A stretch of DNA of 64,000 bases from NCBI GenBank assembly GCA_000165345.1, contig CM000431.1:608001-672000 (forward strand), written 5' to 3'. Shown piece after piece: positions 1 to 64,000 of the stretch. The notes under the pieces are model-generated. The model was not told the origin of the DNA, searched no databases, and worked only from the letters and a program-made list of their open reading frames with translations. The position numbers and the translations under genes are program-made. Within the stretch, counting starts at the first letter, position 1; each line of letters begins with the position of its first letter.

Positions 1-759
1 TCCATATCCATACTTAAATATATATCTTATATCCATAGTCTTTGACTGTAAAATCTTATTCGATGTGCCATAGTCATCTGGGTCTATATCCGAAATAAAA
101 AATGAAACAATTGGAATATTTTTGTTATCCCAAATACGGATAAATTTAGAGATCAAATTAAGAATAACTATTTGTTTTGAAACATCACCATAGTAGTTAC
201 TATTTGGTCCTGTGTAATATTTATTTGGATTTGCACTTCTAAAACAAACCAATATGGCAGGAGGGGAAAAAGGTCCACTGCATAATGAGTCTCTTAAGCG
301 CACCCCTACTTTTGATATAGACGTTAATTTATTATTCAAATAATAAATCTTCTTGTCAAAACAATCAGTAGTTCTCGTATCAATAAAATATTCATCAATT
401 GATATATTGAAAGTCACGGGATTAAAGGATTTTGAGTTTTCAAAGTAACAAATCTTTGAGAAGCTAGATAACAATTCTCTTGCAAAGTATCTCTTTCCAG
501 ATCCACTATTACCTATTAGAATCAAAACTTTCGGAAGTCTGTCAATGAAAAGGTTAATACCCACTTCAGTCGTGTCAATATCACAAAAATTAGTCTCATA
601 TCTTTTTAGCAACAATAGATAGAATATCGACCCAATTTTTTCAAAGAAATCATCAAGCAATGGGCCGCCTACAAATGATTCATCCAGTTCCAATCTCCAT
701 TTAAAAAGAAAAAAGGAGATCCATCTCAGAGGAATCTCGTCGTACTTGTCCCAATACAT
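1..759 (-). CDS. Hypothetical protein, 5' part of the CDS; the gene continues beyond the window start. Contains a P-loop-like GNSGSGK motif.
   Basis: The minus-strand frame is open from the window edge to the ATG at 759..757, with an in-frame TGA upstream of that ATG. Translation begins MYWDKYDEIPLRW...LILIGNSGSGKRYFAREL. It is absent from the ORF track because no stop lies inside the window. I recognise no family. Confidence 0.35.
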   Translation of the reverse strand, partial: MYWDKYDEIPLRWISFFLFKWRLELDESFVGGPLLDDFFEKIGSIFYLLLLKRYETNFCDIDTTEVGINLFIDRLPKVLILIGNSGSGKRYFARELLSSFSKICYFENSKSFNPVTFNISIDEYFIDTRTTDCFDKKIYYLNNKLTSISKVGVRLRDSLCSGPFSPPAILVCFRSANPNKYYTGPNSNYYGDVSKQIVILNLISKFIRIWDNKNIPIVSFFISDIDPDDYGTSNKILQSKTMDIRYIFKYGYG

Positions 760-979
760 AAATCGAACGAAGAGTCAGAAGTCCATACTTGACGAAATTT
801 GAAAACTGTAACAAATCAAACTGCTAGGAGACCTATGTAATAAGTAGAACAAGACATTGTCTACCTGTTGGCGCAAAAAAAAAAAAAATCGTAATTGTAA
901 CGAACATATAAGAGAATAAATACGAAGGAAACTAAAAATGTCCGTATTGGCTTTGCGTTCCAAGAAATATATTCATTAT

Positions 980-1373
980 TTAATAATGACTTTTATTATT
1001 GAAAAACAGCACTGTTAAATATCTATTTAATGTTAACCTCTCAAATTAGATTTAAATTAACATACCTTCCAGAAACTTGAAAACCAGAAAGCTGTTTCAG
1101 CGCACTTTTTGCATCCTCAATCTCATCATATACTACAAATGCTGTGCCCTTTGTATCTTCACCTACACCTCTATTTCAGACTCTTCATGAACAAGAAATT
1201 TTGTTAGCCTTACCTTCTTATTTGTCTAATTGTTCCATGTCTCCCAAAAATGTCGTAGAGATCGGTAGAAGAGATATCATATGGAAGTTGCCTAAGGTAA
1301 ATAATAGATGAATTTAAAACAATGCATTTTACATTTCGTACCTTACATATAGAATTCGGCTATTATTAGACAT
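980..1373 (-). CDS. SF3B6: Splicing factor 3B subunit 6 (SF3b14a/p14). Four exons: complement(1342..1373, 1214..1291, 1066..1170, 980..1022).
   Basis: Hand-spliced product: [85 protein letters not shown]. It aligns without gaps to the p14 RRM (RILYIRNLPY...IRQIR.G....GTAYVVY.DI.DAK.A...LSGF.V..RYLVVLYY). The three introns are 50, 43 and 43 nt, with donors GTACGA, GTAAGG and GTATGT and acceptors TAG, TAG and TAG. Confidence 0.6.
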
Positions 1374-1631
1374 TGAGTAGTTTAAACTAAACAAAATCGG
1401 ATAATGCCTTAGTAATATATTCTTAATGTTATAAAAGTTACCTTAAATAATACTATTATATTGCCATAGCTTAAAATTAATGTCAATAATAGTAATAGTT
1501 CAAATATAGGCGGTGTGTAAGTAGCGCTTTCCTACACACAATTTTACTCGCGCGTGCAACGTAGAAGTTATAATATTGCGGAATGTCGCACCATCGATTT
1601 CCTCTAATCCTCATCTAAGGATAATTTCAAG

Positions 1632-4625
1632 ATGAGTGGGTTAGCCAGCTCTCCCTCTATTGGGAAGACAATACTATTTGAGAAGAATAACGATTGGGGG
1701 CTTAATTTTGATTTGGGCGAGCTCGAAATATATGAAAATCAGGACTTAAAAACTAGACTAAAGGAATTAATTTCGCCATTCGAAAACACATTTTCTTCTG
1801 TATCTACTCTAGAATACTTGCATCCATTTACATTGAAGTTCCGAAGCGAGATTTTGGAAAAGAAATTTGAAAAAAAATTTAGAAAAAGAACAGAAATTGG
1901 TATTTTTTGGATTGGATTGCTAACATTATTTTTAATAATCTTGGATATCTTATTAGAAGTTTACAATCAAAAAGTAAATGAAGTTTCTAATAGTTCAGTA
2001 ACTGCTTATTTTATAATTTGTGGTGTAGTTGCAACATGCTCATTATTTCTAATCATATCATTTTTCGTCAATTTCTTAAATAAACATTTGGAAGTTATAT
2101 TTACATCAACTACAATAATAACAACAATACTTAATATTACAGCAGGAAATTTATTACTAGATGTCTCACTTTCCCCTAATAATAACTACGATCCTGCTGT
2201 CCAGAATTCCAGATCACTTATTGTAATCACAATTTGCTCGATTCTGCATTTTATGTTACCAATTTCTTTTATGAGTATATTAATTTATTCAATAACGAGT
2301 ATCTCATTCTATATTATATTGGTCCCTTCTATGCTGATGCCTATTCCTAACGAAACTCAATACGTATCCACAACAATTTATCTTTTTGTGTTCTGTTTTG
2401 TATGTATTTTGGCTAAAAGAGTTAACGTGAGCTCTTCTAGAAGAGACTTTTTTAACATTAATTTAGTTAAAGCAGAAATGCAAATATTGGAGAATTCTAT
2501 GAATCAAACACCTAAATCTACAATGATCGAAGGAACATTAGCTAACATCAATAAGGTTCAACTATTTCTTCGCTATTTAAATACTTCCTGCACAAAGGGA
2601 ATAAATCGTAAAATGTTACATGACGCAATGGTAGACCTGACTTCTGCTCAAGTCACTTTATGTAGGTCAGATGATATTTATGCAGTTGATCCAGTTGCGA
2701 TTTTCCTACCGCAGTCACTTCAGTCAAATGTGCCGCAAACCCCTAGACAATCTAAGGTTAGAATAATAGGTAGTGGAGATGTAACTCCAAAAGAAAATTG
2801 CTCTCCAACTGCTTCTCAAAAGATAAAACAAGAGTTGGGTATATCTTATGATGTTAGAATTCCTATATCTCCTAATTCTCCAAAGTCAATGGGGCAGTTT
2901 TTATCTCCAAAGTCGCACGAGAACAAGTCAAGTTATATAAGCGTTGATTCCATATCAGCCAGAAGGAATACAGAATCAAGGGCTACTGTTACATCGATTC
3001 CTGGCCCTTCTCGTCGAAGACTCTCAATGATGATTGCTACTGCAGGAGAGAACTCTTCAACACTTATTGATCCGTCCGTTGAAAAGGTGAGAGAGTATAT
3101 TACTGCAGAATTTACTAAATCGTCTGCATCTAGAAGAGAGGTTTTATATGCTTCTAAAGTTTTTGATGGACCGGCCGCAAACCCAAGCAATACTAATGAA
3201 AAGATCAAGACTACATCTCAAAATTTGGATACAAATCATATAGTGGAAAGTATGATTTCCCGTCAAGGACCCTTAGATGAACCTGCAGTTGGTGGAGATA
3301 TTGAAGATAATTATAGACATCTTTTAAAGAATAAGCGTAAGATAGCTCACTTCGCAACTCATCTAGCTTCAAAACTCATTTCTATTAAAGATCCTTCTGG
3401 AACAATCTCATTATTAAGTCAATCATATTTTAATGAAACTAATCCACATAATTTTACGCTACCTGAACTTCCCAAAGGTGTTGGTACAGAACTTCATTCT
3501 GATTTAGATAGGGCATTGCAACTTATGAATAACCAGTATTCTTCTAATTGGGATTTGGACATGTGGAGGCTAAACGAATTAACAAAAGGTAATTGCCTTT
3601 CAGTGGCAGGACTATATATGCTACACTTGATTGCATTAGAAGAAAAAAACCAGGAATCTGGCTTTGATTCATCTAACTTGCCTAGGGGAATTACTACAGC
3701 ATATTCTTCTTCAATTACTGCTCCTTCGAAGCTAATTGGCAATATATCCAAATTCAATATATTTTTTCGAGAATTAAATATTAGATACCTCAACAATAAA
3801 TACCATAACGAATTACACGGCACTAACGTATGCCATCTTGCAATTTGCCTATCAAGAGCGACTGGATTATGGAGCCATTTAGACACTGTAGAGAGGCTTG
3901 CCTCAGTTATTGCATCTCTTGGGCATGATGTAGGCCATATTGGTAGAACAAGCAATTTTCTTGTAAATTCAAGACATATGCTTGCAATTAATTATAATGA
4001 TCGATCTGTCCTTGAAATGTTCCATGCATCCCTAACGTTTCGGATAATCTACTATTATGGAGGCGGAGCTGCTGATTTTTTGCAAAGTTGGGACGCAGAA
4101 CTCCACAAAGAATTTAGAAGAATAGTTATTGAATTAATATTAGAGACAGATATGCATAGGCATTTTGAATGCGTTTCTAGGTTTAGAGTGAGAAGGCAAG
4201 CAGTTGATTGGGACCCATACGGAGATGCTCAAGATAGGCTAATGCTTGCTAGGACATGTTTAAAAGCTGCAGATATCGGACATGGAGCATTGAAATGGAA
4301 TCAACACTATAAGTGGTGCAGATCTGTTGTAGAAGAATTTTTCCTACAAGGAGATGAGGAGAAAGCATTATCGCTGCCCATTTCTCCAATTTGTGATAGG
4401 GAATCTACAGATGTACCAAAGTCGCAGGTTGGATTTTTAAATTTTGTTTGTCTTCCATTGTTCCAAGAATTATGCTATGTAGATGTGGAGGGTGATGTGA
4501 GAAGATGTATTGATCGAATTTTGGAAAATATTAATAACTGGGAAGACATAGCTGAGGCAGGCATTCAGTGGGATAGTGAAGATGCATTAACATTTGTTTC
4601 AGATGAAAAAGCTGATTTACAATAG
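1632..4625 (+). CDS. 3',5'-cyclic-nucleotide phosphodiesterase: an N-terminal multi-pass membrane domain followed by a C-terminal class I PDEase catalytic domain.
   Basis: Single 997-aa ORF. Residues about 110-280 contain several hydrophobic helices. The C-terminal half has the PDE signatures YHNELHGTNVCH, LGHDVGHIGRTSNFLVNS, ETDMHRHFE and AADIGH. Confidence 0.85.
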   Translation: MSGLASSPSIGKTILFEKNNDWGLNFDLGELEIYENQDLKTRLKELISPFENTFSSVSTLEYLHPFTLKFRSEILEKKFEKKFRKRTEIGIFWIGLLTLFLIILDILLEVYNQKVNEVSNSSVTAYFIICGVVATCSLFLIISFFVNFLNKHLEVIFTSTTIITTILNITAGNLLLDVSLSPNNNYDPAVQNSRSLIVITICSILHFMLPISFMSILIYSITSISFYIILVPSMLMPIPNETQYVSTTIYLFVFCFVCILAKRVNVSSSRRDFFNINLVKAEMQILENSMNQTPKSTMIEGTLANINKVQLFLRYLNTSCTKGINRKMLHDAMVDLTSAQVTLCRSDDIYAVDPVAIFLPQSLQSNVPQTPRQSKVRIIGSGDVTPKENCSPTASQKIKQELGISYDVRIPISPNSPKSMGQFLSPKSHENKSSYISVDSISARRNTESRATVTSIPGPSRRRLSMMIATAGENSSTLIDPSVEKVREYITAEFTKSSASRREVLYASKVFDGPAANPSNTNEKIKTTSQNLDTNHIVESMISRQGPLDEPAVGGDIEDNYRHLLKNKRKIAHFATHLASKLISIKDPSGTISLLSQSYFNETNPHNFTLPELPKGVGTELHSDLDRALQLMNNQYSSNWDLDMWRLNELTKGNCLSVAGLYMLHLIALEEKNQESGFDSSNLPRGITTAYSSSITAPSKLIGNISKFNIFFRELNIRYLNNKYHNELHGTNVCHLAICLSRATGLWSHLDTVERLASVIASLGHDVGHIGRTSNFLVNSRHMLAINYNDRSVLEMFHASLTFRIIYYYGGGAADFLQSWDAELHKEFRRIVIELILETDMHRHFECVSRFRVRRQAVDWDPYGDAQDRLMLARTCLKAADIGHGALKWNQHYKWCRSVVEEFFLQGDEEKALSLPISPICDRESTDVPKSQVGFLNFVCLPLFQELCYVDVEGDVRRCIDRILENINNWEDIAEAGIQWDSEDALTFVSDEKADLQ

Positions 4626-4636
4626 ACAAGATTATA

Positions 4637-6838
4637 TTATAGAAAAGTTAATGATAGTGCTAGTATTAAGGGTGATAGTAATCCTATCAGCAAATGTTTG
4701 AACATTGTTGATTTCAAGCACCTATCATCCCTAAATAAATGAAATAAATTTTCCGTAAAAATTTCATAAAAATTCTTCCCGTTGTAATTACACATATTTT
4801 TTTCTATTTTAATTTCCACCCAACTGATCCACTGCAAAATAGGGATACTTTTAATTATTTTATACTGTTTTGAAACCTGGTCAAAACCATCCAATGATAA
4901 CCTATTACAGAAATTATTTATCTCTGCTGAAAAATATTGTTTATTACGACAAAATATCTCGTTCCCTAAAACGGAGTTCCAAATAGATGCAGAATTTTTC
5001 GCTTTGCTAATATCGAAACCAAGATTATAAATAAAATGTTTTGAATTTAAAATATTTGCAATATCTATCAAAAAATATCTTGTCTTCATTGCTATTTTTG
5101 ATAAAATACATGCATAGTAGTCTCCTTTCTTTTTATAACAACAAAAATTTAATAAAATCACCAGGAAAATTGTCCAGATTATAAATTTTCGAAAAGCTGA
5201 AGAATCCATGATAAAAATAATAAATAGAATGATGGGAATAATAAAAACCAAAATGCTGAAATTTTTTGTTGAAAGAATAATTGAGAAGGCAATTAGAAAT
5301 ATTTTATTCATTATCTTAATAGAATTAATAATATCTTTGTATGCGCTACTATTCTTTTGAACATTAAATAGTTTAATGAATATATTAATGCTTGAAGTAA
5401 CAAAAAATGTGATGAAGAAGACCACAAAAGTTAATGCAATAAACAAGGGCCACAAGTTTGTATATTCGGATTCAGATAAATTGGAGCAATCAAATAAAGA
5501 ATTACCAATTTTATCAAATAAATGCACAACCAAGAGTATTATTGGAGCAGTTATTGAAATCAAACAAGCTATTAGAATAATTCCAATAAGTAGAATACTG
5601 CTTTCTTTTGATATTTGTGCTAATATTCCGATCGAAAATGATATTAACATCAGAATAATTGGGACTAAATAAATACCAAAGTTTAGTGTTGAAAAATATG
5701 ATGTAAAATAGTATTTGTTACTTGATTGATGCAATTCATCATGAAGGTTACTTTGAATCTTAACAATACCTTCTAAAAATTTATAAATCTCAAATTGTTG
5801 AATTGGAAATATTGAAATGAACTCGTTCGCATCATTGCTGTCCTTAAAATGATCCCAAATTTCATTATTCGCTATCGAAAATTCATCAACCAAAGAAAGT
5901 GTAAATGAATTGATATTATTTTGCAAAAATCGACTGTGAGGTTTATACGATCCTTTATTAAACGCTTGCCTGAAGCAATTATTTGGCAAATTAATGGTTT
6001 TTAAAAGCTTACCTTGCAATTGAATCCCAAAAATTCCTTGTAATTATAGATATAGGAGGATAGGTGAAGCTTGATTCAACTTCCCTAATAACAGAATTGG
6101 GGAAATCTTGATTAGTTTGTAGTCCATCCATAGATTCTACTAAAAGTTAGAAATTAACATACATGATTGAATCAACTTACCGATGTCAATAAAGACTCTT
6201 GTTGGAGTTAACGATAATATTTCAATACAAATTGCAGTTCGTATTCTACCATTGTATTTTAGCAGTCTTTGGTCAATTGCCAGATCCTTCAGAAATGAGT
6301 TAATTCCCATTGAATTTGGAATGTTCGAATCCGTAAAAAGTAGAATTATGTCTTTCGAAGTCCAGTAAATCTTTTCAAAATGTTTGGAAAGAGGAATAAT
6401 TAAGCCTGCTGCACTACCCAGTTCATCTTTTCCATCTTTATATTTCCATGGAAAGGAAATAGAAATTATTATTACTTCTGAAGAATCGCCTCTTTTTGAT
6501 GGAACTACAGCTGCAATATACCCGGAACTTAAGAGGTATAAATCTTTATATCTGTATGAAGAGAAGTTTTTATTTTTTATTATATCAATGTCTCCAGAAT
6601 CATCGCATTCAATGCAGTGAGTGTCCCTTGCGATAGAATTAATTATGCTTTGCGCAACCAATTCAGCGTTACCCGATTTTTGAGAAGTTAGTATCTCTTG
6701 GGTTACTTTCTTATATTCAAGTACGATGCTGCGGTCAACTGTAGCCTTATTTACTCCTTCAGAAAACCCACTTTCTTTTACTTGCGTAACTTTATCAAAG
6801 CCTGGAAGAGATAAAAGAAATAAAACCCCAATAAGCAA
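4637..6838 (-). CDS. GAA1: GPI-anchor transamidase component GAA1 (GPAA1). Three exons: complement(6181..6838, 6013..6139, 4637..5969).
   Basis: Two track ORFs (6140..6838 and 4637..6019) are joined by two micro-introns of 41 and 43 nt, with donors GTAAGT and GTAAGC and acceptors TTTTAG and TTCAG. Exon 1 has an N-terminal signal anchor and a luminal domain matching GPAA1 (KHFEKIYWTSKDIILLFTD vs [21 protein letters not shown]). The C-terminal half is multi-pass membrane. Reading phase is conserved across both junctions and the total is 706 codons. Confidence 0.6.
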
Positions 6839-7235
6839 CAGAGTTAATCTATAAAGATAAGAATGTAGTTGAATTTGAAAGCTTACGCACTTACCTGATT
6901 AATCCAACCGTAGTAAAGCTCATATCCAGCACAGTTGTAATTATTAAGGTATTTTACCCTTTGTATTTGTGCGCGCATGAGAAGCTTACAGTTTATACCT
7001 CGTAAAAATTGAAAGTAATGTGGAATTTAATTTATAATAAATGTAATATAGATTTTCACATAACACCAAAGAGACCATTTCTTTTTGGTTGCAACATATT
7101 TGCGATATTTTTGTCCGATTATACATAATTATTGTATTAATTTTTTTTTGAAATTTAGAATTTTAACACATCTTGCCCGCAAAACAATTATCTCTTTTAC
7201 CGCACAAGCAAATTGTCATTTTTGACGAATATTAA

Positions 7236-9824
7236 ATGGCTAAAGGAACATTTCAATGTTTTGGTTTTTCTCCAAAGCTTTTGGAGTCAATAAAGATTAT
7301 AGGCTATTCTCTTCCAACTCCGATTCAGCGTAAATGTTTTCCGTCTATTTTAGCAGGTAGAGATGTGGTTGCTATGGCAAGAACAGGTTCTGGTAAAACT
7401 GCGGGTTTCGTATTGCCTATGATTGAACGATTGGGCTGCTCTCATTCGCAAATTGTTGGAATTAGGGGAGTTATATTGTCTCCAACTAGAGAGCTTGCAT
7501 TACAGACTTATCGTGTTGTGCGAAAGCTTGCCTGTAAAACGAATTTGGTTGTTTGCGCACTAACAGGTGGCTCATCGCTTGATAGACAGTTTGAATCATT
7601 ATCTGGAAATCCAGATATTGTAGTTGCAACTCCAGGAAGATTATTCCATCACATTATAGAAGCAGGGCTTTCATTAATAGCTGTCAAAATAATTGTTCTT
7701 GATGAGGCAGACCGACTATTTGAAATGGGATTAGCCAGCCAAATTGAGAAAATATTGGAGTCCATCCCAAAGAATAGGCAATGCGTATTAGTATCAGCTA
7801 CAATGCCTACAGCTCTTGCATCATTTTCTAAAGTTATGTTAAACGAGCCGGAAGTTATTCAAATTGATTCAGATTATATATTAAGTGAAACATTAAAGTT
7901 AACATTTCTCTTTGTTAGAGAGGATGAAAAGCTTGCATCCTTACTATACTTGCTTAGAAACACTATTCCTTCTCACGAAAGAGCTATTATTTTTTGCGCA
8001 ACTAAACATCATGTTGATTATATCGTAAAAATTCTTGAATCAAACAACATTATAGTTAGTTATATTTATGGAAATATGGATCAAGAGGCACGTACAATGC
8101 ATTTGAACACTTTTAGAAAGAATAAGAGTAGAGCGTTAATAGTAACTGACATTGCTGCAAGAGGCGTGGATATACCAATGATCAAATATGTCATAAATTT
8201 TGATTTTCCATTGAGCCCAAAATTATTTGTTCATAGGACTGGAAGAACAGCAAGGGCAGGACAACATGGCAGAGCATTTTCGCTTATTACTTCCAGAGAT
8301 TTACCATACACGATTGACCTTTGTCTGTTTCTTGGCCTTAAAATGACTACGTTAACAAGTAAACAGACTACAGATTCATCAAATTATAGCTTAAACACAG
8401 AAAATAGAGTTGAAGCTGGCATAAGAGACGATGATATTCATGAAGAAGGGATATCTTTTATTAAACCAGCTTCTTTAAATGATTTTCATGGAGAGTCAAG
8501 ATTAATTTTAGCTGGTTTCCCTGATCTTACACTGGAGATAGAATCTATTGAAAGAGTTCTTACTGAGAATTCTGAAATAGAGAGGTGTAGGAGGTCAATG
8601 GAATCTGCGTATTTATTGTACTTGAAAACCAGGACACCATCTTCAAAAGAAAGTTTAAAAAGATCACGGGAACTTTTAGAAAAGTGCGGAGGAGTATCAA
8701 AAATATTAATGTCTATTCATCCAGATTTAAATATAGATACCAATGAAACTAATTTAAATATCGTAACTTTTCAAAATCTCGGAGTTATCAGCGACCCTCT
8801 TTTGGACCATTTGAAATCATTTAGACCAACTGAGAACAAAACTCACAATAAGTATGGGTGCCTTAACCAAGCTACTGGAAAGATGGTTTTAAAGTCATCA
8901 ATCAAGATGAAAAAAATTAAAGATATGGGCAACGTTGTAAAATCAATTCTAAGTGAAGATAAATTTGCAATTGGCACCTCTATTTCTGAGAGTCAAAATG
9001 GTATTTCAGACGAAATATCTTCAAATAATAATATTTCACAGAATTTTGTGAATAAAAAAAGAAAGCCTAAGAAACAGTGTAATAGAGTTAAAGAATCAGA
9101 ACATTTCTTTATACCTTATAAAAATAGTGAAGGGGAAGTTTCTAGATCGACTGGATTACAATTAGAGTCATCAAGTTTTGATATTAATCCTGATGAAGAG
9201 GGCGAGATGAAAAGACAAAAGTGCGTTAGAAAATGGAACTCTAAAAGGAAAAGGTATGAGCTAATCGATATTTCTAAAAAAAATTCCATCAAAAAGTTTA
9301 ACGAAAGTGGTATTAAGGTTAAAGGAGAGCTAAAGTGTACGGGGCAATATAAGAAATGGAAGGCAAATACAAATTTAAAGATCCAGAATGTTGGTGAAAT
9401 CGAGGATACAGAACTTAATAAAACTATTCGTAATAATGGGTTTAAAGATAAATATAATACGAGCGATATTAACTCTTCATTTGACTATTCGAACGTACAT
9501 GATAAACATAAAGGGATCATTGAGGCTATAAGTAAAGGTATTAAGCTAACTCACAAACAGAAACGTATTGCAAGACGCATTGGAATAATCAAGGAAAAAA
9601 TTGTTAATAAAAGCAAAAGTTTGCAAAATGAAATAAGAACTCCGCAGCAGATTCTTAAAAAACGAGCAAATGACGTCAAACAAAGAATGAAAAATGATTT
9701 AGAATTTAGAAGAAAGCAGCTAGCAAAAAAAAATAAGGAGTTTGCAGAGAAGAATTTTAAAAAAGTTATTCAAAAGGGGAGACCGAACAGGAGTAAAGTT
9801 GTGCTAGTTGAAAGGCGTAGATAG
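7236..9824 (+). CDS. DEAD-box ATP-dependent RNA helicase, DDX54/Dbp10-like, with a long basic C-terminal extension.
   Basis: The 862-aa ORF has the Q motif (PTPIQ), motif I (AMARTGSGKTAGF), PTRELA, TPGR, DEAD (VLDEADRLFEMG), SAT and motif VI (HRTGRTARAG). Confidence 0.85.
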   Translation: MAKGTFQCFGFSPKLLESIKIIGYSLPTPIQRKCFPSILAGRDVVAMARTGSGKTAGFVLPMIERLGCSHSQIVGIRGVILSPTRELALQTYRVVRKLACKTNLVVCALTGGSSLDRQFESLSGNPDIVVATPGRLFHHIIEAGLSLIAVKIIVLDEADRLFEMGLASQIEKILESIPKNRQCVLVSATMPTALASFSKVMLNEPEVIQIDSDYILSETLKLTFLFVREDEKLASLLYLLRNTIPSHERAIIFCATKHHVDYIVKILESNNIIVSYIYGNMDQEARTMHLNTFRKNKSRALIVTDIAARGVDIPMIKYVINFDFPLSPKLFVHRTGRTARAGQHGRAFSLITSRDLPYTIDLCLFLGLKMTTLTSKQTTDSSNYSLNTENRVEAGIRDDDIHEEGISFIKPASLNDFHGESRLILAGFPDLTLEIESIERVLTENSEIERCRRSMESAYLLYLKTRTPSSKESLKRSRELLEKCGGVSKILMSIHPDLNIDTNETNLNIVTFQNLGVISDPLLDHLKSFRPTENKTHNKYGCLNQATGKMVLKSSIKMKKIKDMGNVVKSILSEDKFAIGTSISESQNGISDEISSNNNISQNFVNKKRKPKKQCNRVKESEHFFIPYKNSEGEVSRSTGLQLESSSFDINPDEEGEMKRQKCVRKWNSKRKRYELIDISKKNSIKKFNESGIKVKGELKCTGQYKKWKANTNLKIQNVGEIEDTELNKTIRNNGFKDKYNTSDINSSFDYSNVHDKHKGIIEAISKGIKLTHKQKRIARRIGIIKEKIVNKSKSLQNEIRTPQQILKKRANDVKQRMKNDLEFRRKQLAKKNKEFAEKNFKKVIQKGRPNRSKVVLVERRR

Positions 9825-9859
9825 TAATTTATACTTTTTTCTAGAGACTTAAATTAGTT

Positions 9860-10147
9860 TTAATTTATTCTTTTTTTAATTTCATTAAGGGATTCTTTAT
9901 TGAAAATTACTTTAATTTTCAATGAACAGCTTTCACATTGTAAAACTACGGAACTATCATTCCCTTTAGCTTCTGAATTGACTATCTCTTCAAGATAAGG
10001 AAGCGTTGTCCAGAATATGTCGCCGCATGAGCAATTATATGATAGAGTTCCCGAATAAATATCCAACCATTCCAACTCATCAATGTATATGACTTTCCAT
10101 ATAAATCCGTTTTTATCATTCATGGAAAGGTTAGAATTAGCAATCAA
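9860..10147 (-). CDS. DPH3: Diphthamide biosynthesis protein 3 (DPH3/Kti11), a CSL-type zinc finger.
   Basis: The 95-aa ORF contains ...YNCSCGDIFWTTLPYLEE...LQCESCSLKIKVIF, the CSL zinc-finger signature. The true start may be the internal Met (MNDKNGF...). Confidence 0.8.
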   Translation of the reverse strand: MIANSNLSMNDKNGFIWKVIYIDELEWLDIYSGTLSYNCSCGDIFWTTLPYLEEIVNSEAKGNDSSVVLQCESCSLKIKVIFNKESLNEIKKRIN

Positions 10148-10154
10148 TGCAAAT

Positions 10155-11342
10155 CTAAATTGTTTTATTTAAATATTTTTCCGATATAACAGAAATTGGA
10201 TCAATCTTAATTAAAGACTCAAATACTTCGAACGGTTCTGTCGGCTCATAAAATTCTAAACTTGATTTTTTCGAATCACTATTAAATATCAGAGACAATG
10301 CAGAAATTGAAAGAAATGTATGTAGCGGATCTGAATGACCTTTGTTGTCGGTATTAAAAGGAGATTTTTGAAAACCGCCATAAATATTGTTTTGATGGCA
10401 TAGAATTCCATTTATCAATATTTTTAATATTTTTGAGTTAATGATTGATGAACAGTCAATATTTCTATTAATAGTAATATTTTTCACGATCTTAAGACTT
10501 GCAAATACCCACCATGAGTAGCATACATCACATTTTTTCCCAATGCGTCCATTAAAGCAATACGATTGATACTTAGTATTTTCGTGACTTTCAGAAGCGA
10601 TTATTCTCTTTAATAGCCACCTGTTTAGTCTGTTAAAATTAAACAACAAATCAATTGAGTTATTTTTCGTTATTTCTTTGATTATTGCTATCGATGAAAC
10701 TGCGCAGAAAGTATATCCTGCATGGGACTCGTCTTTATAGCGTTTACCGAATCCACCATCTTTGTTTTGCATATTAACCAATAGCTTTGTTAGTTCTGAA
10801 ATTCTAAAGACTGAATCTTGTTTTAAATCAGGATAGTTCGATAAATAGTATACAAGTAGTGTTGAATAAATAAACCTGACGTCAAATTGTCTTAAGCAGT
10901 TTTTGGAGTTATTGATATATATTTTTTCACCTCTCAAGGCAATTAGGCTTTTTATAAAAGCAGTTAATTCATATTTGTTATCTTCAGTAATTTTATTGTT
11001 TAATATTGTCTTTATTTGTATCCCACTAAGTATAGAAAGAATGGAAGGTCTAACAAAATCAAATGGATTAAGAGAATAAAATTTTAACTTAAAGTTATCT
11101 ATAAGTAATTCACGTTCACATTTTTTTAATAAATGTAAAAACTTATTTCTAGCATTATGGAGTTGATCGCAAATATTAAATTGAATTAAATCTGAGCAGC
11201 ACAAAACCCAATAAATACCATGTATAAATACTGAACTCAGCTGGATTTTAGATGAATCATAGCTGTTTATTGCATCATTTGTTACAAAGATTAGATATTT
11301 TTTATGTAGTTCCAGGTCGAATTTTCGTGCTGCATTATACAT
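10155..11342 (-). CDS. Protein prenyltransferase beta subunit, most similar to Rab geranylgeranyltransferase beta.
   Basis: The 395-aa ORF carries prenyltransferase alpha-alpha toroid repeats: DGGFG, HAGYTFCAVSSIA, GRIGKKCDVCYSWWVFASL and GGFQKSPFNTDNKGHSDPLHTF (compare RABGGTB ...DVCYSWWVLASL...GGF...D.FHT). Confidence 0.75.
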   Translation of the reverse strand: MYNAARKFDLELHKKYLIFVTNDAINSYDSSKIQLSSVFIHGIYWVLCCSDLIQFNICDQLHNARNKFLHLLKKCERELLIDNFKLKFYSLNPFDFVRPSILSILSGIQIKTILNNKITEDNKYELTAFIKSLIALRGEKIYINNSKNCLRQFDVRFIYSTLLVYYLSNYPDLKQDSVFRISELTKLLVNMQNKDGGFGKRYKDESHAGYTFCAVSSIAIIKEITKNNSIDLLFNFNRLNRWLLKRIIASESHENTKYQSYCFNGRIGKKCDVCYSWWVFASLKIVKNITINRNIDCSSIINSKILKILINGILCHQNNIYGGFQKSPFNTDNKGHSDPLHTFLSISALSLIFNSDSKKSSLEFYEPTEPFEVFESLIKIDPISVISEKYLNKTI

Positions 11343-11409
11343 TATATCTTTTTTATTCCCAATGAATTATGCCGCCGCAACTATTCTAAATCACTTTGAA
11401 TTGAATAAT

Positions 11410-11912
11410 ATGAAAAAGACTCAAATATCAAACGGTAAGTAATTCAACTATCACTATATGTTATCATTCTGTCTCAGTTGCAAGTGGGATTTTGTCTAGA
11501 TCGGTTTTGAAAGGAGACCCTGTTTTTTCGCAAGAAGACTTGTCTAGCAGAAAAATAATTAAAAATGAAAGCAAAAAGCACAGTAAAAGAAACGTAAGTT
11601 ATCTTCATGATAAAAACTTCTAATAACTTATATAAATAGGCTAATGAAAATATTTTGAACACAATTTTTTTAAAACAAACCGCAAAGAATCAAAGGGAGA
11701 AGAGTTTGAAGCAGTTAGCGACGAAAGGAGTCGTAAAGTTCTTTAATATGATAGTAAACTATCAGGAAAATTCAAACATCAAAGCAAGTAAAGGCACTAG
11801 TAGTCCGAAAAATGCAGGACATTGCACAGAAACTAGGAAGGTAAAAAACGTGGAGTCCAACATTAAACCAAATAGATTCGGAACAATTGTTGGAATGCAT
11901 TCAGATAGGTAA
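11410..11912 (+). CDS. RRP15-like pre-rRNA processing protein. Three exons: 11410..11434, 11478..11593, 11640..11912.
   Basis: Missed by the ORF track. Introns are 43 and 46 nt, both with GTAAGT donors, and acceptors CTCAG and AATAG. The spliced product contains ...LKQLATKGVVKFFNMIVNYQ..., matching the conserved RRP15 core (LQRIATRGVVQLFNAVQKHQ). Exon 1 is only 25 nt (MKKTQISN). Confidence 0.45.
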
Positions 11913-11936
11913 TGATGACGAAACTAAATTACTCTA

Positions 11937-14900
11937 CTAATGTTTAGCAATTCCTATTGCGTCTAAAACTATATCCCAACAGTAATTATCTATTATATTG
12001 TTAATGCATTGTTCAAACGAATATCTAACAGTATCTTCCCTCAAAGCAGTAAACTTTTCCAGATTAGTGAAAATAATTTTCAATTCATCCTGATCTATAT
12101 AGTAAGTCTCACTTTCTATTAATCTCGTGGCAAACTTCATGTATTGACTTGAAATGGTTATTATAGACTTGAGTGCATGCCATATATCTGTCACAATCTG
12201 TTCTTCATATGCTGAAAAGATTAATTGTAGATTTTCATTGGTATTGAGCAAGTAAGCATCAAAATAATTTCTAATCTTATAGAGTGGCTTCTTTCCAATT
12301 ATTACACATTTTGTAAGAGCTGATATTTCAATCAGTGTATTTGGTAGAAGAGGAGCATAAAATAGCTTCTTTGCAGCAGATATAGCCAGACTATTAATGG
12401 CAGATACATGATCTGAACGATGAAATAATAAATCTCCAGCTTTATATTTATTTTCTTGCAAGCGATTTATTAGATACATTGTGCATTTTAGTGATTGCAA
12501 TATGTTTCCGCTAGACTCTAATTTATAAATTATTGCCTCGAGCAACCAATTCAGCGGTATCCCCAATTTATCGACTAAGAACTTCCACTTTTCATCATTT
12601 AAGTAATCTTCGGGATTAGAATAATCGGGATTCTCTTGTATATTTCTCATAATAACGCAATTAAGAAGATAATAAAAGTCTGAGTTCATATTAGTATGCA
12701 TTATGATAAAAACTGCCCATTCCCACAAACCAAGAATTTCTAGTTCCTCTATAAGTATTAAGTTTAATTTATTTGTAGGTGTAATCTCATTACTATTGCA
12801 GATACTGTTGTGATAGAACGTGAGGGCCCTTGCAATTAGCCAATTAAATGAAGAGAATTTGATAGAGCCGAAGTTGTTCAATCGAAATAGCTCTACCTGT
12901 CTAGAATTTTCATCGCCAAAGAAGAATTTAATTATTTGAAATTGTATCTGCTCAAATACTTGTTTTTTGCCTACCTCTGATGGACTTATGTTAATAGGAT
13001 CATCTGAATCAATTAATTTTCCCAATTTTTGTGTATTATCAATTAAAGAGGCGTTTTTCATTTTTAGTAACCTTTCACCAAGCTTTGAATTTGTTGAATA
13101 ATTTGCAGATAGGAATACGTTATTTTGCCATTCGTATAAAAAACCATCCGCAGATGCATCTATATTAGATATTGTTTTGTATATTCTATTTGAATAAGAA
13201 GTTAGATCCGAAACAAGACCGATTTTTGACCACCACTGCATGTTTTCCATCATCTGCAAAATAGACGTTTTATTATTTCCAATGGACAAGAACAACGACG
13301 CAGTCCTTGGAATCGTCAAATATGATAAACTTGGGCCATTTCTAACTAGATCAAGTAAGTTTCCGTTTACAATATTATTCAAGAGAAGGCTAATTCTTTC
13401 TTCATGTAAACATTGAGAATTTTGTTTGTCATCACCAAACCTAATCACTGGAATGTCATTAATCACAATCTTCATCCACCAGGAAATCAGTTCTCTTAAA
13501 TTAGACTCGAAACGCTTTTCAGATGGATTATTCAAATTTTTAATTATTAATTCCATTATTCCACCAACCAAACCAAATGTTTGTTCAAAATATTTTAATC
13601 GCTCAAAATTTAAAGAATTAAACTTGAATCCAGATAAATGCGAATAAATTTCAACTTCATTTTTTGTTATGCTCCACAGGAGGAAAATAAGTTTTATTAT
13701 TGATTCGATTGAAACTCCAGAACAATTATTACTTGTTTTATTTCCTATTATCTCAAAATATAGCCTAAACCAGGCAGAAATCAACCTTCGGGAATAACCC
13801 AAATTGTTTATTGAATCTTTAGTTACGGATCCTGTCAGGTTATTTATTCTTAATAGAGTAATCGATGTGTTATAGTCGCTAACACCTTGAATATCTTTAC
13901 GAAATGATCTATGTGGTACTACAACAAAACTATTTGAGCCAATATACATACCACTTCTGAAACAGATTCCATTATAAGCAGATTTCTTTAAGCTATTGTC
14001 TTTTTCCACAATGCTTTTAATTTCTGAGTACAAACTAAAATTATATTGGCTCTTCATTACAAAAAAATGACCTTTATACTGTTCTTGTTTAGAACTTCGA
14101 AGAAAATGATTTTCCTGGTCGGAGACATTAAAATTAGTTTCTTTTGTCGCAAGAGCACTACAAGGTTCTTTAAAGTGAGATAAAGAATTATCTTCACTCA
14201 AAAAACCATATTTAGAAAAATGTGTGACCTCAAATTTCCATTCCCAGGTAATAGTATCAAGCGAAATAAATCTTGCACCCATTTGCTCTGTGTAAGACTT
14301 AATTTGTTTAACACGATTACTGTTAAATTCGTCTATCTCTTGTGGATCTTTAGAGGGTATAGCTCTCTTTGGTTTGCAATTCTTGAGTGTTATAATAGCT
14401 TTTTTATTTAATCCTTCGCCAATTGGAATAGAGGAGTCTCCATCACCATATACCGACACACATAGAGGTTCAATGGAAACAACTGAATCAAGATTAATCC
14501 CACGTAAATCAGTAACTCCAGGCCAAACGATCTCCCCAACTCCTTCTCTAACTATTTTGAAGTCTTCCACGACGGCAAGTCTCTCTTCTGAAAATGTTTT
14601 TAATAATTCTATTGATGGAATACAAAAGTAGTCATGCTTGGTGAGTATTGGGGTCAGGGATTCAATAACAAATTCTTTTTGCTTCCTTATATAGGACTTA
14701 ACTAGATCAGATGGGATGCTATCTATCAACTGATCTGGCCTTCTAGTAATAGGTCTAGGTGTTGTAAGACCAATGGAGCTACGTGCCTGACGTTCATTAC
14801 TAACAGCCGAAATAGAATTTACTGAGTTTCTATGTTGGTTTAAATATGGAGTTCTTGCTGCATTATTACTTTCATTAACTACCCTACCAATTGAAGTTCT

Positions 14901-17354
14901 GCAATCATCACTTTTGGAAATTTGCACATCCTGCGAAATACGTGAAATTGAATCGAGGTTTATCAATGGCTTTGAACTATCAGAACTTGACTTATTCTCA
15001 ATTTTTGAGGCTCTTGGGGAGAAAGTAGCTGAACTAGAATCATCTATTGCATCTTCAAATGTTTCGTCTAAAGGGACAAACTTTGTAGTATGAGATGTAG
15101 TAAATACCAAGGACCTAGTTTTGGAATTTGTAGGTGAATTTCCATTTTGTTCTGGAGACTGTACCGCGTCAAAGAACTGTTGTTGACGCTCAAGCAAGTT
15201 TAGGAATGCTGCAGGAGTCTGAGGATCCATAGTTTTCTCAATGCGCCTAACGGAAGTTAAAAGAGCAGTATTATGTCTCGCACTCTCGGTTGCAACCGCA
15301 GGAAGAGCCAGTTCTGATGAATTTGTAATTCTTTCGTGAGAAACGTGACTTAAGTTATCGAGTTGGTATCTATTAGAACGAGAAATAAATTGTGGTAGAG
15401 GTTTCCAGAGCCATAGTGACTTTCCTCTTTCATTCGAATCAGAATACTTTGAATTCTGAACAATTGGCTTAGGAAGCACACTATTGATTAATTTGTTTGA
15501 AGAAAGCCCATTGCCTAAAACAATTGACGAGTTTTGATTTGAAGGCTTTCCAGATTGCCCACCACCAAGTATATTCTGTAGCTGAATTGAGCTATTATTC
15601 AGTTGAGAATTTCCTGGTAAATTTGTTTGACCAATTGCAGAATTCGAAACCCCAGAAGTCAAAGATGACCATGATTGATTAGGAGGATTAACGCTTGAGA
15701 ATCCAAATGACTGAGATAAAGAAGTTGATTGGCCAAATAAGCTTGAACTGGATGCGTTTGCATTATTGTTATTCAGCGTATTCTGAGGTTGAGTGGAACT
15801 AAATAGACTATTTGGAGAGTTACTAAACAAGCCTGACGAGCTAGGCAGCGTTGAACCAAATAAGCTTGTAGATAAATTAGCTCCACTTGTACTACCAGAA
15901 CCTGCACCCAAATTAGAGCCACTTAATGTTTGATTACTACCAAATAATGGCTTCATTGAAAGCGAAGAATTTGACAAAGAAATTTGAGGTTGAGTATTTG
16001 AATTTGAATTAAAAAGAGTCAAGCTGGCACTATTTGAAGTTGTCGAACTCCCCCCAAACAAGGAACCAGAAGTCTTTAGAGAGCTATCTAGTGATCCTAA
16101 ATTGGATGGCTGCCCAAACAAATTACCACCGTTTAAACTGCTAATACTTGTACCTAAGTTGTTGCTGTTATTACTATTATTAATAATACCATTATTGCTA
16201 TTGCTAGAGAATAAACTGGGAGTGGAGAATAATCCTGAGTTTGAACCACTCGTTGAAGATTGAAGTGGAAATGAATTTGTATTGTTCGAAGCACCAAATA
16301 ATCCATTATTTGATACAAACTGAGTATTACCTATGTTTGATTGAGAGTTTTGAAGCCCCTGACCTAGAATTGAAGTTTGGCCCAAACCTGAGGACGAGCC
16401 ACTAGAACCGAAAAGAGAGTTTTGTGGTGTCGTTGATGATATAAAAGATGACTGAGGTTGTCCAAAAATTGAGTTTGAGATAGAAGGTCCTTGGGAGTTA
16501 GAAGCAAACCCGCCAGCGTTAGAAAATGAGCTATTCCCAAAACTATTGGTGCTTGTGGTAAAATTCGTATTGATGGATGATAAACTATTTGCAGGCCCTC
16601 TTTTTTCTTGATAATCTTCCCATCTAAGCTCTTCAACTGACTTTTTCTGATCAATGTCCTTCTGATATACAATAGACATGATTCTGGCATCGCTATCTCT
16701 ATCGACTACGGGTTGAAATGTAATCCCATTTGTGCCTTTCTTTGCCCCAAAAATATTCGAATTTGTTCCCATAGTGCCTCCGAAGGGCGAAGCTGAGGTG
16801 TTACCAAAAGTCTGAATGGGCATTGACCCAAAAAGACCACTATTGTTTTGTTGCCCAAAAAAGCTTGATGGGTTGCTTTGAGATGACTGGCTTCCAAAGC
16901 CTCCAGAAGTTCCAAATGAGTTTTGAAAAGAGCCAAAGCCTCCAGAGTTATTTGCCGAGCTAGAATTAAAAAACCCAGAGCTAGAACCTATCGTAGAAGA
17001 GGAACTTGAGCCAAACATAGTTGGTTGTGTAGAACTTATTTGCTGATTACCTCCAAACGTACTCATTGATTGGCCAAATAAGCCATTGGAAGATTGACCA
17101 AAAACTGAAGATTGCCCAGTATTTCCAAACCCGGAATTAGAAGAGCCAGTACTTCCAAATAGCCCAGGGCTCGCATTTCCTCCAAATAGGGAAGTTGATG
17201 AATTAAACAATCCCGTTGAAGCCGGTTGTACCGTATTAATATTTTGTGATACCCCTTGCTGGCCGATCCCAACTCCAAAAGAGTTGGATGTTCCAAATAA
17301 TCCTCCAGAAGACTGTTGGTTTTGGTTTGAACCAAACCCTCCTCCACCAAGCAT
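11937..17354 (-). CDS. Nup98-Nup96 nucleoporin precursor. N-terminal GLFG/FG repeats, an autoproteolytic domain ending in HF|SKY, then a Nup96-like alpha-solenoid.
   Basis: Single 1805-aa ORF. The first ~600 aa are FG/GLFG low-complexity. The motif ...KFEVTHFSKYGFL is the Nup98/Nup145 self-cleavage site and lies at about 14205..14225. The C-terminal ~900 aa are helical and Nup96-like. Confidence 0.85.
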   Translation of the reverse strand: MLGGGGFGSNQNQQSSGGLFGTSNSFGVGIGQQGVSQNINTVQPASTGLFNSSTSLFGGNASPGLFGSTGSSNSGFGNTGQSSVFGQSSNGLFGQSMSTFGGNQQISSTQPTMFGSSSSSTIGSSSGFFNSSSANNSGGFGSFQNSFGTSGGFGSQSSQSNPSSFFGQQNNSGLFGSMPIQTFGNTSASPFGGTMGTNSNIFGAKKGTNGITFQPVVDRDSDARIMSIVYQKDIDQKKSVEELRWEDYQEKRGPANSLSSINTNFTTSTNSFGNSSFSNAGGFASNSQGPSISNSIFGQPQSSFISSTTPQNSLFGSSGSSSGLGQTSILGQGLQNSQSNIGNTQFVSNNGLFGASNNTNSFPLQSSTSGSNSGLFSTPSLFSSNSNNGIINNSNNSNNLGTSISSLNGGNLFGQPSNLGSLDSSLKTSGSLFGGSSTTSNSASLTLFNSNSNTQPQISLSNSSLSMKPLFGSNQTLSGSNLGAGSGSTSGANLSTSLFGSTLPSSSGLFSNSPNSLFSSTQPQNTLNNNNANASSSSLFGQSTSLSQSFGFSSVNPPNQSWSSLTSGVSNSAIGQTNLPGNSQLNNSSIQLQNILGGGQSGKPSNQNSSIVLGNGLSSNKLINSVLPKPIVQNSKYSDSNERGKSLWLWKPLPQFISRSNRYQLDNLSHVSHERITNSSELALPAVATESARHNTALLTSVRRIEKTMDPQTPAAFLNLLERQQQFFDAVQSPEQNGNSPTNSKTRSLVFTTSHTTKFVPLDETFEDAIDDSSSATFSPRASKIENKSSSDSSKPLINLDSISRISQDVQISKSDDCRTSIGRVVNESNNAARTPYLNQHRNSVNSISAVSNERQARSSIGLTTPRPITRRPDQLIDSIPSDLVKSYIRKQKEFVIESLTPILTKHDYFCIPSIELLKTFSEERLAVVEDFKIVREGVGEIVWPGVTDLRGINLDSVVSIEPLCVSVYGDGDSSIPIGEGLNKKAIITLKNCKPKRAIPSKDPQEIDEFNSNRVKQIKSYTEQMGARFISLDTITWEWKFEVTHFSKYGFLSEDNSLSHFKEPCSALATKETNFNVSDQENHFLRSSKQEQYKGHFFVMKSQYNFSLYSEIKSIVEKDNSLKKSAYNGICFRSGMYIGSNSFVVVPHRSFRKDIQGVSDYNTSITLLRINNLTGSVTKDSINNLGYSRRLISAWFRLYFEIIGNKTSNNCSGVSIESIIKLIFLLWSITKNEVEIYSHLSGFKFNSLNFERLKYFEQTFGLVGGIMELIIKNLNNPSEKRFESNLRELISWWMKIVINDIPVIRFGDDKQNSQCLHEERISLLLNNIVNGNLLDLVRNGPSLSYLTIPRTASLFLSIGNNKTSILQMMENMQWWSKIGLVSDLTSYSNRIYKTISNIDASADGFLYEWQNNVFLSANYSTNSKLGERLLKMKNASLIDNTQKLGKLIDSDDPINISPSEVGKKQVFEQIQFQIIKFFFGDENSRQVELFRLNNFGSIKFSSFNWLIARALTFYHNSICNSNEITPTNKLNLILIEELEILGLWEWAVFIIMHTNMNSDFYYLLNCVIMRNIQENPDYSNPEDYLNDEKWKFLVDKLGIPLNWLLEAIIYKLESSGNILQSLKCTMYLINRLQENKYKAGDLLFHRSDHVSAINSLAISAAKKLFYAPLLPNTLIEISALTKCVIIGKKPLYKIRNYFDAYLLNTNENLQLIFSAYEEQIVTDIWHALKSIITISSQYMKFATRLIESETYYIDQDELKIIFTNLEKFTALREDTVRYSFEQCINNIIDNYCWDIVLDAIGIAKH
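15500..17354 (-). repeat. Coding low-complexity FG/GLFG repeat region of the Nup98 moiety.
   Basis: Many repeated GLFG, FGxxS and SxFG units. They generate spurious shadow ORFs on the same strand in other frames (16364..16690, 16706..16936, 17063..17350). Confidence 0.7.
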
Positions 17355-17449
17355 TTTGTTTCAATTAATTGGGAAAAATTCCGTGTCGTATAGCATCTGC
17401 CCCACTTAAGGTTGCCGCTTTATGGCGGTGTTTTTATACTATAGACATT

Positions 17450-18540
17450 CTAAATCTTTTTTTTTAGTGCTCTTTCTCGGATATATTTGGTCTGTGATAT
17501 TCTTATTTTATTCCAAATTGGTCGAGGGATCATATTTGCCTGAATACAAAGTATCAAAAAGTAGTTACACTCTTTATTTTACTTACTATTAATAGTTGTA
17601 TTCGATGACCAAAATAAGGAACAACCGTCGAGTAAACCGATGGAGTTTTTTTAAGCATCTTTATAGATTCAACAGAAAACCTAAGAAACCAATCAAGATG
17701 CTATAAAAATAATAGCTTACTACTTACCTTTTTGTTGAAATTGTGAACAAGGTTTCTCTTTTGGCTTTTGATAGTTTAGTGGTAACTAGTAAAGGAGTAT
17801 GGCATTGGATTGTGATATTCTCGGACTCACATTCCGCTCGTAAACTTCTACATAGAGATTCGGCGACACTTTTTGTAGCGGCATACGCGGAATAGAGAGG
17901 GTCAGTCTGAAGCTGTGACGACCCACTTCCTATACACAAAATGGCTCCCCGATCCCTAAGCATATGCATTATTTATTTAGTAAAGTTTGAAAGCACTACT
18001 CACCTCTTTTTCATGTAGCTGTAAACAATGCGAGTCATCATTAATACAGACCTAACATTCACTTCTATTAATTCATTAATTAGATCCAAACTAGTCTCTT
18101 CAAAATATTGTGCATACGGATATGAGATGCCAACATTATTTATTAGAATCCCAACATCATCAATTGAATTCAAATATCCGCAAAAATTTGAGTAACAAGT
18201 CGGGTCAGTAAAATCCATTAAATAATACCTTATTTCTTGATTTGAATCTGGTTTTTTCAAGGATAGCAACTAGGGCAAGAATTAGTATTTTTGAAGCATA
18301 TTTAAAGCTTACCTCATTTACAACATTTTGCAGCTTTTCTCTATTTCTTCCTATTAAAATTAAGTTTAAATCTTCTTTAAACAATTCCTTTGCCATTGCT
18401 TTTCCAATTCCGTCGCTTGCGCCAGTTATAATTGCCCAACTTCCAAATGAAGTAAGTTTTTTCTCAGGTCTGTTGAGCAAGAGAAATAATTTGTTTATGG
18501 CCATAGAAAGATAATTCATTATTAATTTAATAAAATTCAA
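17450..18540 (-). CDS. Very-long-chain 3-oxoacyl-CoA reductase (KAR/HSD17B12/IFA38 family SDR). Five exons: complement(18313..18540, 18004..18269, 17728..17955, 17587..17680, 17450..17539).
   Basis: Three track fragments lie in different frames. Four micro-introns of 43, 48, 47 and 47 nt rejoin them, with donors GTAAGC, GTGAGT, GTAAGT and GTAAGT. SDR motifs: TGASDGIGK, NNVG, and YSAYAATK (YxxxK). The C-terminus ...IPRPIWNKIRISQTKYIRERALKKKI matches the KAR tail (LPSWIYLKIVMNMNKSTRAHYLKKTKKN). Total 302 codons. Confidence 0.65.
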
Positions 18541-18668
18541 GCAAATAATTCCTGCTATTTTACTAATATTAACTCATTGCGGCAGGAATTTTACTTAAGC
18601 ATAAATTCATTTGATCTTTTTTTTCTTAATCTGGAAGATGTTAACATTTATTTTCATATACTTTAAAC

Positions 18669-19100
18669 TTACTTTAGATCTTCTAATTCTGTCTCTTGAA
18701 CCTTAACAAAAAGGCAAGTGCAACATTTATACAAGATTATCAAAGTCATCCCCAATATAACCAACGACAACAAAACAAGACATAAATAAATCCACCATGG
18801 CCATGCTGATGCACAAATATTTGACATGGTATTTTGTCGGCAAGATGTAATTGAATCCACTTTTGATGTACAGAAAAATTCTGAACTACTCGAAACTTTA
18901 CAAGGCGAACAAAACTTAGAAAGCTGGCATTCGCCACAAGACTTAATTGATCTGCAAATATTAAATATATCGACTTCGGTCAATTCATTGCGACCGAAGG
19001 CAGAAGTTCTATTCACTAAGATGCTGCTACTCATGTTTATTTTAAAAAAATTTATGGGGGGGGGTGAAGCAAGATTCAATACCGCAGATAAAATATACAA
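18669..19100 (-). CDS. Small cysteine-rich single-pass membrane protein with a PSI-like cysteine motif.
   Basis: The 143-aa ORF has CRSIKSCGECQLSKFCSPC...C...C followed by the hydrophobic helix WWIYLCLVLLSLVILGMTLIILY. The start is uncertain: no clear signal peptide, and an upstream exon is possible. Confidence 0.3.
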   Translation of the reverse strand: MYILSAVLNLASPPPINFFKINMSSSILVNRTSAFGRNELTEVDIFNICRSIKSCGECQLSKFCSPCKVSSSSEFFCTSKVDSITSCRQNTMSNICASAWPWWIYLCLVLLSLVILGMTLIILYKCCTCLFVKVQETELEDLK

Positions 19101-19133
19101 TTAGCTGAAAATCTATGTAAAACAAAATTCAAA

Positions 19134-20279
19134 CTAAGAACTAACTATAGGTTTGTTTTTCTTCTTCTTCTTCACTGAAAGTGGAGTTGAAAGAATTGAA
19201 TTAATTTCTTCATCAGTTACCTTGAATTCCGAGTCACAAATATTTTCCTGTGTGAATTGTAGGCCGGAAATGCGTTTTGAACCATTTGGAAGCAGTAGAA
19301 GTGTACATTTAAAGCTCGCAACGTACTCACCTTGTCTCTCTGTTATTACAGGGTATGAATACAAAAGGTTATGTCTAATGCATTCAGAAACTCCCAATCT
19401 TGCAACCTTTTCATCTGATATCATATTTAACGAAAACGGTAATGTAGGGAATCTTTTGTTAACTTCACTTAGAAATTGCCTTGGAATCGGGCTTTTCAAG
19501 TTATAGTTAGTTTCAATAGCGCGTTTAAAAACTGTGCTTCTGTAATCAGACTCCCTGGGAACGCCTTCTCCACTGCTTACTAGAATATCCAATCCATAAA
19601 CTTCATTTTCCTCGAATGTGAATTCATCAACTTTTTCATCTAGTGTCTCTTTTGAAATGATTACACGATTTCCATCAATAACATGTCTTTTTAGCTGATG
19701 TGACAAAACTCCCTGAACCATATTGCAGTTAAATTCCTTAACAGTCTTGTTAAGCATAGATGTTACATATGTGTTAGTGTTTCCAGGTTTTACAGTTCGA
19801 ATAGCCACTTCCATCGCAGTATTTGCTGCCTTTAAAACATCCGCTTGTTTTCCTGAAATACGTTCAGTCCCAATAACAATGGAATGCGAGCAAATACTAA
19901 TGAATCCATCTATATGAGCGCCGAGGTCAATCTTAATTAAGTCACCATTCTTTAACTTTAGGCTTTCTGCAGGCAAAGGGGAAAAATTGCCACAAATTTC
20001 ATTTACAGAAATGCACGTAGGAAATGCAATACCCTTATCCAATTTCCTGCCACCCTCTTTTTTGTTATAAACTGAACTTGACTTCTCCTCGATCATAGAG
20101 TCGCTTTTCCTGCAAATTTCTGAGATATCTGCGCCATCCAAACATAATGTTATTACATACTGAAGCGTTGAATTTACTATCTCCGCTGCTGTATAGTATT
20201 TAGTAACAACCTCTGAATTGGATATTGACTCAGAAATGCAAAAGTCGTCTACGTTCTCAAGCCCTTCTTGTTTTGACAT
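19134..20279 (-). CDS. PA2G4: Proliferation-associated protein 2G4 / EBP1, a non-catalytic methionine-aminopeptidase-like M24 fold.
   Basis: The 381-aa ORF matches EBP1: KGIAFPTCISVNEICGNFSP, KIDLGAHIDGFI, GKQADVLKAA, MVQGVLSHQLKRHVIDG, LVSSGEG and a lysine-rich tail. Confidence 0.85.
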   Translation of the reverse strand: MSKQEGLENVDDFCISESISNSEVVTKYYTAAEIVNSTLQYVITLCLDGADISEICRKSDSMIEEKSSSVYNKKEGGRKLDKGIAFPTCISVNEICGNFSPLPAESLKLKNGDLIKIDLGAHIDGFISICSHSIVIGTERISGKQADVLKAANTAMEVAIRTVKPGNTNTYVTSMLNKTVKEFNCNMVQGVLSHQLKRHVIDGNRVIISKETLDEKVDEFTFEENEVYGLDILVSSGEGVPRESDYRSTVFKRAIETNYNLKSPIPRQFLSEVNKRFPTLPFSLNMISDEKVARLGVSECIRHNLLYSYPVITERQGEYVASFKCTLLLLPNGSKRISGLQFTQENICDSEFKVTDEEINSILSTPLSVKKKKKNKPIVSS

Positions 20280-20557
20280 TTTTCGTTTAAATAAAAAAAA
20301 ACTAATACAACTAACTTACTCGTCTTATCATTTCCCGCTGCAAACATTTTGTAAAAAACATACTATCAAATACTTAAATTGAACATTAGTTGTTCAAGAT
20401 TCAAAGCAACAATGGTTTATAACATTTGGCTTTAAAGTTTGACTTATTAATAAGGCTATTCTCATAAGATACCTTTGTTTGTAATGATGAGGCTAACCCT
20501 ATTTCTAAAATTAATTATGTATTCCGTAGGAATGGTCAGCTAAGTTTGAGTTGTATC

Positions 20558-23186
20558 TCAATTTTTTTTTTTGCGAATAGGCCTTTTTTGATGCTCTTTG
20601 TGTTGTTTGGATAAATTGTCAAAGTCATTATACTCAAATAACTCTGATATCTCCTTGGGAATTTCATCAATATTAGCGTTATTTTTGGAATCGGGATCAG
20701 CCGTTTCTTTTATCGTGTTGTCTTCAAAATTGTCCACAATATCTACTCCTTTATCCAAACATTGAAACTTGTGACTGTGAAATTTTCTCTTTTCGCATGT
20801 AAAATAAGATTTTAAGTCATGATCAGCGGTTAAACCTGAATGTGTATTGGATGATAAAATGTTTGAACCATTTTTTCTGCAGTTATTTAAAGATTGAGTA
20901 GATTTAGATAATAATTTAAATGATTCGAGCATTCTAGAAAAAACTCTGCATTTCGAGCCTCTAGATGCCTTAAGGTTCAAATTACAAATTACAACAATAT
21001 AGTTCTCAAGTAAATATTTTAAAATTAACTGAATATTATTTCTGCATATAAAGTCAAGCATTTCAATTACCACGCTTTCCAATATTGAACCCTCTCCTCT
21101 ATTTCTTGGCACCTTTAATTGGTCCATTATTAAGAAAATGTACTTAAAAATATCATGTTTAGTGAATAGACGGTAATAAAAGTCGTCTCGAGTTCCCAGG
21201 CAAGTTCTCAAGAATTTAATAACTGAAATAGAAAAAATTTTATGAAATGGTCGAGTAGCGATACGTAGCAATTTTCTTGGCAATTGATTTTGAAGGATTT
21301 TGTATTTAATTCTGTAGTTGTGTTCTTGTACGCAAGTTGCGAGAATATCGCAAAATAATACTCTTGCAGAATACAATGGATTGAATTCAGTAAAAATTAA
21401 AGAGTCGTTGAGCAAGCTATCTATTAATCTGTCTAGAATGCCCATATCATAAAATAAAGAGAGTGAATCATCTCTTTCTGGAACATCCATAGTCTTAGGG
21501 TCCAATATTCGTTTAAAAATTGCACAAATTTGCATTTGGATGCTCTCACTCCTTGAATTAATAAAAATTTCGCATAGAGTTCCCCATAGTGAATGAAATA
21601 AGTTAGATTTGTCGGATAAATTTTCCATTTCTTTAATGCTTTCTTTTGGACTATTTTGAAGAGCATCATCAGCATATAAAATATCGACATTCGAGCCATA
21701 TATATTAGTTTCTTTATGAACTTTAAAATATTGAGAAGTTGATTCATGAATAGCGTGTCTCAAAAGACCAGGATTAATTTCGCAAACCATTGAATATATT
21801 TCAACTGCTAAATCAATTGGCCTTATATTAGAATAATTTATGAATGATAAATCATTAGTATTTGAAAAATTTTTATGATCATCATTTGAAGTGGATAATT
21901 CTAACATCTGCCTAGCTCCAATACAATTTTCATTTAAATATCCACAAAACTCACATAAAATATTGTTAACTTTAAGATTTATGAATATTTGATGTCGTTC
22001 ATAAATCGAAAGCATTGGGTTTTGTTTTAAAACCGTCAATACTGCATGAATAAATTTTGCAACAAGAAAGTTTTTCTGAATGTTTTCCTTGAGATATTTC
22101 CAAATATCGCTTGTAGTTACGATCATACTAATTATCGATGAAAAATTATTATTAATTATTGTTGCTATTCTTTGAAGGCTTTGCTCATCAAGATGCCTAG
22201 GCATAACAACATCTCTTAAATACATTAACCTATAGTTAAGATGAATTGTTCGAACTTCTGGTAAAGGAACAACACTGTGAAATTTAACATTTTCTAAAAA
22301 CTTCTTGTGAGAAAATTTTATTTTATAATTTTCCAATGTCTCGTCATATTCGCAAGCTTTAAAAAATTTTAAATAATATTCATCGCTTAATAAGATTTCA
22401 AATACTTCATTGAAGCTACTGTAGAAAACTATTATTCTACGAAGTACTTGGAATATTTTATGTAGCCCAATCAAATCAGAATTTTGTTCAAATTCTTCCA
22501 TTAGATTAAAAAGTGAATCAAAAAATTCTCTACTTAATAGATCCATAACAATATTTTCAGAATTAATATTGGAATCAAGTTCTAGATCATCAATTATTTG
22601 ATCTATATTACTTGAAGTTGGCCTCTCTAATAGTGAATAGCCCGTACTTTCTTCTGGTAATTCTGCTTCTAATAGGTCAACGCACAGATGCGGAACTAAA
22701 GAAGTGATCATGTTCCATATTGAATTACAACTTTCTGAATGCTGGAAACTTAATGCCCTGTATAGATCTGAATTTAGTCCATCCTGCCAAGTAATAATAC
22801 TTTCTTTTTGATGGCAATACTCTCGATTCAAGTCAATAGGAGTGTTTACTAATTTAACTATATTATAGTTTTCTATTTCTAGTAAATCCTCAATATTTTT
22901 TCTTTGTGAGTGCAGTTCTTTCTCAAAATTTGGATCTTCGTCACTTAAGACCTAAAAAAGTAAATAAAAAAACGGTTATTTATATTAAGCTTACCAAAAT
23001 ATTAAACTTATCATTATCCTTGTTTAATTTTAAAAAGCCAGTTCCGCAGTCAATCCAGTTACCATTTTCAGGATTTACTTCGTAAAGTTTAACCCTACGG
23101 TATTCCAATGGCCATGCATTAAAACAATAAACTTTATGCTCTGGGATTGAAATGTTTTTTATAGACTCCAGCTCTGAAAAAGCCAT
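20558..23186 (-). CDS. Serine/threonine-protein phosphatase 4 regulatory subunit 3 (PP4R3/SMEK/Psy2). Two exons: complement(22995..23186, 20558..22951).
   Basis: Exon 1 encodes the EVH1/RanBD-like start ...YRRVKLYEVNPENGNWIDCGTGFL (compare [22 protein letters not shown]). A 43-nt intron (GTAAGC...TTTTTAG) joins it in frame to the 798-codon exon 2 (...ESIITWQDGLNSDLYRALSFQ vs DTLIVWSEAENYDLALSFQ). The rest is armadillo-like. Confidence 0.65.
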
Positions 23187-23648
23187 AATTTGTCCATTTT
23201 ATACAGAAATAAATTAACTATGCGGCATGCTTGTAAAAAAAAGGGTGACAAACATTCGAATAAATTATGTGAGATTTTACATTACTTTAATTCGGAAGCT
23301 TTACCATAAATCAGAAGATAATTTTTGGCGTTATATCATAATTTAGCTCAATATAAACTATCCATGAATTCCTACAAGTCTAACAAAAAAACGTATAAAT
23401 AAATACATATTTAAATTGCAATTACACGAAAATAAACTAATTTTAAATTGAAAAATATAGAAAGATAGAAGCTATCTGAAAATATAGTAAATTATCAAAG
23501 CTGGACAATCACTTGAAGCTTTATCGATAAAACTTCTTTCGTTGAGGTGAGCACATTTCGAGAATGTCAATGATCAAAGCATAATGATTTGAGCGGCCCA
23601 AAATCTCATTTGAAAATTTATGTTTAATGAACTAATCACCTAAACGGA

Positions 23649-26600
23649 TTATGAATGATTCTTGTTTTCTAAAAATAGTTTGATCTGATCTTTAAGGCAT
23701 GTCTGAGGTATTAATTCATCCTTTGTAAGAGGAAGCCTATTAAATGGGTCTACGCCATCAGATATCAATATTCTTTCAATTACTTTTCTATCCATTATTT
23801 TTGAAGACGTTGGAAGTAATACAGGATCTTGCATAATATCCTGCATAATTGGGTCCAGAAATTCCTCCGGTATGTCTGTTTCGTCTATATTAGTCATACT
23901 CTGTCCAACTTCATTCTCTTCAAGCTCTTTCTGCAAATATTTGACAAGTTGGTTAAAGCAATCAGATTTACTTTTATTCATCAATCCTTCTCTTCGAGCA
24001 ATATGGTGTGCCTTTACAAAAGTATGAATCTTAAAATACCTCTGTTCATTTATTATTTCCAAAATCAAAATTTTAGAAAAATCTGTCTCCATTGGCTTAC
24101 ATTCAACTTTAGAATTAAATGCAAGAGTGACATAGGTCATGCAAACATTAGCCAATAGTTGCCTGGGATTAAAATTATAAGCATCGAAATTGCTTACTTT
24201 CAGTTCTAAGCACTTTGGTCCCACTAGCCGATCAAGTGTACAATTCAAGCAAGTCACAATTTGAGGCAGTATTAGTGGGGAGTCTAATATTTCAAAAGTA
24301 TAATATTCCGTAATTTTTTGCAATAAACTCGCCGACGCATGTGAAAGTTGCATATAACCTTTGCATGCATGTTCTAATCTTTCTATAGGCATTTCTTCGA
24401 TTGTACTCTCTATTTCTTCATGATTAGAACTTCTTGATTCATTGTTGGAGTTACCAAACTCATTATTATTAATACTAATAGAATTAGGAACTTGATTGCG
24501 CTTTGACTCTCTCTTTTTTATCTCTGCTAGCATTGAAAGTCCCTCCTCAAGTAGATAGTTCAGATCTGAAACGAGTAAATGAATAAATTTAGTAAATGAT
24601 TCATCTCTCTGTTTAATAAATTTATGTAACCTTTCTCTGTGCAAGTCCACTTTTAATAGAGACTCAAATAACATGATAATAGGTAATCTCAACGAGAACC
24701 GATCAAAGTATGGTGACTTTTGTACATCATTGAAAAGAGAAATTAAAGCTGGAAGAATATACTCTGCAGTAAAATCACTAGCTTCTATTCGATGCCTAAA
24801 TTGAGGAATCTGAAGAAGGTAGTGTATCCCAATTACACCTCTTTGGCACCTAATGTGAGGATTTTTGAAATAGTTTCCATAATTTATTATAAAAATAACG
24901 AATGAAATATATGAATCAAAATCGAAACCAATCAAAATTTCGTCGTTGCCCTTAATTCTTAACAATAGCTCAGTAACTGATAATACATCTTCAATTAAGC
25001 AAGATGGGAGCGATGAAAACTGTGGTGAAGGCTTACTAGATGGAGCAGTTGACTTAAGCGCTACTGCGATTCGGCCTTGTTTAGAAGCTAGTAATGTATT
25101 CCTATCACAATTCTCAACCCCATTTTCATCAAAAGAATAAATTGTTCTAAAAATAAATTGAATAAATAGAGATAAAAAATGCCAAAATGCGGAAATAGTG
25201 TTTTGATGGAAAACTGCGCATTCAAATGATAATGCCTCGCAGCTTAATTGCTCAAGATGATGGTCATTCTTATATTTATGCCCAGAAGTGAGTCCGCTTC
25301 TATAGTCATTTAAATCATTTAGAATACTCTCATATTCAAGTAATACTGGCTGCATAAAACATTTGATTGATTTACACGAAATCCAAAATATTTGAGTTGG
25401 GAATTTGATAAAGTCTTGATATTTTAGATTAATTTGATTTAAATCACTCAATTTCTTCTTTGTTAAATTTAATGCAATTTCCACCTGGTCTTTCTCGCCA
25501 AGAGTTGCATCATTTACTAAATCTCCTAAAAGATTATGAACCTCATTGCAAATATCATTTAATTGGTTAAATCTCCCGTACATATGAAAAAAACAGTCTA
25601 GTTCTGAAACCTTTTCAATCTTAACTGGCTGTAATAGTCTCAACACTATGTGTAAATAATTAATTGAAAATCCACTCGTTGAAAGACCAGAAGTTCTCAT
25701 TATTAGAGAGCGTAAGTTGTGTTGAATTTCTCGTGAATTTTGGATATTTCCAAACATTGACAAATCTGGTATTGAATTGTATATTTTTGATTTATCTTCA
25801 TTTGAAGTACATATAATGCCCATCCATTTTATTACCATTCTTCTACATTCTGTGCTTGCTTTAAGCATATTTTTTATTACTAGAGCTGAATGTTCATATA
25901 CCAACGAAAGATCTTGTTTAATCAGCATCTTACTTTGATTGATATAAGAATGAGTCTTAGATAACAATCCTGAAAAATATTTCATAATGGTAGGGTTTAC
26001 ATTTGTTTTGAAATCTTTGTCTATTGGATTTGGGCTAATAATACAACCCAAGAGAGAGTTTTGCTGTTGAACCAAACCTGATGATACCTTCGTTCCTTGA
26101 TTTGTATTAGATGACTTAATAAATGAGGGGGTTTGTGTTAAAATAAATGTAGTTTGTTTGAATTGGCTGAGAAAGATAATATTTTTTATTGAATGAAGCT
26201 TTAAGTCAGTAAATTTTCTTTGTCTAATAATATCCATTTGTCTCTCAATATAGTCGGTGAAGGTAGAAACAAATAATTTAGGATCGTTACTTTCCATTTC
26301 TTGTATCAATGTGAGAAAAAATGAATTTGGAACTGAAATTTCAAATAGATCTGAGATTGCACACTCACTGTTACATACTATTTCGAAAAGTTCAGGGCAC
26401 TGAATTATTAATGCACAATATTTGGGGAAAAATTGAGCAAGGTTTGAAATCCTTTCATTAATTTCGATTTTCTTAGGAATTGAGCTCTCATTAATAAATT
26501 TGTTATATGAATCGATCAAAAACTGAAATGCTTTAATTCTAGGTTTATTATCTGTTGTCGAGAAAAAAATTTTCAATCTATGGAAGATAATATTCTCGAG

Positions 26601-26774
26601 ATCATCGAATAATAGTGCAACCTTCTTTTCTTGAATTAACAATTCATTCTTGTAATCACTCAAAAATATCCGCTTTGTTGATGGATTTTCAACGGGGTTG
26701 TCAGTACAAATCAGTGAAACCCCAAGAAGAGCACCAATGAGTGAATTTTCAATTTCCTCCTGATTAGTTAACAT
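23649..26774 (-). CDS. UFD2: Ubiquitin conjugation factor E4 (UFD2/UBE4) with a C-terminal U-box.
   Basis: The 1041-aa ORF ends with the U-box EEFLDPIMQDIMQDPVLLPTSSKIMDRKVIERILISDGVDPFNRLPLTKDEL. The upstream part is a UFD2 core-like helical domain. Confidence 0.85.
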   Translation of the reverse strand: MLTNQEEIENSLIGALLGVSLICTDNPVENPSTKRIFLSDYKNELLIQEKKVALLFDDLENIIFHRLKIFFSTTDNKPRIKAFQFLIDSYNKFINESSIPKKIEINERISNLAQFFPKYCALIIQCPELFEIVCNSECAISDLFEISVPNSFFLTLIQEMESNDPKLFVSTFTDYIERQMDIIRQRKFTDLKLHSIKNIIFLSQFKQTTFILTQTPSFIKSSNTNQGTKVSSGLVQQQNSLLGCIISPNPIDKDFKTNVNPTIMKYFSGLLSKTHSYINQSKMLIKQDLSLVYEHSALVIKNMLKASTECRRMVIKWMGIICTSNEDKSKIYNSIPDLSMFGNIQNSREIQHNLRSLIMRTSGLSTSGFSINYLHIVLRLLQPVKIEKVSELDCFFHMYGRFNQLNDICNEVHNLLGDLVNDATLGEKDQVEIALNLTKKKLSDLNQINLKYQDFIKFPTQIFWISCKSIKCFMQPVLLEYESILNDLNDYRSGLTSGHKYKNDHHLEQLSCEALSFECAVFHQNTISAFWHFLSLFIQFIFRTIYSFDENGVENCDRNTLLASKQGRIAVALKSTAPSSKPSPQFSSLPSCLIEDVLSVTELLLRIKGNDEILIGFDFDSYISFVIFIINYGNYFKNPHIRCQRGVIGIHYLLQIPQFRHRIEASDFTAEYILPALISLFNDVQKSPYFDRFSLRLPIIMLFESLLKVDLHRERLHKFIKQRDESFTKFIHLLVSDLNYLLEEGLSMLAEIKKRESKRNQVPNSISINNNEFGNSNNESRSSNHEEIESTIEEMPIERLEHACKGYMQLSHASASLLQKITEYYTFEILDSPLILPQIVTCLNCTLDRLVGPKCLELKVSNFDAYNFNPRQLLANVCMTYVTLAFNSKVECKPMETDFSKILILEIINEQRYFKIHTFVKAHHIARREGLMNKSKSDCFNQLVKYLQKELEENEVGQSMTNIDETDIPEEFLDPIMQDIMQDPVLLPTSSKIMDRKVIERILISDGVDPFNRLPLTKDELIPQTCLKDQIKLFLENKNHS

Positions 26775-27277
26775 AGAAATTAATTTCTATTTTACATAAT
26801 TAAATCCTGCGCGCAAAAAAAAAAGAGAAAAAAAAAAAAAGAAAAAACATAGCTTTACTATTAATTTATTTTTCTAAAAAATGTCTTGGTGTTTATTAGT
26901 CAATCCCAATTATTTAATGAACTAATACATTGGAAATTATTTAAAATATAGAACACTAGTGATTAAGTTAAATTAAAAATTAAAGGAAATCACTAAATCT
27001 CATATCTAACTTAAATATTGATTTAATTTTGATATATTATTTATTCACCTGAAATTTTAAATTTGTAAAACACGTAATTAAAAAAATAGTGGCTACCGCT
27101 AATGCATTGTGACGTGCAATTAATAATTAACACGTAAATAAGATTTTTTACCCCTTTCCTTCATCGCTATTAATTTGAAAAGAATGTGTAATTGTGAATA
27201 ATATGTAAGTTTTGTGATAGTTTTGTGGTTTGATATACTCTTATTTAAAACAAGTAATGAGAACTTAAATAAAAAAA

Positions 27278-28640
27278 ATGAGTGTAAATAAAAATATTTT
27301 ATTCCCATGTATGAAAAAGGCGGAATGCAACATCTTTTGTCCAAATGAAGTTTTGAGAGAAAATATTAACTCTTATGGATCTATAGAAATTATGGATAAA
27401 ATATCAATTTTTCACATTCCTAGTCCACAAAATAACCAAAAGCCAAAAAAAATATTCGTTACTAGAAAAGAATGCTGTAAACTACTTGATATTTCAATAG
27501 ATGAATATTTATTCATTAATCAAAATTTGTGTGGATTGAAACCAATAATTAAATGCACTGGAAAGATCATTATTAAAATGTCCGTTACAAGTGTTATCAT
27601 TGCATGCAAAGATGTTTGGATTCTTAATCCGGAAAATAGCAAAACATTAGAGATCATTGAAAGGCTATTAGAGTGCACAGGATATAATATTTCGGTAGAC
27701 AACAACACTCCCAGTACAAAAGTTTCATTTGCAGATGGTATCAGCAAAGAATTCATTTCTCCTTTGGTAGAAAATTATAATTATAATTCTAGTTTAGAAT
27801 GTACTCGCAATAATTTTGAAGAAACAGAACATGCACTTTCGAGCTCAATATTAAGTACATTTACTGATATAAATACTTTGGATAATTCACATGAGTATAA
27901 AAGACAGGAATCAATCGAATGCTCTATTTCAAGTGCTACCCAAGAAAAGAATATTGATATCTACAATTACAGGTTTATTCCCACAATCAACAAAGATTAT
28001 TACTCTCATTCATTTGCTGCTGTATGCATAGAGATAGGATTAGAAGTACTAAATAAAGAATTAATTGAAAGTATTAATTGCACAAAAAATGAAGTACTAA
28101 AAAGTTGTAATATATTAATAAAGAGCAGTAAATGGTACAAATACCCTTGGAGATTTACCTTTAGTGACTTTACAAATAAAAAAATGATATCTAAGTCAGT
28201 AAACGTAAGTTTTTTCTCGTAGATTAACAATATATTGATTCCATATTTAGACGTTAGAAATTACCACTTCTATATTAATAGATTGCTTAAAGGAAATTTT
28301 GGAAGAGATTAAACAAATTAGACAAAAAGATGGAGACGAATTAGTTATTTGTATTGAAGAATGGGAAGACATTTTACACCGTTACATCCCAGCAATATAC
28401 TTGGCATCCAAAGAATTAACAGAAGTCAAATCCTCAATTACATTCAGTGACGAATTGTCAAAGGTATATCTCGACTTCCAGAGAAACGAATACATGTACA
28501 CAAACTTAAAGATCTCGCTACTTACATTATCGTGTAGCATCACCTCAGTAATTACAGGTAAGAGTGATTTTGCAAATATTAATAAAAAGTTAATTAGCCT
28601 CACAAGGAATATTCGGAATGAATCTTCTCAGTGGAATTGA
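27278..28640 (+). CDS. Hypothetical protein. Two exons: 27278..28204, 28251..28640.
   Basis: Track ORFs 27278..28222 and 28299..28640 are joined by a 46-nt intron (GTAAGT...ATTTAG), phase 0. The first ORF's apparent stop lies inside the intron. I recognise no family. Confidence 0.4.
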
Positions 28641-28890
28641 ACACGACCCTATAGCTTGGTACGTCGTCACATTCTTAGTTGTCACCCCAATAATATTATG
28701 GGGAGTGAGTTGTTGGTTTACAGGAGCGATGTGTAAACGCGAAATAAACTACATAAGCCACAACCAAAAGGGAAGATAAAAAAAAAAATTAGAATACACT
28801 AGAATAATAGTGCTTGGGTGAATATCAAACTATTTGTGGTCATTCAATATTAATACAGACTCCCACAAAAATACTACGGTAGAATAGATT

Positions 28891-29352
28891 TTACCTTTTC
28901 TTTGCAGCTGCGGCTGCCCTGCTACCACGGCCAGTAGTTTTAGTATGCTGGCCTCTAACTCTAACACCCCAATGGTGACGAAGACCCCTATGGCTTCTAA
29001 TCTTCTTAAGACGCTCCAAATCCTCACGTAGAGATGCTTCTAGATTGTTTGAAGTAATATGCTTATATTTCCCATCCTTGACATCTTTTTGTCTATTAAG
29101 CATGTAAGAGGGAATGTTAAACTGCAGAGGATTTGCTACAATTGCTACAATTCTGTTAATTTCTTCTTGAGATAACTGCCCTGCTCTCTTCGAGAGATTT
29201 ACATCGGCTTTTTTACAAACAATATTCGAAAAGCGTCTACCGATACCTTTGATTGCTGTAAGAGCATACATAATTTTTTGACGCCCATCAACATTCGTAT
29301 TCATAATACGAAGGATGTGCTGAAAATCTTGATCCATTATTTGCAGTGACAT
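28891..29352 (-). CDS. RPS18: 40S ribosomal protein S18 (uS13).
   Basis: The 153-aa ORF ([40 protein letters not shown]...[29 protein letters not shown]) is near-identical in pattern to eukaryotic S18. Confidence 0.9.
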
Positions 29353-29683
29353 CTTTCAAAAATATCGAATAAAACTGAAGTTTCAATAACTGGAGACGAA
29401 AGAAAAATCACGTCTTAGCGCAAAATGTCTAATTTAAATGCTAAACCCGCATTTTGTTGGCGCCATCCTCAAAATTATAAATTATGAACATGCTTAAGTG
29501 GCATGTACTTTACTTGGATGAAGAAAAACATTATATTGTTAAAATTCGGCTTATACTTATTTGGGGTACTATGTTAGCCTACCTTCTTATTAACTTGCTT
29601 TAAATCTTAAGTTATTTGATTCCAATAAAATTTTTAGTCGCGTCATTGTTATAAAATAAATAAATCTATAAATTATTATTAAA

Positions 29684-31213
29684 ATGGATCAAGAATTAGG
29701 GTTATCAAGTGGTACAAATACACATCATATTGAGCTATCAATTTATTTAGGATCCATAAGTGTTACAATTAGTGATGATAATCAAGTTAATTGTAGGTTT
29801 TTCTCACTTACAGTTGATATTGAACCATCATTTAATTTAGAAAACAGTTTACAGGAAATTAATACACAAACACAGAACATTTTTGATTATAATGATTCAG
29901 AGATAGATGATTGTGAGAAAACTCAGTTTTGTACTAGTTGGTATGAAATAACAGATGCTCCATTACATGCAACCTATGGTATATTTTCTAGTGAAATTAA
30001 TGGCATTATTAAAGAGTGCAATATAAACCAAGATATATATTTAAATCTGAAGTTGCCTATATGGGTTTCAAATATGGCAAAACAATTTTATAATGCATAC
30101 AACCAAATTGGCTTTGAAAACTTTCTATTAACAGTTCTTCAGTTAAGAATCACAATCTGGGCTACAAAAAATTCAACTATTGAATCAGCTGAAATATTTG
30201 AAGTTGGTGAAACAATTATCAAAGTTTCTGAGGATCACATATTATCAAAAAATTCATTTTATTTTATACATAGAATTCCTGAGCATGACGCTTTTGCTAT
30301 TAAGGAATATTCTGGAAACGACAAAGAATACACAATTGGTATTCTTAAATGTTTTTTTAACTCCAGGCCCGTAATAATAAAAAACATTAATAATAATTTA
30401 ATAGATATTTGTAAAAATAACGCAACACCTTGCGATTTTTCAAAAGAAAATTTTGAATTAATTCAGAAATTGCGAATTAGTCAAGAAAATGTTCGAATGC
30501 AGCTTCATGATATTGTTCCTTTGAAATGGGAATATTTAGATGATAATAATGTAATCAGAGGGCCATATAATAGCATTGTTATGATGAGTTGGATAGTAAA
30601 AGGGTACTTTGGAGAAAATAGCAAATTACGTTTATTTGATTTTGGTCAAGAGTGCAAAATTGAAAGTACTACTCCAAGATGTTTACAAAAGTTTCAACCT
30701 TTGAGCAATTACCTATCTTTGATTAAATCAGATGTGTCTAGAATATTTAGATGCTCACCTAATGATTTAATAAACATTGGCTTAATAGTTAAAGAGCCTA
30801 ATCATGAAAACATGAATTTACATACTGTGGAAATGACTAATAAATCAAGTGCACGAGAAGAAAATGCAAGATTTATTCACAAATCCCAGGAAAGCAAAAG
30901 AATTGAAATTGAAAACGCAGTAAATATGCTGAAAACCCAATTTTCACATATTGAAAAAGAATTTCAAAATAAGTTTAGAAGAAAAGTGCAAAATAAAAGT
31001 ATGGATAACAATTTTTCCTTGGAAGCAACAAATATAAGTAAGGACGAGTTTATAAAATTTGCAACAAAAAATGTATTTAGACAAAAAAATAATGCTTTAT
31101 TCAAAAAATGGTGCGCAGAATATGGGCCTGAATTAGTGTTAGAAGCATGCGCAATTAGGATTCAAACCGCATTTCGCAAATACATTAAAAGAAGATATTT
31201 AAATGTAAAATGA
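29684..31213 (+). CDS. Hypothetical protein with a C-terminal IQ calmodulin-binding motif.
   Basis: 509-aa ORF with the IQ motif AIRIQTAFRKYIKRRYL near the C-terminus. No other recognisable domain. Confidence 0.4.
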   Translation: MDQELGLSSGTNTHHIELSIYLGSISVTISDDNQVNCRFFSLTVDIEPSFNLENSLQEINTQTQNIFDYNDSEIDDCEKTQFCTSWYEITDAPLHATYGIFSSEINGIIKECNINQDIYLNLKLPIWVSNMAKQFYNAYNQIGFENFLLTVLQLRITIWATKNSTIESAEIFEVGETIIKVSEDHILSKNSFYFIHRIPEHDAFAIKEYSGNDKEYTIGILKCFFNSRPVIIKNINNNLIDICKNNATPCDFSKENFELIQKLRISQENVRMQLHDIVPLKWEYLDDNNVIRGPYNSIVMMSWIVKGYFGENSKLRLFDFGQECKIESTTPRCLQKFQPLSNYLSLIKSDVSRIFRCSPNDLINIGLIVKEPNHENMNLHTVEMTNKSSAREENARFIHKSQESKRIEIENAVNMLKTQFSHIEKEFQNKFRRKVQNKSMDNNFSLEATNISKDEFIKFATKNVFRQKNNALFKKWCAEYGPELVLEACAIRIQTAFRKYIKRRYLNVK

Positions 31214-31237
31214 GAATTACATCATATATTTAAAAAA

Positions 31238-32435
31238 TTGTGCCTAATAATGAATACTATTCGACCGAATTATGGATTTATCAACTCAAGCTTTTCAAAG
31301 ACATGTATACAAAGCGTATTTAGAACAAGTAGGGGGATATGTAAAATGAACTTTAAACACTATATTAAGTTGTATAGAATTAACAACCCCACGGGATTTT
31401 GGCTTCTCTTTATTCCTACTTTTGGGAGCTTGACCCTTGCATCTAACTCATTGCTACCAAAAGCGAACATTACCGCATTGTTTGCACTTGGGTCAGTAGC
31501 TTCTAGGAGCGCAGGATGCGTAATAAATGATTTGGCAGATCGCCAATTTGATTCAAAGGTTGTTTTCCATACTTTCTTTATTCATTATCATCTGCTTTCA
31601 GGTTGAGAGAACAAAGAATAGACCGCTTGCTAACGGAGAAATGGCTTTTACCAAAGGTAAATTACACAAGTTTGGTTTTACTATTTTCATTCTAGTTTAG
31701 CGCTAATTGCTCTCATTGGGTCTTCTACAACTTCAGCGATTGTTTTGTCTAGACTTAACAGATACACAATTTATTTAGGTATTCCTTCTGTATTCTTAAT
31801 AGCAGCATACCCTTTTATGAAAAGGATAACGCATTACCCCCAGCTATTTCTAGGTTTTACATTTAATTGGGGCGTATTGCTTGCTTGGACCTCTATATAT
31901 GGTTGTATTAACCCATATCGGAGCTCGTGGTTATGTCCGATTTCATATTACCTTTCTTCTGTTTGTTGGAGCGTACATTATGATACAATCTATGCGCATC
32001 AAGATAGGTTATTTGACAAACAAATTGGATTGTTCTCGACTGCATTAAAATGGTGAGTATTTTTACCTCAATTATTCTTTATATCTCCCTTAGGAATGAA
32101 GCTACAGGAAGTCGTTTGTTTATCAATGCAATAGTTTCTGGAATATTTGCGTCATCTGCAGGCATATTTGCAAATTTAGGAGTAAGTTTCAATTACTTTG
32201 TAAAGAATGTTAATCCAAAAAGCTGGAATACCAGTTCTCTGTACTTTTATATACAGCTCATTTAATTTACCAAAGTAAAGCTACAAATTTCTTTTCCGAA
32301 CAAGATTGCAGGAAACAATTTATTATGAGTAAATATTCTGGAGTAGTGCTACTTTTAGGAATAATATTTTCTAAATATAAAGCAAGTAAAAAGCATTCCA
32401 ATAAGAGGGACTCAAATACTTTGCACAAAGGCTGA
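31238..32435 (+). CDS. COQ2: 4-hydroxybenzoate polyprenyltransferase (COQ2, UbiA family). Five exons: 31238..31558, 31602..31656, 31701..32052, 32094..32181, 32223..32435.
   Basis: Three track fragments plus two unlisted exons are joined by introns of 43, 44, 41 and 41 nt, with donors GTTGTT (non-consensus), GTAAAT, GTGAGT and GTAAGT. The spliced product aligns residue-for-residue with COQ2: NDLADRQFDSKVERTKNRPLANGE (NDxxDxxxD motif), YPFMKRITHYPQLFLGFTFNWG and YDTIYAHQDR. The C-terminus is HLIYQSKATNFFSEQDCRKQF (compare [21 protein letters not shown]). The start codon is uncertain. Confidence 0.65.
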
Positions 32436-32636
32436 TAAACTATGAACGAATTACAAATAAATTTCAGCAAAATGCTATTCCAATAGTTTGTTTTGAAAAA
32501 TTTTTTTCTCTAAACATTTTCTATACGAATGCCCACGTCTACAGAGAGAATTAAAAAAAAAAATACAAGCCAGGATTGGGGTAAGTTACTTTCCGATTAA
32601 TAATAAAATATTTTACTTTATAAAGAACCTGGTTCA

Positions 32637-33281
32637 ATGACGCTAACAAACAATGTACCAGTTGTTGATAATTGGGAGGATTTGTTAAATAGTGATAATG
32701 AGGATTCCTTTAATAACAACTCAGAATTCCAGACAAATTCGAATAATATTACTTCAACTTCAATTTCGAACAAGTGTTTTAATGACTATGAGGAACAGAG
32801 AAGATGCCAAGAGCTCGTTGAAGAGATGGATGGAAATGTAATGGACGATTTGTTTGACGGATTTGTAAGCCAACGCAAATCCACAAGTAAACTTCCCGGA
32901 AATAATTCTACTCATGCAATTTCGAATTTAAGCAACCAACAAGATGCGTTTAGTAATTTGAACTTGAACTCATATGGGAAAGTTGAAACTACTGCGTTTA
33001 AAATTGCAGAATGTATCAAGCCAGCTTTGGCTAAAAGTCCAGCCTGGCTCCGATTTATTGATATTTGCCTAAATGAGATTTTTCAAAAACTAGATTTAAA
33101 AGATCTGAAGACCTTAAAGAAAAAAGTTGACTTACAACTGTCAATTAGAGAAAAGGAGGAAAGAGAGAAGTCTCAGCAAAAGAAGAAGCCCAACGATTTT
33201 AGCACTCTTTCCAAAAACTTTAGGGAGGAACTCGACATATTTGATGGAATAGACTCCCTCGATGAGTCTGATGATTATTAG
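32637..33281 (+). CDS. Translation initiation factor eIF3 subunit J-like (eIF3j/HCR1).
   Basis: The 214-aa acidic protein has an N-terminal DNWEDLL...DNED stretch, the central LDLKDLKTLKKKVDLQLSIREKEEREKSQQKKK (compare eIF3j SLEIDDLKKITNSLTVLCSEKQKQEKQSKAKKKKK) and an acidic aromatic C-terminus, DIFDGIDSLDESDDY. Confidence 0.5.
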   Translation: MTLTNNVPVVDNWEDLLNSDNEDSFNNNSEFQTNSNNITSTSISNKCFNDYEEQRRCQELVEEMDGNVMDDLFDGFVSQRKSTSKLPGNNSTHAISNLSNQQDAFSNLNLNSYGKVETTAFKIAECIKPALAKSPAWLRFIDICLNEIFQKLDLKDLKTLKKKVDLQLSIREKEEREKSQQKKKPNDFSTLSKNFREELDIFDGIDSLDESDDY

Positions 33282-33382
33282 TTTCAAAAAGTTATAGTCT
33301 AAAAACTTTAGTGTTTTAATTTGTTATTATAATTGCCTTCGAAATCCCCTCATGTTTTTTAGTTGCCGCAAGCTGTTAATAT

Positions 33383-34816
33383 TTGATCAAAATGAGTCAA
33401 GATTTAATTTGTCGAAAAATAGCTCATCTAAAGGTTGATGCTGAAGCATCTATAAGAAATAGCTCTTCAAGAATTGAACGGATACTAAATGACGGCCTTC
33501 CGATATTCTCAGATGAAGTAGGTAGTTTTTCATCGAATGCAGAGAAGTTTTATATTTCAACGTCTAATAGAGAAATGGAAAATACAACGATAGGTGCGAA
33601 GAATTACTTAAATAATGCAAAGTGGGACTTAGTTAATAAGTACTATATTAATGTCTTGAAGAACCTAGACAGCCTAACGAATATCATTTTTTGCATACAA
33701 AAAAACTATTTTGACAACATACAATATATTAATATCTCGCAATCATATAACATGGCCTCAAGTATTGATAACATAACCACAAGGTCGCTTCGAATTAATG
33801 AGGCATCAAAAGGTGAATTGCTCATTTCATTATATAGAAGGTTATATATACTAAGACCTTTTATTGAAAAAATCAATAATGAAATTCTGAGGATACCAGA
33901 TCATATTATTACTCACAAATGTGCCCTTAGTACATTGAATGAACTATTACCTATTTGGAAAATTAGTATAAATTCCCAGGCCAAAAATGAATCTCAGTGT
34001 CTCTATAATCGTGAAAATAAATTGTCAAGTGTAATATGCCTGCAACTACCTCTTGAAAATGTTTTCTTCAAACAAGGAAGTTTTGTATCAAGGCCAATGG
34101 CACAAATAGATAATAATTGCTTGTTCAACGATGTACTTGTCACACTAACTTTCAGCAAGAATAAATTTAATCCTTACGGCGGAAAATATAACCTTCGTGC
34201 TTCTTTAAAACTCCCAGAATTTACTTCTTATTTGATCAACAATAATTATCAACTTTATGTTAAAACTAAACCAAGTGATTCAGAATCTAAAAACGTAACT
34301 TCCAGTACTCTTCCTCAAGTTGACTTCCCATCTTGCATAAAAAGCGCACTTGCAAAACAGATACATTCAACTCTTCATAGAGTTCACTGGGCATTAATTG
34401 ATAGGCTAATTTTCCATACCATTGTTCAACAAGTTGTCAATGCCCAAAAGGATTCTCCAGAAGCTATTTATATTAATGAACTAAGTAGTGAACGCGTTAT
34501 ATTTTCTATCAATGAAGCAAATCCATCAATTAGTTCGCATGATAATTCGAGTCTCGAAGTAAAAAATATATCTGTAAGTTATAAACCCATTAGCGTTGAA
34601 AATTTCTTTTTAAGTAATGATGAGCTGAATGCACTGAAATTACTTAGAGAGTCATTTTTAGAAATTTGGAGAAATTCCATTAAATTAAGTACAGATAATT
34701 TATTAGAAAACCAAATGTGTGTCATTAAATTAAGTAAATATTCTAATAAATTACTTGAAAGGTGGATTCATAAACTCGCAAAAAAATGCATAAACATTAG
34801 CGCAACATCTCTCTAA
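33383..34816 (+). CDS. Hypothetical protein.
   Basis: 477-aa ORF. I recognise no family. Confidence 0.35.
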   Translation: MIKMSQDLICRKIAHLKVDAEASIRNSSSRIERILNDGLPIFSDEVGSFSSNAEKFYISTSNREMENTTIGAKNYLNNAKWDLVNKYYINVLKNLDSLTNIIFCIQKNYFDNIQYINISQSYNMASSIDNITTRSLRINEASKGELLISLYRRLYILRPFIEKINNEILRIPDHIITHKCALSTLNELLPIWKISINSQAKNESQCLYNRENKLSSVICLQLPLENVFFKQGSFVSRPMAQIDNNCLFNDVLVTLTFSKNKFNPYGGKYNLRASLKLPEFTSYLINNNYQLYVKTKPSDSESKNVTSSTLPQVDFPSCIKSALAKQIHSTLHRVHWALIDRLIFHTIVQQVVNAQKDSPEAIYINELSSERVIFSINEANPSISSHDNSSLEVKNISVSYKPISVENFFLSNDELNALKLLRESFLEIWRNSIKLSTDNLLENQMCVIKLSKYSNKLLERWIHKLAKKCINISATSL

Positions 34817-34933
34817 AACGAGAATACAAAATTAACGATAATGAATTTTATTGGGAAAAATAGGCTGGATACCCATTATAGAATATATTTTTAAATTCTA
34901 CATTAGTTATATCTTTAATAATTTTTTGTCTAA

Positions 34934-36100
34934 ATGAAAAGTTTTTTTAGAAAGAGTTTAAATCCTATTCATAATACAAAGAGTGAAGCTTCACAGCAAA
35001 TAAAATCAAGTTTGGTTGCAATAAACTATCTTAGTATTAATATTGACCTCTCGAGCATTATTTTTTCAAGTGGCTACACACCATCTAGACTTGATATTTT
35101 AAATAAAGGTTTTCTTTTACTTTATTACACCGACCCCTACACTGCCACTATGGCAGCATGGTTCTTCGAAATTCAAGGAATTCCTGCTGCCACGATTTCA
35201 GGGTGGTCTCTTATTCGCATATGCGGCCCTATTACATTAGATGAAGTTACAGAAATTATATCATTCAAACCTTTTGCAATTACCTTCTTTAATTATAAGG
35301 TAAAGTATTCATGGATTGCTGTTCATGGAATTCACACAAAACAACTATTATTAAAATACATTAAGAATCAAAATTGGAATATTGTTGAGGCACTCCACAA
35401 CAGAAACTTTCAAGATGTTGTTGAAGTATTGGAAATATTCAATAATGAAGAAGTCCCAAATTGCTATAATAAATTGGAATACATGTTTGTAAGCCTTCTT
35501 GAAAAAAAAAGTTATAATATAGATAATCCGGATCAATATAGGTTACATCAAAAATTAGTTCTACTATCTAGATGTTCTAGACTAACTAATGAAATTTACT
35601 TAAATGGAGTATATATGAAAAATACCCATGAAAGTTACCAATCTCCTATTAAGAGGGATTTGCTACTTGCAATTAGAAAGTATCTATATAGTATTCCAAT
35701 TTTTACAGAAGCTTGTATATCTAAAAGCTCTCTCAAATCATTGAAAACAGAAGAATGGTGCTTAGGACTAGATGAAAAACACATATATAGAAGAGAGAAC
35801 GGGTGTTTTAATGACTGCATAGAAACAAACAGCAATTACAAAGCGCAAAGCAATCATTCTGTAAGCAGAAATAAGTTACTTGAACGCATGTTAAGGGTTA
35901 TATTGATAGAATTAATTACCCATTTCAGAGTAAAGTATAATAATAGCAAATACCCAAATATCACTGAAGTGAGTGAATTATGGAAAATTAGGTTTGGAAT
36001 AGAAGTTGACATTATTCAATTGTTCAAAATGGCGGGACTTTATGAAGAAATTAAAAATATTGTCGAAGCTACTAAAGAAATTAAAATAACAAGAGATTGA
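34934..36100 (+). CDS. Hypothetical protein.
   Basis: 388-aa ORF. I recognise no family. Confidence 0.35.
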   Translation: MKSFFRKSLNPIHNTKSEASQQIKSSLVAINYLSINIDLSSIIFSSGYTPSRLDILNKGFLLLYYTDPYTATMAAWFFEIQGIPAATISGWSLIRICGPITLDEVTEIISFKPFAITFFNYKVKYSWIAVHGIHTKQLLLKYIKNQNWNIVEALHNRNFQDVVEVLEIFNNEEVPNCYNKLEYMFVSLLEKKSYNIDNPDQYRLHQKLVLLSRCSRLTNEIYLNGVYMKNTHESYQSPIKRDLLLAIRKYLYSIPIFTEACISKSSLKSLKTEEWCLGLDEKHIYRRENGCFNDCIETNSNYKAQSNHSVSRNKLLERMLRVILIELITHFRVKYNNSKYPNITEVSELWKIRFGIEVDIIQLFKMAGLYEEIKNIVEATKEIKITRD

Positions 36101-36282
36101 TTCAAATTCGGACAAAACCATTTTTCCAAAATATTAGCCATATGCAAACTCCGATTACAAAAGTGCTGATATTTTCAGGTTTTTGTATCTTAATTAGGTA
36201 AAAATTATTCAAAATTATAATTTGTTATTTTTGTATATATAAAATCTAGACCTCTTTTTTTAATTGTTGATCAGGCCGCGAC

Positions 36283-37629
36283 TTGTTATCAAAAATGTTC
36301 TTTGATAAAAGGATATTGGCACTGCTAATGAATCCATTTAGGAGAAATATTAAGAGAAATTCCTTCAATATTAATACATTTAATAGAAAATGCTTTGATT
36401 TATTCAGAAATAAAGATAGTTTTCGTTTTAATTATACAATTTTTTCAATTTCTATATCCTTTGCCTTTCTCGCCAAATACTATTTTCAAAATACAAGAAA
36501 GCAGTTGAATATGAAAGCGATATCTAGTGATGAAATTGAAATTTTAAGTTCAAAATCTAAGAATATGATAGTATTAAATTTAATAAAAGGAATGGAAATT
36601 AATAAAAGCAATTTTATTAAAGAGTTGAGCAAGCAAATAAAAAGCAAAGAATTGAATAGGTTGAACATTCAAATATATTATACTGAAAACAATTGCAGTG
36701 AAAGCGCACCTAATGTTACTCTTTTCAAGGGATATGGGAGCCGAATTTCCAATATTGATTTAAATTTTAAAAACAATAACATTGAACAAATTAAATCATT
36801 TTTTGACCCAAAATCTGAAAAAATAATAAATGGCAATCCTTCAACTATAAAAAACATATCTCATGATACTTTTGAAAGTGATGTGATAAATAAAAGCGAC
36901 GAAAATAACCCATTGTTGCTTATGTATTATGACGATTACTGCTTAATGTGTTTTCTCATTAGACCATTGATTAATTCTTTAGCGGCAAGACTAAGAAACA
37001 CAAAAAATATACAGTTTGGTAGATATAATATTGGAAGAAATGATCTACACGAGTTCTCACCGCCTGTAAAGGCAACGCCATCATTTGTATTATTTCGTGG
37101 TAGGCAAGAGCCTGAACGATTGGATGAGTACAAGCCAAAAGATATAATAAACAAAATTATTGAAATTAAATGCAGAGTTGAAAACAATGATTGTGGCAAA
37201 AAAGAGTTAGCTGAACTTAGCACTTTGGAGCAAAAGGTTTTAATTAGATTTCATTTATTCACAGTTTTAAACATTTGGAATCTATATTTAAAGGAACTCC
37301 AAGCCAAATTAATTAATACTCCAAAAAGTCAATTTGATCAATTAAATTTTATGCATCTTGAAGAATTACTTTCTATTTCATGTTTATTTCTGCAAGATCA
37401 AAATGTCTCATCAAAAAACAGCAAAAGTTTTGACGAAATAAATTTTGAAAAAATAAGCTACGACAAAATTGCTGAAAACATTAACTTTCAAGAAATTTTC
37501 TTGGAAAATATTAAAAAAGACATGAAGAGATCTGATACAATAGAAGAGAATATTAATCACCTTCTAAATGAGATTGAGGGATGTTGTAATGATTATATAG
37601 CTATGAAAAAATTGATAAAAAATAGTTAG
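36283..37629 (+). CDS. Thioredoxin-fold domain-containing protein.
   Basis: The 448-aa ORF has a central thioredoxin-like segment, LLMYYDDYCLMCFLIRPLINSLAARL...ATPSFVLFRG, with a CxxC-type motif. Confidence 0.4.
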   Translation: MLSKMFFDKRILALLMNPFRRNIKRNSFNINTFNRKCFDLFRNKDSFRFNYTIFSISISFAFLAKYYFQNTRKQLNMKAISSDEIEILSSKSKNMIVLNLIKGMEINKSNFIKELSKQIKSKELNRLNIQIYYTENNCSESAPNVTLFKGYGSRISNIDLNFKNNNIEQIKSFFDPKSEKIINGNPSTIKNISHDTFESDVINKSDENNPLLLMYYDDYCLMCFLIRPLINSLAARLRNTKNIQFGRYNIGRNDLHEFSPPVKATPSFVLFRGRQEPERLDEYKPKDIINKIIEIKCRVENNDCGKKELAELSTLEQKVLIRFHLFTVLNIWNLYLKELQAKLINTPKSQFDQLNFMHLEELLSISCLFLQDQNVSSKNSKSFDEINFEKISYDKIAENINFQEIFLENIKKDMKRSDTIEENINHLLNEIEGCCNDYIAMKKLIKNS

Positions 37630-38048
37630 CATATCTGTATTTTGATATTTGAATGGTTATAATATTCTTCTTTGGGAATTGCAACTTCTTCAATTTTGCT
37701 AATCTCTGTAGAAATATTATCAAAACATGGGCAAATCAAAATTAAGTTTCCAAAAACCATTGTCTCGTTAAATTGCAGTGATTTTTGCAATATTTTATTA
37801 TTTCTAAAGCTCACAAAATAAATATCATGTCCTTCTTTAACATAGCCATTTATCCAATGGTCTATTGGCCCAATTTCATATTCCAACTTTGGCCTAATTA
37901 AACTAATTAAATGTCTTGGAAATCCAGAAATAATTACCCAGTCTTCACTTTTAATGCTGTCTAAGTTCTCACCAGCAGCGTAATTAGTAAATTTTTGTTC
38001 AGATGTTACTTCGAAACGTTCTCTTGGAATCAATAATTCCCTACTCAT
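37626..38048 (-). CDS. Nucleoporin Nup35/Nup53-like; contains an MPPN (RRM-like) domain.
   Basis: The 140-aa ORF has WVIISGFPRHLISLIRPKLEYEIGPIDHWINGYVKEGHDIYFVSFRNNKILQKSLQFNETMVFGNLILICPC, which matches the Nup35 MPPN signature (WVTVFGFP...I..H.........I.Y.....A...A......G..IGV.PC). It may lack additional exons. Confidence 0.45.
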   Translation of the reverse strand: MSRELLIPRERFEVTSEQKFTNYAAGENLDSIKSEDWVIISGFPRHLISLIRPKLEYEIGPIDHWINGYVKEGHDIYFVSFRNNKILQKSLQFNETMVFGNLILICPCFDNISTEISKIEEVAIPKEEYYNHSNIKIQIC

Positions 38049-38338
38049 TTTTTCTTCTGCCGTTATTTCAACACGCGCAAGTATCCCTTAAAAAAAAAAA
38101 AAATCAAATCATCAAGTATAAAAATTAATATTTTTTACAATTTAGAATAGAAAGTTCTCAACAAATACGTGATGAATTATAAATCAATAGATAGATCAAT
38201 TAAAAGACTATATTGGGAAATGCTAAATATCGCCAAATTATCTTTGGCTAGGCAATACTATTATTTCGAAATGTAGCCACTTTAATTAATTACGTCATAA
38301 ATAACTATACCTTTCTAAACTGATGGTTATGGAGACGC

Positions 38339-38411
38339 GGCCTCGTCGTCTAATGGATATGACGTTGGTCTTCGGAACCAAAGGTTGTGGGTTCGAGTCC
38401 CATCGGGGTCG
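38339..38411 (+). tRNA. tRNA-Arg, anticodon UCG.
   Basis: GGCCTCGTCGTCTAATGGATATGACGTTGGTCTTCGGAACCAAAGGTTGTGGGTTCGAGTCCCATCGGGGTCG folds as a 73-nt cloverleaf. It has a 7-bp acceptor stem with two G-U pairs, a D-loop with GG, a 5-bp anticodon stem (TTGGT/ACCAA) and the anticodon loop CTTCGGA, giving anticodon TCG. The T-arm is GTGGG-TTCGAGT-CCCAT. There is no intron. Confidence 0.85.
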
Positions 38412-38436
38412 TTTATTCCGTTTTTAAATTTATTGT

Positions 38437-39750
38437 TTAGGTAATGTAATTCCCCGATTGAAATACCTGTTGTAATGAGCTATATTCCTTTTGTAGTCTA
38501 GCTGCATTTTTAGATTTTTTTTCACGTTTCGATTGAGTTTTCAATAACTCTACAACGGTTTTGCGAAGCCTTTTAGTGTCTACGTGAAAATAAGGACAGC
38601 CATCCATGTTTTCATTCGCATAATCTTCGTCATCTTCAAAGAGGAACCTAGACTCTGTTGAATCAATAGAATCTAGTACCTGACACTTTAATAGCTTATT
38701 TTTAAGCCGCTCATATAATATAGAAATGCGGTCTGAAATGTGCATATTTTTTTTTGTAATTCTAGTTAGTGCCAATCTGATCCTTGACCAAAGAGTTGTA
38801 AGGGGAATGTGCGCAGAGAGTAGTTTTGGCCAGTCGTTATATTTAATTTCGTCTATGTGAGAATAGTTATATCTGGTTTCATAAAGATAATTTACGGCTT
38901 GAGAAAATGTGTTAGAAATGAGGGACAAGGCCTGTTCATCTTGAATATATTTGAGCTTTGGATAGAGAGAAGAAACATACCTTAAGCGAATTTGTCCTTG
39001 GCTTATTTTCCCATAAAAATTGGATAGATCAGTTCCATCTATAGGTTGAAGATTAATACCTAACTTTTCGTTTATCTTTCTGCAACATTTTTTCCAAAAA
39101 TAAATAAACTCTGTAGGAAAATTTGGGGAGCAAAGTGATTCAATAATTGTCTTCCATGAAATTCCTTTGAATGGGAGAAATTTTCCAGTATAGCGTTCAA
39201 TGCAATAAAGTACAAATACGTCAATTACAAAAGGCATTTTTGATTTAAGCGGTTTTTCAATCTGGGAATTAAGATTTAAAATATATCCTGAATCATTCGA
39301 GTCATTTTCAACAATTTTTGTATGTAAATCACGCCATTTGTCCCTAATAGAGGCTGCTGATCTTCCAATAAATTCAACAAACATGCTCCATTTCTTCCCA
39401 TGTTCATTAACGAGTTTAATAAGTTCTTGCTCCTCTTCTTTTGTCCACTTTCCCTTTTTTCCTCGCATTAGCATCCTTTTTGCGCAATAATATATCGACT
39501 GAAGCGACCTATTTGGTAGAGACTCTCCAATAATTGGCCAATGTCTGTCTTTTTTCCCACCCCTTGTAGAAAATAAATTATCTAACCCTTCATCCCAGTT
39601 CCATTGTTGAGACTTTATGTAGTCTTTAACTGAATTATTAATTATATCTCTCTCGCTTGAGCTGAACTTTCCCTTTAATATATTTCGATTATTTAAATGA
39701 TCGTTCCAACTTCTTGTTTGAAATATATTACTTGCCATGTTCGTTTTCAC
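38437..39750 (-). CDS. Myb/SANT-like DNA-binding domain protein (Reb1/TTF-I/DMTF1-like).
   Basis: The 437-aa ORF has tandem Myb-like repeats with regularly spaced Trp: W..IGESLPNRSLQSIYYCAKRM, then KWTKEEEQELIKLVNEHGKKWSMFVEFIGRSAASIRDKWRDL. Confidence 0.55.
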   Translation of the reverse strand: MKTNMASNIFQTRSWNDHLNNRNILKGKFSSSERDIINNSVKDYIKSQQWNWDEGLDNLFSTRGGKKDRHWPIIGESLPNRSLQSIYYCAKRMLMRGKKGKWTKEEEQELIKLVNEHGKKWSMFVEFIGRSAASIRDKWRDLHTKIVENDSNDSGYILNLNSQIEKPLKSKMPFVIDVFVLYCIERYTGKFLPFKGISWKTIIESLCSPNFPTEFIYFWKKCCRKINEKLGINLQPIDGTDLSNFYGKISQGQIRLRYVSSLYPKLKYIQDEQALSLISNTFSQAVNYLYETRYNYSHIDEIKYNDWPKLLSAHIPLTTLWSRIRLALTRITKKNMHISDRISILYERLKNKLLKCQVLDSIDSTESRFLFEDDEDYANENMDGCPYFHVDTKRLRKTVVELLKTQSKREKKSKNAARLQKEYSSLQQVFQSGNYIT

Positions 39751-39836
39751 GCTTATTTTTTGTTATATTTTTTCAATCCGGCTTGGAGCGCCAACATACT
39801 GCTTGTGTGAATTAAATTTCATTAGCTAAAGTTGAT

Positions 39837-41558
39837 ATGAATAAAGTATTGCGAAGCGATAATTTAATTGAAACGAGTTCTCAAAACAGCTCTAAACACT
39901 CATTTAGCTTGCAACTATCTGACTATTTTAGGCTATTAATAGATCGATCGATTGAAATTAGAAATTGGAGAAGGGGCGAAAAATATTGTACAGTATTACA
40001 ACTAATCAAACCGTTAGAAATTTGCGATACTTTAAGATGGTGCGAATGTCTATTTAATTTAGCAGATTACTCTGCTGTTATCAGGATTTCCCAAAATACG
40101 TTAATTGAAAACGTGAATGGCTATTGCCCAGACAAGATAAAAATTTTTATATTCAGATCAAAAAGTGAATTTTTTATGGGAAAATATTCAAATAGTATTG
40201 AAACATCAAATTTAATATTGGAAACAATTAAGCATGGACTAAATATAGAGCCAGATGTTAAAAAAAAATTGCTTCTTAAACAACTAAGAGTAAGGGTTTT
40301 GCTTATTAAAGCTCGAATATTTGAATTAAATAATATGTTTGATGAGTGTGATAAAATTTACACGGGCATATTATTAGAGGATGATCCAATGAATATTGTA
40401 TCTTTAGAAATGGTGTTTTGCTCACATAAATTTACATTAAATGAAAAGATTGAGATATTTAAGAAATGGAAAGATTTTATTCCAAAATCTTATTACTGGA
40501 TTTTAATAATTGTTTGGTACAGAATAATGCATGATTACTCGCGAATGATAGACTGCTATAATGGAGACCTCGAAGAAGACTTAATTTCATTCTCTCTAGA
40601 CTCAAAAATATCCTTGAATAAACTTCTAATGAATATACCCGTCTACTCTAAAAAGATGGTATTCTTAAAGGACAAAATTTTCTCCTTAGCTAATTTAAGT
40701 AATAATAATTCATTAAAAACACAAATTTTTGACGTTTCGAGTCATTTGGATTGTGAAACTCACATAATTATGCAAATGATCTCGGCAATATATGACTCAG
40801 GATATATTTTGACAATTTCAAACATTCTTGATGAAAAAATTCCTTCTTCACCGCTTTCAATCTTCACAATGGGATGCTACTATTATAAACAGTCAGCGTA
40901 TTCGAAGTCAGCGCACCTTTTTAGAAAAGTAATAGAGATAGAGCCTGGATTTTACGAAGCTCATCTGCTACTTGCGCATTCACTTTCACTTAACAATAAT
41001 AGTAAGCAAGCAATTATTGTTTATTCGCATATTCAAGACCAATGGAGAGGAAGTTGTTATGGAACTCTATATAAGGGCGTAGAATATTTGAAAAGTAATA
41101 ACTATGACATGGCAGCACTAAATTTAAGAAGCTCCCTCACACAATTTTCTGATAACCCAATTATACTGAATGAATTTGGGGTTTTACAATTTTATCAAAA
41201 GAAATTTTATGAATCAGAAGAAACATTTAGAAAAGCGCTTCATAAGTTACATATAAATAAGAGTAACCACTTAAAATATGTTTTAGAAATAAATATGAGC
41301 TGTTCAATCATCTGGTCGATACTATATTGTGAAGAAATAGTTTGTAAGTCCCGTGTAGTTGAGGCAATTTCAATTCTTGAAAGGTGCAGTAAAATAAACA
41401 ACTCAGCTAATAAAGTGTATTTAGTTAGCTTTCTTCTCGCAGTTGCATATCAGATAAGTGGTGAAAAAAATAAGGCAAATTTAAAATATTTGGAATGCGT
41501 TAGTTTAGGTATTTTTCATCCAATTACCTTAAAATCCTTACACACGATCTGTAGCTAG
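39837..41558 (+). CDS. TPR-repeat protein, possibly an anaphase-promoting complex subunit (Cdc16/Cdc23-like).
   Basis: The 573-aa ORF has several TPR-like helical repeats in its C-terminal half (...AYSKSAHLFRKVIEIEPGFYEAHLLLAHSL...). Assignment to the APC is tentative. Confidence 0.35.
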   Translation: MNKVLRSDNLIETSSQNSSKHSFSLQLSDYFRLLIDRSIEIRNWRRGEKYCTVLQLIKPLEICDTLRWCECLFNLADYSAVIRISQNTLIENVNGYCPDKIKIFIFRSKSEFFMGKYSNSIETSNLILETIKHGLNIEPDVKKKLLLKQLRVRVLLIKARIFELNNMFDECDKIYTGILLEDDPMNIVSLEMVFCSHKFTLNEKIEIFKKWKDFIPKSYYWILIIVWYRIMHDYSRMIDCYNGDLEEDLISFSLDSKISLNKLLMNIPVYSKKMVFLKDKIFSLANLSNNNSLKTQIFDVSSHLDCETHIIMQMISAIYDSGYILTISNILDEKIPSSPLSIFTMGCYYYKQSAYSKSAHLFRKVIEIEPGFYEAHLLLAHSLSLNNNSKQAIIVYSHIQDQWRGSCYGTLYKGVEYLKSNNYDMAALNLRSSLTQFSDNPIILNEFGVLQFYQKKFYESEETFRKALHKLHINKSNHLKYVLEINMSCSIIWSILYCEEIVCKSRVVEAISILERCSKINNSANKVYLVSFLLAVAYQISGEKNKANLKYLECVSLGIFHPITLKSLHTICS

Positions 41559-41565
41559 TTGTTAA

Positions 41566-42474
41566 TTGGCGCTTAAAGTTTATACCCTCACTAATTATAA
41601 ATTTTTGTTACAAATTTTCAAAAGTTGTATTACAATGAATGCCTACTTAAATGCTTATTTTTCTGAAAAATCAACAAATGGGTTCTTATTCGAAAATAAT
41701 ATTGCAACTGCTCCCTGCCTATCTGACTCAACTGAGCTTAAAACAGTTAAAACTGGTACTACGATTGTAGGAGTTGCTTGCAACGATTGTGTTGTTCTTG
41801 GTGCAGATACTAGAGCAACGAATGGTCCTATTGTTGCAGATAAAGATTGCGAAAAGATACACCGACTTTCAGATAACATTTTTGCTGCTGGGGCAGGAAC
41901 TGCTGCTGACCTTGATCATGTAACTTCTCTTATTGAGGGGAATTTAGAATTGCAGAAACTTCAAATGAATCGAAAACCCAGAGTAGCGCATGCGGTTTCT
42001 ATGCTTAGCGACCACTTATATAAATACCAAGGCTATATTGGTGCCCATTTGATAGTTGCAGGCTCCGATTCTACAGGAAATTTTGTATTCCAAGTTTCAG
42101 CAAATGGTTGTATCATGCAGTTGCCGTTTACATCTATGGGGAGTGGTTCTCTATGCGCAAGGTCGATATTAGAAGCAAGGTATAGGGATGGTCTAACAGA
42201 GAGTGAATGTGTAGAATTAGTTTCAGATGCGATTAGGGCAGGGATTTATAATGATCTCTATAGTGGAAGTAACGTAAATATTCTTATTATCAAAAACAAT
42301 TATGTTAAACATTTCAGACATTTTGATACTAAGGCCAGTGAAAGAATCTACCGACAGCCAAAGCCCATTTCATTTCCCGTTGGTACAACTCCAATTATTG
42401 CAGAAAAGACGGAAGATTTGAGCTCATTTGTTGTGGAGGTATCTGAAGTACAAATCGATGAAAATATGGATTAA
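41566..42474 (+). CDS. PSMB7: Proteasome subunit beta type-7 (beta2, trypsin-like).
   Basis: The 302-aa ORF has a propeptide followed by TGTTIVGVACNDCVVLGADTRATNGPIVADKDCEKIH, GAGTAADLDHVT and YQGYIGAHLIVAGSD. It has the beta2-type C-terminal extension. Confidence 0.85.
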   Translation: MALKVYTLTNYKFLLQIFKSCITMNAYLNAYFSEKSTNGFLFENNIATAPCLSDSTELKTVKTGTTIVGVACNDCVVLGADTRATNGPIVADKDCEKIHRLSDNIFAAGAGTAADLDHVTSLIEGNLELQKLQMNRKPRVAHAVSMLSDHLYKYQGYIGAHLIVAGSDSTGNFVFQVSANGCIMQLPFTSMGSGSLCARSILEARYRDGLTESECVELVSDAIRAGIYNDLYSGSNVNILIIKNNYVKHFRHFDTKASERIYRQPKPISFPVGTTPIIAEKTEDLSSFVVEVSEVQIDENMD

Positions 42475-42604
42475 ATATTACTAAAATAGACTTTCAATAG
42501 GATAGACAAACTAAAACTTTAATCTCAAAATTTATGGTGGCTAGTGCCACCTGTTCCTTCAACCGTTAGTCCGATGTTTTTAGTAATTAAAGCTTGATCA
42601 TTAA

Positions 42605-43102
<498 letters not shown>

Positions 43103-43401
43103 TTAGAAACAAAAAAAAAAATAAAGAAGTGGACAGCATCAAAAGTAATTAAACATTAATATTGTACAGACACATTTATGTATTTAGCTTAAAATAATAC
43201 TCGATTTTCGAAATTTTGATTTATGAGTTTCTATCCTTAAATTTATATTTAAAAATAAACAAAATATGGTAAATATCAAACTCAAGATTTTATATTTAGT
43301 TTAAGATTGAAATTGTTGGTTCACTTTTTATTCTAGTTGAAATTCAAAGAAAAAATGTAAAATTAGTTTGCGCGCGTAGAATTTAGTCGTTACTTTTTAG
43401 A

Positions 43402-44231
43402 ATGTTTTTCAATAATCACAAAGAAAAGATATCATCTGAATTGGTAAGTTACTGCCTATCAAATTTGGGTTATTGTAATTTCTGTAGCTTAAGAATATAG
43501 GGAAGGATGGCATTTCTATTGAACTAACAAATATTGAACCATACATTATTAAAGATTTGATGCAATCATTCATTTACACTGAGGGTAAGTCGGACAACTA
43601 GATATAACGAATAAAATAAATTGATGTAGATATTAATACCACCAAACAACGAAATTCCAATTTTCCGAAGTTTCAGTTTAGTTTTTCTAAGGGTGACAAT
43701 TTTAATAGTCAATTATACGGCGGCTGTCCGAGCTGTGGTAATTCGTATGACTTCTTGTTTTTATTAGATGCTTTTGAGAACGAGTACACATCATCGTCTC
43801 ACAATTTGATTGAAAACCATTATTTGAGATGCAAAATATGTAATTACCGATTTTTGAAATTACACAATCATAATTCTTCAGATTCTACAATTAATACTAA
43901 TAGTAATTCTTTTGAGAAGAAGCGCATTTATATAACAGGTATTAGAAAATCGTTATGTTTTGGAACTAACAATAAGTGGTGGGCAAAGTCTATTAGCGTT
44001 GGGAAAAGAATAGAAAAAGAGTCAGATAATAAGTCAGGGAAATCCAATAGTGTTATTAGGGTTCTTGATGCTATGCATAAAAAGAAGGCTCCTAAAATCC
44101 AGGAAATTTGTCCTGAATGCTCACATAACGAGGCATTCTTTACTCAATTCCAGGCTAGATCTGCAGATGAGGGTACTACAGTCATGTATGAATGTTGTAA
44201 ATGCCAGCATCGTAGGGTTATTAATAATTAA
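43402..44231 (+). CDS. RNA polymerase small subunit with a C-terminal TFIIS-type zinc ribbon (RPC11/RPA12/RPB9 family) and an N-terminal extension. Three exons: 43402..43443, 43488..43584, 43630..44231.
   Basis: The track ORF (43755..44231) ends ...CPECSHNEAFFTQFQARSADEGTTVMYECCKCQHR, a TFIIS-type ribbon closest to RPC11. Upstream in the same frame sits the first ribbon, GGCPSCG...CKICNY. That frame has no ATG before an in-frame TAA. Two canonical micro-introns of 44 and 45 nt (both GTAAGT...TAG) connect it to the ATG at 43402. An optional in-frame 30-nt intron at 43738..43767 is ambiguous. Confidence 0.5.
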
Positions 44232-44325
44232 CGTTTATTTTCTCAACTAGCACTTTTTTTCTTTTATTATGCGCTCTATATTTGCGCTCATCTTTTTTTC
44301 AATCAAATAACTTTATTATGGGTTA

Positions 44326-45435
44326 ATGTCTCTTGACGTTCTTATTAATTCAACTGAGCCTACAAAAGAGGGTCGTTTTTTGTCCGTTTTGGAACAGGAA
44401 TGTATTGATATTAAACTTTTACAAGACTTACTTTGGTCCGGTGTTCCTAGAGGTTCTCCGCCAGAGTTACGAAGAGATGCCTGGCAGATAATGCTGGGAT
44501 ATCTACCACCGAGGAAAGATCGAAAGAATTCGTATAAACTTAAAAAAATCAACGAATATAGATTGCTTTTGAAAGAACATATTGAACATGATAATTATTC
44601 TGAACAAGAAAAGAAGATATTAAGGCAGATTAGGGTAGATCTCCCCAGAACCTCAATTGAATATGAATCCTTAAAAAACCGAATAATTCTTGATTTAATG
44701 GAAAGAGTATTATTCCTTTGGGCAATTAGAAATCCTGCTAGCGGATATGTACAAGGAATTAATGATTTATTACCTCCTTTTCTCGTAGTTTTTCTACTTC
44801 CGTTCTCTCCAGAAGGCGATATTGAACTTCTAGATATCAATAAAATATCTTCTGAAAGGATGTTTGAGATTGAGGTTGAAATATATTGGTGTTTAACGAG
44901 GATGCTTGATACGTTACAAGAAAATTATGTTACAGAACAACCAGGAATACACAAACTTATTGTGCACCTACAAGATATTATAAAAAGGACAAACAAGCCT
45001 TTATTCCAACATTTGAAAGAACAGGGTGTTGATTTTCTGCAATTTTCATTCAGATGGATGAACTGTTTGTTGACCAGAGAATTCCCCACAAAGTGTGTTG
45101 TGAGGCTGTGGGACACATACATTGCAGAAAATACTCTCAATAAAACAAATAAGCCACTAAGATCAAGCTCAATTACATCATTAGATCAGATTCCTACTGG
45201 AAACAATGTAATTTCACATTTTAATGCGTTTCATGTTTATGTTTGCGCAGCATTCCTGTTGCACTGGGAAAAAAAGCTTAGAAATATGGAATTTTCAGAA
45301 ATCATGTTGTTTCTGCAAAATTCTCCTACAAAAAATTGGACAGAAAGAGATATTGACTCACTTCTTGCGCAGGCATTTGTTTTGCAAAGTTTATTCCATT
45401 TTTCTCCGAGACATCTAATTGATTATTCTAATTGA
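44326..45435 (+). CDS. TBC-domain Rab GTPase-activating protein (Gyp1/TBC1D22-like).
   Basis: The 369-aa ORF has TBC signatures: RDAWQIMLGYLPP, the arginine finger IRVDLPRT and the glutamine finger YVQGINDL. Confidence 0.8.
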   Translation: MSLDVLINSTEPTKEGRFLSVLEQECIDIKLLQDLLWSGVPRGSPPELRRDAWQIMLGYLPPRKDRKNSYKLKKINEYRLLLKEHIEHDNYSEQEKKILRQIRVDLPRTSIEYESLKNRIILDLMERVLFLWAIRNPASGYVQGINDLLPPFLVVFLLPFSPEGDIELLDINKISSERMFEIEVEIYWCLTRMLDTLQENYVTEQPGIHKLIVHLQDIIKRTNKPLFQHLKEQGVDFLQFSFRWMNCLLTREFPTKCVVRLWDTYIAENTLNKTNKPLRSSSITSLDQIPTGNNVISHFNAFHVYVCAAFLLHWEKKLRNMEFSEIMLFLQNSPTKNWTERDIDSLLAQAFVLQSLFHFSPRHLIDYSN

Positions 45436-46574
45436 TGCGGTACCGCAAAAAAAAACAAAAAAAAATGAATAGACTTAAGAATGCAATATTTACTTTACAG
45501 TCAAAAAAAACGGTTATTTCTATTTGTAAGCATATAGGCCTATTCAAAGATTTGGCCCTTCAAGTAGATTTAGTGAAAAATATTTTAAACTGTGAAATTT
45601 TGAAAAAATATCCGCTCCCTTTAATTTACCAAAGAAATTTAATATGTGAAATTGTAAAAATTATTGAGAGTGCTGGCGATGAAGTTTCTGATGAGTTATA
45701 TATGCATCTGTCTCAATTAATGGGTTCGTGCCACTCTAATTTAGTTTCTCATATTATCATTACTTTCCCTAACAATCAAACTGATATTTGTTTGAATTCT
45801 TCAAATCTAGTGAACTCTGGGAATTTTGTATTTGGATTTGAAGAATGTAACTTAGTTGGAATGAGACCTTGGTCTGCTGGATATCGACTTGTAGAATGGC
45901 TGATTCATTCTGTAAATCTTGGAAGAAATGTTGCTAATTCTGATTTAATTGAACTTGGTAGCGGAATTGGTATTTCAAGTATTATACCATATTCGGTTCT
46001 ACCTATAAAAAGTATCTGCTCTACAGACCACGATCCGAAAATTATTAATAACCTTAGATATAACTTTGAAATTAATGGAATTTTGTTAAACTCAGAATTT
46101 GAAGAACATGCCAAATCTAATTCTAATAAAAAATATGCGAGAGTAATGTGTCTTGACTGGGAAACTATAAATATTAACATCGCAAAAGAAATTCTCAAAC
46201 CTTTAAAAAATCCTATTATTATCTCATCTGACGTAATTTATGATAATGATTTAACTCTTTTATTTGTTAGAACCCTTAGATTCTTTTTATCATCTTGTCA
46301 TGAAAAAAAATTTGGTTCTTATCATAAGAAATGTATTAGTAAGGATCCCAAAAATAAATCGGTTAAATGGGATGAGCTTCAAGAAGCAGATTTTGGCTCG
46401 ATGTCAACATATGCAATCTCTGTAAACACAGTAAGGAATCAGCATACCATTCAATACTTTGTCGATTGCTGTATTGAAAATGGCTTGACAATCTCACGTG
46501 ACTCTAAAGTCATTCCTATGATATTTAATATTGAGTTGGATACACCAACTGTCATTTTCATTATTAGCTATTAA
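45435..46574 (+). CDS. Putative class I protein-lysine methyltransferase (METTL21/EEF2KMT/Nnt1-like).
   Basis: Contains GMRPWSAGYRLVEWL...LIELGSGIGISSI...STDHD...LDWE...IISSDVIYD, the pattern of the lysine-MTase family. Its ATG at 45435 overlaps the upstream TGA (TGATG). The start could instead be the internal Met MNRLKN. Confidence 0.5.
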   Translation: MRYRKKKQKKMNRLKNAIFTLQSKKTVISICKHIGLFKDLALQVDLVKNILNCEILKKYPLPLIYQRNLICEIVKIIESAGDEVSDELYMHLSQLMGSCHSNLVSHIIITFPNNQTDICLNSSNLVNSGNFVFGFEECNLVGMRPWSAGYRLVEWLIHSVNLGRNVANSDLIELGSGIGISSIIPYSVLPIKSICSTDHDPKIINNLRYNFEINGILLNSEFEEHAKSNSNKKYARVMCLDWETININIAKEILKPLKNPIIISSDVIYDNDLTLLFVRTLRFFLSSCHEKKFGSYHKKCISKDPKNKSVKWDELQEADFGSMSTYAISVNTVRNQHTIQYFVDCCIENGLTISRDSKVIPMIFNIELDTPTVIFIISY

Positions 46575-46830
46575 TCTTATGAAATAAGATAAATATAGAA
46601 ACTCAATTATTCGACTTAATTCAAAGCTATTGCTTGATAGCCAATAATAATTATCAGTAACCTTTAAACATTTCGTAATTGCCTACTAAATAAATAATAT
46701 TAATATAGGGCTATTAAAATAATTAAAGTTTGGCCCAATATAAATAATGAGTTCTAATCTAGATAAGTTGTAAAGCAGACAAAGTATTCATCTGAGGGTT
46801 GGGAATATAATATATGTACATATATTTATA

Positions 46831-48015
46831 TTAATAAGCATTATTTTTAGAATTATTACACTCAATATCATATTTTTGATGCTTAAACGTAGATAATAGT
46901 GTTTTTAGAGACTCCGCAATATTTCCTGTTCTTGTAGAGTCATCGCTTGGGCGTTGTGTAATGATTGGGAATTTACCAAATTCACCCAAATTATTCGTTT
47001 CTTGAAAAGGAGCCGATGATTGATATAATAACCTAAAATCCGGATGAACGCGTAGATCATTACGATTAACATTTCGTTTTGAAAATTCGGAATATAATTC
47101 ACAGTGTGAAGCATCTCTTGCAACTAGTCTTTTGAGCACTCTGGAAGTGCCGCATTTTATAGGTTTGTACTTCTTTTTTGTGTTCAACGATGATTGCTGT
47201 TTATACCTTTCCTCGCTTGAAATGCGAAGAGATTTGTTACAAACACCTGAGTTCCGACTACTTGCAGTAGCTCTGGAGTCAGAATTTAACGTTCTGCTAT
47301 GCGTATTTGCAAACTGAATCTCTAAGATAACTCCATTAAAATCATAGCCATTCAAGGCTTTTTGAGATGCTTCTGCACCTCTAATGTCGTAGAACTCTAC
47401 AAACTTCTCTGATTCTCGCTTTCGATTACTGCTGACCTTTTTAACTTCGCCATAGGCGCAAAATAACTCTTTATAATCGTCTTCAGTATTCGGGTCGGTT
47501 GCAGTTTTATTACTTACAATCGGTTTAATATACAACGTTCCTGTATTAGTATCTCTCGAGGGCCTACCGTCTCTACCTCTAGAATACTGAGCATCAATTA
47601 TTCTTCCTTGAACTAAGGAACTTTTCAATGTATTTCTTGCCCCTTCCGCTTTTCTTATATCAAAGTATTCTACAAATGCAATTCCTTTACGAGGATATAC
47701 GGCAACTTTCTTCAGATCGCCAAATGGTTCGCAAAGTTCTCTAACGGAGTCTTCAGTCATATCATATGGCAGTTTACAAAGGTAGAGTGTTCTGGAAATA
47801 TATGTTTCAGTAATAGGATCATCCAAATCAGTTGTAATTACATGTTGACATGGATTTTTAGATGCGCCTTGATATTGAATCGAATAATTTTGGTGATTCG
47901 AATTTAAGAACAGCCTATTATCATTATTACTTGCAATACTCTGAGAATAAGGATCTGATCTAAACATTGAAACATGTTGGGTTGTTTTTCCCCAGAAACG
48001 TGACAAATGAAACAT
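46831..48015 (-). CDS. Mei2-like RRM RNA-binding protein.
   Basis: The 394-aa ORF has two RRMs with the Mei2-type motif F(V)E(Y/F)(F/Y)DIR.AE.A: RTLYLCKLPYDMTEDSV...GIAFVEYFDIRKAEGARNTL and ...KFVEFYDIRGAEASQKALNGYDFNGVILEIQFA. Confidence 0.5.
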   Translation of the reverse strand: MFHLSRFWGKTTQHVSMFRSDPYSQSIASNNDNRLFLNSNHQNYSIQYQGASKNPCQHVITTDLDDPITETYISRTLYLCKLPYDMTEDSVRELCEPFGDLKKVAVYPRKGIAFVEYFDIRKAEGARNTLKSSLVQGRIIDAQYSRGRDGRPSRDTNTGTLYIKPIVSNKTATDPNTEDDYKELFCAYGEVKKVSSNRKRESEKFVEFYDIRGAEASQKALNGYDFNGVILEIQFANTHSRTLNSDSRATASSRNSGVCNKSLRISSEERYKQQSSLNTKKKYKPIKCGTSRVLKRLVARDASHCELYSEFSKRNVNRNDLRVHPDFRLLYQSSAPFQETNNLGEFGKFPIITQRPSDDSTRTGNIAESLKTLLSTFKHQKYDIECNNSKNNAY

Positions 48016-48067
48016 TTGAAAAGCAATGGCTTACCGCCCATAGAGGCGCCAAATAGCCGGCGCCTAA

Positions 48068-49717
48068 TTAGTTTTTTTCTCTGTTGCGATTCGTTACACA
48101 GTTTTGAACTTTAGATGCAAACCTTAGAGAGCTAATAGTTTCGTTTATGGAATGTGAAGAAGGTGAGATGTGCACCAACATAGCTGCTTTACTATTTCCT
48201 CCAAGTGAATTTTTGAGAACCATTGTAAGCTTACTATTTCTAAAGGGTATATGATCCTTCCCCTGATTAATAGACTGAATTACATCTCCTAATGCACTCA
48301 ATGACTTATTGATAAACTGAGCTTCCTTCATTCTTTCTCCTGCAACACCGCTTTTGTTTACCCTTTCTGACCCGGCTAGGTCGATTAATGATAAGGTTGA
48401 ACTTATATTCCTTGAATCGGGGTTTGACTCGTCTGCGTCTTGACAGTGTTTTCCAGATATCTTCAACTGAATAATACTGTGCGATCTTGAACTTCTTTCA
48501 TTGCAATCTGTTGATGCCTCTGATCGGTGTTTGTGTGCCATTTTTAACAAATTATTCACATCGTTGATATTATTGACTTTGATTAAATTAATTCCAACAA
48601 TAGTTGCAGAACCAAATTGGTCTATTTTTACTTCCGAATTTTTCTGTTTAGGTGTAGTTAGGTCACGGATAGTTTCGTTATAAACTTCAATTGCGGAATA
48701 TTCAAGGTTATATGTCCATCCCTTTTCACAATTCCTATCTATATTATCAAAAATTAACTTAAGAGCTCTAGGAATCATCCCATATTCATTTACATCTTTC
48801 CCACCCAACATAGTGAATGTTTTTCCACTTCCAGTTTGTCCATAGGAAAATAAAGAAACATTGTAACCATCTAAAGCCGACTGTATTAGTTGTGAAACTT
48901 CTTCAAAAACCTCATGTTGAGTCGAAACTGAAGAGAAAATGTAGTCAAATTTAAATGTTAAAAGATTTGTACCTCTGGTAGTTGTGTTATTTATAGTAAT
49001 TGTTGATGCATCCTCCGAAATATCATACTTAATGCAAAAATCTTGCTCCGAAATTGTAGGAGGCCTAACTCTGCAAAATACTCGTATATTACCCCTTATA
49101 TCTTGTAATTCATTAAATAACTTTCTCCTGGTATCATTTAACAATATTGAGTGGCGCTGCAAGCGATACTTCCATGATAAAATTTCTTGGTTTGCAAGCT
49201 CTAACTGTTGAGCTAATGATAATCTTGCCGTATTTGCCCAATATTTTTTCTTAATAGTTTCATTTAAAACTTCTAACTTATTTTCAAGGTCTCTTTTTAT
49301 TATTGATTTCTCAGAAAACGTTTCTTTTAGTTCATTATTTTCGTTGGTTGCTTCATCATGCAACTGTTTTAATTTACCTAATTTTGTTTCAATTCTCAAT
49401 AGTTGATCTTTTTTATTGTCTAACATTTCCTTAAGATTTTTCTTTAATTCGTTCATTTCGTTCGTGTAAGATTTATGATCTTCCACCATAACGGATAATT
49501 TTTTTTTAATTGAATTAATTGTGTTACTTTTTTCTTTGTTGATCAAAATAAGATGGTCGGCATCATTTTGTCTTCTAATCAACAAATCCGAAAGTTCAGC
49601 TTGCTTACTTTCGAGATCATTGATTTTTTCTTGGAAAAATATATTAATATCCCCTTGTCTAGATTTATTATATCTTATTTGTGTATTTTCTCTTTTCATT
49701 AAAATAGCTTTATTCAC
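48068..49717 (-). CDS. Kinesin-14 family, a C-terminal motor kinesin (KIFC1/Kar3/Ncd-like).
   Basis: The 549-aa ORF has an N-terminal coiled coil, then the kinesin-14 neck NIRVFCRVRP. Motor motifs are GQTGSGKTFTM (P-loop), SSRSHS (switch I) and LIDLAGSE (switch II). The motor lies at the C-terminus. Confidence 0.85.
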   Translation of the reverse strand: MNKAILMKRENTQIRYNKSRQGDINIFFQEKINDLESKQAELSDLLIRRQNDADHLILINKEKSNTINSIKKKLSVMVEDHKSYTNEMNELKKNLKEMLDNKKDQLLRIETKLGKLKQLHDEATNENNELKETFSEKSIIKRDLENKLEVLNETIKKKYWANTARLSLAQQLELANQEILSWKYRLQRHSILLNDTRRKLFNELQDIRGNIRVFCRVRPPTISEQDFCIKYDISEDASTITINNTTTRGTNLLTFKFDYIFSSVSTQHEVFEEVSQLIQSALDGYNVSLFSYGQTGSGKTFTMLGGKDVNEYGMIPRALKLIFDNIDRNCEKGWTYNLEYSAIEVYNETIRDLTTPKQKNSEVKIDQFGSATIVGINLIKVNNINDVNNLLKMAHKHRSEASTDCNERSSRSHSIIQLKISGKHCQDADESNPDSRNISSTLSLIDLAGSERVNKSGVAGERMKEAQFINKSLSALGDVIQSINQGKDHIPFRNSKLTMVLKNSLGGNSKAAMLVHISPSSHSINETISSLRFASKVQNCVTNRNREKN

Positions 49718-49917
49718 AAGTAAGATTAACTAACCCACATCAAAAGCATAACCGCTTTAAAAAAGAGCTGAAAATTTGAAAGCAAAAAGTTGTAAGTAAC
49801 TTTATCTAAATTTATTCAAAATTAATGTAATAACTAATTTTTTGCATTTCCTAGCTTTTCAACTGCATAGAGTATCGCGCTACAATAATTATAAAAAATG
49901 TATAATTAATTTAACTT

Positions 49918-52900
49918 ATGTCAAACAATACTTTTGAGGAAGTCCCAATTAGGGGCACAATTAAATTACTGCATGATAAGCTTTCTTTGCTATTCCGTTT
50001 GAGTATCTTAGAATCTACTGAGATCCTTCTAGAAATTGATGAGTCAATTTCAAAATGTGACGGCTATTGTATCTCATCTTGCGCAGAAGTTATTGTTCCA
50101 CCAATAATCATGGCAATTCACAATTGTATAAGGAATAAACTTCATCCAACTAATGAATTAAGTGGTTCGAATCATAACAAAAATTTAAATACGAAATCTT
50201 CTCTGCAATTGGAAGAACTATTAAAAATTCTCTTGAATGTCTTGCAAAAAATGAATTCAAAGACATCAAAAATCATTTTTAGTCGCATATCAAATGCTTT
50301 TTTTGATATACTTTACGTAATAACTGAAGTTCTACGTATATTTATTTACGAAAGAAATGAATTTATTATTGAATATAGTATTAAAATTGCACATCTAGAC
50401 TTTAATATTTTTTGGGAATATTGGGAACATAAAAATACAAATACGAATATAAATCAACATCTAATTATCCCTGTAATTATACAATTTTTATTATCAATAG
50501 CAATTCCCAGCAAAAATGAATTCAATTATTCAAAAGAAACCCAAACTTTAGCTCTAAAGTTATTATCTGAAATTCCAGGCATTATTGAAAATAATGATTT
50601 ATTAATAAAAGTGTACCCTGGAGTTATTCAAAGATTAAGCATACAACTAATTAATTCTATTGAGAAAGGTAGCTCCAAAAAACTAATAGAATTATCATTA
50701 TTTGCAATAATTGAATGGATAAGTAATTGTCTTTCTAACTTGAATCATGAAACGAAAAATATCTGCTCGAACATGGAAAATATTAAAAACACAGCTAAAA
50801 TATTGAACTATATTATCAAGTATAAAACATTAGAATTGAACTTAGATTGCTCATATAAAAGTGGTAATATAAATTATTTAAATGATAGCGTATGCATGTT
50901 AAAAGTTAAATCACTTTTCGCAAGTATTACAAGAATGTGTTTTACAGATTTATTTGATATTTTTTACGATAGCTTTGACGAACTTTTAATAACTTCTCTT
51001 GACTTTTTAATTTCATTGAAATCCGAAGGCAATTATAATAATCCACTAATTGATAATGTTCTTAATTCGATTTCAAAAAATCAAAGTAACAGAAAGATGA
51101 GGTCATTTTTTTCAAATTATTCTCGAAAGTTTGGAATTAATTTTGATCAAAGTAACACGGAAAAATTTACTTCGGTTGAACTTAATGAAGAAAATAATTT
51201 AACAGACTTTATTCGTAAACTAACTTTATATATTGGCTTCCATAAAACAGAAAATCAATTTTTTAAGCATATAATTTCCACATTTTGTGCAGAAAAAGCC
51301 TTCAACTTTTTTCTTATCATACTAATATCTAATCTAAACCTAACAATGTACGAAAAATCAATTAAAGATTCAAAGAAAAATTTTAGCTTCAATTTTAAAA
51401 ACCGATCGTTAAATAAGGAAAATTATATTCTGAAAGCAATCGATTTAACAGAAAGAACGAGCAATAATATATTCCAAAACTATTCTTATAATATTCCAAA
51501 TAAGAATGAGAGTATTATATCCAATGACAAACTGGAAGCTTTTCAGCTATATGGTGACTTATTCACCTTAACTTTTTTCAATATTAAGAGATTTGGGTTT
51601 GAGAAATCAAAAATGATTTCAAGCTTATTTATTAAATCAATTTCAATTTCAATATTAGATTTGAACTATGAAAAAATGGAGTGTAAATATATTCTTCAAT
51701 GTATTACGCAACATTTTGTAAAACTTTGTAATAGTGAGAGAGATAAACATATTCCTTTACAACATTTTATTTTATATATCTTAGTATGTAATGCCACGCA
51801 ACTCATTTTAAATCAATCAGTATTTGGCAATCCTCTATATAACGAACTGCCGAATTTTGAAACAAAAAATTTGCCAAATATTATAATTAGTTGGTTCAAC
51901 TTTGCTATTGAGGAATTAAGTATAGAACTTATTCAAGAGAGTATGTCAAATTATACAGAAATTAATAGAAATATTTTATTAATTCTTCTGGGAAATCTAC
52001 TATTAATTGCGAGAAATATTGGATTAGATGGAGAAATTTTTATTAAAAAACTTAATAAAGTCATAACGCAATTAATATCACTATATGGCTATGGCTCACC
52101 AATTACGAAGAAAATTGCAGCTTATATTCTAAACCAAATTTTTCTAATGTTAGGTTATTCATCATATAAATTTTCAATTAATACGATTATTAATGAATAT
52201 TCTCTTGAAATCATTAGGTCACTAGAAATTATGTACTATAAAGGCTATTCCGAGGAAAAAGTTGATCTAATCTTGACGGCTCTTCAGCATTGTAAATTGG
52301 GATTCATTTTGGAACTATCAGATTTAATTGAAAAGTTTAATGATATAAATATAAATAATAATCCTTGGATATTTGAATTTATTGCAATAATCACAAAACG
52401 TATAGCAAACTGCATTCTAACATATTGGGATAATTTTTCCTTTCATAAGATATTCAAGAACGCACAAATTTCTGCTTTCAAACAGAAACTTGAATCTTTC
52501 CAAACATTAAATACCACAATTAAAGAAATATACTATGAATATTTCTTAGATTATATAACTTCACAAGAGAATGACATTCCTAACTTTTATCCAACACAAA
52601 ATTTTATAAATAGTATTAAAAGCCAAAATATAGATCATTTAGATCTTTTTGAACAGGAATTACTGGAGGAAATTGATATTTCTAATGAAATTTCAAAAAT
52701 TCGTAAAGTTATTGAAAGAATGATTAATATTATCTATTCATATACATCAGAGAGTGATGAGAAGAATTTTAGCATTCAGGATCATCGATATTTGTCTACA
52801 TATTCATTATTAAATTGTATTTTTATACTTTCCACTGAGACAACTTGTTTATTTCCCTACGCAAATATGATAATTCCTGGGATAATTAATCAATGGATGG

Positions 52901-53523
52901 CTATAATAAGCAACATAAGAAGCGATAACTTTGAAAAATCTAAAATTGAAGCAATCAAATCACGTGAGCTTTGCCAAACAAATATTATTGTAATACAATT
53001 AATCATTTCATGCACTGAATTTGCAATTAAAGTTCTAGAAGACAAATTAATTCCATTGATTACAGAATTTATTGAATTTATTTTTTCAAGCCATGAAGCC
53101 ATTACACTTATGGATGATAGAGAGTCAGAATTAAATTCGGAATTTCAAAAAATGTGTATATCTACATTAGAAGTTCTCTACTATTTCACCAAATTTTACC
53201 TTAAATTGAATTCAGCTGAAATCAAGTTTGAAACGTTAAACAACATAGTAAACTTACTAATATCTCCAATTAATTCGTTCCTTTCAGTTAAATGGAGAAT
53301 TGTTGTCTCAAAAACCATATTTCATATATATTTTAAATTCCCATGTATTATTAATTCCAAGTTAATCGTTCAAAGTAAAAACTATAACACAACATGCCTA
53401 AAAGAAATAGTTATCATGATTAAATTAGCGGAAAATAACTTAACTGCAATTTTTAACAATATTAGTATTATTTCTGAAACTCGAGGAGAATTTAATTTAA
53501 AGTTGAAAATTAACAAATTTTAG
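49918..53523 (+). CDS. Large hypothetical protein; predicted helical-repeat.
   Basis: 1201-aa uninterrupted ORF, Leu/Ile/Asn-rich, with no recognisable catalytic motif. Confidence 0.4.
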   Translation: MSNNTFEEVPIRGTIKLLHDKLSLLFRLSILESTEILLEIDESISKCDGYCISSCAEVIVPPIIMAIHNCIRNKLHPTNELSGSNHNKNLNTKSSLQLEELLKILLNVLQKMNSKTSKIIFSRISNAFFDILYVITEVLRIFIYERNEFIIEYSIKIAHLDFNIFWEYWEHKNTNTNINQHLIIPVIIQFLLSIAIPSKNEFNYSKETQTLALKLLSEIPGIIENNDLLIKVYPGVIQRLSIQLINSIEKGSSKKLIELSLFAIIEWISNCLSNLNHETKNICSNMENIKNTAKILNYIIKYKTLELNLDCSYKSGNINYLNDSVCMLKVKSLFASITRMCFTDLFDIFYDSFDELLITSLDFLISLKSEGNYNNPLIDNVLNSISKNQSNRKMRSFFSNYSRKFGINFDQSNTEKFTSVELNEENNLTDFIRKLTLYIGFHKTENQFFKHIISTFCAEKAFNFFLIILISNLNLTMYEKSIKDSKKNFSFNFKNRSLNKENYILKAIDLTERTSNNIFQNYSYNIPNKNESIISNDKLEAFQLYGDLFTLTFFNIKRFGFEKSKMISSLFIKSISISILDLNYEKMECKYILQCITQHFVKLCNSERDKHIPLQHFILYILVCNATQLILNQSVFGNPLYNELPNFETKNLPNIIISWFNFAIEELSIELIQESMSNYTEINRNILLILLGNLLLIARNIGLDGEIFIKKLNKVITQLISLYGYGSPITKKIAAYILNQIFLMLGYSSYKFSINTIINEYSLEIIRSLEIMYYKGYSEEKVDLILTALQHCKLGFILELSDLIEKFNDININNNPWIFEFIAIITKRIANCILTYWDNFSFHKIFKNAQISAFKQKLESFQTLNTTIKEIYYEYFLDYITSQENDIPNFYPTQNFINSIKSQNIDHLDLFEQELLEEIDISNEISKIRKVIERMINIIYSYTSESDEKNFSIQDHRYLSTYSLLNCIFILSTETTCLFPYANMIIPGIINQWMAIISNIRSDNFEKSKIEAIKSRELCQTNIIVIQLIISCTEFAIKVLEDKLIPLITEFIEFIFSSHEAITLMDDRESELNSEFQKMCISTLEVLYYFTKFYLKLNSAEIKFETLNNIVNLLISPINSFLSVKWRIVVSKTIFHIYFKFPCIINSKLIVQSKNYNTTCLKEIVIMIKLAENNLTAIFNNISIISETRGEFNLKLKINKF

Positions 53524-53603
53524 CGGGATTCTGCTACATGCGATTTTTCTTCAAAAAATAATCAACACCAAGATAAGAACCAAAGGATAAATAAACTAAT
53601 CAA

Positions 53604-54179
53604 ATGGATGCCAATAATATTGTTCCTGAAAATATAAAGCATATTCAACAACAAAGTCTTAACCCCACAACAACGCTTAATAAAAAATTAATATTTTCAA
53701 GTAACGAAAGGAATAATCTTTGGGACTTGTTTTCTAGTAATTTTTTATTATTTAAATTTTACCCATCAGGAAATGAAATTGAGGAAGAGCTCAAATCAAT
53801 CCATGAAATGATAAAAGTTTTCGAAAACTGGAAGTCACTGATTTCGACAAAGAAAATGTCCTTATTTGATTTTTGTAAAACTATTGAAAAATTCACATTT
53901 CATACAGAAACGCAAGATTACCGTTTGAGAACGGTATTTAACTACAAATCAATCAAAAGTGGGATGCATTCTAATATGAGCAATTACGAGTTTAGACCAA
54001 TCAGTTCAAAAGAGCATACTGATCAAAGAAATATAGTCGGCGATCAAAATGATGATTCAAAATCCATTAATTCCAATCAGAACTTAGACACTAGTTGTGG
54101 AATTGAGGAAAAGCTAAAGGCTAAAAGAGAACTGGCTTTGAAAAGAAGGAAACTACTTTTAACTAATAAAGTATTGTGA
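53604..54179 (+). CDS. Hypothetical protein, possibly TIPIN/Csm3-like.
   Basis: The 191-aa ORF has the central segment IKVFENWKSLISTKKMSLFDFCKTIEKF, which resembles the Tipin core ([24 protein letters not shown]). The C-terminus EEKLKAKRELALKRRKL resembles the RPA32-binding motif found in TIPIN, UNG2 and XPA. Weak. Confidence 0.35.
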   Translation: MDANNIVPENIKHIQQQSLNPTTTLNKKLIFSSNERNNLWDLFSSNFLLFKFYPSGNEIEEELKSIHEMIKVFENWKSLISTKKMSLFDFCKTIEKFTFHTETQDYRLRTVFNYKSIKSGMHSNMSNYEFRPISSKEHTDQRNIVGDQNDDSKSINSNQNLDTSCGIEEKLKAKRELALKRRKLLLTNKVL

Positions 54180-54448
54180 CTTAGTTTATCTTCGTAATTA
54201 CTAGATCATTTACTACTTCTAGACTTCAAGAATATGTTAGTAGATTCTGCAATTATTTATATATTTGGCAAAAAATATTAATACCATTATACCAATTAAT
54301 GTCTTAAAATTTGTTTTATACCACCGCTTATATTCACTAGACATGACGCCCTGATGATCGATGTAATAATTGAAACAAAAAACAATAGTTACGTTGTTCC
54401 TGATTTTGGCGTTGAGGTCATATTTAAAGGCGAATTATCCAGGAAATT

Positions 54449-57400
54449 ATGTCCACAGCATTGGAGTTGAACTCTCCATTTAGCAGTAAAGAGTTAAAAA
54501 GAGTATTTAGTATCGAATTTGGCGTCCTTTCACCCGAACTAATACGTAAGTATTCCGTACTCGAGATTAAAGTATCAGATATTTATGAAAATGGAAGACC
54601 TAAATCAGGTGGGCTTAACGACCCATTGTTGGGCACAACAGACTATCATATTCTTTGCGAAACTTGTCATATGGATATAAAAACATGTCCTGGCCACTTT
54701 GCGCATATTGAGCTTGGAAAGCCCATGTTTCATATCGGATTTATTACTACAGTACTTAAGCTTCTCAGATGCGTGTGCTATGCATGCTCTAAGTTATTCG
54801 TTGATACATTAGATCCCAAGTTTAAACAAATAAAACGCATTAAGAATCCAAGACTTAGATTGAAGAAAATTCTAGAAATGAGAAGCTCTTCATCCAGATG
54901 TATAATTTCTAGTGATGGTTCTGGATGCGGGTTTGTCCAACCAACCTATTCGAAAGAAGGATATAATTTGTATATTAATCAAAATCAAGATGAAAACAGA
55001 ATTATTGACGATGAAAGTGTTGATTCGAAGAGGTTGCTAGCCGCAGAAGAGGTACTTACAATTTTTAAAAGGATATCTCACGATGACATGAAGATTCTTG
55101 GATTTGATCCTGTAAAATGTAATCCTTCTTGGTTTATTAATACGGTAATACCGATTCCTCCTCCAGCTGTTAGACCATACGTTCAATTCGGAAGCGATCG
55201 GAGCGAAGATGATTTGACTTTAAAACTACAACAAATAATCAAGTTGAATGAAAATCTTAAAAAACAGATTCGTATTGGGTCTCCTGAACATATTATTAGT
55301 GAAATGTCAACTGTACTTCAATATCATTTAATTACACTTATTAATAACGACTTACCTGGTTTGCCTCAATCTAGAACAAGGAGTAACAGGCCAATCAAAT
55401 CTCTCAGAGCACGTCTAAAAGGCAAGGATGGTCGCATACGCGGTAACTTAATGGGTAAAAGGGTAGATTTCTCTGCAAGAACAGTAATAACAGGCGATCC
55501 TAACTTAGCTGTCGACCAAGTTGGAGTTCCATATTCTATTGCTATGACACTTACTTATCCTGAAGTTGTTACACCATATAATATAGAAGAGCTAAAGGAG
55601 TTGGTGCAAAGAGGACCGCATGAATGGCCAGGAGCAACTAGTATTATTCAGGAGGACGGAACAAAGGTTGACCTAAGGTTTTCAAATACCTCAAATAATT
55701 CGAATAATATTCTTCAATATGGATGGAAGGTTGAAAGGCATATGAAGAATGATGATCTAGTGCTCTTCAACAGGCAGCCTAGTCTACATAAGATGAGTAT
55801 TATGGGTCATCGTGTAAAAATTTTACCTTATTCTACATTTAGACTTAATCTTTCGGTAACTTCGCCATATAATGCAGACTTTGATGGAGATGAAATGAAC
55901 CTTCACCTGGCGCAATCGCATGAGACCCGATCTGAAATCAAAAACTTGATGATGGTTCCGAGACAAATAGTTTCTCCTCAAGGTAACAAACCCGTAATAG
56001 GCATAGTTCAGGATTCATTACTTGGAATTTTTCTTCTAACGAGAAAATCAACCTTTTTAACTAGAGATAAATTTTTACAGCTCTTATTATGTATTCCTTA
56101 TTGGAACGGAAACATCCCTCCTCCTGCAATACTTAGGCCTCAGCCTTTATGGACTGGGAAACAGATTATTACAGTGCTACTTGCATTTACAACAGACTTG
56201 GGTGAGCCAATTGAATTGAATTTAATGCGAGATGGTAGTATTGTATCGATTAAGCAATCTAATAACTCTTCTAATACAGATAAAGATGATTCTAAAGAAG
56301 CTATAGTTAACAATCCTTGGATATCAGAGCTGGATAATCAAGTAATAATCCAGAAGGGAGAGCATATTTGCGGAGTACTCACAAAAAAAATTGCAGGGTC
56401 TTCTTCAGGTTCACTAATTCACATTTTATGGAATGAAATTGGCCCAGAAAAAACTGGATTGTTTTTGACGTATACTCAGATGGTAGTTAATACATGGCTT
56501 CTTGAGCACGGCTTCACTGTAGGATGTCAGGACATTCAACCACAAAATTATACCTTGGAAAAAATAATGAACTCTTTAGAAGGCTCAAAGTTACAAGTTC
56601 AACAAATTATCAGGCGCGCTCAGAAAGGTAAACTTGATTGTCAGCCAGGTAAGAGCCTAATTGAATCTTTTGAGGCTCAAGTTAATCAGGAATTGAATAG
56701 TGCGCGTGAGTTGTCTGGTACGATTGCAACTGAGAACCTCGATTCTTCTAAAAACAATATTGTTGCAATGGTCCAATGTGGAAGCAAAGGGTCAACTATA
56801 AATATTTCACAGATTATGGCATGCGTTGGGCAGCAAAATGTCGAAGGTAAACGTATTCCATTTGGGTTTAGGGATAGAAGCTTGCCACATTTTTTGAAAT
56901 ATGATTATGGGCCTGAAAGTCGTGGTTTTGTTTCGAACTCATATCTTTCAGGTCTTACACCCCAGGAAGTTTTTTTTCATGCTATGGGAGGCAGAGAAGG
57001 AATCATTGATACTGCTTGTAAAACTTCAGAAACAGGGTATATACAAAGAAGGCTAATAAAGGCAATGGAAGATTGTATGGTACAGTATGATAGAACTGTT
57101 AGGAATAGTAATGGCGACATTATTCAATTTCTTTATGGAGAAGATGGAATGGCAGGAGAGTTTATTGAGGACCAAGTTATCGAACTACTACAGATGGAGG
57201 CAGCAGTGTTCCAGCACAAGTATCGTCACAATCTTGAACATCCGAGATGGGGTTCTAGCTGGGCTGGTGTCCAACCTTCCTTGATAAAAAATCTACAATT
57301 TGATCTAGAATCTCAGAATATACTGAACTCCGAGTATAAACAACTTGTAACAGACCGCGAGCAGCTTGGGAAAGACATTTTCCCAGATGGTGAAACAAGA

Positions 57401-60136
57401 CAACATCTTCCGATTAATATCAATAGAATAATTCAAATGGCTCAACAAAAGTTTCCACAAAGGGTAAGTGATACGTCATCGAGCAAGGATTGGGGGCCAG
57501 TTTACATCATAAAAAAGGTTGAATCATTGCTTGATAAACTATTGCTTTGGAAGAACGTCGGGATTATCAATGATGAAGGCAATAAATCTAATTTTGTATT
57601 TGATAGTATTATTGCTGAAGTTCAAAAGAATGCCACAACTTTGCTAGGGATACATATTAGAAGCTCTTTAGCTAGTAAAAAAATATTAGAGGTTGATAGG
57701 CTTGGACCAACTGCATTTGAGTGGATACTTGGGGAAATTGAACATCAGTTTTATAGAAGTCTTGCACACTCCGGTGAGATGGTTGGCACTATAGCAGCAC
57801 AGTCAATTGGAGAACCTGCAACGCAAATGACATTAAATACCTTCCACTTTGCTGGTGTGGGCTCAAAAAATGTAACTCTCGGTGTTCCAAGGCTGAGAGA
57901 GCTAATTAATGTTGCAAAAAATGTTAGAACACCAACCTTAACTGTTTATCTTGAAAGCGGGATTGCAAACGACCAAGAACAGGCAAAAGATGTATTAACA
58001 TTATTAGAACATACGATGCTACAAAACATTACGACTATTGCGCACATTTTATATGACCCAGAACAAGACAAGACTATTGTCGAAGCAGATAAGAGTTGGG
58101 TTAGTGATTATTATGAATTTCCGGATGATGCGGATATTACAAGCAGACTTGGTACTTGGCTATTAAGAATTCAGTTGAATAACAAGCTTGTTACTGACAA
58201 AAAACTGTCAATGAAAGAAATTGGTGACAAAATTTTAATGGAATTTAGTAAAGATGAGTTGGATTGTATTTGGACTGACGATAACTCAGATGAGCTTGTA
58301 TTAAGACTCCGAATTAAAAACATTGAACCTACCAATAATATTCGCGATAATATACATTCTTCTGAAGAAAACGACTCGATTTCTCCCTCAATTACGTCAG
58401 GAGTTGAAGAGCATAAATTCCTGGAAAAACTAATGACGGAATGTCTTTCTCAAATTACCCTTAGAGGGATAAACAATATTAAGAAGGTTTATATGAAAGA
58501 GGAACAGGTTTCTAGATATGATAGTGTTAGTCAGAAAATGGTGAGAGACAACCAATGGGTGCTTGACACAGATGGGTGTAATCTTGAAGCAGTGCTTTGC
58601 CACACAGCAATAGATAGTACAAGAACAATCTCAAACGATATAACTGAAGTCTTTAGTGTATTAGGGATCGAAGCCGTAAGAAGAGCTCTTCTTAGAGAGT
58701 TGAGAACAGTAATTTCATTTGATGGAAGTTATGTAAACTATAGGCACTTAGCACTACTCTGCGATAATATGACTCAAAAGGGCCACTTAATGAGTATAAC
58801 AAGACATGGTATCAATAGAGTTGATAAGGGCCCGCTTCAAAAGTGCAGTTTTGAAGAGACAGTTGAAGTCTTAATGGATGCTGCTATGTTTGGAGAAACT
58901 GATTATCTTAATGGCGTAAGCGAAAATGTTATGCTTGGGCAGCTTGCTCCATATGGAACTGCATGCTTTGACGTCCTAATTGACCCTGATAAACTTAGGG
59001 ATACTGCTACTCATCTTGAAATTCATGGAGAATTTGCCAAACTCGGGAAATTCTCTACGCTTTCTCAAACAACAAGATCTTATTCCGACAGCGGGGCATT
59101 TGAATCGGATTCTTTTGAATCTCCAATGTCGCCTCTTTCTCCAATGTCTCCGCTTTACCAATCTTATGAACCAATGTCCCCTATGATTTCTGGTCAATTT
59201 TCTCCTGTTCAAATGACTCCAAGATCGCCAATGAGTCCAGTTTCACCAGGAGGGATATTCAGCCCAGTTCCATATTCTCCTATGAGTCCATCCTCACCAC
59301 TTATGGATTACACACCAACTTCTCCCATCTATGCAGCAAGTAGCCCAACATACAATACAGAGGTTTCTGAAAGGGCTAGAAAAAAGTATAAGGTTAACAA
59401 TACACTTAGCTCATACTCACCATCTTCACCATTAAATTCAGACAACAAAATAAGTAACATAAGTCCAGATTTATCACCAACATCACCGCATTATTCACCA
59501 ACATCTCCACATTATTCACCAACATCTCCACATTATTCACCAACATCACCACACTATTCACCAACATCACCACATTATTCACCAACGTCACCACATTATT
59601 CACCAACGTCACCACATTATTCACCAACGTCACCACATTATTCACCAACATCACCACATTATTCACCAACATCTCCACATTATTCTCCAACATCACCACA
59701 TTATTCGCCAACATCTCCACATTATTCTCCAACATCGCCTCACTACTCTCCTACCTCGCCACATTATTCACCAACATCACCGCATTACTCTCCAACATCA
59801 CCACACTATTCTCCATCATCACCGCATTATTCTCCAACTTCGCCTCAATACTCACCCACATCACCCAACTACAACCCCGCATCGCCAAATTATTCTCCCA
59901 CCTCACACTACTCTCCTACCTCGCCAAATTACAATCCTACCTCTCCGAATTATTCTCCATCTTCACCCAATTATATTTCAAATAACTCTGGCTCTCCTGG
60001 GTACTCGCCATCGTCACCTCAATATGATCCTATAGCGGTTGCTTCAGTCCCTAGATCTCCATCGTATTCTGTTGGAAAAATGGTAGACGCTGAATATTCA
60101 CCGTCTTCCCCTCTAGACGAAACAAAGAATTCATAA
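54449..60136 (+). CDS. RPB1: DNA-directed RNA polymerase II largest subunit (RPB1) with a heptad-repeat CTD.
   Basis: The 1895-aa ORF has the zinc motif CETCHMDIKTCPGHFAHIEL, the catalytic NADFDGDEMNLH, trigger-loop and bridge-helix regions, and a CTD of about 24 YSPTSPH heptads decaying into YSPTSPN/YNPTSPNYSPSSP. Confidence 0.95.
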   Translation: MSTALELNSPFSSKELKRVFSIEFGVLSPELIRKYSVLEIKVSDIYENGRPKSGGLNDPLLGTTDYHILCETCHMDIKTCPGHFAHIELGKPMFHIGFITTVLKLLRCVCYACSKLFVDTLDPKFKQIKRIKNPRLRLKKILEMRSSSSRCIISSDGSGCGFVQPTYSKEGYNLYINQNQDENRIIDDESVDSKRLLAAEEVLTIFKRISHDDMKILGFDPVKCNPSWFINTVIPIPPPAVRPYVQFGSDRSEDDLTLKLQQIIKLNENLKKQIRIGSPEHIISEMSTVLQYHLITLINNDLPGLPQSRTRSNRPIKSLRARLKGKDGRIRGNLMGKRVDFSARTVITGDPNLAVDQVGVPYSIAMTLTYPEVVTPYNIEELKELVQRGPHEWPGATSIIQEDGTKVDLRFSNTSNNSNNILQYGWKVERHMKNDDLVLFNRQPSLHKMSIMGHRVKILPYSTFRLNLSVTSPYNADFDGDEMNLHLAQSHETRSEIKNLMMVPRQIVSPQGNKPVIGIVQDSLLGIFLLTRKSTFLTRDKFLQLLLCIPYWNGNIPPPAILRPQPLWTGKQIITVLLAFTTDLGEPIELNLMRDGSIVSIKQSNNSSNTDKDDSKEAIVNNPWISELDNQVIIQKGEHICGVLTKKIAGSSSGSLIHILWNEIGPEKTGLFLTYTQMVVNTWLLEHGFTVGCQDIQPQNYTLEKIMNSLEGSKLQVQQIIRRAQKGKLDCQPGKSLIESFEAQVNQELNSARELSGTIATENLDSSKNNIVAMVQCGSKGSTINISQIMACVGQQNVEGKRIPFGFRDRSLPHFLKYDYGPESRGFVSNSYLSGLTPQEVFFHAMGGREGIIDTACKTSETGYIQRRLIKAMEDCMVQYDRTVRNSNGDIIQFLYGEDGMAGEFIEDQVIELLQMEAAVFQHKYRHNLEHPRWGSSWAGVQPSLIKNLQFDLESQNILNSEYKQLVTDREQLGKDIFPDGETRQHLPININRIIQMAQQKFPQRVSDTSSSKDWGPVYIIKKVESLLDKLLLWKNVGIINDEGNKSNFVFDSIIAEVQKNATTLLGIHIRSSLASKKILEVDRLGPTAFEWILGEIEHQFYRSLAHSGEMVGTIAAQSIGEPATQMTLNTFHFAGVGSKNVTLGVPRLRELINVAKNVRTPTLTVYLESGIANDQEQAKDVLTLLEHTMLQNITTIAHILYDPEQDKTIVEADKSWVSDYYEFPDDADITSRLGTWLLRIQLNNKLVTDKKLSMKEIGDKILMEFSKDELDCIWTDDNSDELVLRLRIKNIEPTNNIRDNIHSSEENDSISPSITSGVEEHKFLEKLMTECLSQITLRGINNIKKVYMKEEQVSRYDSVSQKMVRDNQWVLDTDGCNLEAVLCHTAIDSTRTISNDITEVFSVLGIEAVRRALLRELRTVISFDGSYVNYRHLALLCDNMTQKGHLMSITRHGINRVDKGPLQKCSFEETVEVLMDAAMFGETDYLNGVSENVMLGQLAPYGTACFDVLIDPDKLRDTATHLEIHGEFAKLGKFSTLSQTTRSYSDSGAFESDSFESPMSPLSPMSPLYQSYEPMSPMISGQFSPVQMTPRSPMSPVSPGGIFSPVPYSPMSPSSPLMDYTPTSPIYAASSPTYNTEVSERARKKYKVNNTLSSYSPSSPLNSDNKISNISPDLSPTSPHYSPTSPHYSPTSPHYSPTSPHYSPTSPHYSPTSPHYSPTSPHYSPTSPHYSPTSPHYSPTSPHYSPTSPHYSPTSPHYSPTSPHYSPTSPHYSPTSPHYSPTSPHYSPSSPHYSPTSPQYSPTSPNYNPASPNYSPTSHYSPTSPNYNPTSPNYSPSSPNYISNNSGSPGYSPSSPQYDPIAVASVPRSPSYSVGKMVDAEYSPSSPLDETKNS
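59470..60010 (+). repeat. 21-bp tandem coding repeats that encode the RPB1 CTD heptads.
   Basis: Repeats of ACATC(A/T)CC(A/G)CA(T/C)TATTC(A/T)CCA. They produce a spurious antisense ORF, 59406..59735 (-), consisting of VVMLVNN repeats. Confidence 0.8.
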
Positions 60137-60173
60137 ATTACGAAGTAATATATAATTAGGAAACTATAAGTAG

Positions 60174-62945
60174 CTAAGAAATTAATAATTTATTTTCTTG
60201 AATAATATGTTCCGTTATCCATGCTCTTTGACTAGTATTAATAATTTTTTTTTGAACAGCTTGCTCTAAAGCATTTTGAACTGAGAGCGATACTGTATTT
60301 TCAATTTTCTCCGAACAAATAACTGGAATTTTCCCAGATTGTTCAATTATGAGTTTGCATTTGTTTATTATTCTAGGCTCTCCGTCAACTTGAAAAGGGA
60401 GTTGTCTAGGAATATATACGACTATATGGCTACCTTGGCACAACTTAATTGGCTCTGTGAGCCCAACTTGTAGTTGGGTTAAATGAAAAAGAGATCTAAT
60501 ACCTACAACTTCTATTAGCCCATCATCAATCTTTTGCAACTGGAACTTATTAATTCCAAACTTAGTGGGCTCATCATTTATTTCTAAGTTATTTAATTTG
60601 GGGGACAAAGATAACCCTTGTTTAAAGGCTTTAGAAAACCATGATTTGAGTAAATTAGTCGATCTCTTCCTTCCTTCTCTCAATTCTAATCGAGTATTAT
60701 CTGTTTCATCGCATTCTGAAAATTCTGAATTCGAGCAAGATAAGTATCCAGAATTCTTGAAATTATCTATTGAAAATGACATTGATCTATCTGACAAGCC
60801 TTTCCCCATTTTTCTGCTAGTTAAAGTGGTAGTCCTTCTAATTGTATTGGTATCTCTATTTTTGCGTGGTTTTTTAAAAAATTGATTTGAAATTTTCCAA
60901 AGATTTACTCCGCCTGAAAAACTAGGAATATTACAAATAATGAGGCCTTCAAGCCTATTTTCTCTTGAATTAAAATTATTATGAATTTCAGTGATAGATT
61001 TATTATTTACTTTATTTTTAATGGAGTTCCCAAGCCCAAAAATGTCTGCAGCTGGAATTAAGAACCAATTAATATATTTTTTAATAATAAAATTATAAAT
61101 ATTCATTAAATGATGATATCCTTGAAAATAATCGTCATTTATTGATCTGTTTCCTAGTAAGTTTATGGACTCTTCGCTTTTGCTTGAAAAAGACCCTCCT
61201 ACTTGATTTGAAATAGAAACCTCCTTTCCATCACAAAGTATTTTTAAACCATCTAATTGAATGCTTTTGTTAAAGAAATCTCTAAATCCTACTTCACCAT
61301 AAACTAGTTGGTTTCCAAGCCTGCTTTTGAAGTGTTGAGGATATGCTTCTCTTAAGTTATGGAACTTTAATGCAATTCGCGCAGCAATACCAATATCTAA
61401 ATAGTTGATAAATGTAGATGAGAACAACATATTGTGATTATCATGAGTATTATTAGAATCTCCATTTTTTAAATCCCATGCAGTACATTTCCAAATATCC
61501 ATTTGCTTAATATTCGAAGTGCATATTCTTTTTAAAAAGTTCAGAATGTCACCGTTAAACGTAACATCCCATCCCAATGTTCTGCTGAGATCATTTCCAG
61601 TCCCTAATGGAAGGACTGCAATAGGAGGGAGACTATTTGAATTTACTCCATAAATTTCTCTGCATCTATCTATTACCCATCTTACTGTTCCGTCCCCTCC
61701 ACATATAAGAATCATCAATTTTTTCATTTTTGCAAGATGCTTGAATAAATATAATGCTTCATCTGGGCCTTTTGAGCTTTGAATATCAACTACTTGAATT
61801 GGATTTAAATAAATATGTAGATTTTTTATTAATCCTTGTCCAAGGTGTCCGCCTGACTTTGTGTTTACAAATACAAGTAAAGGCTTTCCTGAATTAGTAT
61901 ATAAAAAGTCATCAAAAAACTTTAATTTTTTTTTAATTAAATTAGATTTATGGAACATCTGTATATAATGAGAAATACTTCTTTTACTTGGAGAAGATGT
62001 TAAGTTAGTTTTAATAACATCGGTGGGATTAGTATCCAAATTATTTGCTGAAACATTAATTAAACTATTTGGATTGAAAATATTTTTTTCCTCATTCTTT
62101 AAAGTAGAGAAGTTAGTACTTAGTGTTGAGTTGCCACTCTTTTCTAAGCTATGGAGTTCAAATACAAAAGAGTTTGGAGGTAAAATAATATACTTGAGCG
62201 TTCCAAAGTCGCACTGCTTCTGAGTAATTTTGTTATTCTCAGCGCATTCATCATGGTATGTTCGGTTACACCAAATGCACTTTTGTCCGTATAAGCCGAA
62301 TGGAGAGAAACAGACAGTTAGACAAATTGAACAAATAGCTCCAGAGTGTAAATTGCCTTTCATTAATACATGGCAATGAATTTTTTGTTGAGGAATTAAG
62401 CCATCTAAATTATTCGATTCATCATTATTTAAAAATGTTTTATTCTTAAATTGGATAAGTGAGCCACTTTTAATAAAATAATTCGATGAACATTCATCCT
62501 TGCAATATTCTGAGTCTGACTGCATTATACAGTGCATATGCGAAATCCGCTTACAAATCAAGCACTGCCAACCTTCATAGTTTCTCATTAATAAAAAGCG
62601 TTTTTTTATAATTCCAGAACACTTCGTACAATACTTAGGATATTCAGGAGTTTCATATAAAACCCAATTATGTCTCAATTTAATGTGCCTCAAAATACTG
62701 TTATTACTATTGTTCTTTTGTAAATAATATAATATAGCTATTGTTACAATTGAAGCAATTAATGTAGTAAATATGAGAAAATACCAATGGCCTGCTTTTA
62801 ATGCAGATATATGTCTTTTTATGATGTTTAGTGCGATTTTTATTACATTTGATGCTTCGCGGAATGGAATAAATTTATTTATAATTTCAATTACAAGTGA
62901 AAAGTAAGTTTCATATTTTGAGTAGGCTATCATTATTTTGAACAA
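60174..62945 (-). CDS. Diacylglycerol kinase with two C1 (phorbol-ester/DAG-type) zinc fingers and an N-terminal transmembrane segment.
   Basis: The 923-aa ORF has two C1 domains (H..........C..C..........C..C....H..C). The DAGKc domain has KPLLVFVNTKSGGHLG...LICGGDGTV...VLPLGTGNDLSRTLGW. The accessory domain has ...PSFSGGVNLW. Confidence 0.85.
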   Translation of the reverse strand: MFKIMIAYSKYETYFSLVIEIINKFIPFREASNVIKIALNIIKRHISALKAGHWYFLIFTTLIASIVTIAILYYLQKNNSNNSILRHIKLRHNWVLYETPEYPKYCTKCSGIIKKRFLLMRNYEGWQCLICKRISHMHCIMQSDSEYCKDECSSNYFIKSGSLIQFKNKTFLNNDESNNLDGLIPQQKIHCHVLMKGNLHSGAICSICLTVCFSPFGLYGQKCIWCNRTYHDECAENNKITQKQCDFGTLKYIILPPNSFVFELHSLEKSGNSTLSTNFSTLKNEEKNIFNPNSLINVSANNLDTNPTDVIKTNLTSSPSKRSISHYIQMFHKSNLIKKKLKFFDDFLYTNSGKPLLVFVNTKSGGHLGQGLIKNLHIYLNPIQVVDIQSSKGPDEALYLFKHLAKMKKLMILICGGDGTVRWVIDRCREIYGVNSNSLPPIAVLPLGTGNDLSRTLGWDVTFNGDILNFLKRICTSNIKQMDIWKCTAWDLKNGDSNNTHDNHNMLFSSTFINYLDIGIAARIALKFHNLREAYPQHFKSRLGNQLVYGEVGFRDFFNKSIQLDGLKILCDGKEVSISNQVGGSFSSKSEESINLLGNRSINDDYFQGYHHLMNIYNFIIKKYINWFLIPAADIFGLGNSIKNKVNNKSITEIHNNFNSRENRLEGLIICNIPSFSGGVNLWKISNQFFKKPRKNRDTNTIRRTTTLTSRKMGKGLSDRSMSFSIDNFKNSGYLSCSNSEFSECDETDNTRLELREGRKRSTNLLKSWFSKAFKQGLSLSPKLNNLEINDEPTKFGINKFQLQKIDDGLIEVVGIRSLFHLTQLQVGLTEPIKLCQGSHIVVYIPRQLPFQVDGEPRIINKCKLIIEQSGKIPVICSEKIENTVSLSVQNALEQAVQKKIINTSQRAWITEHIIQENKLLIS

Positions 62946-63334
62946 AAAAATGATATTTGATCCAAATAATAATATTAAGCTAAGCTAGTTAAAGAAAGTA
63001 AATCTCTTAGCTTTCATATTGTGCAAATTTTATAATTCAACTGGAGATGTGCGGTGTATGACTGTGGAGCGGTACAGAATTTTTTCAAACTTGCATTAAA
63101 AATTTAGGAATACTAAACAAAATTTAGATATTGACTAAATATAATAAAGCACTGTAATGAATAATAGCCTATAATTTTGCTAATTTCCATTATACTATTA
63201 ATTAATTATTATCGGGTTATTGTATTGTTTTTGCAATTAATGAAACATATTAATTTTGGATCTTGTTGTTGTATGGCGCCTTATTGTCATTTATGACTTT
63301 TGAAAAATATCATTTAAATAATTTATAGAAAAAA

Positions 63335-64000
63335 TGAAATATTTATATTCAAGCGATAATTTTGGTACGATTAAAGAATATAAAACTACCAAGTTTCTTA
63401 ATTCAGATTGTTCGTTTATCGATTCAATAGTCGAATACTCAAATGAGTCTATGAAAAAAATTACATATATTTATGCAGAAAAAAAGCTTAATTCGAATGA
63501 AGAAAGTCAACCAAAGGATGATATGTTCATTGGTTATTCTGATGGTACAATAAATGTAATTTCAATTCCACTTAAAAGTCAATCAGATATTCCAAAAATT
63601 ACATTTTTGGTCAATGGCAAGGTAATTTTTATAAAAGATATAACTTTTAATTATCCAAATGAGTCAGAAAAAGGAAATAAAGTAATTATAGTAGTAACTG
63701 AGTCTAGAAAATTATACTTATTTAGGCTGCCACAAATTAATAAAGAGAATCCATATTTTCAATCAACAATTAACTTCAATGTTTGTAATGAAAACGCTTG
63801 TCTAACTAATCCTGATTTGATTATTGAAACATTTGATCTCCCATGTAATGATCTAAAATGTGTTGCATATAATAAAACAAAAAATTCAATTGCATTTGGT
63901 GGTTACGAGTCAGATATTAAGATGATGAATTTAGAGAGTATGAAGTTAACTTGGAGTTCAAAGAATATACAACTTAAAATGCTTAAGAATAGAATGCCAA
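63335..64000 (+). CDS. Hypothetical protein, 5' part of the CDS; the ORF runs off the window end.
   Basis: From the ATG at 63335 the frame stays open to position 64000 (MKYLYSSDNFGTIKEYK...FGGYESDIKMMNLESMKLTWSSKN...). It may be a beta-propeller, but no family is assigned. Confidence 0.35.

Follow-up and report, generated by a model that had tools for sequence, protein, structure and literature searches.

The window, a stretch of DNA of 64,000 nucleotides, holds a long open reading frame (ORF) that ends in a tandem array of heptads, most of which have a histidine at position 7 (His7). Is this array an ordinary C-terminal domain (CTD) of RPB1, which is the largest of the subunits that make up RNA polymerase II (Pol II), and does the histidine have a meaning of its own? 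We consider it very likely that it is an ordinary RPB1 CTD with His7 as a rare, lineage-specific spelling, and that the source lies in or just outside the group of Cryptosporidium bovis, C. ryanae and C. xiaoi. All features are listed in Table 1.

Table 1. Features of the RPB1 gene and its C-terminal array, in positions of the window.
Feature	Position	Strand	Basis
RPB1 gene, 1895 codons and stop	54449-60136	+	Single intronless ORF; ORF list, translation
Catalytic core, aa 17-1461	54497-58831	+	Pfam domain coordinates
Linker and proximal degenerate Ser-Pro region, SPMSPLSPMSPL...	58832-59470	+	Translation, TRF
18-bp tandem duplication within the linker region	59120-59156	+	TRF
Antisense 109-codon ORF within the array	59406-59735	-	ORF list; translation is a periodic MLVNNVV... 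string
Isolated YSPSSPL heptad in the linker region	59414-59434	+	Translation
Proximal CTD block, 17 in-register 21-bp His7 units	59471-59827	+	Register table, TRF, per-unit DNA comparison
Seven distal degenerate units: YSPTSPQ, YSPTSPN, YNPASPN, YSPTSH, YSPTSPN, YNPTSPN, YSPSSPN	59828-59971	+	Register table
Irregular C-terminal tail: YISNNSGSPG, YSPSSPQ, YDPIAVASVPRSPS, YSVGKMVDAE, YSPSSPL, DETKNS, stop	59972-60136	+	Translation

The ORF is clearly an RPB1 gene. In Pfam, its 1895-aa product contains Rpb1 domains 1-7 in canonical order (PF04997, PF00623, PF04983, PF05000, PF04998, PF04992 and PF04990, all well over the cut-offs, with E-values of 1e-35 to 1e-100), and the CTD repeat PF05001 is also found. 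The NADFDGDEM motif of the active site occurs as SPYNADFDGDEMNLH, and its residues are invariant across an alignment of 41 sequences. A search of 5.8 billion proteins gives apicomplexan RPB1 proteins as the best matches. The top matches are all annotated as RPB1 or Pol II largest subunit, which together with PF05001 assigns the protein to Pol II and not to Pol I or Pol III. The RPB1 identity that a first-pass annotation had proposed is thus borne out.

The nearest relatives are RPB1 of C. bovis, C. xiaoi and C. ryanae, with a core identity of ~91%. C. xiaoi RPB1 (KAK6589279.1) and the truncated genes of C. ryanae and C. bovis are orthologues of the window gene in the same neighbourhood, as a ~1200-aa ORF, a ~200-aa ORF, RPB1 and a convergent diacylglycerol kinase follow each other in all four. 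Four-fold synonymous sites are saturated between the window and both C. xiaoi and C. ryanae (identity 0.35-0.38 vs 0.33 by chance). The Cryptosporidium RPB1 matches in the 5.8-billion-protein collection consist of the C. bovis cluster only, whose members yielded C. xiaoi and C. ryanae. The matches in this collection, which was queried with the whole protein, with its last 395 aa and with the core minus the CTD, include no RPB1 of C. parvum, C. hominis, C. muris or other species of the genus; matches of the 395-aa query are limited to proteins shorter than ~700 aa, so full-length RPB1 is outside its reach. A scan of metagenome proteins with the C-terminal core and linker returned distant RPB1 only (41-57% identity), and no Cryptosporidium.

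In frame at the 3' end of the ORF lie 24 contiguous units (59471-59971). The first-pass annotation had counted about 24 YSPTSPH heptads here; the 21-bp array is present as described, but only 17 units carry His7, and the number 24 is the total including seven distal units of Gln/Asn type. Three further heptads are isolated. The His7 block opens with LSPTSPH at 59471, continues with 15 exact YSPTSPH (59492-59806) and ends with YSPSSPH at 59807. It is followed by the degenerate Asn-rich tail that had also been described, with units of YSPTSPN/YNPTSPN type that align to the distal units of C. xiaoi, which are of N/K/D type, and with a break at YSPTSH (59891-59908), a unit of six residues where the register shifts. 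The stop codon is at 60134-60136, after DETKNS, and the Q-YDP and EEYSPSS motifs near the end are common to the window and C. xiaoi. Upstream, the linker region is 73% identical to that of C. xiaoi, and the window sequence has a 15-residue insertion relative to this species directly before the array.

The anatomy is canonical: of the 24 contiguous units, 23 have Y1, 22 have S2, all have P3 and S5, and 23 have P6. Ser7 occurs in 0/24 and Lys7 is absent from the array. TRF reports the array at 59474-59865 with a period of 21, 18.7 copies, 87% matches and a score of 546. A higher-order period of 63 bp was rejected, as its 84% matches are no better than those of the 21-bp period. The CTD functional unit has been summarised as a pair of repeats with tyrosines seven residues apart on either side of three Ser-Pro pairs (PMC3646058), and every adjacent pair in the 17-unit block has this arrangement. 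The antisense ORF in Table 1 was rejected as a gene; its periodic translation mirrors the heptads, as a by-product of the repeat.

At the DNA level, the 17 His7 units have 12 distinct spellings with 29 differences from the consensus TATTCACCAACATCACCACAT. These are 26 synonymous and 3 non-synonymous differences, where 27% synonymous would be expected (binomial p = 2e-12), and 27/29 fall at third codon positions. Counting distinct variant types only, which is conservative, there are 11 synonymous vs 1-2 non-synonymous. As almost all differences between units are synonymous, the heptad must be under purifying selection. The synonymous excess supports the earlier description of 21-bp repeats with synonymous wobble, in which purifying selection acts on a homogenised array. 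Identical units are found next to each other, three of ACG type (59576-59638) and two of TCT type (59492-59533). Position 7 is never replaced in the block amid the 26 synonymous differences, and the chance of this by luck is ~0.02-0.25 for a block that is itself defined by having His. Three of the 17 His codons are CAC, a single variant type that stands for three events at most.

The His-unit DNA TATTCACCAACATCACCACAT is identical in the window, C. xiaoi and C. ryanae, and the distal Asn-rich YNP/YSP units and end motifs are common to the window RPB1 and its Cryptosporidium relatives. However, the C. xiaoi array reads N N H H H N N N H H H N, i.e., six His7 units in two blocks of three with Asn7 blocks between, while the window has an unbroken 17. 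C. xiaoi also has four Lys7 units in alternate distal positions, a type not found in the window array. In C. ryanae, four Asn7 units precede His7, while the window array opens directly with His7. The DNA in C. xiaoi is identical within each unit type, and the synonymous diversity among units is much greater in the window than in C. xiaoi or C. ryanae. His7 is thus a trait of the lineage and not an error, as C. xiaoi and C. ryanae share it across saturated four-fold sites, and it is not peculiar to the window genome.

His7 is rare, as the first-pass annotation had suspected. We collected 331 CTD-bearing sequences with 4532 heptads from searches of the 5.8-billion-protein collection and of 1.84 billion representatives. 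His is found at position 7 in 19/4532 heptads, and among the 331 sequences no other RPB1 has two consecutive His7 heptads. In a profile-free phmmer search the best-match identity peaks at 86%, i.e., 6/7. A scan of JGI metagenome DNA for two consecutive YSPTSPH with TCN serine codons gave 0 matches; versions with AGY serines fall outside this pattern. A run of His7 heptads (7 x YSPSSPH) was seen in just one other protein, P0288. This 954-aa protein is not an RPB1 and has the repeats in its middle, and it was therefore rejected as a CTD orthologue. In the literature searched, 'YSPTSPH' retrieves only strings like 'YSPTSphosPT' from human phosphopeptide tables, and no description of a Cryptosporidium heptad consensus was found. 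C. parvum is listed without a CTD in a paper of 2004 (PMC521075), and in one of 2013 C. parvum and C. hominis are both taken to have repeat structure (PMC3646058).

The array shares its place and its architecture with the canonical CTD (YSPTSPS; yeast, animals and plants). Both are at the RPB1 C-terminus after a Ser/Pro-rich linker and match PF05001, and both consist of tandem in-register heptads (Tyr1, Ser2-Pro3, Thr4, Ser5-Pro6) with a regular proximal and a degenerate distal block. The window has 24 contiguous units, vs 26 in yeast and 52 in human (PMC3646058). The difference is at position 7, where 17 units have His and the others Gln or Asn. The lack of Ser7 does not count against a CTD, as A, K, V, T or N stands at this position in many accepted ones.

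A comparison with other apicomplexan RPB1 CTDs, as the first-pass annotation had suggested, shows that position 7 differs by lineage. It is A in Theileria and Babesia gibsoni, V in B. duncani, K in primate Plasmodium, T in Gregarina niphandrodes and M/A in Hammondia and Besnoitia. As each lineage spells position 7 in its own way, His7 fits a known pattern as a curiosity and is no anomaly. The Lys7 of Plasmodium, noted earlier, is confirmed in primate-infecting species (7/9 in P. gaboni, 6/10 in P. vivax), and PMC4232647 agrees. The YSPTSPK expansion, credited to Kishore et al. 2009 in a citing passage of PMC4232647, is also a lineage-specific, recently homogenised apicomplexan block in which position 7 is fixed for a residue other than Ser. 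However, the residue is Lys and not His, and the units are far fewer (4-7 Lys7 heptads in the species fetched). In mammals, Lys7 is a site of acetylation and methylation (PMC4758952). The Ala7/Val7 arrays (stramenopile YSPTSPA, PMC3646058; Theileria, Babesia) are likewise very regular, with ~14-24 units and a uniform non-phosphorylatable position 7, but they carry a small or hydrophobic side chain while the window has a titratable aromatic base.

The function of the window array as a CTD is predicted from sequence. From established CTD biology, it would act like the canonical CTD, as a disordered tail of in-register heptads in which Tyr1, Ser2-Pro3, Thr4 and Ser5-Pro6 would be reversibly phosphorylated or isomerised through the transcription cycle, and the modified heptads would recruit capping, elongation and 3'-end factors. 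With no Ser7 in the 24 contiguous units, Ser7 phosphorylation is impossible there. Position 7 is the least constrained position of the heptad; in this lineage it is His, Asn, Gln or Lys, whose codons (CAT, AAT, CAA, AAA) lie single nucleotide steps apart. We suggest that His7 spread by tandem duplication, slippage or unequal exchange in the array, i.e., by concerted evolution. This route is likely because identical neighbouring units occur in runs and selection keeps positions 1-6. Most likely, His7 itself is a tolerated, near-neutral spelling. Some constraint on His, which would speak against strict neutrality, is hinted at by the lack of replacements despite ample synonymous change and by the AT-richness of the genome, which should favour AAT/AAA over CAT, but this evidence is weak.

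The histidine could alternatively be adaptive, with a titratable imidazole in each repeat giving the CTD a new property, which we regard as unlikely. It can be speculated that it would allow pH- or metal-dependent compaction or condensates, docking of a lineage-specific reader in place of Ser7-phosphate recognition, or histidine modification; to the best of our knowledge, His7 is not known to be modified. Co-condensation with the CTD has been reported for the histidine-rich domains of cyclin T1 and DYRK1A. Among CTDs, His7 is rare (the 19/4532 heptads above), has been kept in four species across saturated synonymous divergence and is never replaced in the 17-unit block vs 26 synonymous differences. 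It also persists at a genome GC of ~32%, a composition that favours Asn and Lys codons. However, it alternates freely with Asn7 in C. xiaoi and C. ryanae, and distal units have Q, N, K or D, so within the clade His7 is not strictly required. Further, other apicomplexans fix the chemically unrelated A, V, K, T or M, as for a tolerant position under concerted evolution, and at the His codon itself the statistical signal is weak. It is improbable that in this Cryptosporidium lineage His7 is a functional innovation, in which a charge or metal switch takes the place of the Ser7 phospho-switch. If true, this switch might act on the self-association of the CTD or bring in a reader specific to the lineage, and the window CTD would be a natural experiment on what position 7 does in the CTD code.

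Could the copy number of the block, and perhaps its uniformity, be an artefact of assembly, through expansion, collapse or mis-joining in the 21-bp repeat? For C. bovis and C. ryanae, assemblies from short reads do break exactly at the array. Their contigs both end within repeats, that of C. ryanae inside the Asn7-then-His7 array, and for this reason both RPB1 proteins are annotated as partial. The perfectly uniform units of C. xiaoi suggest a possible collapse in that assembly. In the window, however, there are 12 DNA spellings among 17 units and the longest exact internal repeat is just 62 bp, so that the path through the array is essentially unique, and the frame is open through all 24 units and the tail. 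The 1895-aa product is also on record, unchanged, on four contigs >1 Mb, which may not be independent isolates; one record of the exact protein is on CM109963.1, a 1.1-Mb chromosome of GCA_048859185.1. We therefore find an artefact very improbable.

A known element with a rare spelling, the His7 array reveals no new mechanism. The CTD code is usually framed with Ser7 as one letter, and the window adds a natural CTD of 17 perfectly regular repeats with an ionisable His7 and no Ser7. It joins the apicomplexan Ala7, Val7, Lys7 and Thr7 arrays, in which position 7 appears free to drift and to be homogenised lineage by lineage. On the practical side, the array is a breakpoint for short-read Cryptosporidium assemblies, and the order of its units could be used to tell isolates apart, as a marker of length or sequence.

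The heptad region at 59400-60136 makes up the final 246 codons of one plus-strand reading frame. Its translation carries seven Pfam Rpb1 domains, all in order, together with the Rpb1 C-terminal repeat and the catalytic motif NADFDGDEM. This is an ordinary and intact gene for RPB1, RNA polymerase II's largest subunit, and its heptad-repeat tail (CTD) is a regular member of a known family. The gene order, an ORF of about 1200 aa, an ORF of about 200 aa, RPB1 and a convergent diacylglycerol kinase, is common to the window, C. bovis, C. xiaoi and C. ryanae. The GC content of 26-39% across the window (2-kb bins) and the intronless genes also fit the genus Cryptosporidium. The stop codons of RPB1 and the kinase are separated by just 37 bp (60137-60173), and the 3' ends of the two genes must therefore lie within this gap or overlap.

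A 21-bp array is called by Tandem Repeats Finder between 59474 and 59865 (18.7 copies, 87% matches, score 546), and when read in register the heptads have canonical anatomy. The first-pass annotation had counted about 24 YSPTSPH heptads; this number holds for contiguous heptad-like units, but only 17 of them have His at the seventh position (His7), namely LSPTSPH, 15 YSPTSPH and YSPSSPH. The Asn-rich degenerate tail that it described is recovered by the same reading, as is the irregular YSPTSH, a unit of six residues at which the register shifts. Ser7 is absent from the array.

Features of the RPB1 locus and units of the CTD array, in window coordinates
Feature	Position	Strand	Remarks
Upstream ORF, 1201 aa	49918-53523		no Pfam match; position kept in C. 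bovis, C. xiaoi and C. ryanae (called genes, 1211-1214 aa)
Upstream ORF, 191 aa	53604-54179		no Pfam match; position kept in C. bovis, C. xiaoi and C. ryanae (called genes, 215-220 aa)
RPB1 ORF	54449-60136	+	uninterrupted, 1895 codons
LSPTSPH	59471	+	first in-register unit
YSPTSPH x 15, exact	59492-59806	+	register reading
YSPSSPH	59807	+	last His7 unit; block ends at 59827
Seven degenerate units: YSPTSPQ, YSPTSPN, YNPASPN, YSPTSH, YSPTSPN, YNPTSPN, YSPSSPN	end 59971	+	after the His7 block
Irregular tail: YISNNSGSPG, YSPSSPQ, YDPIAVASVPRSPS, YSVGKMVDAE, YSPSSPL, DETKNS	up to stop codon	+	from translation
Diacylglycerol kinase gene	60174-62945	-	C1, DAGK_cat and DAGK_acc domains

Compared with the consensus unit TATTCACCAACATCACCACAT, the 17 His7 units contain 29 differences, 27 at third codon positions and 26 synonymous, against a synonymous share of 27% expected of random single-base changes (binomial p = 2e-12). 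Because duplicated units inherit changes, a conservative count of distinct variant types only was also made, and it is still strongly skewed (11 synonymous vs 1-2 non-synonymous). This skew shows purifying selection on heptad positions 1-6, in agreement with what had been proposed from the synonymous wobble among the repeats; the 17 units use 12 different DNA spellings. The proposal of a homogenised array also finds support, as identical neighbouring units (three of ACG type at 59576-59638, two of TCT type at 59492-59533) point to local duplication or slippage. The evidence for constraint on position 7 alone is no more than suggestive: CAC is used in 3 of the 17 His codons and none is replaced, but His was the criterion by which the block was delimited, and with so few events chance could readily give this result.

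In the protein collection, the closest match is a 90%-identity cluster of C. bovis (partial), C. ryanae (partial) and C. xiaoi (full length, 1853 aa). The within-genus comparison covers the window and these three species; the protein-collection searches returned no RPB1 of C. parvum, C. hominis, C. muris or C. andersoni, yet returned more distant apicomplexans, so either the collection lacks these proteins or the search misses them. The RPB1 core of the window is about 91% identical to each of the three. At four-fold degenerate third positions identity is 35-38%, and base composition alone would give 33%, so synonymous sites have reached saturation. The same sites are 66% identical between C. 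xiaoi and C. ryanae and 93% between C. xiaoi and C. bovis. Set against these values, the saturated divergence indicates that the window belongs to a fourth member of this Cryptosporidium group, more distant than the other three.

Six His7 units are present in C. xiaoi. Its array (contig L003, 6493-6744) reads N N H H H N N N H H H N at position 7, in blocks of three with identical DNA within each unit type, which fits either a six-unit block duplicated very recently or an assembly that has partly collapsed. The C. ryanae contig contains ASPTSPN, three YSPTSPN and two YSPTSPH before it ends, and the C. bovis contig two Asn7 units. The DNA spelling of the His unit is the same in the window, C. 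xiaoi and C. ryanae; this needs no special explanation, because its codons end in A/T, as the gene prefers elsewhere. Codons for His, Asn, Gln and Lys (CAT, AAT, CAA, AAA) are linked to one another by single nucleotide steps, and all four residues occur at position 7 in the clade. From this comparison His7 is a lineage trait, and the species of the window is distinctive only by the unbroken His7 block that opens its array.

It could be argued that the array, including its copy number, is an assembly artefact. Short-read assemblies do break at the CTD: the contigs of C. bovis (L002, 7981-8051) and C. ryanae (L010, 6472-6627) stop within the array, and their RPB1 gene models are partial, truncated just before it, so that the true genes almost certainly extend further. 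However, in the window the units differ in spelling, the longest exact repeat within the array is 62 bp, and the reading frame is unbroken throughout. An identical protein is moreover recorded on four chromosome-scale contigs, CM109963.1 (a 1.1-Mb chromosome of GCA_048859185.1) and three others of >1 Mb. An artefact is thus unlikely, and the array looks sound.

His7 had been called unusual, and the wider searches confirm this. Two word-indexed searches (5.8 billion proteins) and an exhaustive phmmer run that used the CTD as query (1.84 billion cluster representatives) gave 331 CTD-bearing sequences; the top phmmer identities were 83-86%, i.e., six of seven positions. Over their 4532 heptads, position 7 is Ala in 1546, Ser in 1443, Gln in 327, Gly in 280, Thr in 206 and Asn in 188, among others, and His in 19 (0.4%). 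Besides the window and C. xiaoi, only one of these sequences, P0288, carries a His7 run, and it is no CTD orthologue, being a 954-aa non-RPB1 protein. Two consecutive YSPTSPH units had no match in a scan of JGI metagenome contigs, and no mention of the motif was found in the literature searched, where three apparent matches were phosphopeptide strings.

In P0288, seven YSPSSPH units are followed by YSPTSPS units in mid-protein. CTD-like heptad arrays also occur in the non-RPB1 proteins P0186, P0189 and P0193, and the Rpb1 repeat is also matched by several Mytilus MATH/USP7-like proteins. All of these may be CTD mimics.

The residue at position 7 differs between lineages among the apicomplexan RPB1 sequences fetched. 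It is Ala in Theileria and Babesia gibsoni, Val in B. duncani, Thr in Gregarina niphandrodes, and Met and Ala mixed in Hammondia and Besnoitia. Primate Plasmodium has Lys, as the first-pass annotation stated for Plasmodium, and the Plasmodium Lys7 expansion is described in PMC4232647 (citing Kishore 2009). Regular arrays of YSPTSPA are found in stramenopiles (PMC3646058). The single tolerant position is thus homogenised to a different residue in each lineage, and His7 adds one more case.

By analogy with well-studied CTDs, this tail would act as a disordered scaffold that is phosphorylated during the transcription cycle on Ser2 and Ser5 and probably also on Tyr1 and Thr4, and position 7 would contribute little to essential function. 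CTDs with Ser7 changed to Ala are viable in yeasts. Alternatively, His7 could be adaptive, an ionisable His in each repeat changing self-association, metal binding or reader recruitment; we regard this as improbable. His7 is a rare lineage-specific residue at a known variable position, and the array is of modest interest as a natural CTD bearing His and lacking Ser7 and as a site at which short-read assemblies fail.

Ahead of the heptads lies a Met-containing Ser-Pro linker (59120-59300; SPMSPLSPMSPLYQSYEPMSPM...SPMSPVSP...YSPMSPSSP). It has the appearance of a second SP-motif zone, degenerate in sequence, and C. bovis, C. xiaoi and C. ryanae share it. It contains an 18-bp tandem duplication (59120-59156). 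Compared with C. xiaoi and C. bovis, the window also has a 15-residue insertion immediately upstream of the array, at 59414-59470 (SYSPSSPLNSDNKISNISPDL aligned to GNSLS), inside which lies an isolated YSPSSPL heptad.
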